Assembly: GCA_934660865.1 (NCBI GenBank)
Contig: CAKUIA010000009.1
Location: 60,001 to 92,000 of the forward strand
DNA length: 32,000 nucleotides
Direction: 5' to 3'
From: an uncultured Opitutales bacterium
GTDB lineage: Bacteria > Verrucomicrobiota > Verrucomicrobiia > Opitutales > Intestinicryptomonadaceae
The notes under the pieces were generated by a model. The model did no database searches and was not told the DNA's origin. It worked only from the letters and a program-made list of their open reading frames with translations. Positions within the stretch are counted from its first letter, which is position 1, and every line of letters starts with the position of its first letter. Of this stretch, positions 1-32,000 are shown piece after piece. Both the position numbers and the translations under genes were made by a program.

Positions 1-271
1 TGCAACGCGCGGCGACATATTCCAGAAAGTCATTTCAAACGCCGAAGAAATTAAGGCGAGAAAAGGGCCCGTTATTATTGTAACCGACTGCCCCGAAACT
101 TTCCCCGAAGGCCTGGCCGACGAAATGGTTTGCGTTCCCAAAACGCTAGACGCGCTAACGCCCGTGCTTACTACAATTCCCCTGCAGTTTTTGGCGTACT
201 ACACAACCCTCGAAAAGGGCTATAATGTAGACCGTCCGAGGAATTTGGCCAAGAGCGTTACGGTAGAGTAA
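1..271 (+). CDS. glmS: Glutamine--fructose-6-phosphate aminotransferase, C-terminal fragment (5' end lies outside the window)
   Basis: The frame is open from the window edge (codons start at 2, 5, 8...). It translates to ...TTIPLQFLAYYTTLEKGYNVDRPRNLAKSVTVE*, the hallmark GlmS C-terminus. The TAA stop at 269-271 overlaps the next ATG (TAATG). Confidence 0.9.
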   Translation, partial: ATRGDIFQKVISNAEEIKARKGPVIIVTDCPETFPEGLADEMVCVPKTLDALTPVLTTIPLQFLAYYTTLEKGYNVDRPRNLAKSVTVE

Positions 272-909
272 TGAAATATTCTCGCATTTTGTGGGATTGG
301 AACGGCACGCTTTTAAACGACGCGTGGCTAAGCGTAGAGGTTTTGTGCGATATGCTCGGCGGGCGCGGGCTGCCGAAAATAGATGTCGATACCTACAGGG
401 CTTCGTTCGGCTTCCCCATAATAAAGTTCTACGAAGATTTGGGTTTTGATTTTGCTCAAGAGCCTTTCGAAAAAGTCGGAACCGAGTTTATAGAAAAATA
501 CAACGCAAAAAGGGGCTTGTGCAACCTGAATGACGGCGCAGGCGCCCTTGTGTTTGCGCTTGAAAAAGCGGGGGTAAAACAGAGCATTTTGTCGGCGTAC
601 GAGATAAACTATTTAAGGCAAATAGTGGGAACTTTCCCGATATCGAAATGTTTTGAGCACATAGTTGGGCTGGACAACATCTATGCGGCTACAAAGGTAA
701 AATTGGGGCAAAACTATTTTAACTCGCTAAACGAAAACCCCAAAAACGCCCTTTTTGTGGGCGACACCGAGCACGATGTACAGACCGCAAAAGCCATAGG
801 TTGCGACTGTGTTTTGGTAGCCCAAGGGCATTTTTCGAAAGAAAGGCTTTTAAAATTGGGGCTGCCCGTGTTTTCGGATTTCGGAGAGTTGTCGCAATTC
901 CTGCTTTAG
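271..909 (+). CDS. HAD-superfamily hydrolase (phosphoglycolate-phosphatase-like)
   Basis: 212-aa ORF with an ATG start. N-terminal motif I is ILWDWNGTLLND, a DxN variant of DxDGT. A C-terminal FVGDTEHDVQTA motif matches HAD motif IV (GDxxxD). Confidence 0.75.
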   Translation: MKYSRILWDWNGTLLNDAWLSVEVLCDMLGGRGLPKIDVDTYRASFGFPIIKFYEDLGFDFAQEPFEKVGTEFIEKYNAKRGLCNLNDGAGALVFALEKAGVKQSILSAYEINYLRQIVGTFPISKCFEHIVGLDNIYAATKVKLGQNYFNSLNENPKNALFVGDTEHDVQTAKAIGCDCVLVAQGHFSKERLLKLGLPVFSDFGELSQFLL

Positions 910-927
910 GGCGCCATAGTGCGGTTT

Positions 928-1191
928 TTACCGCCCGCCTTCGAAAATTTTTTGAAGTTCGGGCATTGTAAGTTCGCCTATTTGCACGGTTTTGTTTTTA
1001 GAGTGCCCGCCCGAAACAATGGAAATTTTCGATTTGGAAAGCCTCGTGCTTTTCGACAAAAAACGTATAAGCTCGGCATTTGCCTTGCCGTCTACGGGCG
1101 GCGTGCAGATTTTAAACTTTAAAGCGTCGCCCAAAACGCCCACATATTCGGTTTTGCGGGCGTTGGGTATAAGCCTTATTTGCACTGCCAT
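928..1191 (-). CDS. yggU: DUF167 / YggU-family small protein
   Basis: 87 aa. The pattern ...LKFKICTPPVDGKANAELIRFLSKSTRLSKSKISIVSGGHSKNKTV... matches the conserved PPxxGKAN...L...V.I..G..S..K signature of DUF167. Confidence 0.75.
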   Translation of the reverse strand: MAVQIRLIPNARKTEYVGVLGDALKFKICTPPVDGKANAELIRFLSKSTRLSKSKISIVSGGHSKNKTVQIGELTMPELQKIFEGGR

Positions 1192-1203
1192 AATATGAGG
1201 GGG

Positions 1204-2277
1204 TTATTCCCTTGCAACATCGGGGTAGCTGCCCAAGCACTTTACCATGGGCAAAGTTTTGGTAAGCTCTTCTATAGCCCTTTTAACGCCGTCGTCTTCC
1301 CAGTGGCCTATAAAGTCTATAAAGAAATAGTAGTCCCACAACTTGCGCTTGCTCGGGCGCGATTCTATGCGGGTAAGGTTTATGTTCATTCGGTTGAAAG
1401 GTACCAAAGCGTCGTACAATGCGCCGGGGCGGTCGTTTACCGAAAGGACAATGCTTGTTTTATATACAACGCCCTCCGATTTCGGAACGGGGTTTTTGCC
1501 TATTATAAGAAAGCGCGTTATGTTGTTCTTTTTGTCCTGTATGCCGCGCTCTAAAACGGGCACGCCGTAGGCTTCCGAAGAAATGCTCGAAGCTATCGCG
1601 CAAACGCTTGGGTCGCTCTTGGCAAGTTCTACGGCCGCCGTAGTGCTTTCGGTATATACAAATTCGGCTTTTGGCAGGTAGCGGTGCAGCCAGTTGCGGC
1701 ATTGCCCTATGGCCTGGTCTTTCGAGGCTATTTTCTTTATGCCGTCTAAGGGGCCCGTGCAAAGCAGGCAGTGCTCTATTGCAAGGTATACTTGCCCCAA
1801 AATAACAAGCGGGCTTTCAGCAAGCATGTCCATAGAGTGCATAACTGCGCCTTCGGTGGAATTTTCTATGGGTATTACGCCGTAGTCTACCTCATTCATC
1901 ATCACCGCCGAAAACACGTCTTGTATGGAGTGTATGGCCCTGTATTGCACGCTTTCGCCGAATGCCTTTAGGGCGGCCTGGTGGGTGAATGTGGCGTTGG
2001 GCCCCAAAAAGCCAATCAAAAGCTTCTTTTCCGCCGAAATCGACGCCGAAATAATTTCCCTGTAAATCGCCTTAAGCGAATTGTCGGCAATGCGTCCGTT
2101 GTTTTTCTTTAAAAGCCTGTCGAAAACCTGAACTTCGCGCCCCGGAACGTAAATCGCCTCGCCGTTCGAGTTTTTTATGTCGCTCATTTGCTTGGCGCAG
2201 CTTATGCGCTTTTCAAGCAGGTTCAAAATTTCGCCGTCTATGCTGTCTATGGCGTCTCTTATTTTTTGCTTTTCCAT
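1204..2277 (-). CDS. pheA: Bifunctional chorismate mutase / prephenate dehydratase (P-protein)
   Basis: 357 aa. It has an N-terminal chorismate mutase helix region (IRDAIDSIDGEILNLLEKR), a PDT domain (IGFLGPNATFTHQAALKAFG...IPIENSTEGAV) and a C-terminal ACT domain (TSIVLSVNDRPGALYDAL...NLTRIESRPS). Confidence 0.9.
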   Translation of the reverse strand: MEKQKIRDAIDSIDGEILNLLEKRISCAKQMSDIKNSNGEAIYVPGREVQVFDRLLKKNNGRIADNSLKAIYREIISASISAEKKLLIGFLGPNATFTHQAALKAFGESVQYRAIHSIQDVFSAVMMNEVDYGVIPIENSTEGAVMHSMDMLAESPLVILGQVYLAIEHCLLCTGPLDGIKKIASKDQAIGQCRNWLHRYLPKAEFVYTESTTAAVELAKSDPSVCAIASSISSEAYGVPVLERGIQDKKNNITRFLIIGKNPVPKSEGVVYKTSIVLSVNDRPGALYDALVPFNRMNINLTRIESRPSKRKLWDYYFFIDFIGHWEDDGVKRAIEELTKTLPMVKCLGSYPDVARE

Positions 2278-2282
2278 ATTTT

Positions 2283-3131
2283 CTACGATTTCATTCCGGT
2301 ATACTCGGAAGAGCCAAAGTCTTTGTTAAGGTCCTCGAAGGCCGATTCGCCTTGCGGTGTTTGCTGTTGGGCGTTTGCGTCTTCGCCCTTTTCGGTGTCG
2401 TGCTTGATTTCCGACGGGCTTAGACCCATGTCTTTGCCGTCGAAAAGGTCGGGGTTGTTGGCCTTTTTAATCCATTCGGAAATCTGGTTGGGGCTTAATA
2501 CGTCGGAAGCGGGCAGTTCGTCTAGCGAGCTTACGCCTATAAACTCCAAAAACTTGTCGGAAGTCGAATATTGTATGGGTCTGCCGGGCAAGTCTGCGCG
2601 CCCCTTTATTATTATAAGTTCCCTGTCTAGCAGGCGGTTTATTGCCCCGTCGGCATTTACGCCCCTAATTGTTTCAATTTCGGCCCTTGTTACGGGCTGC
2701 CTGTAGGCCACAATGGCCAAAGTTTCGAGGGCCGCCTGCGAAAGCCTTTGCGGTTTTGGGTCGTTCCTTAAAAGCCTTACCCACTCGGCATAGTCTGCCG
2801 AAATCGACATTCTCCAGCCCTGCGGGCCCTGTATTAGGTTGTACACTTCCTGCGATTCCAAAAGCTCGGCCTGTATTTCCTCTATCGCCTCTCTTATTTG
2901 GGTTGCCGTAAGCAGTGTTGGCACTTGGGCGATAAGGTCTGCCATGGTCGTTTGCCCGTCTTTTGGAGAAGTTTCGTATTCCGAAACATTTGGGTCTTTT
3001 TCGGCGGGTGTTTCGGGCTTTTCGTTTTCCTTATGGTAGCGCGTAATTACGCCCTGTATGTCCTTAATCGACAGCCATTGGCTTGTGGAAAACAGCAAAG
3101 CCTTTAAAATCTTCTTTAAATTAAATTCCAT
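2283..3131 (-). CDS. scpB: Segregation and condensation protein B
   Basis: Contains SQAALETLAIVAYRQPVTRAEIETIRGVNADGAINRLLDRELI...GRADLPGRPIQYSTSDKFLEFIG, typical ScpB winged-helix repeats. The ORF-track start at 3197 is TTG. I prefer the ATG at 3131 (MEFNLKKILKALLFS...). It is followed by an acidic, low-complexity C-terminal tail. Confidence 0.85.
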   Translation of the reverse strand: MEFNLKKILKALLFSTSQWLSIKDIQGVITRYHKENEKPETPAEKDPNVSEYETSPKDGQTTMADLIAQVPTLLTATQIREAIEEIQAELLESQEVYNLIQGPQGWRMSISADYAEWVRLLRNDPKPQRLSQAALETLAIVAYRQPVTRAEIETIRGVNADGAINRLLDRELIIIKGRADLPGRPIQYSTSDKFLEFIGVSSLDELPASDVLSPNQISEWIKKANNPDLFDGKDMGLSPSEIKHDTEKGEDANAQQQTPQGESAFEDLNKDFGSSEYTGMKS

Positions 3132-3199
3132 TGGGCTAAAATTTAACTTTGAATTGTTATTGCGATTTGTTAAAAAGTAAACCATAAAAACACACAATT

Positions 3200-5035
3200 A
3201 TGTACGACTATAAATCAAAGAAGAGTTTTGAAGGCAGAAATATGGCCGGAGCCCGCGCTTTGTGGCGCGCTACGGGAGTTTCCGAAAAGGATTTCGGCAA
3301 GCCCATTATTGCGGTTGTAAATTCGTATACGCAATTTGTGCCCGGGCACGTTCATTTAGACGAGGTAGGCAAATACGTTGCCGAGGAAATCAAGGCTGCA
3401 GGCGGCATTCCCCGCGAGTTCAACACAATAGCCATAGACGACGGCATTGCAATGGGGCACGAGGGTATGCTTTATTCTTTGCCCAGCCGCGAGCTTATTG
3501 CCGACAGCGTAGAGTATATGTGCCAGGCCCACTGTGCAGACGCAATGGTTTGCATTTCGAACTGCGACAAAATCACCCCCGGTATGCTTATGGCTTCGAT
3601 GAGGCTTAACATACCGACTATATTTGTAAGCGGCGGGCCGATGGAGGCGGGCGAGATTGAAGAAAACGGACAATCGCGCCATTTAGACTTAATAGACGCA
3701 ATGATTCAGGGCGCAAACCCCAAGGCCGGCGACGCCGAAGTTGCGGCCATAGAAGACAAGGCCTGCCCGACATGCGGTTCGTGCTCGGGTATGTTTACGG
3801 CAAATTCAATGAACTGCCTTTGCGAAGCGATAGGCATGGCGCTTCCCGGCAACGGCACAATGCTTGCAACGCACGAGCTAAGAAAGCAGCTGTTTAAAAA
3901 GGCGGCGCACAGAATAGTTGAAATGGTATCGGAATACTATAAGCACGGCGACACCTCAATTTTGCCGCTTTCGATTGCCGACAAAGACGCATTCTTTAAC
4001 GCGATGAAGCTGGACATTGCAATGGGCGGTAGCACAAACACGGTGTTGCACCTGCTTGCGGTTGCAAGGGAGGCCAATGTAGACTTTTCGATGAAAGACA
4101 TAGACATGCTTTCGAGAATAACCCCGCATATCTGCAAAGTTGCCCCCAGCACCAATTTGGTTCACGTTCAAGACGTGCACAATGCGGGCGGCATTATGGG
4201 CATTATGGGCGAGCTTGCCAAAAAAGGCCTTGTAAACCTGACAAAGAAAACCGTAAGCGGCAAAACTCTCGGCGAAGAAATCGCCGAAAACGACATTTTA
4301 AGCGACAGTGTTTCGGAGGAAGTTAAAACTTTCTACAAGGCAACTTCGGGCAAACAGCGCACAACAAAGGCCTACAGCCAAAACTGCTATGTGCAAAAGC
4401 TCGATACCGACCGCAAAAACGGCGCAATACGCTCGGTTGAAAACGCCTTCAGCCAAGACGGCGGTTTGGCGGTTTTGTTCGGCAACATTGCAAAAGACGG
4501 CTGCATTGTTAAAACAGCCGGTGTAGACAAATCCATTTTAACCTTTAAGGGTACAGCCAAAGTATACAATTCCGAAAACGAAGCCTCCGAAGCGATTTTG
4601 GGCGGCAAAGTTTCGCCCGGCGACGTAGTTCTTATTACCTACGAAGGCCCCCGCGGCGGCCCGGGCATGCAGGAAATGCTGTATCCTACCAGCCACTTAA
4701 AGAGCATGGGGCTTGGCAAGCTTTGCGCATTGCTTACCGACGGCAGGTTTTCGGGCGGTACAAGCGGCTTGTCGATTGGCCACGTTTCGCCCGAGGCGGC
4801 AGACGGCGGCGACATTGCCCTTGTAGAAGACGGCGACTATATTACAATAGACATTCCCGACCGCAAAATTTCGCTTGAAATAGACGAAAACGAAATGGCC
4901 GCCCGCCGCGCAAGAATGCTTGCAAAAGGCGATATGGCATACAAGCCCAAGCGCGATCGCAAAGTAAGCAGGGCTTTGCAGTTTTATGCCAAAAGCGTGT
5001 CGTCGGCCGCCGACGGCGCGGTTAGAAAGCTGTAG
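3200..5035 (+). CDS. ilvD: Dihydroxy-acid dehydratase
   Basis: 611 aa. The N-terminus ...[42 protein letters not shown] is nearly identical in pattern to enterobacterial IlvD. It carries the CDKITPGM Fe-S cluster motif and full-length IlvD/Edd architecture. Confidence 0.97.
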
Positions 5036-5041
5036 CTTTTA

Positions 5042-6379
5042 ATGCGCCAATTAAAAGTCTATTTGCGCACCTACGGCTGCCAGATGAACGAGCGCGACAG
5101 CGAAAATGTCGCCGCCCAGTTCGTCGAGCGCGGCCATATTGTTGTAGACAACGAGTTCGACGCCGACGTGTTTTTAATGAACACCTGCTCGGTTAGAGAG
5201 CAGGCCGAACTTAAGGCAATAGGCAAGCTGCGCTACGTTGTCGCCCGCAAAGAACATGGCTTGCCCATAACGGGCGTATTCGGCTGCATGGCGCAAAACA
5301 GGGGGCAAAGCCTTTTTAAACTTTTGCCCGAGCTTGACATTGTAGCCGGCACATGGCACACCCCCAATCTGGTTGATTTTGTCGAAAAGTGCTATGGCGA
5401 GCGCGTAAAAATTTGCAGGCTCGATTCCGACGAGCAGTCGCACAACAAAATCTACAGGCACTTGCCGAACAAAACGAAAAATCCCGCCGCCTACATTTCC
5501 ATAATGCAGGGGTGCTCTATGAAATGCTCGTATTGCATAGTGCCTTTCACGCGCGGCGAAGAGCGTTCCAGACCAATCGACGACATCGTAAAAGAGGCGA
5601 CTGTTCTCGCCGAAAGGGGCGTAAAGGAAATATGTCTTTTAGGGCAGGTTGTAAATGCCTACGGGCGCAAAATGCCCATAGGCAAAGACGGCGCTTCGCC
5701 GTTTGTGCAGCTGTTGCGAAAGCTTAACGACATTCCGCAAATAAGCCGCATACGCTTTACATCGCCGCACCCGTCGTTTTTTAGGGACGACCTTATAAAA
5801 TCGTACGGCTCGCTGGAAAAGCTGTGCGAGTATGTGCATTTGCCGATACAGTCGGGCAGCGACGAAATTCTAAAAAGAATGAAGCGCCCCTACAGAATTG
5901 ACATGTTTAAGCGCATATGCGATTCTTTGCGCGCGCAAGTGCCCGTAATGTCGATTTCGACCGACGTAATTGTAGGCTACCCGCAGGAAAGCCGGCGCGA
6001 TTTTGAACTGACAAAAGAGGCGTTTGAATACTGCAATTTCGACATGGCCTACATCTTTAAATACAGCCCTAGAAAGGGCACGCCGTCGGCGCTGGAAAAC
6101 GACGACATTCCCGAAGACGAAAAGGAAAGCCGCAATCAGGAATTGCTGAAAGTGTTGGAAAAACAGTCGATTGCCTTCAACGAAAAGCTTGTGGGAACAA
6201 CGCAGGAGGTTTTGTTCGAGGCCGCAGCCCGAAGGGGCGAGGGCGTTTGCATGGGAAGAACCCGCACTCACCGCAAGGTTTTTGCAAAATTCGACGAGCA
6301 AAAAATAGGCGAATTTGCTGACGTTAAAATACAGTCGGCAAGCGTTTCGGCACTGTCGGGAGATGTGGTAAACCCCTAG
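5042..6379 (+). CDS. miaB: tRNA-i6A37 methylthiotransferase (radical SAM, MiaB family)
   Basis: 445 aa. It has a UPF0004 N-terminal domain (YGCQMNERDSE...NTCSVRE), a radical-SAM CxxxCxxC motif (CSMKCSYCIVP) and a C-terminal TRAM-like domain. It starts 6 nt after the ilvD stop. Confidence 0.9.
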   Translation: MRQLKVYLRTYGCQMNERDSENVAAQFVERGHIVVDNEFDADVFLMNTCSVREQAELKAIGKLRYVVARKEHGLPITGVFGCMAQNRGQSLFKLLPELDIVAGTWHTPNLVDFVEKCYGERVKICRLDSDEQSHNKIYRHLPNKTKNPAAYISIMQGCSMKCSYCIVPFTRGEERSRPIDDIVKEATVLAERGVKEICLLGQVVNAYGRKMPIGKDGASPFVQLLRKLNDIPQISRIRFTSPHPSFFRDDLIKSYGSLEKLCEYVHLPIQSGSDEILKRMKRPYRIDMFKRICDSLRAQVPVMSISTDVIVGYPQESRRDFELTKEAFEYCNFDMAYIFKYSPRKGTPSALENDDIPEDEKESRNQELLKVLEKQSIAFNEKLVGTTQEVLFEAAARRGEGVCMGRTRTHRKVFAKFDEQKIGEFADVKIQSASVSALSGDVVNP

Positions 6380-6900
6380 TCGGCAAGCGTTGCCGAAATC
6401 GAAAACGTGTAGCCGCCCGAAACGACCTTTGCCATTTCGCCCAATTTTATCTTTTGCGAAAATTTGCACGAATCGTTTTTAAACACCGCCGTTTCGGCAC
6501 TGTCTTTGTATACGATTTTTACAAGTTCTTTTGCCGAAAATGCGGCGTTTATCTCTGCAAAGCCGTTGTCGTTTGCGGCATATTCCAGCTGCATTTCGTA
6601 TCCGAATTTCTCGCCGAGCGTTTTCGACGAAATTTCCCTTTGTATTTTAATGCCGTTTTTTGCCTGCAAGTTCAGGCGGAATTTAAAGTTTGCAACTTCG
6701 TCGTTTTCGGCGTCGAAAACCCTTACAAAAAACACCGCATATTCGCCAAGCCCCTCTTTGTCGGGCTTGTCGGAAACCCTCCACGAATTTTCGTGCGGTA
6801 TTGTAAATTTGCCGCCGCGCAGGGGGGCAACGCGCCTTTCGGCAAAGCCCGAAAGCGCAAACAAAATCGAAACGCAAAAAACAAAAATTCTTAAAAACAT
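6376..6900 (-). CDS. Hypothetical secreted protein (signal peptide)
   Basis: 174 aa with a hydrophobic N-terminus (MFLRIFVFCVSILFALSGFA). It starts 3 nt after the upstream lptF/G-like gene, so it is probably co-transcribed. I recognised no family motif. Confidence 0.6.
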   Translation of the reverse strand: MFLRIFVFCVSILFALSGFAERRVAPLRGGKFTIPHENSWRVSDKPDKEGLGEYAVFFVRVFDAENDEVANFKFRLNLQAKNGIKIQREISSKTLGEKFGYEMQLEYAANDNGFAEINAAFSAKELVKIVYKDSAETAVFKNDSCKFSQKIKLGEMAKVVSGGYTFSISATLAD

Positions 6901-6903
6901 AAG

Positions 6904-8049
6904 CTACGTTCTGTTTGCCCTAAACATTAGGCAAATGCCCAAAATCTGGAATATTATGTTGGGCAGCCAAATCAAAATGTCGGGTCTAAATTCGGGCACG
7001 GCTTCAAGCCACGTTATAAATACGGTGCTCATATAGTAGGTCATAGCCAGTGCCAGCGCAATGCCCACGTTTGCCAAAGTTTCCGATCTCGACGCCTTTA
7101 TGCCAAGCGGAATTGCCAAAACAACCATCGAAAATATCGAAAAGGCCATTGCAAAATTCTTTTGTATCTGCGTTTGAACCTTGATTTTGTCCCTAAAAAT
7201 CATCTCTTTAGTAAGGTCTTTTTCGGGCACGCTGTGCCACGTTTTGCGGGCGTTCATCAACTCGCCGAATGTCATTAGCGAAAGCTTTTTCTTTTGCCCC
7301 GAAAACGACTGGAATATCTTGTTAAGCGGCAGCTTTATCAAAAACTCTTTCGACTCGAATACGGTAAGCGGCTTCGAAAAATCGTCGTCTAAAACGCTTC
7401 GGCGCTGTTCGGTTATCGAGTATTCGGGGCGAATCATAATCTCTTCGTTGGCGTCGTCGTACCAAATAGAGCCGCGCTTTGCGCTAAGGGCGCTTTTTAT
7501 GTCGCCGTTAGGGTCTATCTCCCAAATGCGCAGCCCCGTAAGGCCGTTTTTGTCGGCGTCGTTTGCGTATATTATGTAGCCGGGGAAATCCTTAATAAAC
7601 ACTCCCGGCTGAATAAACCTAAGGGGATTGTTCCTTACAAGGTTTTTAAGGGCGCTTTTGTAGGTATAGTCGGCAACGGGGGCATAGTAGAAATTTATGC
7701 CCACCGAAAATATCGAGGCTAAAATGGAAATCAAAAACACGGGGCACGCCATGCTAAAGAGCGAAACGCCGCCGGCTTTCATTGCGGTGATTTCGCTTTG
7801 CGCCGACATTCTGCCGAACACCAGCAAAATGCCCGTAAGCATGCCCAATGGCAACGCGTAGGGGATTACCCCGGGTATAATAAGGCAAATTATGTATACA
7901 AAAAAGCCGAAGTCTATTTTTCCCGAGGCCACATCGCCCATAACCTCTTTAATTACATTGCCCAAAACGAGAACGAACACGAAAAGCCCCACCGTCATTC
8001 CCGCGGCGGCGGCCACCTGTTTTAATATATATTTATGCAGCGTTCTCAT
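6904..8049 (-). CDS. LPS export ABC permease, LptF/LptG (YjgP/YjgQ) family
   Basis: The N-terminus MRTLHKYILKQV... is typical of LptF/G. There are about 3 TM segments, then a periplasmic beta-jellyroll-like region, then 3 more TM segments. The track start at 8082 is TTG, so I prefer the ATG at 8049. Confidence 0.85.
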   Translation of the reverse strand: MRTLHKYILKQVAAAAGMTVGLFVFVLVLGNVIKEVMGDVASGKIDFGFFVYIICLIIPGVIPYALPLGMLTGILLVFGRMSAQSEITAMKAGGVSLFSMACPVFLISILASIFSVGINFYYAPVADYTYKSALKNLVRNNPLRFIQPGVFIKDFPGYIIYANDADKNGLTGLRIWEIDPNGDIKSALSAKRGSIWYDDANEEIMIRPEYSITEQRRSVLDDDFSKPLTVFESKEFLIKLPLNKIFQSFSGQKKKLSLMTFGELMNARKTWHSVPEKDLTKEMIFRDKIKVQTQIQKNFAMAFSIFSMVVLAIPLGIKASRSETLANVGIALALAMTYYMSTVFITWLEAVPEFRPDILIWLPNIIFQILGICLMFRANRT

Positions 8050-8135
8050 TGTACAGAGCAATAAAATAAAAAAGAGCGGCAATATTTCGCAATATTAAAA
8101 ACCGCCCTTTTTAAAAAATTATCGCCTAAAGATAA

Positions 8136-9125
8136 TTACAAGCCCAAAGACTGCTTGATGATTGCCTGTTCGTCGAGCAATTCCTTGTTCGAGGCGGCAA
8201 TCTTTTCCTTTGCGTAGTCGTTAAGCTCTATGCCCTGAACAACAGTCCAGTTTACGCCGTCTTCGGTGCGAACGGGCAGCGAAGTGATTGCGCCTTTGGG
8301 TGTGTTGTAGCTGCCGTCGGAGCATACGCATACGCTGAAGTATTCGCCCTTGGGGGTGGGGGTGATAAGGTGCTTTACGGTTTCTATTGCCGCATTTGCC
8401 GCGCTTGCCGCGCTCGACAAACCGCGGGCCGCTATAACGGCTGCGCCCCTCTTTTGAACCGTGGGGATAAATGTGTCTTTAAACCAGGCTTCGTCGTTGA
8501 TAACTTCGGTTGCCTTTTTGCCGCCTATAAGGGCATTGGTGTAGTCGGGGAACTGTGTGGACGAGTGGTTGCCCCAAATTACCATGTTCTTTACTTCGGT
8601 GGTGTCGACCCCCGCTTTTTGTGCGAGCTGCGCCTTTGCGCGGTTTTCGTCGAGCATTGTCATTGCAAACCACCTGTTTTCGGGAATCTTCGGCGAGCTG
8701 TGTTTGCCAATCCATGCGTTTGTGTTGCAGGGGTTGCCGACAACCAAAATGCGGACGTCGGGGGCTGCGTTTTCTTCGATAGCTTTGCCCTGGCCCACAA
8801 AGATTTTGCCGTTAATGCCGAGCAAGTCGCTTCTTTCCATGCCGGCTTTGCGGGGAACGCTGCCTACCAACAAGGCCCAGTTTACGTCTTTAAAACCTTC
8901 GTTCGGGTCGCTCGTGCAGGTGATTTTCTTTAGAGTGGGGAACGCACAGTCGTCCAACTCCATCTTAACGCCTTCAAGGGCTTTCATTGCGGGGGCGATT
9001 TCGATAAGGCTCAACTCTACGGGTTGGTCTTTGCCGAAAACATCGCCGCAAGCGATTCTGAACAAGAGGGAGTAGGCTATCTGACCGGCCGCTCCCGTTA
9101 CTGCTACTTTAATAGGTTTTTTCAT
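8136..9125 (-). CDS. mdh: Malate dehydrogenase (LDH-like type 2 / cytosolic-type MDH family)
   Basis: 329 aa. It has [25 protein letters not shown] (Rossmann GxxGxxG), VGNPCNTN and [12 protein letters not shown], which are hallmark type-2 MDH motifs. Confidence 0.95.
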
Positions 9126-9571
9126 AATAGTTATGTAGTATATAAAATCGATTAAAAGCTTTTTGCTATATTTTTATCCGTACATTTCTACCACCATTGT
9201 CGAAGAATGCAAGCTATAATACGCAATTTTTTTGCGGGTTAAATTTTTTGTAAATACGCCTCTAAAATTGCCGATTTACGGTTTTGTTTGCCCGCACTTG
9301 CGTTAAAGCCTAAAACAAAACATCTTCATATTTAAAATTTATCGAAATTATCATTTATTTTGATTGACTTTATTGTTAGGAATTTTTGAATTATGTTAAG
9401 TTTGCTGGCTTTTGTGCGTGGTTTTTGCAAAAAACGCGCCGAATTTCGGCAAAATTCTCTTATTTATTTCCCCAAAAATAAGATAAGAAAACAAGGAAGA
9501 ATAATTAGTCGGAGCGGCATTTTCTCGCGGTTTCGGCTTAGGAATAACACAACTATATAAATACCAAAAAA

Positions 9572-12370
<2,799 letters not shown>

Positions 12371-12390
12371 TTGTCGGAAGTATAACATCT

Positions 12391-12434
12391 AAAAAACAAA
12401 AAGCCTCCGAAGTTTTTTTTCGGAGGTTTTTTTT
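12391..12434. terminator. Bidirectional rho-independent terminator between convergent ppdK and the MFS gene
   Basis: The stem is CCTCCGAA (12404-12411) / TTCGGAGG (12419-12426). It is flanked by an A-tract (12391-12402) and a T-tract (12427-12434). Confidence 0.85.
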
Positions 12435-12471
12435 GCGTTTTTATCGGGCTTGGAATTTTTTAATTTTCGCC

Positions 12472-13689
12472 TTATTGCGGTTTGTTAAGCGATTTTTCCT
12501 TCATTGCCTTTATTGTTCTAACTTTCGGCAAAAAGTAGGCTACAATGCCCAGTAGCGGCAAAAATGCGCATATGGAATATACAAATTCTATGCCGTATAC
12601 GTCGGCAATTTTGCCGAGTGTTGCCGAGGCAATGCCCGCCATGCCGAACGAAAAGCCGAAAAATATTCCCGAAATAAGCCCGACTTTGTGCGGCATTAGC
12701 TCTTGTGCGTAAACCAATATTGCCGAAAATGCCGACGACATTATAAAGCCTATTATTGCGCTTAAAACTATGGTGCACTCGAAATTTGCATAGGGCATTA
12801 AAAGCGCAAAAGGCGCCGATCCCAAAATGGACCACCATATTACCAAGCGGCGCCCGTATTTGTCGCCCAAAGGCCCGCCGATAAGTGTGCCCAAAGCCGC
12901 CGAAAACAAAAACACAAAAAGAAGGGCTTGCGCCGTTTGCACGCTGGCCGAAAACTTGTGCATTAAGTAAAAAGTGTAGTAGCTTGAAATGCTTGAGGTG
13001 TAGAAATTTTTTGAAAACACCAAAAACATTAAAAGCGAGATTATGAAAATTACCGTGCGTTTTGGCAGTGTTGCCTGCGGTGTTTGCCGCGCGTTTGTTG
13101 CGGCGTTTTGCATGTTTTGCCTTATGCGGCGGTAATACCACCTGCAGGCGGGCAGCATTGCAAACAAAGCTACTATGCCCAACAGCGCAAACTTTATCAT
13201 TCCCGACTGCGTTCTTAAAAACATTGCAGCCAAAAGCGGGCCAAGCGCATAGCCGGTAGAGCCGCCCACTTGGAATATGGATTGGGCCAAGCCCCTTTTG
13301 CCGCCCGAGGCAAACGAGGTTATTTTAGAGGCTTCGGGGTGTATTACCGACGAGCCTATGCCCGAAAAGAAAACCGACGCCATTAAACAGTATATATTGG
13401 GCGAAAGCGATATGCCCGCAATGCCGAGCATTGTGCTGCACATGCCCAAAGGCAAAAACAGCGCGCTCGGTTTTTTGTCCATAATGTAGCCGAAAATAGG
13501 CTGCATTATAGACGACGAAATTTGGTATGTAAAAATAACCATGCCAACCTGTGCATAGCTTAGCGCCATTTCGCTTTTTATTACGGGGTACATTGCCGAA
13601 ATTACCGACTGTATGGAGTCGTTAAACCCGTGCGCCATCGAAAGCGATACGAGAATTGAAAACATAAATGCGCTATTTTTCTTTTGCAT
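12472..13689 (-). CDS. MFS transporter, Fsr (fosmidomycin-resistance)-like
   Basis: 405 aa with about 12 hydrophobic segments. The N-terminal pattern ...SLSMAHGFNDSIQSVISAMYPVIKSEMALSYAQVG... is typical of the Fsr-type MFS subfamily. Confidence 0.8.
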   Translation of the reverse strand: MQKKNSAFMFSILVSLSMAHGFNDSIQSVISAMYPVIKSEMALSYAQVGMVIFTYQISSSIMQPIFGYIMDKKPSALFLPLGMCSTMLGIAGISLSPNIYCLMASVFFSGIGSSVIHPEASKITSFASGGKRGLAQSIFQVGGSTGYALGPLLAAMFLRTQSGMIKFALLGIVALFAMLPACRWYYRRIRQNMQNAATNARQTPQATLPKRTVIFIISLLMFLVFSKNFYTSSISSYYTFYLMHKFSASVQTAQALLFVFLFSAALGTLIGGPLGDKYGRRLVIWWSILGSAPFALLMPYANFECTIVLSAIIGFIMSSAFSAILVYAQELMPHKVGLISGIFFGFSFGMAGIASATLGKIADVYGIEFVYSICAFLPLLGIVAYFLPKVRTIKAMKEKSLNKPQ

Positions 13690-13855
13690 ATTCTATACGC
13701 GGTTTAACCGTATTTTTTTATAAATCAAGCATTTTTATTTTTATGCAACATTCGGCTTATATAATGCGCAAAAGATATGTTTTTTTGTGAATATAAAAAT
13801 CTTAAAATTTTCTTGAATCGATATACTGCAACTGTTAGACGTTTTACTTAAACTT

Positions 13856-15088
13856 ATGAAAACCTTATTTAAAGCGTCAATAGCACTAATACTAACTTCG
13901 TTTTTCGGCATTTTGAATGCCGAAACAATGAAAAGCATTCAAGATTACGGGGTGTTGCCCACCAACAGTCCCGAAGTTAACCGCGACAACCTGCAAAAGG
14001 CCATAGACGAAGCCACCGACAACGGCGGAATTTTGTTTGTGCCGCCCGTAGCAAGGGGCTACCCGATAGCCAGCGGCGTAATTTTAAAGCGCAATGTTTC
14101 GCTTGTAGGCGCAAACGGGCCTTTGGGCAGGGGTTCTACTGTAGAATTTAAAACGCACCCTAAATTTGAGCCTGCAGGTTCCACATTCAGAATAATGGAC
14201 GCCGAAAAACCCTTTATCACGGTTTCGCACGCAACCAAAATAAAGGGCATACAGTTCTATTATCCGAAACAGGGGCGCACTCCCGAAACGATAATAAAAT
14301 ACCCGCCCACGATTCAGCAGGACACCTATGCCAATTCGGTAACTTTGCAAGAGCTTACCTTTTGGGGCGAATATATTGCAATGAATTTTGCCGACACAAA
14401 GGGCACTTGCGAGCAGATTTTGATAGAGCACTGCTACGGCTACCCCTATAGCGGCGAGTTTATAAGAATAGACCACTGCGCCGACATAAACAGAATTTTG
14501 CACTGCCACATAAACCCCGACAATATGAGGGGCTTTAGGGGCACTATGCCAAAGTCGGTAATAGACCATATTGTAGCGCAGAAAAAGTACGCAATATGGG
14601 TGGGCCGCGGCGACAACATTGTTATAATGGACTTGCACGTTTTCGGTCTATACGGGGCTTGCTACTTTAGCACGGCAAGCTACGGGCAGCTTACAAGCTT
14701 TTCGTTCGACTGCGTAGTTAACGGTATCTATAAAAAAGGCGGCGGGCAAAAGCACCACCAGTGGATGATTTCGCAAGGCTCCATAATTGCGAATGCGGGA
14801 ACAAATATAGACGAAGTTTGGCCTATTGTTATAGAGGGGCAAGGGCACACTTCCATTGCCAATGTAGAGGCCTTTTCGGGCGGAAACGGAGCAATTACAA
14901 ATGTTGGCGCCTCCAAAGGATTTTTGCTTGTAAAGGGCAACGACCCCCTAACTGTTGCCTTAAACGCCTGCCGAATGAACAACTATGTAGACGACGAACC
15001 CATACAGGTGAAAAACAAAAAGGCAAGCCTTAGGGCAAGAGACTGCGTGGGCAAAGATTTGCAGTTTTTCGACTTGGAAATAAAATAG
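13856..15088 (+). CDS. Secreted right-handed beta-helix protein (pectate-lyase-superfamily / GH28-GH55-related), paralog 1
   Basis: 410 aa with a signal peptide (MKTLFKASIALILTSFFGILNA). The mature N-terminus IQDYGVLPTNSPEVNRDNLQKAIDEATDNGGILFVPPVARGYPIASGVILKRNVSLVG resembles the Pectate_lyase_3 opening motif (dyGa...n...lq.Ai....gg.l.vP.G.Y). Confidence 0.6.
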   Translation: MKTLFKASIALILTSFFGILNAETMKSIQDYGVLPTNSPEVNRDNLQKAIDEATDNGGILFVPPVARGYPIASGVILKRNVSLVGANGPLGRGSTVEFKTHPKFEPAGSTFRIMDAEKPFITVSHATKIKGIQFYYPKQGRTPETIIKYPPTIQQDTYANSVTLQELTFWGEYIAMNFADTKGTCEQILIEHCYGYPYSGEFIRIDHCADINRILHCHINPDNMRGFRGTMPKSVIDHIVAQKKYAIWVGRGDNIVIMDLHVFGLYGACYFSTASYGQLTSFSFDCVVNGIYKKGGGQKHHQWMISQGSIIANAGTNIDEVWPIVIEGQGHTSIANVEAFSGGNGAITNVGASKGFLLVKGNDPLTVALNACRMNNYVDDEPIQVKNKKASLRARDCVGKDLQFFDLEIK

Positions 15089-15144
15089 TAAAAACATACA
15101 TTGCTACCCGCATTTTTGCGGAGCGTACATAAAAAAAGAGGAAG

Positions 15145-16386
15145 ATGAAGATGAAAAAATATATAAAAAGCATTGCGCTAATTTCGCTTGCCATATTTGC
15201 CGGCATTTTGAACGCCGAAACAATGAAAAGCATTCAAGACTACGGGGTGTTGCCCACCAACAGCCCCGAAGTTAACCGCGACAACCTGCAAAAGGCTATA
15301 GACGAAGCCTCGAAACGCGGCGGGGCTTTGTTTGTGCCGCCGGTAGGCAGGGGCTACCCAATGGCCAGCGGCATTGTGTTAAAGCACAACGTGTCTTTAA
15401 TTGGCATAAACGGGCCTTTGGGCAGGGGCTCCATTGCAAAGTTCGACGAACACCCAATGTACGACCCCGCAAGCTCGGCATTCAGAATAATGGACGCCGA
15501 CAAACCCTTTATTACAATTCAAAGCTACACCAAAATTAAGGGCATACAATTCTATTATCCCAAACAGGGGTGGACACCCGATAAGGTAATAAAGTATCCG
15601 CCCACAATTCAGCAGGACACTTTTGCCCTTTCGGTAACCTTGCAGGAATTGTCATTTTGGGGCGAATATATTGCAATGAATTTTGCCGACACAAAGGGCA
15701 CTTGCGAGCAGGTGCTTATAGAGCATTGCTACGGCTATCCCCTAAGCGGCGAGTTTATACGCATAGACAACTGTTCCGACATAAACCGCATTTTGCACTG
15801 CCATATAAACCCCGGTACAATGAGGGCTTTTAGAGGCGACTATATGCGAAAAGGCATGGTAGACTATGTTGTAAACCAGAAAAAATACGCCGTTTGGATA
15901 GGCCGCGGCGACAATATCGTTATAATGGATTTGCATGTTTTCGGCGCATACGGGGCATGCTATTTTAGCGAAAGAAGCTACGGGCAGCTTACAAACTTTA
16001 GCTTCGACTGCGTTGTAAACGGCATATACAAAAGCGGACGCGACCAAAAGCAGCACCAGTGGCTAATTTCGCAAGGCTCTATAATTGCAAACGCGGGCAC
16101 AAATATCGACGAAGTTTGGCCGATTATCATAGAGGGCAAAGGGCACACATCAATTACCAACGTAGAAGCCTTTTCGGGCGGCAACGGTGCCCTTGTAAAC
16201 GTGGGGGCTTCCAAGGGATTTTTGCTTGTAAAGGGCAAAGACCCGTTGACGGTTTCGATGTACGGTTGCAGAATGTATAAATACACCGACAAAGAGCCGA
16301 TTCAGGTTTTAAACCGCAAGGCAAGCCTTAGGGCAAAGGACTGTGTAGGCAAGGATTTGCAGTTTTTCGACTTGGAAATAAACTAA
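15145..16386 (+). CDS. Secreted right-handed beta-helix protein, paralog 2 (tandem duplicate)
   Basis: 413 aa and collinear with paralog 1 over the whole length, about four-fifths identical by eye. The mature N-terminus (ETMKSIQDYGVLPTNSPEVNRDNLQKAIDEA) and C-terminus (CVGKDLQFFDLEI) are identical. An alternative ATG lies at 15151. Confidence 0.6.
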   Translation: MKMKKYIKSIALISLAIFAGILNAETMKSIQDYGVLPTNSPEVNRDNLQKAIDEASKRGGALFVPPVGRGYPMASGIVLKHNVSLIGINGPLGRGSIAKFDEHPMYDPASSAFRIMDADKPFITIQSYTKIKGIQFYYPKQGWTPDKVIKYPPTIQQDTFALSVTLQELSFWGEYIAMNFADTKGTCEQVLIEHCYGYPLSGEFIRIDNCSDINRILHCHINPGTMRAFRGDYMRKGMVDYVVNQKKYAVWIGRGDNIVIMDLHVFGAYGACYFSERSYGQLTNFSFDCVVNGIYKSGRDQKQHQWLISQGSIIANAGTNIDEVWPIIIEGKGHTSITNVEAFSGGNGALVNVGASKGFLLVKGKDPLTVSMYGCRMYKYTDKEPIQVLNRKASLRAKDCVGKDLQFFDLEIN

Positions 16387-16407
16387 AATTTCAATAGTAT
16401 AAAAAAT

Positions 16408-18249
16408 ATGATGAAGAAAATTATAACTATTGCCTGTGCGCTTTTTGCCGTAGCCAACTTTGCTTTGGCCCAATACAGCGCAAAGGGAGACAAAATTAAA
16501 ACCGCCTGGGGTGAAAAATTAACCGTCGAAAATGTGTGGAGCGAATATCCCCGCCCGCAAATGACAAGGGGGCAGATAGACAAAAAAGACGCCGTTTGGC
16601 AAAACCTTAACGGCTTGTGGGATTATTCCATTTGCGCAAAAAACCTGCCAAAGCCCGAAAAGGCCGACGGCAAAATTTTGGTGCCCTTTGCGGTGGAATC
16701 TTCGTTGTCGGGCGTAATGAAGCTGCTAGACGACAAAAGCGCGCTTTGGTATGAAAGGGAGTTTTCCGTTCCCGAAAACTGGAAGCAGGGCAGGGTGCTA
16801 TTGCATTTCGGTGCGGTAGATTGGCAGGCCGAAGTTTTTGTAAATTCGGTAAAAGTGGGCGAACACACTGGCGGCTATGCCCCCTTTAATTTCGACATTA
16901 CCGAGGCTTTAAAAGACGGCAAAAACACGCTAACAGTTAAGGTGCTAGACCCAACCGACAAGGCTTTGCAGCCTCGCGGCAAGCAGGCGTGCGAGCCTAA
17001 ATCTATTTGGTATACCCGCGTAAGCGGCATTTGGCAAACGGTATGGCTAGAAAATGTGCCCACGGTTTTCATAAAAAATTTGAAAATCGTTCCCGATTTC
17101 GACAACAATTCGTTTAAGATTACAACCACGGCAAACGAGTTGGTAAAAGTTAGCGCAACAGTTTACGCCGGCAGGGAAATTGCGGGCAAAGCACAGGGCG
17201 TTTCGGGCGAACAGTTCTCGGTTAAATTGGCAGGCAATGCAAAGGCGTGGTCGCCCGACAATCCGTTTTTATACGATATTAAGGTGGAAATTTCGTCTCT
17301 AAAAGACGGCAAGGTTTTAGACACCGTAAACGGATATTCTGCAATGCGCAAAATTTCCATGGCAGTTTCGAAAGACGGTTGGAAAAGAATTTTGCTAAAC
17401 AATAAGGAGATTTTCCAAATCGGCACGCTAGACCAGGGTTGGTGGCCCGACGGACTGTATACGCCGCCCTCCGACGAAGCTATGAAGTTCGACATAGTAA
17501 AAACAAAAGAGCTTGGTTTTAATATGATAAGGAAACATATTAAGGTTGAACCCGCCCGCTGGTATTGGCATTGCGACAAACTTGGCATGCTTGTTTGGCA
17601 GGATATGCCGAGCCTTGGCAACGGCCCGAAATGGAGCCAAACCGAGTTTGTTAGCGACGAACCCAATTTTATAGACGGCAAATCGCGCGCAAACTACCGC
17701 AAAGAGTGGCGCGAAATTATGGAAAGCCTATATTCATTCCCCTGCATAGTTATGTGGGTGCCCTTTAACGAAGCCTGGGGGCAGTTCGATACAAAGGAAA
17801 TTGCCGAATGGACAAAGTCTATGGACGATTCAAGGCTTGTCAACGCAGCAAGCGGCGGCAACCATGTGCGCTGCGGCGACATTCACGACATTCACCACTA
17901 TCCGCAGCCGGGAACTCACAATATAATAGATTTGGCGCGTGTAAACGTTGTGGGCGAATACGGCGGCATTGGCATGGTAAAAGAAGGGCACTTGTGGATT
18001 AGCGGCAAAAAGAATTGGGGCTATATAACAAAGAACGACGCCGAAACGGTTTCGGACTTGTATGTAGATTATGCCAACCAACTTTTGGGGCTTTCAAGCA
18101 AGGGCATTTGCGCGGGCGTTTACACCCAAACGACCGACGTAGAAGGCGAAGTAAACGGCCTTATTACCTACGACCGCAAAGTAATTAAAGTTAACCCCGA
18201 AAAAGTCCGCAAAGCCAACAAAAAGCTTATAGATTCTTTGGGTAAATAA
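16408..18249 (+). CDS. Glycoside hydrolase family 2 (beta-galactosidase/glucuronidase/mannosidase-type), secreted
   Basis: 613 aa with a signal peptide (MMKKIITIACALFAVANFALA). It has GH2 sugar-binding domain motifs (LNGLWDY, WYEREFSVP, VFVNSVKVGEHTGGYAPFNFDIT) and TIM-barrel motifs (NMIRKH, CIVMWVPFNEAWGQ, the acid/base NE). Confidence 0.85.
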   Translation: MMKKIITIACALFAVANFALAQYSAKGDKIKTAWGEKLTVENVWSEYPRPQMTRGQIDKKDAVWQNLNGLWDYSICAKNLPKPEKADGKILVPFAVESSLSGVMKLLDDKSALWYEREFSVPENWKQGRVLLHFGAVDWQAEVFVNSVKVGEHTGGYAPFNFDITEALKDGKNTLTVKVLDPTDKALQPRGKQACEPKSIWYTRVSGIWQTVWLENVPTVFIKNLKIVPDFDNNSFKITTTANELVKVSATVYAGREIAGKAQGVSGEQFSVKLAGNAKAWSPDNPFLYDIKVEISSLKDGKVLDTVNGYSAMRKISMAVSKDGWKRILLNNKEIFQIGTLDQGWWPDGLYTPPSDEAMKFDIVKTKELGFNMIRKHIKVEPARWYWHCDKLGMLVWQDMPSLGNGPKWSQTEFVSDEPNFIDGKSRANYRKEWREIMESLYSFPCIVMWVPFNEAWGQFDTKEIAEWTKSMDDSRLVNAASGGNHVRCGDIHDIHHYPQPGTHNIIDLARVNVVGEYGGIGMVKEGHLWISGKKNWGYITKNDAETVSDLYVDYANQLLGLSSKGICAGVYTQTTDVEGEVNGLITYDRKVIKVNPEKVRKANKKLIDSLGK

Positions 18250-18270
18250 ATAAAACAACAAAACTTTTAA

Positions 18271-18304
18271 CACCGCCCGCCGCAAAGACAGGCGGTGTTT
18301 TTTT
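18271..18304 (+). terminator. Rho-independent terminator after the GH2 gene
   Basis: The stem is CACCGCC (18271-18277) / GGCGGTG (18291-18297), followed by T7 (18298-18304). Confidence 0.85.
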
Positions 18305-18933
18305 GCGCCAATGCGGCTTTTGCGCACAGTTTCTTGCTGAATGTTTCACAAAAAGTTTTTTCAACCGATAATTTGACAACCCCGCTTCTTGTATGGCTCT
18401 TTTTATAGACGTTGAGAACAAGAAGCTTGTCTATTTAAAGTAGCAAGCGGCGCAACGCGTAGCTTGTTGTGGTATGGCTTTTATTTAACGTTTCTAATAT
18501 ATCCATTGTAAAGATCCTTAAATTGCACATTGGTTATTGTAATAGATTTTTTCTTCTTTTGCTTACTGCACAATCTTTGGCAAAGGGTTCTAAATTTAAA
18601 AAATTGTTCCGCAAGAAAAGGCATTTTTTGAGTGTAAAAAAGCATGTTTTTCCCGCCAAGAAAGTTTTTGCAAAATAAAAAACCGCGCAAAATAGGTATT
18701 GAGTTGGCGCAAATAGCGTTTTACAGAAAAACGGCATTGTTGGCTATGCTATAAAATATATGCAAAAAACAGAATCTTGTTTTGCATTTGGCGGTCTACT
18801 TTCCGCAAAAATGCAGACAAAGGTTTAGCGCAAAAGAATGTTTTTTAGGAAAAAGCAAGAATGTGCAAAAAATTTAAATATTTTATTTGACAATCGAAAC
18901 GATATATGCAGACTTAAGGGCTTTAAATCAAGT

Positions 18934-19010
18934 GGGGTGGTAGTTCAGTTGGTTAGAACGCCTGCCTGTCACGCAGGAGGTCGCGAGTTCGAGTCTCGTC
19001 CATCCCGCCA
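18934..19010 (+). tRNA. tRNA-Asp (anticodon GTC), CCA encoded
   Basis: The 77-nt cloverleaf is readable by eye. The acceptor stem is GGGGTGG / CCATCCC, the D-arm is TAGTTCAGTTGGTTAGAA, the anticodon stem-loop is CCTGC-CTGTCAC-GCAGG, and the T-arm is GCGAGTTCGAGTCTCGT. It ends with discriminator G plus CCA. Confidence 0.95.
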
Positions 19011-19015
19011 CTTTA

Positions 19016-19049
19016 AAAGCCGCAAGTTCAAACACTTGCGGCTTTTTTT
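19016..19049 (+). terminator. Rho-independent terminator after tRNA-Asp
   Basis: The stem is AAAGCCGCAAGT (19016-19027) / ACTTGCGGCTTT (19034-19045), running into a T-tract that ends at 19049. Confidence 0.8.
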
Positions 19050-19173
19050 GTTTCTACATTTCGCGCCAAACCCAGTATCCACGCGGTTTGCGGGGCTGTG
19101 ATGCCGCGCAAAGCCAGTATTTAAGCCACTTGCGGCGGAACGCCCGCCCGCCCAAAAACCGCCAAAATTGGCG

Positions 19174-19210
19174 TTTTGTTGGTGGTTTTTCCAACAATTC
19201 ACCAACAAAA
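19174..19210. other. 11-bp perfect inverted repeat plus CCAACA repeats near the left end of the island
   Basis: TTTTGTTGGTG (19174-19184) pairs with CACCAACAAAA (19200-19210). CCAACA also occurs at 19191, 19202 and 19213. The site lies about 50 bp downstream of the last cassette gene. Confidence 0.5.
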
Positions 19211-19257
19211 ATCCAACAGGATTTTGAGGCGTATTTTAGGCGCGTTTTTTCGCTTTT

Positions 19258-19680
19258 TCAACGTTCGCGGGCGAACATATTTTTGATTCGCGCCCAGAGG
19301 GTGGGGTTAAGCGCGGAGATTCGCTCCAAGTAGATTTCGGCGATTGGCTCTTCAATCTGCGGACATTCGACTTTTACCGCAGCCTCATACGCCGAATAGG
19401 TGTCTTTCGAGAAGGCATTTGCAAGCAAGGCTTGCAATTCTTCGTGCTTTTGGCGCGAAACTTTTACCGTGGGCGTTCCCTTTTTGGGGAACAATGACCT
19501 GTCGAGAAAGTGGTGCTTGTCCGGCGTTGCCAATCCTGCGGCACTTTTGCCGATATAGACTTTTCTCGTTCTAAGCTCGTCTGGAACTTTCGTTCTCTTC
19601 GCCGCCTGTTTTATAAAGGCATCATACGGGTTGTTTGTATCGAACCTGTCCTTGTGCTTGTTGAATGTTGCCAATTTCAT
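19258..19680 (-). CDS. Hypothetical protein (140 aa), gene 4 of the four-gene cassette
   Basis: The ATG at 19680-19678 directly abuts the TAA stop (19683-19681) of the upstream gene. The N-terminal half is basic (KHKDRF...KRTKVPDELRTRK). I recognised no family. Confidence 0.6.
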   Translation of the reverse strand: MKLATFNKHKDRFDTNNPYDAFIKQAAKRTKVPDELRTRKVYIGKSAAGLATPDKHHFLDRSLFPKKGTPTVKVSRQKHEELQALLANAFSKDTYSAYEAAVKVECPQIEEPIAEIYLERISALNPTLWARIKNMFARER

Positions 19681-19899
19681 TTAGTTCCTTTCGTAAGCGA
19701 TTTGCTTTGCCGCCATCAGGCGCGAAACGTGCCGAAACGGCAGCTGAGCGACTCCTTCCATTGCGAAACAAAGTTCGCGGTTTCTGCGGCGGTATGACAT
19801 ATACCTGCCGTCGCGTTTGTATTTTGTGTGGGGGGTATTTTCTTTTTCCATATTTTTTAACATTGCGATAAAATGTGTATCGGTCTCAAAATTTATCAT
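19681..19899 (-). CDS. Hypothetical small basic protein (72 aa), gene 3 of the four-gene cassette
   Basis: The ATG at 19899-19897 overlaps the ATPase TGA stop (19898-19896) as ATGA. An alternative upstream ATG at 19944 would give 87 aa. It has an Arg-rich core (YKRDGRYMSYRRRNRE). Confidence 0.55.
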   Translation of the reverse strand: MINFETDTHFIAMLKNMEKENTPHTKYKRDGRYMSYRRRNRELCFAMEGVAQLPFRHVSRLMAAKQIAYERN

Positions 19900-21320
19900 C
19901 TGCGCGGAGTCCGAGCCAAGGCGTCCCTCAACCCTGCCAAACATTCTCGTTCTACATCGGGTTCTGTGCGCGGATTTCTATGTGGAACGTCCACAAACAG
20001 CCGTTCGAGCTTTACGGCGCAAGGCGTGCAAAAACCGTTCGCCAGCTTGACGAATGCGTATCCCTGCGGCAGATTTTCGGGCGAAGTAAATTCCTCGCGC
20101 GGTTCTGTATCGTCAGCATTGAAGCCGATGTTTGGGCGCGGAGGCGGAGCATATGCCGCGAACTCTACAAGTTTGGCGGCTTCGGGCTCGGACGTTCTAA
20201 ACACGAAAAGGTTGTTGATGTTTGCGAGCAGATGGGCGCGTTCCCTTTCGCCGATTGCCAAGTCGAGAGCAACAATTCCCTGTGTTGCGGCAATGGCAAA
20301 ACCGCCTTTGCTGCGCATTGTTTGGAGGTTGTAGGAATCGCTTGAAATGTCGCGACCGCCAGTTGCAACAAGCGGGAATTCGTCCATAACAATTCCCGCA
20401 ATGCGGTTGTCGGGAGAGTCGCCGCGAAGCTGTATAGTCCTATAAAATTGGGCTTTCGCGAGTTTCGCCACGATTGCCGCCGCAAACTGGTTTGTTGTCG
20501 CGGGAAATGTCAGAACGACAATCTTCCCGAACTTTGCGGTGTCTCCGATATCCAAAAGCTTTTTGCCGCTTAAAAAGTTTCGGGTTGTCCGATTTTCGAG
20601 AAGCGCGAGTGTGTTTGTCATAGTGCTTATCTCGTTGCTTTTCGTGCGCGAATCGAGCTTTTGCCACTCCGACAGGTCGGATTTTAGCCGCTTTGCAATG
20701 CGCTTTATCTGCGCCCAAGCCGCGTTTTTTCTCGATTTGTCAACGGCTTCGCGCCGGCAGATTTCGGGCAAAGCGGAAGAGATGAAATCCCGCCATTCGT
20801 CGATTTTGTCCGAATCCAAAAAATCCCGAAACGAATCGGTGAATTTGTCGAAATCCATCGAATCGTGGCGGAAGAGACAGAAGTTAAAAATTGTATTCAA
20901 ACGCTTGCGGAACGCCATTGTCCAATACACGTTTTCGCCGCTGTTGTCGCCGAATGCGGACATCAGGAAATCTACAAGTTCCGAAACTTTCGCGGACGAG
21001 TCCGCTTCGGCAAAAGGATTGATGTAGTAGTGTCCGTCGCCCGAGAAGTCCACAACATCGCGCATTCTGCCGCATTCGTGCGCCCACTTTTTGATTTTGC
21101 AAAGCGTACCGTCGTTTTTGAAATCGAAGAGCAACAAGCCTATTTTCCGCCTCTTGTCGTCTGCGCGAAAGGCAATCAGCCCGCGCAATAGGGCGTTTAG
21201 CGATGTTGTTTTGCCGCTGCCCGTGCTGCCGATAAAAAGCGTGTGCTTGCAAAGGGTGTCGGCGGTCAGGACGATTTCCCTACCGCCGCCGTTTAGCTTT
21301 GTTATAATTTCGTCTTTCAT
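19896..21320 (-). CDS. TrwB/TraD/VirD4-type (FtsK-HerA superfamily) P-loop ATPase lacking an N-terminal membrane anchor, gene 2 of the four-gene cassette
   Basis: 474 aa from the ATG at 21320; the track start at 21392 is TTG. Walker A is HTLFIGSTGSGKTT (GSTGSGKT encoded at nt 21230-21207). It also has LLLFDFKNDG, YINPF, Walker B GIVMDEFP and RSKGGFAIAATQGIVALD. The order matches the coupling-protein nucleotide-binding domain, and no hydrophobic N-terminus is present. Confidence 0.7.
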   Translation of the reverse strand: MKDEIITKLNGGGREIVLTADTLCKHTLFIGSTGSGKTTSLNALLRGLIAFRADDKRRKIGLLLFDFKNDGTLCKIKKWAHECGRMRDVVDFSGDGHYYINPFAEADSSAKVSELVDFLMSAFGDNSGENVYWTMAFRKRLNTIFNFCLFRHDSMDFDKFTDSFRDFLDSDKIDEWRDFISSALPEICRREAVDKSRKNAAWAQIKRIAKRLKSDLSEWQKLDSRTKSNEISTMTNTLALLENRTTRNFLSGKKLLDIGDTAKFGKIVVLTFPATTNQFAAAIVAKLAKAQFYRTIQLRGDSPDNRIAGIVMDEFPLVATGGRDISSDSYNLQTMRSKGGFAIAATQGIVALDLAIGERERAHLLANINNLFVFRTSEPEAAKLVEFAAYAPPPRPNIGFNADDTEPREEFTSPENLPQGYAFVKLANGFCTPCAVKLERLFVDVPHRNPRTEPDVERECLAGLRDALARTPRR

Positions 21321-21796
21321 GCGAAAATGCCAATGGGCGTCAAAATTTCCTCGGCAGGCGTTGGACGGTCGTTTCCGAATCGTGCCCGCCAAAGCCTTGC
21401 CAACTCTTCCCTTGCTTCGAGGTCGTAGGCGTTCTCGAATATTTCGCGGAACTTCTCCCTCGTTATCCTCCCGAAAACGCCTTTCTCTTCAAGAACGGGA
21501 AGAAGGCTGTTTTCCACCATTACAACTTCCGCCCAGACATCGTCGGGAAGCGTCAGTCTTCGCCAAAGCGGTTTTTCGAAATTCCGCTCCGCAAACAAAA
21601 GTGCCGCGATATCCGTTTGGGGTATTTGGTATCCGTCCGAAACAATCCGCCCGAACGCCTCGTAGACCAAAGGATTTAGGCGCAAAAACATTACGGGCAA
21701 AAGCGAATGTTTCTTGATAAACGCGAGTATTTCCCCGTTCAGCGCGCCTTCGTTTTTGTCAATCATTTCAAGTAGTTTTAGATATAATTTATTCAT
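21317..21796 (-). CDS. Hypothetical protein (159 aa), gene 1 of the four-gene cassette
   Basis: The start is an ATG at 21796. Its TGA stop (21319-21317) overlaps the ATPase ATG as ATGA. It looks helical and I recognised no motif. Confidence 0.6.
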   Translation of the reverse strand: MNKLYLKLLEMIDKNEGALNGEILAFIKKHSLLPVMFLRLNPLVYEAFGRIVSDGYQIPQTDIAALLFAERNFEKPLWRRLTLPDDVWAEVVMVENSLLPVLEEKGVFGRITREKFREIFENAYDLEAREELARLWRARFGNDRPTPAEEILTPIGIFA

Positions 21797-21829
21797 ACAA
21801 ACCTTTCGTTGAGTTAAAATGGTTTGTAT
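21795..21829 (-). promoter_or_regulatory. 9-bp perfect inverted repeat covering the start codon of the first cassette gene
   Basis: On the + strand, ATACAAACC (21795-21803) pairs with GGTTTGTAT (21821-21829) around a 17-nt loop. In the minus-strand mRNA the 3' arm contains the AU of the AUG at 21796-21794. Confidence 0.5.
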
Positions 21830-22006
21830 TTGCGTCTAAAAATTTACCTGAACTAAGTTTGACATGCTGCGAAATATTCTTCCATAGTCGATAAAATTGC
21901 ATTTAACTGCAAAATTACAGAGTGTAGACGATTATTTTACAAAAAAACACTTGCAAAATAATATTTTATAGCCGATTATTTTGCAAATATTGAATATTTT
22001 TAGGTT

Positions 22007-23278
22007 ATGGACGAATATTTTGCAGGCATAGAGAAATTTAACTTTTGGGGAGATAATCCGCCCGATTTGGGATTTTCGCGCAAATTTTATCTCGAAAAAA
22101 TAGCGGCGTATTCGGAGAGCAAATTGATAAAGGTTCTCGTCGGGCAAAGGAGGGTCGGCAAAAGCTACATTCTGCGGCAAATACTTTTTTCACTCGTAAA
22201 AAGCGGACTTCCAAAAGAGAACACCCTTTACATAAACCGCGAATACGCCGAGTTCGGCTTCATAGAAAGCGCGGAGGATTTGGAGCGCGTCTTTGCCGAA
22301 TATAAAAAGCGGATGTCTCCGAAAGGCAAAATCGCCATGTTCATCGACGAAATACAGAACATAAACGGCTGGGAAAAATTCGTGAATTCGCACTCGCAGG
22401 ATTTTACCGAAGAATGCGATATCTACATAAGCGGCTCGAATTCTAAAATGCTTTCGGGGGAGCTTGCGACGTTGCTTTCGGGGCGATATATCCAGTTCGA
22501 GATTCTGCCGTATTCGTTTGTAGAGTTTGCCGAGGTAAACGGACTTTCCGCCGATAGGCAGGCGTATTTGAAATACCTTGCAACGGGCGGGCTTCCCGCT
22601 CTTACAACGCTTCCGACCGAGGAAAGCCGACGCAACTATGTAGACGCGTTAAAAGACACCGTGTTGTTGCGCGACATCGTGCAACGATACAATATAAAAG
22701 ACCCGAATCTGCTGGAAAATCTTTTCGCGTTTGCCGTAAACAATTCGTCGTCGCTGATTTCAATCGGCGGCATCGTCAAATACTACAAAGGCAAAAATAA
22801 GGCGACGACCTACGAAACCGTTTCGTCATACTTGGAATATATGCAAAATTCGTATATTTTGCACAAAGTTGATAGATTTGATATGCGCGGCAAGGAAGTA
22901 TTGTCGGGCAAAAGCAAATACTACCTCAACGATTCCGCCTTTCACAACTACCTTTTTGCAGGCGTTGGCTACGGGATAGGATACCAGCTCGAAAACCTGG
23001 TTTATCTCGAATTGCGCAGGCTCGGCTTCGATGTTTTTGTGGGGACTACGAGGACAAAGGAAGTAGATTTCGTGGCGAAGAAAAGCGACCGTGTTGTTTA
23101 CATTCAAAGCTGTTATTTGCTATCCGACGAAGAAACCGCCAAACGCGAATACTCGGCGTTGGAGTCGATTCACGACAACTACGAAAAATACGTTGTTTCG
23201 CTCGACGATGTAAAAATGCCGAACCGCGGCGGGATAATCCACCTGCGCGCGTGGGAGCTGCAAGACGCGCTCAAATAG
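22007..23278 (+). CDS. AAA_14 / DUF4143-type ATPase
   Basis: 423 aa. Walker A is LVGQRRVGKSY and Walker B is IAMFIDEIQ. The C-terminal region (KEVDFVAKKSDRVVYIQSCY) has the layout of the DUF4143 nuclease-like module. This architecture is common in accessory regions. Confidence 0.8.
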   Translation: MDEYFAGIEKFNFWGDNPPDLGFSRKFYLEKIAAYSESKLIKVLVGQRRVGKSYILRQILFSLVKSGLPKENTLYINREYAEFGFIESAEDLERVFAEYKKRMSPKGKIAMFIDEIQNINGWEKFVNSHSQDFTEECDIYISGSNSKMLSGELATLLSGRYIQFEILPYSFVEFAEVNGLSADRQAYLKYLATGGLPALTTLPTEESRRNYVDALKDTVLLRDIVQRYNIKDPNLLENLFAFAVNNSSSLISIGGIVKYYKGKNKATTYETVSSYLEYMQNSYILHKVDRFDMRGKEVLSGKSKYYLNDSAFHNYLFAGVGYGIGYQLENLVYLELRRLGFDVFVGTTRTKEVDFVAKKSDRVVYIQSCYLLSDEETAKREYSALESIHDNYEKYVVSLDDVKMPNRGGIIHLRAWELQDALK

Positions 23279-23280
23279 CG

Positions 23281-24219
23281 TTATTTTGCCTTGGCGGTTT
23301 CTTTTTCCAAAGCTTTCTTATTTTCGCGCTCTTCGTCGGCTGTCTGCCTTTTTAGGATTGTGCGCAAAGTTTCTTCGCTGTCCACATCGTCGGAGAATTC
23401 TTTGCAAACGTCGTCGAATTCTGCGGAACTATACTCTTTAACGAAGCTGTCGCGGAACTTTTTCAACGCCTGCTCAGGCGTATGATTTTTTCGGTCATAT
23501 AATGCGAAAAAATGGTGTTCGTATTTGCTGCGTTCGGTAATGTCGTCCCTGCCGTCGTTCGAGTCTGAAATGCAATTAGGGTGGCACGCAAAGACAACGG
23601 CGATATATTTGCCGACGTTGCCGTTGTATTTTTGAAATTCTACATTGCGGACAACCAGCCCGTAGCGTCGGCGCGGAAGCTTTGTTCGCTTGTCGGTTGG
23701 AACAATTTTGCGCCGAAGCGGAATTTTAAAATCCCTTTTCAGAATGCGCGTAATCGAAGAGGGCGGATATATCGCCTTTCTGTCTTCGGATTGCGTTTTA
23801 TCGGCGGGCTGTTTTGATTTCACGCTTTGAGGTTTGCGCCTTTGCTTTTTTGAAGTCCATTTGTATCTGCACCCGCAAATGTCGTCGCGGCATTTATTGA
23901 GCTCGCCGCAGATTTTCGAGCGCGTTTGAATTTCACCCGAGGTGAGGCAGTCCAAAATTAGTTCGTTGCGGGCGTTCAAGTTCGACGCCGGCGGCCGTCC
24001 GCGCCCGCAATACGGTATGTCAGCGTAAAGCCTATGCACTTCTTCGGCTGAATCGAAATCCCCTTCTTCGCGGATTATTTTTAGCATTCTGCGAATATGC
24101 GCAGGCTTGATTGGCGAATCTTCCAACTCGAGTTTTCGATACGCATACCCGACGGAGCAATCCCCCAGCGATTTCAGTGCGTCGTACGTTTTCTCGAAAA
24201 TTGTTGCATTTGAAGCCAT
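23281..24219 (-). CDS. Hypothetical basic protein with an AT-hook-like GRGRPP motif (312 aa)
   Basis: ATG start at 24219. It contains PYCGRGRPPASN (an RGRP core), a Cys cluster (KICGELNKCRDDICGCRYKW), Lys/Arg-rich linkers and an acidic C-terminal tail. I recognised no family. Confidence 0.6.
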   Translation of the reverse strand: MASNATIFEKTYDALKSLGDCSVGYAYRKLELEDSPIKPAHIRRMLKIIREEGDFDSAEEVHRLYADIPYCGRGRPPASNLNARNELILDCLTSGEIQTRSKICGELNKCRDDICGCRYKWTSKKQRRKPQSVKSKQPADKTQSEDRKAIYPPSSITRILKRDFKIPLRRKIVPTDKRTKLPRRRYGLVVRNVEFQKYNGNVGKYIAVVFACHPNCISDSNDGRDDITERSKYEHHFFALYDRKNHTPEQALKKFRDSFVKEYSSAEFDDVCKEFSDDVDSEETLRTILKRQTADEERENKKALEKETAKAK

Positions 24220-24239
24220 TTGATATTTTATATAAACAT

Positions 24240-26654
24240 ATGTTAGACGAACTGAAATTCAAAGCTTTTTTACAAGAAACCCTCAATCGGGCACCCGATG
24301 ACGACCAAATGGCGGTTCTTCGCGAAATCGCGCGGGTGGCCGAGTCAAATGAGGCTTTGAATTATTTTAGGGTTGGCGCAAGCGCGGGCTCGGGAAAAAC
24401 CACACTGATTTTATTTGCCTATGCCCTGCTCAGAAAATTTTGCGGAGTCCACAGTAATCAAATCGTAATTCTTACGCTTAATACACGCATCTCCAACAAG
24501 ATTAACCTCGAAATCAAGGCGATTGAAAACAAACTGGAGGAACCCGAGCTTTCGGACGTTTGCGCATACACATTCCACGCATTTGCCATGAGATTTTTGA
24601 GAAAAGTCTCTATGAAAAAAGGCGACATATTAACAGAAAATGCCAGTGTCTATCATAAAGATGTTTCATATAAGTTCCAGAATTTTATAGGCGAGGAATA
24701 TCTTGACGATGAAAAGTTCCGAAAAGACATCGACAATCTCGATTTTCTTGCACATTCGGAGGCGGACTGTTCGACCGAAAAGTCGAAAAAAGTAATGTTG
24801 TCGGAGAGGCTGTCTGACTTCGGAATTTCGAGCAACGGAGCTGTGCTTCGCGGCGACATTGGCAGGCGTTGCTCGAAGGAATTTCAACAAAACCGCACGC
24901 TGCGCGGGGACTCGTTATTGGACTCGGCGGGGAATCCGCTACCGCAAGCTTTTCAGAAGAGAATCTGCGACATCGCAAACCGCCTTTTCCTTTGGGACAT
25001 AAACTACGACTTAAAAATTTGCGACGCCCGTGCGATAATTTCGATTATCGACAACTCTGACTTTGGACAAAACCGGTCTGCCGAATCGGCAAGGCGAAAA
25101 TCGTATATTGAAATCGTTGACGGAGACCAAGACGACAATATGTTTTACGGATCGCTTTTGGTAAACGGCAAGTTTTTGAAATCTTTGCCGACGCAACCTA
25201 CGCCCGAAGATTGGCTAAAGTTTTCGCCCGAAGAAACGCCGTCTGACATCGCCGAATTGAGGGAATTTTGCAACGAATGCAATGCCAATACGGAAGGGCA
25301 GAAAATTAAAGACCTTTCCGGCCTCACATACATCGGCAAGGACGAACTATCGAAGTTCCTAATGGAAATAATAGAACGGCTGAGAGCCGAAGGGAAGATA
25401 AGCGTTGTGCCCAAATCCGGCAGTATGGACGTAAAGACATATGTGGATAAAATATTAAAAAAGTATTCGTCGTCGAATGGTAATGTAGAATCGGGAAGTA
25501 ATTTAATCGGAGGAAGCGTAAAAACGCGCGCACAAATCGAATCTTTTTTCAATATCCTATCTACTACGTTGTGCGAACTCATTGACGTAAACTTCGAAAC
25601 ATTTTCAGCTGTTATGGAAAAGGCGGTCGGAAAAAGTCCGTTGTCGAGTAGGTGCGAAAAAATGCTTAGCAATTTGCGTTTTGTGTTTGTTGACGAAGCT
25701 CAGGATATGAACCGCGTTTTTGTAGACGTTTTAAAAGAAATTAGAAAGTGTGCGCCCGCCGCCAATTTCATAACGGTAGGCGACCCGGCGCAGGCAATTA
25801 ACAGGTTTATCGGCGCACATCCTACGCTGTTTTTGAATTTGGCAAATCCGTCGAAGTCTGTGGACATTCCCAAAGACGGCGCGGATACAGGCGACAACAC
25901 CAACCATACTCCCCAAGGGCAGGAAAACCCGTTCGGTAATTTCAAAGTAAAACGCTTTGAGTTGCCAATCACATATCGAATGGATTTAAAGCTTGTTAAT
26001 GCCGCCAATACTTTCAAAAATTTCAAGCGTGTAAAAAGCGACAATTCAAATTCACCCGACATGCGGCTATTCGGACTTACCATGCGTCCGTGTGCCGGAA
26101 AAACAAGCAATGGGGATATTGAGGTTCACTGCATCGCGCCGAAGGTTATGTCGGAATTTTCAAAAAAGTTCTACGATACGCTTTGCGGGATAATCGAAAA
26201 GGAATTGGCGAAAAATGAAGACGCCGATTTTGCACTGCTAGCCAGAACAAACTTGGTGGATTCGATAGGCGATTTGGAGCTGATTAGACAAAAAACGCTG
26301 TCGCTATTGAAATCGAAAGGCGTAAAACTCTCCCCCGCGAAATTGAGAGCTTCAACCGTCCATAGATACAAGGGCGAAGAAGCCGACTGTGTCGTAATTC
26401 TCGATGCGACGGACAAAAACTATCCGAAACACTTCGATGAAACGGCGGAGAAAATCAAGCAAATCCTCTTCAATGATCCGCCAAGTGCATATTATGACGA
26501 TTCGGTAAACTTGTTCTATGTCGCCATAACGCGAGCCCGACATTCGCTGCACTTCATTTGCAACGACAACCCAAGCGCATTTTTGACGAGGGCGGGAATT
26601 TTGACTGCACGGACACGGCTCAATGAGAGGGAAGCCAGCCAAGACGTCCGCTGA
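24240..26654 (+). CDS. UvrD/Rep/PcrA-like SF1 helicase with a greatly expanded region between motifs Ib and II
   Basis: 804 aa from the ATG at 24240; the track start at 24111 is TTG and would overlap the divergent gene. Motif I is VGASAGSGKTT, TFHAFA lies at about aa 111-116, and motif II is FVFVDEAQDMN at about aa 481-491. Motif III is VGDPAQAINRFIGA, motif IV ITYR, motif V LLARTN and motif VI STVHRYKGEEADCVVILD, followed by LFYVAITRARHSL. Confidence 0.85.
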   Translation: MLDELKFKAFLQETLNRAPDDDQMAVLREIARVAESNEALNYFRVGASAGSGKTTLILFAYALLRKFCGVHSNQIVILTLNTRISNKINLEIKAIENKLEEPELSDVCAYTFHAFAMRFLRKVSMKKGDILTENASVYHKDVSYKFQNFIGEEYLDDEKFRKDIDNLDFLAHSEADCSTEKSKKVMLSERLSDFGISSNGAVLRGDIGRRCSKEFQQNRTLRGDSLLDSAGNPLPQAFQKRICDIANRLFLWDINYDLKICDARAIISIIDNSDFGQNRSAESARRKSYIEIVDGDQDDNMFYGSLLVNGKFLKSLPTQPTPEDWLKFSPEETPSDIAELREFCNECNANTEGQKIKDLSGLTYIGKDELSKFLMEIIERLRAEGKISVVPKSGSMDVKTYVDKILKKYSSSNGNVESGSNLIGGSVKTRAQIESFFNILSTTLCELIDVNFETFSAVMEKAVGKSPLSSRCEKMLSNLRFVFVDEAQDMNRVFVDVLKEIRKCAPAANFITVGDPAQAINRFIGAHPTLFLNLANPSKSVDIPKDGADTGDNTNHTPQGQENPFGNFKVKRFELPITYRMDLKLVNAANTFKNFKRVKSDNSNSPDMRLFGLTMRPCAGKTSNGDIEVHCIAPKVMSEFSKKFYDTLCGIIEKELAKNEDADFALLARTNLVDSIGDLELIRQKTLSLLKSKGVKLSPAKLRASTVHRYKGEEADCVVILDATDKNYPKHFDETAEKIKQILFNDPPSAYYDDSVNLFYVAITRARHSLHFICNDNPSAFLTRAGILTARTRLNEREASQDVR

Positions 26655-26702
26655 CAAATTTTGCCGCAAAGCGCGAAAATACGAATCCGCCTGCGGCAAA
26701 GT

Positions 26703-27062
26703 CTACTCCTCTTGTTTTGCCGAAAGGTATTTTTCGGCGAAAAGCGTTTTTTTACGTCTGCTCGAATCGGATTTTATCGGAGTGATGCTTTTGTATTTTT
26801 CGTCGGATGCAACCGCTGCAAAATCGAACTTAGCCTGCATTAGCAACAGATTGTTTTCGGGCGGAATTTCCAACGCTTTCCCAATGCGGCAGGCGGTATC
26901 GGGAGTAAACGCGCGCTTTCCCTTCACCAAGCGCGAAACGACATCGGGCGTCAATTTTGACTCTTTGGCGAGCGCATACATTGTTATTTTTCTGTCGGCA
27001 AGCAAGCGCGCCAAGAATTTGTGGGGGGATTCAGACTGGTTGCCATCGTGAGTTGCATTCAT
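26703..27062 (-). CDS. HigA-type XRE-family HTH protein (antitoxin-like), no adjacent toxin
   Basis: 119 aa. FLARLLADRKITMYALAKESKLTPDVVSRLVKGKRAFTPDTACRIGKALEIPPENNLLLMQAKFD follows the HigA/VapI HTH_3 pattern (...G.RaiT.d.A.rL...f......WlnlQ..yd). Confidence 0.75.
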   Translation of the reverse strand: MNATHDGNQSESPHKFLARLLADRKITMYALAKESKLTPDVVSRLVKGKRAFTPDTACRIGKALEIPPENNLLLMQAKFDFAAVASDEKYKSITPIKSDSSRRKKTLFAEKYLSAKQEE

Positions 27063-27094
27063 AACGATAAGAGAATTAGGTTGTTGGATATATA

Positions 27095-27125
27095 TTTGCT
27101 TATCGATATACTATTTACAAGCAAA
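27095..27125. promoter_or_regulatory. Inverted repeat upstream of the higA-like gene (candidate operator)
   Basis: TTTGCTT (27095-27101) pairs with AAGCAAA (27119-27125), 33-63 bp upstream of the ATG at 27062. A second inverted repeat is TGCGCGT (27184-27190) / ACGCGCA (27202-27208). Confidence 0.35.
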
Positions 27126-27263
27126 ATTATTGTTATTTAAGTTCACAACACGTGCAATTATAACCTCCCCACCGCCAACGGACTGCGCGTATATATCATA
27201 AACGCGCAATTGTGTCAATCGAACTTACAATGTTTATGTTCTTGCTACGCAAGAAGGAAATTC

Positions 27264-27300
27264 AAAAAAAAGAGATACCTCCGAAACCGAAAGTATCTCT
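27264..27300 (-). terminator. Rho-independent terminator after the relaxase gene
   Basis: On the minus strand the stem is AGAGATAC / GTATCTCT (27293-27300 / 27271-27278), followed by a U-tract (the + strand A8 at 27264-27271). It lies 26 nt after the stop at 27326. Confidence 0.8.
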
Positions 27301-27325
27301 GAATATGGCAGCTCAATCAAAATTA

Positions 27326-28720
27326 TTAACGATCAAAATCATAACTACGTTGTGTATCTTGCGTAGGCTGGTTTTGTTGCGTCCTACTTTGCGGTGGCGG
27401 ATACCCTTGTTGTTGTCCGGTCTGTTGTTTTTGAGTTTTCTGCTGTTCCTTTTCGTGGAAGAATTCTTCCAAATCTTTTATGATATACAAAAATAGTACC
27501 ATCATTTTACTACCATTTGGCGAAAGTTTTTTTTCCCACTCCTGCTGAAATTTTTCTAACGTCGAAACATACTGTATATTTCTGAGAGCATCTGACAACA
27601 TGCCCCTAACTTTTGTGCCAGCTTCCGAAATTCGTCTTGTTGTTGTTTTAAGGTTTCTTTCAATTGATAGATTTCCTGGGTGTAGCTTTCCATGATATTC
27701 TCTTCCATCTGATCCATCGATCTGTTTAGCGCCTCCACTTCCCTCGCCAAATCTTTCGCTATTTCCTGAACCCCCTCGCGAAGAATTCCGTGAATCTGCG
27801 ACTTGGGTTTTTTCAACTCGTTCATGAGGATTTCCGCAAACGGCGGAATCATATGATACAGAATTGGCGTTGCTGTTTTTGACATGTTGTCCAATGTTGT
27901 TGCTTTGTTCTGGGTGTTCATAGTTTTTTAAGTATTTATATTTATTTTTAAGACGCGCGTAGCGCGTTTGGGAAAGTTTTTTGTATTGTTCGTCAACATC
28001 TACTCCTTCCGAATCAATCGCACGCGTGTTGTCGTTATTACAAAGATTGCCTGTAAGTTTTATCTTCGTATCTCCCGATTTTACTGTTATCGAAGTGTCG
28101 GTCTTTCGGTTTATGATAAAATTGCTTTGCTTTAAAAACCTTTCGAAATCCTCGCGGTTGTTTATCGCTTTCCCATACTCCGACATCTCATTTTTCAGTC
28201 TGAGGAAAAGCGACTGCTGAGACGAATTCCAATATTTGTTTGCATCGGCAAGTCCCCGCCTGAGCTCGGGCGAATTCGGGTCGGTGAGTTTCGGATATTT
28301 TTTATGGATATAACGCCCGAACGCCTCGAAGTATTTTCTGTCGTATTTATCGAAATAGACCGGGAAATATCTCCCGCCGACACTCTCCGCCGCAACGAAG
28401 TTTAATTCGAAATCGTGCTTGGGATTGTCGTGCAAGATGAACAAGTGTTGAAAGTTCGACTTGTCCATATTTGGATAAACCTTCTCCAGAATGTCGTCCA
28501 TTAACGAAGCAAGAAACTTTGTCCCTCCAAGCTCCGCAAGCGACTTTTTGTCGCGATAGCAGAACGTCACATAGCCCTTCTTTTTGCTGGATTTTTGTTC
28601 GATTTCGCGCATAAAACTGTCATAGCAACCGCCGACAATTGTTGAGGGACGCTTGCGTCCTTTTGAATCTACATCGCCGAGCAAGTACTTTAACGTAGAC
28701 GGTAAATATTCTATAATCAT
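27326..28720 (-). CDS. Putative relaxase / mobilisation nuclease (MobA/VirD2-like, divergent)
   Basis: 464 aa. Its ATG overlaps the mobC stop as ATGA (28720-28717). The N-terminus MIIEYLPSTLKYLLGD... fits the relaxase opening pattern with candidate catalytic Tyr residues. The His-motif position reads ILHDNPKHDFELNFV. The C-terminal tail is Q/P-rich. Confidence 0.55.
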   Translation of the reverse strand: MIIEYLPSTLKYLLGDVDSKGRKRPSTIVGGCYDSFMREIEQKSSKKKGYVTFCYRDKKSLAELGGTKFLASLMDDILEKVYPNMDKSNFQHLFILHDNPKHDFELNFVAAESVGGRYFPVYFDKYDRKYFEAFGRYIHKKYPKLTDPNSPELRRGLADANKYWNSSQQSLFLRLKNEMSEYGKAINNREDFERFLKQSNFIINRKTDTSITVKSGDTKIKLTGNLCNNDNTRAIDSEGVDVDEQYKKLSQTRYARLKNKYKYLKNYEHPEQSNNIGQHVKNSNANSVSYDSAVCGNPHERVEKTQVADSRNSSRGGSGNSERFGEGSGGAKQIDGSDGREYHGKLHPGNLSIERNLKTTTRRISEAGTKVRGMLSDALRNIQYVSTLEKFQQEWEKKLSPNGSKMMVLFLYIIKDLEEFFHEKEQQKTQKQQTGQQQGYPPPQSRTQQNQPTQDTQRSYDFDR

Positions 28721-29169
28721 CTCGAATTCCTTTGTCTTATCTGCGATAGGATTTCTTTGTGTAATTCGGAATTACTTTTTACATATTCCACTATCGCTAA
28801 GCATTCGTCGCCGTTCTCAATTCCGCGGGCGAAATCTTCTATTGCCATAGCCTTACCCAGAATTTTCACAAGCGCAGCCTGTGTGTTTAATATATCGATG
28901 GGGTTCTCGTATTTCAGCGCAAAATTCAGATCTCGCGCAATCTGGTTGAGATTGTTTGAAAGCCTGCTGATTGCCACAATACGCGCATGTTCAATTGTCT
29001 CTTTTTTGACGAAAACAAGATCTCGTATCTTTCCGAGAAAATCCGCAACGGCGTTACGTATAAGCTCGCCGACACTGATTTCCCGCGCCTTCGCCTCCGC
29101 GTTCCATAATTTCTTTTCCTTTTCGGGAACGCGAAATTCCACTCGTTTATCTTTTGTTTCTTTGTCCAT
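28717..29169 (-). CDS. mobC: MobC-family relaxosome accessory protein (RHH N-terminus)
   Basis: It carries the signature ISRLSNNLNQIARDLN (MobC consensus G/SNNLNQIAR.LN). The N-terminal segment RVEFRVPEKEKKLWNAEAKAREISVGELIRNAV is ribbon-helix-helix-like. I prefer the ATG at 29169 because the track start at 29229 is TTG. Confidence 0.8.
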   Translation of the reverse strand: MDKETKDKRVEFRVPEKEKKLWNAEAKAREISVGELIRNAVADFLGKIRDLVFVKKETIEHARIVAISRLSNNLNQIARDLNFALKYENPIDILNTQAALVKILGKAMAIEDFARGIENGDECLAIVEYVKSNSELHKEILSQIRQRNSR

Positions 29170-29245
29170 AATTACAATTTTCCTTAAGAAACGCGTAGCG
29201 TTTTCGGGGGTGTCCAGAGGGGGTGTCAACCACCCTCGGCAAGCT

Positions 29246-29275
29246 GGGGTAATGTCCGTGTACGGACAATTCCCC
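29246..29275. promoter_or_regulatory. Candidate oriT inverted repeat upstream of mobC
   Basis: GGGGTAATGTCCGT-GT-ACGGACAATTCCCC has 14-bp arms with 12/14 complementary positions and a perfect GTCCGT/ACGGAC core. It sits in the 134-bp gap between the 294-aa gene and mobC. Confidence 0.45.
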
Positions 29276-29303
29276 TATGCTTGCACTGCGAAACCCGTGT
29301 TGG

Positions 29304-30188
29304 TTACCTTTCAATATACCCCCCTTCCTGACTTTGTGTTTTGCCTTTTTGAGGTCTCTTTGTCGCCTTGGGAGACTGGGCTTTCAACAACGCCAATGCC
29401 TCCGTCGTTTTTTGGCTGAAAATTCCCAGCGCGATTTCCCAATCGGTAATAATCTGATTCGATTCCGGGGATATGCGTTTTTTCGCCGAATCAATAGCGC
29501 GCTTGTAAAATTTCTGCGCTTTGGTAAATCCGCTGAAAATGTTTTTTACTTTCATCGAACGTGTTTGCTTTACTCCGACAGCTTTCGGTTTCGGCGAAGA
29601 CGTTATCTTTGGAATCTTCGGGATTAGCGTTTTGCATAATTTTGCGATTTGTTTTTCTACGGGGATTGCTTTGTTCGCCACGCTTTTTATTTTCGTATAC
29701 GAAAGCGTTTTGATTCTGCCCAACAACTGCTCGTCTTTTATCGCATCGAAAAGTTTTTTTACCCTCGCACATTTGTAGAATTCGCTACGCGATACGAGAA
29801 ACTTTTTTTCACTCGGGAACATCTCCTGAAATTTTGCGTAGTAGTTGATACTTCCATTCGATTTTCCGTCTGGCGGGACAATCTGCGGATTTTTCTGTAA
29901 AATCCGCAACGTCATTTGCCCCTTGCCCGATTCTACAAAATTCCTGATGCGTTTCCCGCTTTCTCCGAATTCGACAATCGCCTTGGCTAAATCGCCTCCG
30001 TTGTTTTCGAGATATAAATCGATATAAGACTCGATTTCGGCAAAACTTTCCGGAACTACCTTTTGTGAAATGGCATTCTGCTTTGGCGTTGTCGGACACG
30101 TTTCTTCGGCTATTTCCGTCTCGTCGATTTTTGCCGACGGGTCTCTGCCGAATGTATTTTGCATTTCAGGTAAATCTGGTTGTTCCAT
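29304..30188 (-). CDS. Hypothetical protein (294 aa) between xis-like gene and mobC
   Basis: The ATG at 30188 lies 3 nt after the stop of the xis-like gene. The N-terminus is acidic and the C-terminal half is Lys-rich. I recognised no family. Confidence 0.55.
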   Translation of the reverse strand: MEQPDLPEMQNTFGRDPSAKIDETEIAEETCPTTPKQNAISQKVVPESFAEIESYIDLYLENNGGDLAKAIVEFGESGKRIRNFVESGKGQMTLRILQKNPQIVPPDGKSNGSINYYAKFQEMFPSEKKFLVSRSEFYKCARVKKLFDAIKDEQLLGRIKTLSYTKIKSVANKAIPVEKQIAKLCKTLIPKIPKITSSPKPKAVGVKQTRSMKVKNIFSGFTKAQKFYKRAIDSAKKRISPESNQIITDWEIALGIFSQKTTEALALLKAQSPKATKRPQKGKTQSQEGGYIER

Positions 30189-30191
30189 TGT

Positions 30192-30500
30192 CTACCTTTC
30201 CATTTGGGGTTGAACGAAGCGGTGGTCGTATTTAGCTTTGAGAATTTTCTCTACGCGCAATACCTCCGATTTCACATAGGAATGCGGTTTCCCAATGCAC
30301 CGCATTTCGGGATACTTTTTTAGGTATTTCCCGAATGTTCTTCGCGACATTCGCAATATTGCGAGAGTCTGGTGAATGTCTATCAGTTCGACTCCGCAAT
30401 ATTCCGACAATTTTTTGTCGTTTACTTCGGAGGTCGTCCTGATTGTTTGCGCTATTTTAAGTAGCGACTCTATTTCTGCGTCATTTAGTTCTATTATCAT
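30192..30500 (-). CDS. Excisionase-like / HTH_17-type DNA-binding protein
   Basis: 102 aa. IHQTLAILRMSRRTFGKYLKKYPEMRCIGKPHSYVKSEVLRVEKIL follows the MerR/Xis-type HTH pattern (aa.lLgvSrrT.yr..k.g.....g....y....l). It sits directly downstream of the integrase. Confidence 0.55.
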   Translation of the reverse strand: MIIELNDAEIESLLKIAQTIRTTSEVNDKKLSEYCGVELIDIHQTLAILRMSRRTFGKYLKKYPEMRCIGKPHSYVKSEVLRVEKILKAKYDHRFVQPQMER

Positions 30501-30548
30501 TTGTACCTTTTTTTATGATTGTATTCATAAGTTTTACTGGGTAAAAAT

Positions 30549-31748
30549 TTACGCTTTCGAATTTTCCGTTGATTCCTCCGCCAAGCTTTGCGGCGTGATG
30601 GAGAAGAATTTTTCGGCATCTTCAATATTGGCGCTGCCCATATAGTGCTGAGCCAGCGTGGCGTAGCCACGAATGTGCCCCATGTCGGCAACGGTCTTTT
30701 GCGGCCCGAATTTGAAATACGCGTATGTGGCGAACGTATGCCGCAAAACGTCCTGCGAGAGGGCAACCGGCAGCCCGCGCCGCATTTTCCGAAACGTCCA
30801 ATACGAGCCTTTTATTATGTTTCCTTCCCGTTCGTCCTCGGGAACGGTTTCCAGAAACGCCCACAAGTTTTCGGAAACATTTTGAGTGGCGCGCTGCTTG
30901 CGCACTTTCGATGTCTGCCCCTGAATCGTGATAACTTTCGATTTGAAGTTGATGTCCGACCACTGCATAAAACGCTTCTCGAAATTGCCAATCAGTTCCC
31001 CCGGGCGGACTCCGTAAAACGTCATCAGCGCAAAGCCTGCCAGATACTCTTTCGGAACTGATTTCAGCAGAGTTTTGACCTCTTCGACTGACAGAATTTT
31101 CGCAGGCATCGTGTCGCTATACTTGCGCATAAGCGTAACCTCGGCGGCAACGTCTTCCGTAATGTATCCCTCCCGTTTGGCGAACTTGAACAACGCCTTG
31201 ATTACTTTGAGGTTGTTCTTCTGCGAACCGCTCGAACGTATGTAGGATTCGATTTCGCTTTTTAAGATTGTCGCGAAATTTCGAGTTCCATTGAAGTAAG
31301 TGATAAAGCGGACGCGCAGGTATTGGTCGTATTCCTTGAGCGTTTTGTCGCGGAGATTTATGTGCTGGCTGTGTGCCATAAAGTTTCGCACGCAGTCCCG
31401 CACCAATATGACCTTGTTGTATGAATTCAACTCGACGCGCCTGATGGCGTCCTTGATTACAATCTCGGTGGACAGCCCGCGCCTGTGGCATTCCGTGTTG
31501 AGCTTTAAGACGGCCAAACGAACGCCGCTTGGAATTGTCATATCCTCTGGGAGCGAATACTCGCTCCTAAGCGAAATCATAAAAGATTCCGCTTCGCTTT
31601 TGGTCGTAAACGACCTTGATTTTAATTTGCCCGCATCGGGATAAAACACCAAATAAGGCGATTTGCGCCCGTCGCGATACTCCAGTCTAATTGAATTTGT
31701 TTTCATACAAGGGAATGTGTTCCGCGGATAAAATTTCCGCCAAAACAC
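30549..31748 (-). CDS. Tyrosine recombinase / phage-type integrase
   Basis: 399 aa. The catalytic-domain motifs are FYGVRPGEL (box I Arg), DVLRHTFATYA (HxxR), MGH and LAQHY (Tyr). An N-terminal SAM-like/arm-binding region is present. The track start at 31748 is GTG with AAGGGA upstream, and an alternative ATG lies at 31706. Confidence 0.9.
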   Translation of the reverse strand: MFWRKFYPRNTFPCMKTNSIRLEYRDGRKSPYLVFYPDAGKLKSRSFTTKSEAESFMISLRSEYSLPEDMTIPSGVRLAVLKLNTECHRRGLSTEIVIKDAIRRVELNSYNKVILVRDCVRNFMAHSQHINLRDKTLKEYDQYLRVRFITYFNGTRNFATILKSEIESYIRSSGSQKNNLKVIKALFKFAKREGYITEDVAAEVTLMRKYSDTMPAKILSVEEVKTLLKSVPKEYLAGFALMTFYGVRPGELIGNFEKRFMQWSDINFKSKVITIQGQTSKVRKQRATQNVSENLWAFLETVPEDEREGNIIKGSYWTFRKMRRGLPVALSQDVLRHTFATYAYFKFGPQKTVADMGHIRGYATLAQHYMGSANIEDAEKFFSITPQSLAEESTENSKA

Positions 31749-31802
31749 CGAATCCCTTTATACGTGCGTAGCACGTCCCGCGCCCACTCGGGCGCACCCT
31801 CT

Positions 31803-31836
31803 AAAAAACAAAAAGCGGCAAAGTCCCCTTTGCCGC
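31803..31836 (-). terminator. Rho-independent terminator for a minus-strand gene entering from the right
   Basis: The stem is GCGGCAAAG (31815-31823) / CTTTGCCGC (31828-31836). The minus-strand U-tract corresponds to the + strand AAAAAACAAAAA at 31803-31814. Confidence 0.7.
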
Positions 31837-31886
31837 CGATGTTTGTTGTAAGATGCCGTTAAACGCAAAATCCGATTCTATTGTTG

Positions 31887-32000
31887 CTATTTGTTGAACG
31901 GTCTCTTTTTGAATTCGGTCTCGTACTTTAAACGTTCAAGAATATCGCGCATGCTCGATTTATTCGATAAGCAGTTTTCCCATCTGAATTTCAATGTTTT
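31887..32000 (-). CDS. 3' end of an unidentified gene (5' part lies outside the window)
   Basis: The minus-strand frame is open from the window edge and reads ...KTLKFRWENCLSNKSSMRDILERLKYETEFKKRPFNK*. The TAG stop is at 31889-31887 and the terminator above follows. The fragment is too short to assign. Confidence 0.35.
   Translation of the reverse strand, partial: KTLKFRWENCLSNKSSMRDILERLKYETEFKKRPFNK

Follow-up and report, generated by a model that had tools for sequence, protein, structure and literature searches.

Four abutting genes occupy positions 19258 to 21796 on the minus strand of the 32-kb window (the whole stretch of DNA that was analyzed) and encode proteins of 159, 474, 72, and 140 amino acids. 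Gene 1 (159 aa, 21317 to 21796) shares an ATGA overlap with gene 2 (474 aa, 19896 to 21320), which encodes an ATPase and shares a second ATGA overlap with gene 3 (72 aa, 19681 to 19899), and gene 3 adjoins gene 4 (140 aa, 19258 to 19680) at a TAA|ATG junction. These positions and junctions are as an initial annotation of the locus had them. The start of gene 3 is uncertain because a copy of the motif described below lies 5' of its internal Met13 codon (19863) and a 57-aa homologue aligns from about there, and translation may instead begin at Met13 to give a 60-aa product. All four open reading frames are genuine genes, because their order is conserved in 19 loci and they are under purifying selection. 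When dN/dS was computed for the window cassette against two of these loci, L001 and L002, values of 0.13 to 0.16 were obtained for the ATPase gene, 0.09 to 0.14 for the 140-aa gene, 0.23 to 0.24 for the 159-aa gene, and 0.31 to 0.62 for the 72-aa gene.

A 12-nt motif, GGTAAATTTTTA, lies 40 nt upstream of gene 1 (21837 to 21848, minus strand). It is invariant in 11 loci of clades A and B, where the flanking sequence is unconserved, and its distance to the start codon is held at 33 to 41 nt. With up to one mismatch allowed, the host part of the window (18.9 kb) contains no match to the motif and the full 32 kb only two, both within the element, on the coding strand, and 40 to 41 nt 5' of the first gene of an operon. 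One of these operons is the cassette; the other is a mobilization operon, in which a one-mismatch copy, CGTAAATTTTTA (30542 to 30553, minus strand), stands 41 nt upstream of a 102-aa open reading frame that is followed by a 294-aa gene, a NikA/MobC-like gene, and a putative relaxase gene. On its sequence and placement, GGTAAATTTTTA is a probable promoter or operator of the cassette. In locus L003 the motif also precedes an SNF2 cargo gene, so the regulation that these genes would share is not specific to transfer. A degenerate copy, GATAAATTTTGA (19886 to 19897, minus strand), overlaps the gene 2/gene 3 ATGA junction and sits 22 nt upstream of the Met13 codon of gene 3, and clade B loci carry an exact motif at the homologous place, 21 nt 5' of the 57-aa gene 3 homologue. 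The cassette had been proposed to form one transcript with coupled translation. A single, coupled transcript is not secure because this internal motif precedes gene 3 in one clade, and two transcription units (genes 1 and 2, and genes 3 and 4) are possible.

Two further features lie upstream of gene 1. A 5'-leader hairpin (21795 to 21829, minus strand; inverted repeat I12), ACAAACC...GGTTTGT, ends at the gene 1 start codon and is found as GCAAACC...GGTTTGC in L001 and L002, where G-C replaces A-U in a compensatory manner. Between the cassette and a divergently oriented AAA_14 gene lie three copies of a 36-nt repeat (21908 to 22026; family D1 and inverted repeat I4) with palindromes of the TGCAAAAT...ATTTTGCA type. 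L001 and L002 retain one of the copies 5' of the cassette, and we consider these repeats candidate operators.

The gene 2 product contains a Walker A motif, GSTGSGKT (residues 31 to 38), and a Walker B motif, IVMDEFP (residues 310 to 316), in a HerA/FtsK-type arrangement, together with LLLFDFKNDG, INPF, and RSKGG..ATQG..LD. All of these motifs had been listed in the initial annotation, and most of their residues are invariant in the family, with K37, D313, and E314 unchanged in 22 members. The protein matched the Pfam model TrwB_AAD_bind at 6e-11 (42.3 bits; cutoff, 20.5) and T4SS-DNA_transf at 21 bits (cutoff, 20.1), and a profile of its family matched DotL in the PDB at 5e-7. In the AlphaFold2 model (pLDDT, 79), helices are predicted over residues 109 to 250, between the Walker motifs. 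A Foldseek search with this model, a check proposed with the initial annotation, ranked TrwB-deltaN70 (TM-score up to 0.70), Cag-beta, and DotL first. The alignments to type IV coupling proteins (T4CPs) were near full length (about 460 to 520 columns) with TM-scores of 0.6 to 0.7, compared to 0.35 to 0.5 for HerA, and HerA and DndH ranked below the T4CPs. The assignment to the TrwB/TraD-like T4CPs is thus one on which Pfam, the DotL profile match, and Foldseek agree. The N terminus is also well placed, as the MKDE start matches the N termini of all homologues and the close ones all begin at the same MK(D/N/E). The stretch before Walker A is only 30 residues long, no transmembrane anchor is present, and the maximum 19-residue Kyte-Doolittle mean, 1.54, falls in the core beta-strand region, in line with the anchorless protein first described. 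As judged from its sequence and modeled fold, the gene 2 product is a soluble T4CP without an anchor.

The three partner proteins were orphans, as the initial annotation had held, with no family matches in Pfam, NCBIfam, PHROG, PADLOC, or PDB searches. Two of them are strongly basic, as had been noted (pI 9.9 for the 72-aa protein and 9.7 for the 140-aa protein), and the 159-aa protein is acidic (pI 5.2). Their maximum 19-residue hydropathy values are 1.06 (159 aa), 0.60 (72 aa), and 0.44 (140 aa), so that, with means no higher than 1.54, a hydrophobic segment of membrane-helix length is absent from all four cassette proteins. Homologues of gene 1 in clade B encode 171 to 192 aa directly upstream of the ATPase gene, and clade C has no homologue; we consider the 159-aa protein a candidate adaptor or partner of the ATPase. 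The gene 3 protein has a conserved C-terminal motif, LP.xH..RL.A.KQ.AYERN, and its homologues (57 aa in clade B and 51 aa in clade C) are always encoded immediately upstream of a 140-aa family gene. The gene 4 protein, with an invariant HH...LFP...T...H..L(H/Q)...YE...EC, is the best conserved of the partners, at 53 to 56% identity over its full length where the ATPase has 44%, and local alignments reach about 60%. A search of 1.84 billion clusters yielded only 36 representatives of this family, each about 60 to 180 aa long. The AlphaFold2 model of the 140-aa protein was unusable (pLDDT, 50). Its conserved HH-x21-H-x3-(H/Q) pattern was considered as that of an HNH or beta-beta-alpha-Me nuclease, and family and PDB searches gave no HNH family or structure as a match. 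Two known kinds of system were set aside as identities for the cassette: MADS, which has eight genes including those for a methylase, a specificity subunit, and a kinase, and of which only the mad8 model matches (4e-12), and a HerA-type defense ATPase with an effector, as the adjacent partners match no effector in Pfam, PADLOC, NCBIfam, PHROG, or the PDB.

A neighborhood census showed that the four families co-occur, as proposed. All four genes were found in the same order in 19 loci belonging to two clades, between which the ATPase is about 44% identical, and all identified hosts are Opitutales or unclassified Verrucomicrobia. The cassette is a real module of four genes that is conserved on mobile islands of gut Verrucomicrobia (Opitutales). 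In these 19 loci genes 3 and 4 abut the ATPase gene, overlapping it in clade A and starting 4 nt after its stop codon in clade B. In clade C, the corresponding pair (51 and 149 aa) follows a 538-aa gene and is separated from the ATPase gene by that gene or by several kilobases; in L018 and L026 this homologous pair lies 4 to 5 kb from the ATPase gene with an integrase gene between. When the window is compared with L001, the element is best conserved in its ATPase, 72-aa, and 140-aa genes (91 to 93% identity); the 159-aa gene is 81% identical and the relaxase module 72 to 79%. The ATPase gene is split by stop codons or frameshifts in nine loci. Longer homologues (700 to 800 aa, 30 to 37% identity) occur in loci without relaxases, beside ClpP-like, AAA, and PolA-like genes.

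In all loci examined, the cassette lies within an integrated element that carries an integrase gene. The element in the window meets the chromosome at a tRNA-Asp(GTC) gene found with ARAGORN (18934 to 19010, plus strand), 248 bp from the gene 4 stop codon, and L001, L002, and L005 have this tRNA beside the cassette as well. Its tyrosine recombinase (30549 to 31706, minus strand) matches Pfam Phage_integrase weakly and XerD/XerC-type NCBIfam models; it is 35% identical to the L003 integrase encoded beside tRNA-Val, and the exact product is found on seven contigs. Beyond the integrase gene, the element encodes a degenerate FtsK-like protein of 243 aa. The window ends before the element does (L031 extends 1.3 kb further), and a search for att repeats of this element found none. 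A relaxosome accessory protein is encoded at 28717 to 29229 (minus strand), with Pfam matches to NikA-like (28.9 bits; cutoff, 27), MobC (27.4 bits; cutoff, 23.2), and RHH_1 and a weak match to NCBIfam MbpA. An ATGA overlap joins this gene to one for a 464-aa protein (27326 to 28720, minus strand) that we assign as a putative relaxase by position only. Searches of Pfam, NCBIfam, and the PDB with the 464-aa protein gave no match; its conserved features are an N-terminal Y12 (YLLG) and LFI.H.NP....ELNF, and in clade C a 536-aa homologue comes after the NikA/MobC gene.

A relaxase module lies within 10 kb of the cassette in 16 loci. In clades A and C and part of the clade B loci, the cassette is accompanied by the NikA/MobC-like protein and putative relaxase; other clade B loci have TrwC. 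In contrast to what would be expected of an ordinary conjugation locus, T4SS families were absent within 10 kb of every annotated locus and from the 13 kb of the window's element. Thus, neither outcome that would have spoken against the initial annotation, known Tra families within complete T4SS loci or a lack of co-occurrence among the four genes, was seen. The recognized defense genes near the cassette change by locus and include type I restriction-modification, SNF2 with methylase, AAA_14, and UvrD-like genes; the AAA_14/DUF4143 gene (PADLOC candidate PDC-S01, 5e-137) is a recurrent neighbor. At its most compact, in L043, an element holds the integrase, 102-aa, 294-aa, MobC, and putative relaxase genes and the cassette within about 8.6 kb.

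The initial annotation had offered two readings of the cassette, a soluble coupling module of an integrative mobilizable element (IME) and defense or exclusion cargo, and the first is clearly the better supported. It is favored because the cassette belongs to the backbone of these elements, beside integrase and relaxase modules, where defense genes vary from locus to locus. Most likely, the cassette is part of the island's own DNA transfer equipment and not a wholly new kind of system. More specifically, we give about an even chance to its being an IME backbone mobilization module, in which an anchorless T4CP works with novel accessory proteins. We infer that the gene 2 ATPase would form a TrwB-like hexamer, receive the relaxase-DNA complex of the element, and deliver it to the secretion channel that a conjugative element in the same host provides. 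By analogy with CagZ on Cag-beta and IcmS/IcmW on DotL, the 159-aa protein would bind the ATPase as an adaptor or regulator, and the basic 72- and 140-aa proteins may be DNA-binding accessory factors that form a separable pair with a promoter-like motif of their own. Several observations count against a role in transfer. The relaxase family alternates between TrwC and the NikA/MobC-linked protein without any change of ATPase, which would be unusual if the ATPase recognized a specific relaxosome. The partners lack a hydrophobic segment, although described anchorless T4CPs pair with a membrane protein, and the hosts have no identified helper T4SS. The longer homologues in relaxase-less loci, the lack of the 159-aa partner and displacement of the gene pair in clade C, the disruption of the ATPase gene in nine loci, and the assignment of the 464-aa relaxase by position also weigh on this side.

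Some of the same observations would fit a T4SS-independent motor, a soluble hexameric translocase that acts with DNA-binding partners on the excised circle of the element, possibly in maintenance or segregation, in control of excision, or in loading DNA into some other export route. Such a motor would need neither a membrane anchor nor a membrane partner nor a nearby T4SS, and it would tolerate a change of relaxase type; in many loci the cassette also lies at the edge of the element, beside the att/tRNA site or a recombinase gene, and the degenerate FtsK-like protein is encoded by the same element. We nevertheless regard this explanation as unlikely, as TrwB-fold proteins are not known from any system of this sort, the nearest folds belong to proteins with an established role in delivering substrates to a T4SS, and relaxase modules are nearly always close by.

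We consider it distinctly unlikely that the cassette is defense or exclusion cargo of the island, in which a HerA/FtsK-superfamily ATPase senses or translocates invading DNA and an orphan partner is the effector. The His-rich 140-aa protein is the example of an effector given for this reading. The islands are rich in defense genes, with PDC-S01 recurring beside the cassette; the ATPase matches PADLOC mad8 at 4e-12 and DndH and HerA models weakly; Foldseek also returns the DndH C-terminal domain and defense HerA complexes; long-form ATPases occur without relaxases; and the 140-aa family has its invariant HH...H residues. However, the cassette is retained as backbone where recognized defense genes come and go, and T4CPs stand above HerA and DndH whether sequence or structure is searched. 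Of the MADS genes, the remaining seven are absent, as the partners and neighbors match none of mad1 to mad7, and because the MADS profile HMMs derive from HHpred alignments with PDB homologues, a match to mad8 reflects a common fold only. No partner matches a nuclease, Sir2, TIR, or other effector family, and for the HNH idea, hhalign of the 140-aa family against colicin E9 DNase gave 1% probability and left the motif unaligned. An equally doubtful proposal is that two independent modules with separate promoters, the adaptor and ATPase (genes 1 and 2) and the basic pair (genes 3 and 4), merely adjoin, as the motif copies ahead of gene 3 in clade B and the window and the displaced pairs of clade C, L018 and L026 among them, might suggest, but the pair was never seen without the ATPase family in the same element, directly adjoins it in 19 loci, and has diverged between clades to an order similar to that of the other genes.

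The initial annotation regarded the cassette as a candidate undescribed system, a claim that we do not retain, as both IMEs whose own relaxase and coupling protein serve to recruit a helper pore (PMC5704250) and a subclass of T4CPs without a transmembrane domain (PMC7434980) have been described. Among defense systems, mad8, the C-terminal domain of DndH/DptH, and Sir2-HerA belong to the same ATPase superfamily and are likewise found in defense-rich islands, but the other components of these systems are absent here, T4CPs score better, and the cassette is element backbone. In the Cag-beta/CagZ system of Helicobacter pylori and the DotL/IcmS/IcmW/LvgA system of Legionella, the T4CP binds a small soluble partner whose gene accompanies its own. 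Foldseek placed Cag-beta (8dol) and DotL (6sz9) near the top for the ATPase, and the 159-aa partner is small and acidic; it has no detected sequence similarity to the T4CP adaptors, its binding to the ATPase is a prediction, and those systems secrete effector proteins through dedicated T4SSs.

The best structural match, the VirD4-type T4CP TrwB of plasmid R388 (as TrwB-deltaN70, TM-score up to 0.70), shares with the ATPase a P-loop nucleotide-binding domain in which helices lie between the two Walker motifs, and each has a genetic link to relaxases, which for the clade B ATPases include TrwC. Unlike TrwB, to which it is about 15% identical, the cassette ATPase lacks the N-terminal transmembrane domain (Walker A begins at residue 31), and its gene is flanked by three orphan genes and not by a T4SS. 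TraJ of pIP501 is, like the cassette ATPase, a soluble coupling ATPase encoded beside small partner genes, and it works with the small membrane protein TraI (PMC7434980). In contrast, no cassette partner has a hydrophobic segment, and pIP501, a Gram-positive plasmid, is self-transmissible through a T4SS that it encodes itself. The streptococcal IMEs with VirD4- or TcpA-type coupling proteins that Guedon et al. (2017) assigned to strategy I (PMC5704250) differ from the putative IMEs described here in host, these being from Verrucomicrobiota, in the unrelated subfamily of coupling protein, and in the three conserved orphan partners of the cassette. In both, the integrated element combines a coupling protein and a relaxosome accessory factor with an integrase and a relaxase (a putative one here), mating-pore genes being absent from the DNA analyzed here, and modules are exchanged between elements (PMC5704250; compare the compact element L043).

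The initial annotation had described a translationally coupled four-gene cassette around an anchor-less TrwB/TraD-type ATPase. We confirmed the coordinates of its four minus-strand open reading frames (ORFs), which encode proteins of 159 aa (gene 1; 21796-21317), 474 aa (gene 2, the ATPase; 21320-19896), 72 aa (gene 3; 19899-19681), and 140 aa (gene 4; 19680-19258), with ATGA, ATGA, and TAA abutting ATG at the successive junctions. An ORF listing puts the ATPase start further out, at a TTG at 21392; in all homologues the protein begins MK(D/N/E) where the ATG at 21320 lies, which makes 474 aa the correct length. Compared with the ~90%-identical loci L001 and L002 (handles of this form denote homologous loci or contigs), dN/dS is 0.13 to 0.16 for the ATPase gene, 0.09 to 0.14 for the 140-aa gene, 0.23 to 0.24 for the 159-aa gene, and, from few sites, 0.31 to 0.62 for the 72-aa gene. 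All four ORFs are real genes. The 72-aa gene (19681-19899) has a dS of ~0.10 in the same comparison, while the values for its three neighbors are 3 to 5 times higher (0.33 to 0.51); a second constraint overlapping the coding one, for example from an embedded promoter-like motif or an RNA structure, could account for the low value. As had been proposed, two of the small partners are basic, with pI values of 9.9 (72 aa) and 9.7 (140 aa); the third, of 159 aa, has an acidic pI of 5.2. A hydropathy scan found no membrane-spanning hydrophobic stretch in any of the four proteins.

The ATPase matches the Pfam families TrwB_AAD_bind (6e-11, 42.3 bits; cutoff, 20.5) and T4SS-DNA_transf (21.0 bits; cutoff, 20.1), with weak Pfam matches to DUF87/HerA and FtsK_SpoIIIE and only subthreshold TraD/VirD4-like matches in NCBIfam. 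The motifs noted earlier, among them G31-T38 of Walker A, D313-E314 of Walker B, and Q347-G348 of ATQG, are present and largely invariant in the family alignment. When a profile of 22 family members was compared with the PDB, DotL (IcmO) scored 5e-7, above DptH and HerA. An AF2 model from the 22-member alignment (mean pLDDT, 79; pTM, 0.79) has helices at residues 109 to 250, between the Walker motifs. Its top Foldseek matches in the PDB were TrwB-deltaN70 (target-normalized TM-score up to 0.70), Cag-beta in its complex with CagZ, and DotL, each aligned over ~460 to 520 columns, and TM-scores were lower for HerA, NurA-HerA, Sir2-HerA, and DndH-C. The Pfam, PDB profile, and Foldseek results and the lack of a membrane-spanning segment all support an anchor-less ATPase of the type IV coupling protein (T4CP) type, and the protein is thus a TrwB-fold coupling-type protein without an anchor. 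A PLSDB search with the ATPase retrieved nothing beyond weak, partial similarity to generic T4CP genes; the subfamily is not a plasmid T4CP. The PADLOC mad8 model also matches the ATPase (4e-12); we rejected membership in MADS because the HMMs of that system derive from HHpred alignments to PDB homologues and the other mad genes are all absent.

The three partners, which the initial annotation could not place, had no matches in Pfam, NCBIfam, PADLOC, or PHROGs, and their family profiles matched none of the PDB sequences. Word-indexed searches with the 140-aa and 159-aa proteins retrieved close relatives only. An exhaustive profile search of 1.84 billion clusters gave 36 representatives of the 140-aa family, all small proteins, and no Pfam family recurred across the 20 of these that were scanned singly. 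Residues G44, H56, H57, F64, H79, Y98, E105, and R120 are invariant in the alignment of this family, which has the pattern HH-x21-H-x3-(H/Q); an AF2 model from a shallow alignment reached a pLDDT of 50. The histidine pattern prompted an HNH nuclease reading, which we keep as a lead; it was not supported by hhalign against the colicin E9 DNase, which gave 1% probability and left the motif unaligned. In the 72-aa family, the N-terminal half is basic and the C terminus carries the conserved motif LP.xH..RL.A.KQ.AYERN, and neither the alignment nor the PDB profile search gave the 159-aa family a recognizable feature. All three are true orphan families confined to a narrow lineage.

To follow the cassette beyond the window, loci were gathered from genome contigs, contig look-ups, IMG/VR, and metagenome contigs, and their ORFs were annotated by iterative HMM searches; matches limited to the P-loop and canonical anchored T4CPs (L009 to L017 and L055 to L069) were left out. 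The four families occur together and in the same order in 19 loci, which bears out the expected co-occurrence. Clade A (the window, L001, L002, and L033) is ~90% identical and has the order 159 aa, ATPase, 72 aa, 140 aa. In clade B (L003, L004, L019, L021, L025, L027, L029, L034, L036 to L039, L043, L047, and L048), the ATPase is ~44% identical and the order is 171 to 192 aa, 489-aa ATPase, 57 aa, and 143 to 173 aa; five more clade B loci (L005, L006, L035, L044, and L049) are truncated by the ends of their contigs. The closest genome matches are metagenome-assembled genomes labeled Opitutales or Verrucomicrobia, and the metagenome matches are from human gut. The ATPase gene is interrupted in nine loci (L004, L006, L029, L037, L038, L043, L046, L047, and L048), with an identical split point (~131 plus 347 aa) in L029, L037, and L043, and the partner genes beside split ATPases are intact. 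These splits are consistent with decaying islands and could reflect repeated inactivation, a single inactive allele that is widespread, or assembly error in low-coverage metagenomes.

A relaxase module lies within 10 kb of the cassette in 16 loci and contains either NikA/MobC-like proteins with a 436- to 536-aa homologue of a 464-aa protein of the window or TrwC (1.4e-45). In the window, a 170-aa protein scores above the Pfam cutoffs for both NikA-like and MobC, and its gene has an ATGA overlap with that of the 464-aa putative relaxase (27326-28720, minus strand). The latter has no Pfam or NCBIfam match, and its PDB profile search was empty. Its family, which includes L018:6608-8218 and L043:6557-7867, conserves an N-terminal YLLG (Y12) and has LFI.H.NP....ELNF where the classical HxH is expected; the protein sits at the position expected of a relaxase and may represent an undescribed relaxase family. 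The recombinase near a cassette is either a tyrosine integrase or a large serine recombinase, and the border tRNA is tRNA-Asp or tRNA-Val. No type IV secretion system (T4SS) family was found in the window or in any annotated cassette neighborhood. In L043, a mobilization module of the clade A type (Int, 102 aa, 294 aa, MobC, and putative relaxase) accompanies a clade B cassette within ~8.6 kb, which indicates that modules recombine and that the cassette is part of a compact backbone.

The best-supported reading, to which we give about an even chance, is that an integrative mobilizable element (IME) uses the cassette as its coupling module. The anchor-less T4CP, presumably as a hexamer, would pass the element's relaxase-DNA complex to the secretion channel of a helper element, and the three novel accessory proteins would assist it. 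The weak points of this reading are that the cassette has no membrane partner, that the relaxase family swaps while the ATPase stays constant, that no helper was found, that relatives occur in relaxase-free contexts, and that the small gene pair is separable in clade C. A motor that acts on the element's own DNA with no T4SS is a rather unlikely alternative.

The relaxase-free relatives are distant, longer ATPase homologues of 700 to 800 aa (30 to 37% identity; L007, L020, L024, and L028) that occur with AAA, ClpP-like, and PolA-like genes. One environmental contig (L028:4008-12581) has three tandem paralogues of 773, 745, and 540 aa alongside genes for a PolA-like polymerase and a ClpP-like protease, and in L024 the long form is paired with AAA ATPases and a ClpP-like gene; these are a different, uncharacterized setting for soluble TrwB-fold ATPases. 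It is possible, if doubtful, that the soluble ATPase works with its orphan partners as a self-contained, T4SS-independent machine, whether as a new system for exclusion or against MGEs or as a new route for processing or exporting the element's own DNA, which would be confined to Verrucomicrobiota mobile elements, with the long-form paralogues acting similarly elsewhere. Such a machine would extend the known range of TrwB-fold ATPases.

Defense or exclusion cargo is an improbable role for the cassette, although its neighbors include defense-like genes. An AAA_14/DUF4143 gene (22007-23278, plus strand; PADLOC candidate PDC-S01, 5e-137) adjoins it in the window, in clade C, and in L029 (L018:8519-9745; L029:7540-8796), and only the last 27 codons remain in L001 and L002 (L001:7279-7359); the gene is a recurrent yet dispensable neighbor. 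Between it and the cassette, a 36-nt repeat occurs three times (21908-22026) with TGCAAAAT...ATTTTGCA palindromes in each copy, one copy being kept in L001 and L002; the repeats look like operator sites for some regulator. A 312-aa orphan (23281-24219, minus strand) and a UvrD-like helicase (24111-26654, plus strand; 847 aa as listed) follow. The helicase matches many PADLOC GajB models, and a GajA-like partner is absent; since its listed TTG start overlaps the opposite-strand orphan by ~110 nt, the real start is probably further downstream. Across loci, the cargo varies and includes type I RM, SNF2 and methylase sets, Fic, HipBA, and giant autotransporters. Autotransporter genes (819 to >2,700 aa) on the opposite strand repeatedly adjoin the cassette, often followed by an integrase gene (L004:9945-17410, L019:11944-19274, L018:11466-15316, L025:1-7432, L037:7302-14453, and L038:5503-14664); in L004 and L019, the insertion leaves the gene of the 140-aa family truncated at residue 64, and in L018 it parts the ATPase from the trio of genes downstream.

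The window element also encodes a Cro/C1-type HTH protein with a weak NCBIfam match to HigA antitoxin, a 294-aa unknown protein, a 102-aa ORF, and a tyrosine recombinase. On one side, tRNA-Asp(GTC) (18934-19010) lies 248 bp past the 140-aa stop, with ordinary chromosomal genes beyond it. The tRNA terminator hairpin (19015-19046) has a 74%-identical partial second copy 94 nt deeper in the element (19016-19042 against 19110-19136), which could be a vestige of the integration site. A repeat of the tRNA-Asp 3' end of at least 13 nt was not found in the window, and the lone 12-nt match is chance-like and outside the tRNA. On the other side, a contig 100% identical to 27719-32000 continues past the integrase with 149-aa and 243-aa genes, so the element extends beyond the end of the window; these two genes recur in a second contig, which also carries an inserted AAA ATPase. 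The 243-aa protein (L031:118-849) resembles, by eye, an FtsK/SpoIIIE-type ATPase domain that has lost Walker A and B (IGGDNRFLT, VSITSDY, and LIVATSN) and is followed by the 149-aa orphan (L031:901-1350); L030:3-1124 belongs to this same region. In one variant contig, genes for a 97-aa protein and a 567-aa AAA ATPase are inserted between these genes and the integrase, and another variant contig has a different gene at the same spot, which is a second variable site.

Clade C (L018, L022, L023, L026, L040 to L042, and L045), with an ATPase ~43% identical, includes the one IMG/VR locus, an island and not a phage. No 159-aa homologue was found in its loci, and the genes downstream of the ATPase encode a 538-aa orphan, a 51-aa protein, and, at 149 aa, a member of the 140-aa family. 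The 538-aa protein was ruled out as a fused or diverged 159-aa partner and as an ATPase paralogue. In L018 and L026, 1.6 to 4 kb, including an integrase gene, separates the ATPase from this trio. The ATPase and the small basic gene pair are common to all three clades. We consider it quite unlikely that the cassette is two independent adjacent units, a reading that overlaps the other alternatives.

In 11 loci from clades A and B, an invariant 12-nt promoter-like sequence, GGTAAATTTTTA, precedes gene 1 by 33 to 41 nt; it lies within DNA that cannot be aligned between these clades and belongs to a near-palindrome (GGTAAA TT TTTACC in clade B). Clade B has a second exact copy within the ATPase 3' end, 21 nt upstream of the 57-aa gene. 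The homologous site in the window reads GATAAATTTTGA (19897-19886), across the ATGA junction and 22 nt ahead of the Met13 codon in the 72-aa ORF, which leaves the start of this ORF uncertain. This copy ahead of gene 3, exact in clade B and degenerate in the window, argues against the single coupled transcript of the initial annotation. Clade C variants lie 19 nt before the ATPase and 33 nt before the 538-aa gene. The only other window site with at most one mismatch (30553-30542) is 41 nt upstream of the 102-aa ORF, which heads the operon with the NikA/MobC-like and putative relaxase genes; none is present in the 18.9 kb of host DNA in the window. L003 also has a one-mismatch copy ahead of an SNF2 cargo gene. 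We read the motif as a putative element-specific promoter or operator, and its presence at both the cassette and the mobilization operon argues for their co-regulation. A leader hairpin ends at the gene 1 start codon, with one compensatory change between the window and L001 and L002.

To our knowledge, Verrucomicrobiota mobile elements are almost uncharacterized, and the cassette-bearing islands hold much of the visible defense cargo of gut Opitutales genomes. If the cassette is a coupling module, its T4CP would work with neither its own anchor nor a membrane partner, and the three new accessory families might account for the way in which a parasitic element gains access to a secretion channel that is not its own. 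The four small genes, together with the 12-nt control motif, would then be a concrete handle with which to track and test horizontal transfer in a gut lineage that is hard to culture. The proposal of an undescribed system stands in part: the gene combination corresponds to no named system and the partner families are orphans, but an IME mobilization module with its own coupling protein lacking a transmembrane domain (TMD) is of a known kind. The strategy by which an IME carries its own relaxase and its own coupling protein has been described (PMC5704250), and T4CPs without a TMD are a described subclass (PMC7434980). The studied example, TraJ of pIP501, has the small membrane protein TraI as its partner (PMC7434980), whereas the cassette described here differs in having no membrane partner.

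Follow-up and report, generated by a model that had tools for sequence, protein, structure and literature searches.

A helicase gene and a divergent partner gene in an uncultured Opitutales bacterium form a co-conserved unit that, on the evidence of alignments and substitution rates, is under purifying selection. The divergent pair is real and rare. It encodes an SF1A UvrD-like helicase and a previously undescribed protein of DNA-binding type, and it lies in what is, by its gene content, a tRNA-Asp-associated integrative mobilizable element of gut Opitutales. Together with an adjoining gene for an XRE/HigA-like helix-turn-helix (HTH) protein, the pair would constitute one accessory module in a cargo slot of this element. 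The features of the window, by which we mean the whole stretch of 32,000 nt that was analysed, are given in Table 1.

Table 1. Features of the element and of the helicase–partner locus, in window coordinates
Feature	Position	Strand	Content or basis
tRNA-Asp(GTC), left element edge	18934..19010	+	ARAGORN, Rfam
Type IV coupling protein, element backbone	19896..21392	-	TrwB_AAD_bind 7.4e-11, T4SS-DNA_transf, TraG-D_C
AAA_14/DUF4143 ATPase (PADLOC defence candidate PDC-S01, 4.7e-137)	22007..23278	+	Pfam, PADLOC
Partner gene, orphan family, 312 aa	23281..24219	-	ORF; alignments; AF2 model
Spacer between both start codons, 20 bp	24220..24239	.	TTGATATTTTATATAAACAT; 85% A+T
SF1A UvrD-like helicase, helicase-IV-like branch	24240..26654	+	804 aa; Pfam and motif positions
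Helicase insert, motifs Ib–II (about aa 120–470)	24597..25649	+	invariant residues, dN/dS
Insert central core (about aa 218–300: TLRGD...KRICDIANRLFLWDINYDLKI...AIISI...YIEIVDGDQ)	24891..25139	+	hhalign
XRE/HigA-like HTH protein, 119 aa, convergent with helicase	26703..27062	-	HTH_26, HTH_3
NikA/MobC-like accessory gene and 464-aa gene	27326..29229	-	accessory gene 28717–29229: NikA-like, MobC, RHH_1
Tyrosine integrase	30549..31748	-	Phage_integrase (weak); PHROG integrase 5e-25

A conserved divergent pair

The helicase carries every SF1 motif, as an earlier note on this DNA had claimed. Motifs I, Ia/Ib, II, III, IV, V and VI occur in order and are invariant in the family alignment (GSGKT at residue 50, with K53; TFHAF at 111, VDEAQD at 484, GDPAQ at 514, ITYRM at 577, TVHRYKG at 706 and VAITRAR at 761), with a spacing of only 129 aa between motifs IV and V, and two Pfam models score above their gathering cutoffs (UvrD-helicase PF00580, 5.5e-26, 92.3 bits against 23; UvrD_C PF13361, 2.3e-12, 47.4 bits against 25.6). 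The start codon is the ATG at 24240; a longer TTG-initiated frame from 24111 is artefactual, a product of the ORF rule, given that every homologue begins at MLDEL or MIDEE. Motifs and profile matches assign the protein to the helicase-IV-like branch of SF1A, its top NCBIfam match being helicase IV (NF008276, an equivalog model) in three separate stretches, with a score of 82.8 bits where the cutoff is 543. There is no N-terminal extension and no Pfam match N-terminal of the helicase domain; since it thus lacks the N-terminal domain by which HelD is defined, a HelD-like role in RNA-polymerase recycling was dropped from consideration. The AF2 model of the helicase, built from 9 sequences, is of low confidence (pLDDT 44, below 50 in the insert).

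In a set of 5.8 billion proteins, the family of the partner amounts to no more than 11 clusters, which fall into two subfamilies. The partner matches no model in Pfam, NCBIfam, PHROG or PADLOC, Foldseek found nothing significant for it in PDB or BFVD, and the best match of its profile to PDB sequences, the ADAR Z-alpha winged helix, reached an E value of only 1.8. Searches of phages, plasmids and IMG/VR returned no homologue. The idea that it is a domain split off from longer relatives was rejected, as its profile matches 0 of 150 related helicases.

The AT-hook-like RGRP core proposed for this protein is conserved. PYCGRGRPPAS (residues 69–79) is invariant in both subfamilies and contains, as GRGRPP at 72–77, the Arg-Gly-Arg-Pro core of AT-hook and GRP-hook binders. 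In the AF2 model (pLDDT 69, pTM 0.64), the N-terminal half consists of a helical region, this segment and, next to it, a helix-turn-helix at residues 78–115 (helices 78–92 and 100–115). A disordered K/R linker (117–153) and a helix (154–162) follow in the middle, then a compact beta-beta-beta-alpha-alpha domain (186–280), in which R191, E234, H236, F237, F238 and Y241 are conserved, and a C-terminal helix. Two other features to which the earlier note had drawn attention are not conserved. The Lys/Arg-rich linker is disordered and is an insertion confined to one clade, and the cysteine cluster (CGELNKCRDDICGC, residues 104–117) is not a zinc or other metal site, because conservation is limited to C71 and C104: among C104, C110, C115 and C117 only C104 is kept, and in the majority-rule consensus drawn from 11 aligned sequences Arg takes the place of C117. 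Alignments and model together describe an orphan protein of predicted DNA-binding type, with a GRGRPP hook, a helix-turn-helix and a compact C-terminal domain.

The divergent arrangement extends to other genomes. A second lineage keeps it with 38% identity in the helicase and 32% in the partner, and dN/dS values of 0.19–0.21 for the helicase and 0.23 for the partner indicate purifying selection on both. Both families are tiny and confined to gut metagenomes; the helicase family comprises 16 clusters in three subfamilies, and the partner family occurs only alongside it. In the third helicase subfamily, all contigs end 96 bp upstream of the helicase gene.

The junction itself has the coordinates and sequence first described, with divergent starts 20 bp apart and a 312-aa neighbour. 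The spacer is identical in two other loci (L006 and L010), and the 38%-identity lineage has an unrelated AT-rich spacer of 37 bp, such that neither length nor sequence is conserved between lineages. It contains no Shine-Dalgarno motif for either gene and no consensus sigma-70 promoter was called at the junction; the promoters of helicase and partner must overlap the spacer and the adjoining 5′ coding ends. An operator-like inverted repeat (24171–24183/24246–24258) was considered and is probably due to chance, because it is undetected in L006 and L010 and nothing equivalent exists in L001 or L003. The vicinity of the pair has neither iterons nor conserved repeats.

Divergent genes across a 20–37 bp AT-rich spacer are typical of regulator–target pairs, and the GRGRPP hook and helix-turn-helix would suit a partner that is a one-component transcription factor, with a DNA-binding N terminus and a small sensor-like C-terminal domain, controlling the helicase gene while the helicase works alone. 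The C-terminal domain also gives weak PAS/LOV-like Foldseek matches (best E 0.19; highest probability, 0.82, at the second-ranked match with E 0.20), but these are not significant, the pair already has a conserved XRE regulator of its own beside it, and restriction of the partner family to this helicase family would be unusual for a plain regulator. We consider this explanation unlikely.

The insert between motifs Ib and II

The distance from TFH to DExQD is 373 aa, which confirms the earlier estimate of about 370 residues and compares with 162 aa in E. coli HelD (helicase IV) and, as read from an alignment, about 130 aa in D. radiodurans UvrD; the helicase thus departs from the canonical compact-1B spacing of about 130 aa. 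The accompanying proposal, that a large unassignable domain is inserted at the 1B position, fails because a gap of 300–400 aa is normal in the helicase-IV-like branch. Such a gap was found in 141 of 156 helicases (median 321 aa), a set made up of family members and best profile matches and biased toward proteins resembling the query profile; the median is also 321 aa among the 150 best matches to the helicase profile. Nor is the insert a disordered or coiled-coil linker, the possibility raised against that proposal from the outset, because many of its residues are invariant. It is conserved across all three helicase subfamilies, and its dN/dS of 0.20–0.23 indicates purifying selection as strong as in the helicase core. 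Its final ~100 aa match a helical stretch that many relatives have ahead of motif II; these relatives align to helicase positions 380–536. The insert matched no Pfam family at E ≤ 10 and nothing in a plasmid search, and in IMG/VR the profile of the whole helicase recovered no relative with the insert.

Compared by hhalign with a nuclease-like domain of these relatives, the insert gave a collinear match (E 1e-3). Restricted to the core, the match was weak (E 4.8e-4, probability 32%, 31% identity over 67 columns; reversed-query control, E 0.29). The relatives' domain has an alpha-beta-beta-beta order, and the low-confidence AF2 model places a helix at residues 236–251 and strands at 256–260, 264–269 and 288–293 of the insert. 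That domain, which likewise matches no Pfam family, is called PD-(D/E)xK-like from its motif pattern and weak HSDR_N and RmuC matches (E about 0.1). Of the acidic set expected for this type (GE in the helix, D in strand 2, E in strand 3), GE is lost in the insert and IEY has become ISI; the sole acidic residue to align is the D of PDF, D257, which is N in the third helicase subfamily. Tentatively, given the weak match, the insert may be a diverged copy of the relatives' nuclease-like domain that has shed its acidic residues. It is unlikely to be an enzymatic effector because the aligned acidic motif residues are missing, and a long insert is standard in the helicase-IV-like clade. The comparison shows that a large, putatively nuclease-derived insert at the 1B position is common in helicase-IV-like proteins and goes unannotated. 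As this insert has no Pfam model, the finding matters for annotating the 'UvrD-like' genes of defence islands.

The slot, the element and what the module may do

The element has an integrase, a coupling protein, a NikA/MobC-like protein and a tRNA at its edge. Its relaxase would be the 464-aa gene, by position; this identity is only inferred because the protein, which carries a conserved HDNPxHDFELNF-type motif and whose N-terminal 160 aa are conserved in L110, matches no family in Pfam or PDB. Genes of 102 and 294 aa precede the integrase. Homology to L010 begins at tRNA-Asp, the only RNA family found in the window, and a 50-nt copy of the 3′ part of tRNA-Asp flanks related L001-type elements (partial copies in L001, L003, L098, L104, L105 and L114–L116). 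The right end is undefined because 31750–32000 contains no tRNA-Asp repeat that could be attR; attR was not found anywhere in the window.

In the window, coupling protein and relaxase-like gene bracket the module; in L001-type elements it is bracketed by the integrase and the att end. In L110, whose integrase is 92% identical, the slot holds a 91-aa gene and a HipA_C gene instead of the trio. In L112 a deletion spans the 5′ ends of helicase and partner with all other genes intact, and L007–L009 have lost 137 bp across the Walker A region, with the partner called as short fragments only. To judge from these sequences, there have been at least two independent inactivations of the pair. The element can dispense with the module, which is slot content that may be replaced or lost while the element persists. 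The PDC-S01 ATPase is a variable neighbour outside the pair, deleted with the same boundaries (window 21942–23194) in L007–L009 and L010 and reduced to a 27-aa C-terminal remnant in L109 and L112.

The HTH gene always adjoins the pair; in L001-type elements a copy 47–53% identical stands beside the partner. It is likely the regulator of the module. An addiction system of toxin–antitoxin type, in which this HigA-like protein would neutralise or repress a toxic helicase–partner pair and so stabilise the element, is very improbable. The protein does resemble HigA antitoxins and a PHROG family annotated as plasmid antitoxin with HTH domain, it is the best conserved of the trio, and a HipA-type toxin gene occupies the same slot in L110. 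But its antidote_HigA score of 39.5 bits is below the cutoff of 47.7, no HigB-like ORF accompanies it (no same-strand ORF of ≥60 aa), it is in an operon with neither gene, its position flips between lineages, and there is no evidence that helicase or partner is toxic.

Our preferred reading, held tentatively, is an accessory module of defence or exclusion type. The partner would bind AT-rich DNA through its hook and helix-turn-helix, its targets probably including its own 20–37 bp divergent promoter, and would direct the helicase to DNA; the insert would be derived from a nuclease and, probably without catalytic activity, would provide a surface to which DNA or protein binds, and the XRE protein would set expression. 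More speculatively, the module might counter other mobile DNA, as in phage defence or the exclusion of competing elements, rather than act in the transfer of the element that carries it.

We favour this reading for several reasons. First, the pair and HTH gene are conserved in a second element type (38%, 32% and 47–53%), with dN/dS of about 0.2 for both genes and the insert. Second, the module sits at different positions in the two backbones, the slot is swapped in L110 and variably holds the PDC-S01 ATPase, helicase and ATPase run in the opposite direction to the backbone genes, and the pair has been inactivated repeatedly. Third, the best PADLOC matches are of GajB type, and the loci of distant relatives, three of the three examined, are conflict-type contexts (SIR2, S8 + AAA and DEAD/MZB; type I R-M + GmrSD_N in an integrase/AlpA island; an NYN-domain neighbour). 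Against it, the defence-island contexts are those of these three distant relatives only, none of the three proteins has a recognised effector domain (Pfam, NCBIfam, PHROG, PADLOC), the insert is without the relatives' acidic residues, PADLOC assigns no system membership (partial GajB-model matches, GajA absent), and helicase, integrase and a ~105-aa gene are similarly diverged, more like a core module than cargo with rapid turnover.

The similar divergence of these three genes, seen across three lineages, also speaks for a role in the life cycle of the element, the main rival reading, which we regard as somewhat unlikely. The partner would bind an origin or nicked oriT region and load the SF1A helicase, which would unwind the element, once excised and circular, to allow its transfer or a rolling-circle type of replication, by analogy with PcrA and HelP in ICEBs1 or the use of UvrD by CTXphi and Pf phages. 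Two of the three lineages share the gene order helicase, integrase, small gene, and integrases 33–36% identical adjoin the helicase in both other lineages. L001-type loci have no relaxase or coupling protein within 12–22 kb, and therefore pair and integrase are the sole DNA-processing machinery seen there. Every helicase motif is intact, the nuclease residues are lost and an effector domain is absent. There is precedent as well: PMC3542172, PMC4439123 and PMC4863604 describe rolling-circle elements as needing UvrD/PcrA-type helicases and as possibly encoding a helper. However, L110, in which the integrase block is the same and a mobilization module is present, has no trio, the remaining genes of L112 are all intact after loss of the pair, the partner is unlike HelP, HUH Rep proteins and known loaders in sequence and fold, and the surroundings of the pair lack iterons.

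It is distinctly doubtful that the pair is a self-contained replication-initiation module, with the partner a new site-specific initiator or loader that recruits the element-encoded SF1A helicase. The GRP hook and helix-turn-helix would then recognise the origin, DNA nicking or a hold on the helicase might fall to the C-terminal domain, in which Glu, His and Tyr residues are conserved, and a Verrucomicrobiota integrative element would replicate after excision without an HUH Rep protein.

The pair alone, without a phenotype, is a moderately interesting lead and no surprise. If it does act as a unit, it would add a new accessory subunit, an orphan with GRP hook and HTH, for targeting SF1A helicases on mobile DNA, and it would offer a first functional handle on the mobile elements of gut Opitutales, which to our knowledge are essentially unstudied.

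Comparison with known systems

E. coli HelD shares with the helicase SF1A motifs I–VI, an enlarged Ib–II region and a short IV–V spacing (93 aa, against 129 aa here), and helicase IV is the best NCBIfam match of the latter. Unlike HelD, the helicase scores far under the 543-bit cutoff, has 373 rather than 162 aa between Ib and II and is missing the domain of about 200 aa (Helicase_IV_N-type) before motif I, with GSGKT at aa 50 instead of aa 219; it is also borne by a mobile element and has a dedicated partner. Helicase-IV-like relatives of 850–1100 aa with the nuclease-like domain between motifs Ib and II (P0063, P0078, P0091, P0131 and others) have the 300–400-aa gap, commonly the helical segment before motif II and a weakly aligning insert core in the same order, and they occur in islands with integrases. 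They differ in having their own GE...PDF...IEY motif set and long N- and C-terminal extensions; none has a partner-like domain, and identity outside the helicase core is negligible.

ICEBs1 is likewise an integrative element that combines an SF1A helicase with an element-encoded accessory protein; according to PMC3542172, PcrA is a host gene and HelP is encoded by the element, whereas here the element encodes the helicase itself. The partner is not linked to HelP because no Pfam, NCBIfam, PHROG or PADLOC model matches it. Gabija, too, pairs a UvrD-like helicase with a second protein on mobile elements, and GajB models are the top PADLOC matches of the helicase. The best of them (E 4.2e-22, 76.5 bits) is partial and generic, covering three partial stretches, and GajB models score higher on more distant helicase-IV-like proteins. 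In contrast to Gabija, there is no OLD/TOPRIM GajA-like gene here (GajA models match neither partner, HTH protein nor AAA_14 ATPase), the partner is unrelated, and the genes are divergent instead of forming an operon.

Finally, DNA-binding domains of the Hin/resolvase and Tc1/IS630 types have a 'GRPR hook plus HTH' architecture, with a Gly-Arg-Pro hook directly before the helix-turn-helix. The partner differs from these proteins in having no sequence or fold match to them and no recombinase or transposase catalytic domain, but it resembles them in its predicted order of elements, in which GRGRPPAS leads into the helices at 78–92 and 100–115.

The pair and its element

The 804-aa UvrD-like helicase and its 312-aa partner form a unit. 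The earlier note described the two genes as divergent neighbours 20 bp apart, which their coordinates confirm, and the divergent pair is conserved between lineages. In a second lineage of elements (L001, L003, L098, L104–L107 and L114–L116), whose helicase is 38% identical to that of the window, a partner homologue of 284–290 aa again lies divergently upstream of the helicase; aligned, the two partner subfamilies are about 32% identical to each other. The second-lineage spacer, rich in A+T, shares no sequence similarity with the 20 bp of the window; it spans 37 bp in L001 and also in L003 if the partner there begins at the Met aligned with the L001 start (the L003 gene call places the start at an upstream Met, 19 bp away). 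An XRE/HigA-like HTH gene (47–53% identity) adjoins the pair in both lineages, on opposite sides, completing a trio. The partner has a dN/dS of 0.23, and a fused partner-like domain was found in no related helicase. A longer helicase ORF, starting at a TTG at 24111 and overlapping the partner, was rejected: every homologue begins MLDEL or MIDEE, and ATG 24240 is therefore the real start.

Features of the window, with the genes of the mobile element in order
Feature	Coordinates	Strand	Remarks
Housekeeping genes	first 18 kb		PheA, ScpB, IlvD, LptF/G, malate dehydrogenase, PPDK, GH2 enzyme
tRNA-Asp gene	18934–19010		precedes the mobile element
tRNA terminator hairpin	19011–19051		
140-aa gene			
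TrwB-type coupling protein	19896–21392		ORF as listed, TTG start
159-aa gene	21317–21796		
AAA_14/DUF4143 ATPase	22007–23278		beside partner; PADLOC defence candidate PDC-S01, E 4.7e-137
Partner	24219 to 23281	−	312 aa
Spacer	24220–24239		20 bases, TTGATATTTTATATAAACAT, between partner and helicase starts
Helicase	24240 (ATG) to 26654	+	804 aa
XRE/HigA-like HTH gene	26703–27062	−	
464-aa gene	27326–28720		relaxase position
NikA/MobC-like gene			
294-aa gene			
102-aa gene			
Tyrosine integrase			

No right end of the element could be located inside the window. As listed, the coupling-protein ORF overlaps the 159-aa gene by 76 nt; because its equivalent in the homologous locus L010 has 473 aa from an ATG, the window gene probably begins downstream of the listed TTG. 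The 464-aa gene has no family or structure match, and the N-terminal 160 aa of its product, including LFIxHxNPxxx(F/Y)ELNF, are kept in the divergent L110 element; it may represent an undescribed relaxase family.

Several further observations concern related elements. In L114 and L115, the terminator hairpin of the tRNA itself, present in the window as well, comes after the partial tRNA-Asp copy. A second integrase-like gene in L104 (5848–7026), with 23% identity to that of the window, lies against the partial tRNA-Asp copy (about 7262–7317) that bounds the L001-type element, suggesting that elements stand in tandem at one tRNA-Asp site. Across about 3.9 kb of L104 (18277–22189), no reading frame contains an ORF longer than 90 aa; the stretch also occurs in L001 (about 7617–11234) and L105–L107. 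Its GC skew is strongly positive, it is situated upstream of the related element's 400-aa ParA-like gene, and it matches no Rfam family, even at E ≤ 1. Between L001 and L104 this stretch is 96.6% identical, whereas the flanking coding genes are just 82–85% identical. Candidate identities are a very large non-coding RNA, a region for replication or partition, and a segment exchanged recently.

The helicase and its insert

The helicase carries the complete SF1 motif set attributed to it: motif I (GSGKT at 50, with K53 as the Walker lysine), TFHAF at 111, VDEAQD at 484, GDPAQ at 514, ITYRM at 577, TVHRYKG at 706 and VAITRAR at 761. TFH and DExQD, about 370 residues apart in the earlier note, are separated by 373, compared with 162 in Escherichia coli helicase IV and about 130 in Deinococcus radiodurans UvrD, which matches best of all solved structures. 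In Pfam, NCBIfam and PADLOC, the protein matches only as a generic UvrD-like helicase. The nearest named family, helicase IV, scores 82.8 bits against a cutoff of 543, and the window helicase lies outside it on both score and N-terminal domain; nor is the system Gabija, because GajA is absent. The protein is placed as a new member of a helicase-IV-like UvrD branch.

As a whole protein, its family is tiny, with 16 clusters among 5.8 billion proteins, and a profile search run exhaustively over 1.84 billion representatives yielded two clusters at 50% identity and, as a third subfamily, the distant P0058 (788 aa, E 2e-72). Among 185,579 species representatives, the helicase occurs in one genome only, an uncultured Opitutales MAG, at 89% identity and on the same element beside the same tRNA. 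The remaining copies all come from metagenome assemblies, from human gut where the source is named. Contigs of the third subfamily from three sequencing runs (L101–L103) end at the identical base, 96 bp upstream of the helicase, suggesting that assembly broke off at a repeat or at the end of an element; downstream of the helicase, their integrase homologue is split into two ORFs.

The insert between motifs Ib and II is kept in all three subfamilies with many invariant residues, and its dN/dS of 0.20–0.23 is the same as in the helicase core. These properties mark it as a folded, constrained domain rather than a linker. The size of the gap, taken at first to be exceptional, is ordinary for the helicase-IV-like clade: 141 of 156 helicases, a set of family members and best profile hits that is biased toward query-like proteins, have gaps of 300–400 aa (median 321). 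These long-gap relatives are helicase-IV-like proteins of 850–1100 aa. At the position of the insert they carry a domain with the pattern TLxGExVKSxGExxIANxLFEHxIxYxYE ... YRPDFTI ... VIEYFG, which, from this pattern and weak matches, we read as restriction-endonuclease-like. The matches are to HSDR_N and RmuC (E about 0.1) and to part of the PADLOC candidate PDC-S68; Pfam has no model for the domain.

Profile–profile comparison places the middle of the insert collinear with this domain, with TLRGD corresponding to TLxGE, the helix KRICDIANRLFL to GEKxIANFLFEH, YDLKI to RPDFTI and AIISI to VIIEY. At E 4.8e-4 and a probability of 32%, against E 0.29 for a reversed control, the alignment is suggestive, not proof, of homology between the insert core and the nuclease-like domain. 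If the homology is correct, the acidic residues of the relatives would have been lost in the window insert, and a nuclease effector role is therefore unlikely for the insert, which the earlier note proposed as the specificity or effector part. The predicted helicase structure is of low confidence (pLDDT 44). The putatively nuclease-derived insert, carried by many helicases and unannotated, is among the features still of interest.

The partner protein

The partner belongs to an orphan family. It matched no family in Pfam, NCBIfam, PHROGs or PADLOC, no sequence among solved structures, and nothing in PLSDB plasmids, INPHARED phages or IMG/VR; its homologues form only 11 clusters, in two subfamilies, in the 5.8-billion-protein collection. 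Three features had been proposed for it, and alignment upholds one of them. The AT-hook-like RGRP core (GRGRPP at 72–77) stands within PYCGRGRPPAS, which is invariant across both subfamilies. The supposed cysteine cluster (CGELNKCRDDICGC at 104–117) dissolves, as C104 alone of its four cysteines is kept, and the Lys/Arg-rich linker (122–150) proves to be an insertion confined to the window clade and disordered in the structural model.

The AlphaFold model (pLDDT 69, pTM 0.64) has several N-terminal helices, the GRGRPP loop followed by helix 78–92, a turn and helix 100–115, a short helix at 154–162, and a well-predicted beta-beta-beta-alpha-alpha domain (186–280) that bears conserved R191, E234, H236, F237, F238 and Y241. 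Foldseek searches of the PDB and BFVD returned nothing significant, the top matches being PAS-like at E about 0.2. The hook-plus-HTH layout presumably resembles the DNA-binding domains of Hin/resolvase and Tc1-type proteins, and it is reasonable to infer that the partner binds DNA. As a strictly co-conserved orphan, it too remains of interest.

Core or cargo, and possible roles of the trio

Evidence on whether the trio is core to the element or accessory points both ways. On the core side, the lineages also have in common the integrase (33–36% identity) and a neighbouring gene of ~105 aa; the second and third lineages share the gene order helicase, integrase, small gene; and the second lineage is flanked by 50 nt that repeat the 3′ part of this same tRNA-Asp. 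Among functional readings, a module serving the element's life cycle, with the partner as loader of a helicase that would unwind the excised circle, ranks second, and we regard it, by analogy, as possible but doubtful.

On the accessory side, L110 has an integrase and 102-aa and 294-aa genes 83–93% identical to those of the window (92% for the integrase alone), with only 28–60% identity in the mobilization genes. It lacks the HTH, helicase and partner genes; in their slot (L110 14495–15727), flanked by the relaxase-like and 159-aa genes, stand a 91-aa gene and a HipA_C kinase-type toxin gene. Beyond the 140-aa gene, L110 also has an 883-aa gene with a restriction-endonuclease domain. In L112, a deletion has removed helicase residues 1–178, the spacer and partner residues 1–89, leaving every other gene intact, and L007–L009 have a 137-bp deletion across the helicase Walker A region and a partner called only as short fragments, presumably frameshifted. 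These four are decayed copies; in L007–L009 the coupling-protein gene is also split in two. The window and L006 have the ATPase gene beside the partner; L007–L009 and L010 lack it through deletions with identical boundaries (window 21942–23194), and only a 27-aa C-terminal remnant is left in L109 and L112. The backbone genes are encoded on one strand, the helicase and this ATPase on the other.

Also on the accessory side, distant insert-bearing relatives were in conflict-type contexts at all three loci examined. The first is surrounded by SIR2, S8 peptidase plus AAA, and DEAD/MZB genes; P0063 (in L118 26–10889) sits in an integrase/AlpA island, immediately behind a type I R-M system with a GmrSD_N gene; and P0065 (in L119 1154–5368) follows a 459-aa NYN-domain gene. 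The P0063 and P0065 loci may be uncharacterised defence arrangements.

From these sequence comparisons, we tentatively rank first, at somewhat below even chances, an accessory module for defence against, or exclusion of, other mobile DNA. The helicase would be its motor, the nuclease-derived insert a non-catalytic binding platform, and the partner its DNA-recognition subunit, which probably also controls its own expression at the AT-rich promoter shared with the helicase. The XRE protein would be the regulator of this module. Against this defence reading, the module has no recognisable effector domain and has diverged in step with the integrase. That the partner is a plain regulator is unlikely, and would be compatible with either defence or a life-cycle role. 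An addiction module under antitoxin control is improbable.

A UvrD-type helicase with an accessory protein on a mobile element is an already known kind of arrangement. An element-encoded helper of ICEBs1 assists host PcrA (PMC3542172), and CTXphi and Pf phages depend on UvrD (PMC4439123, PMC4863604); these systems are comparable in logic to a partner that would load the helicase in the element's life cycle.
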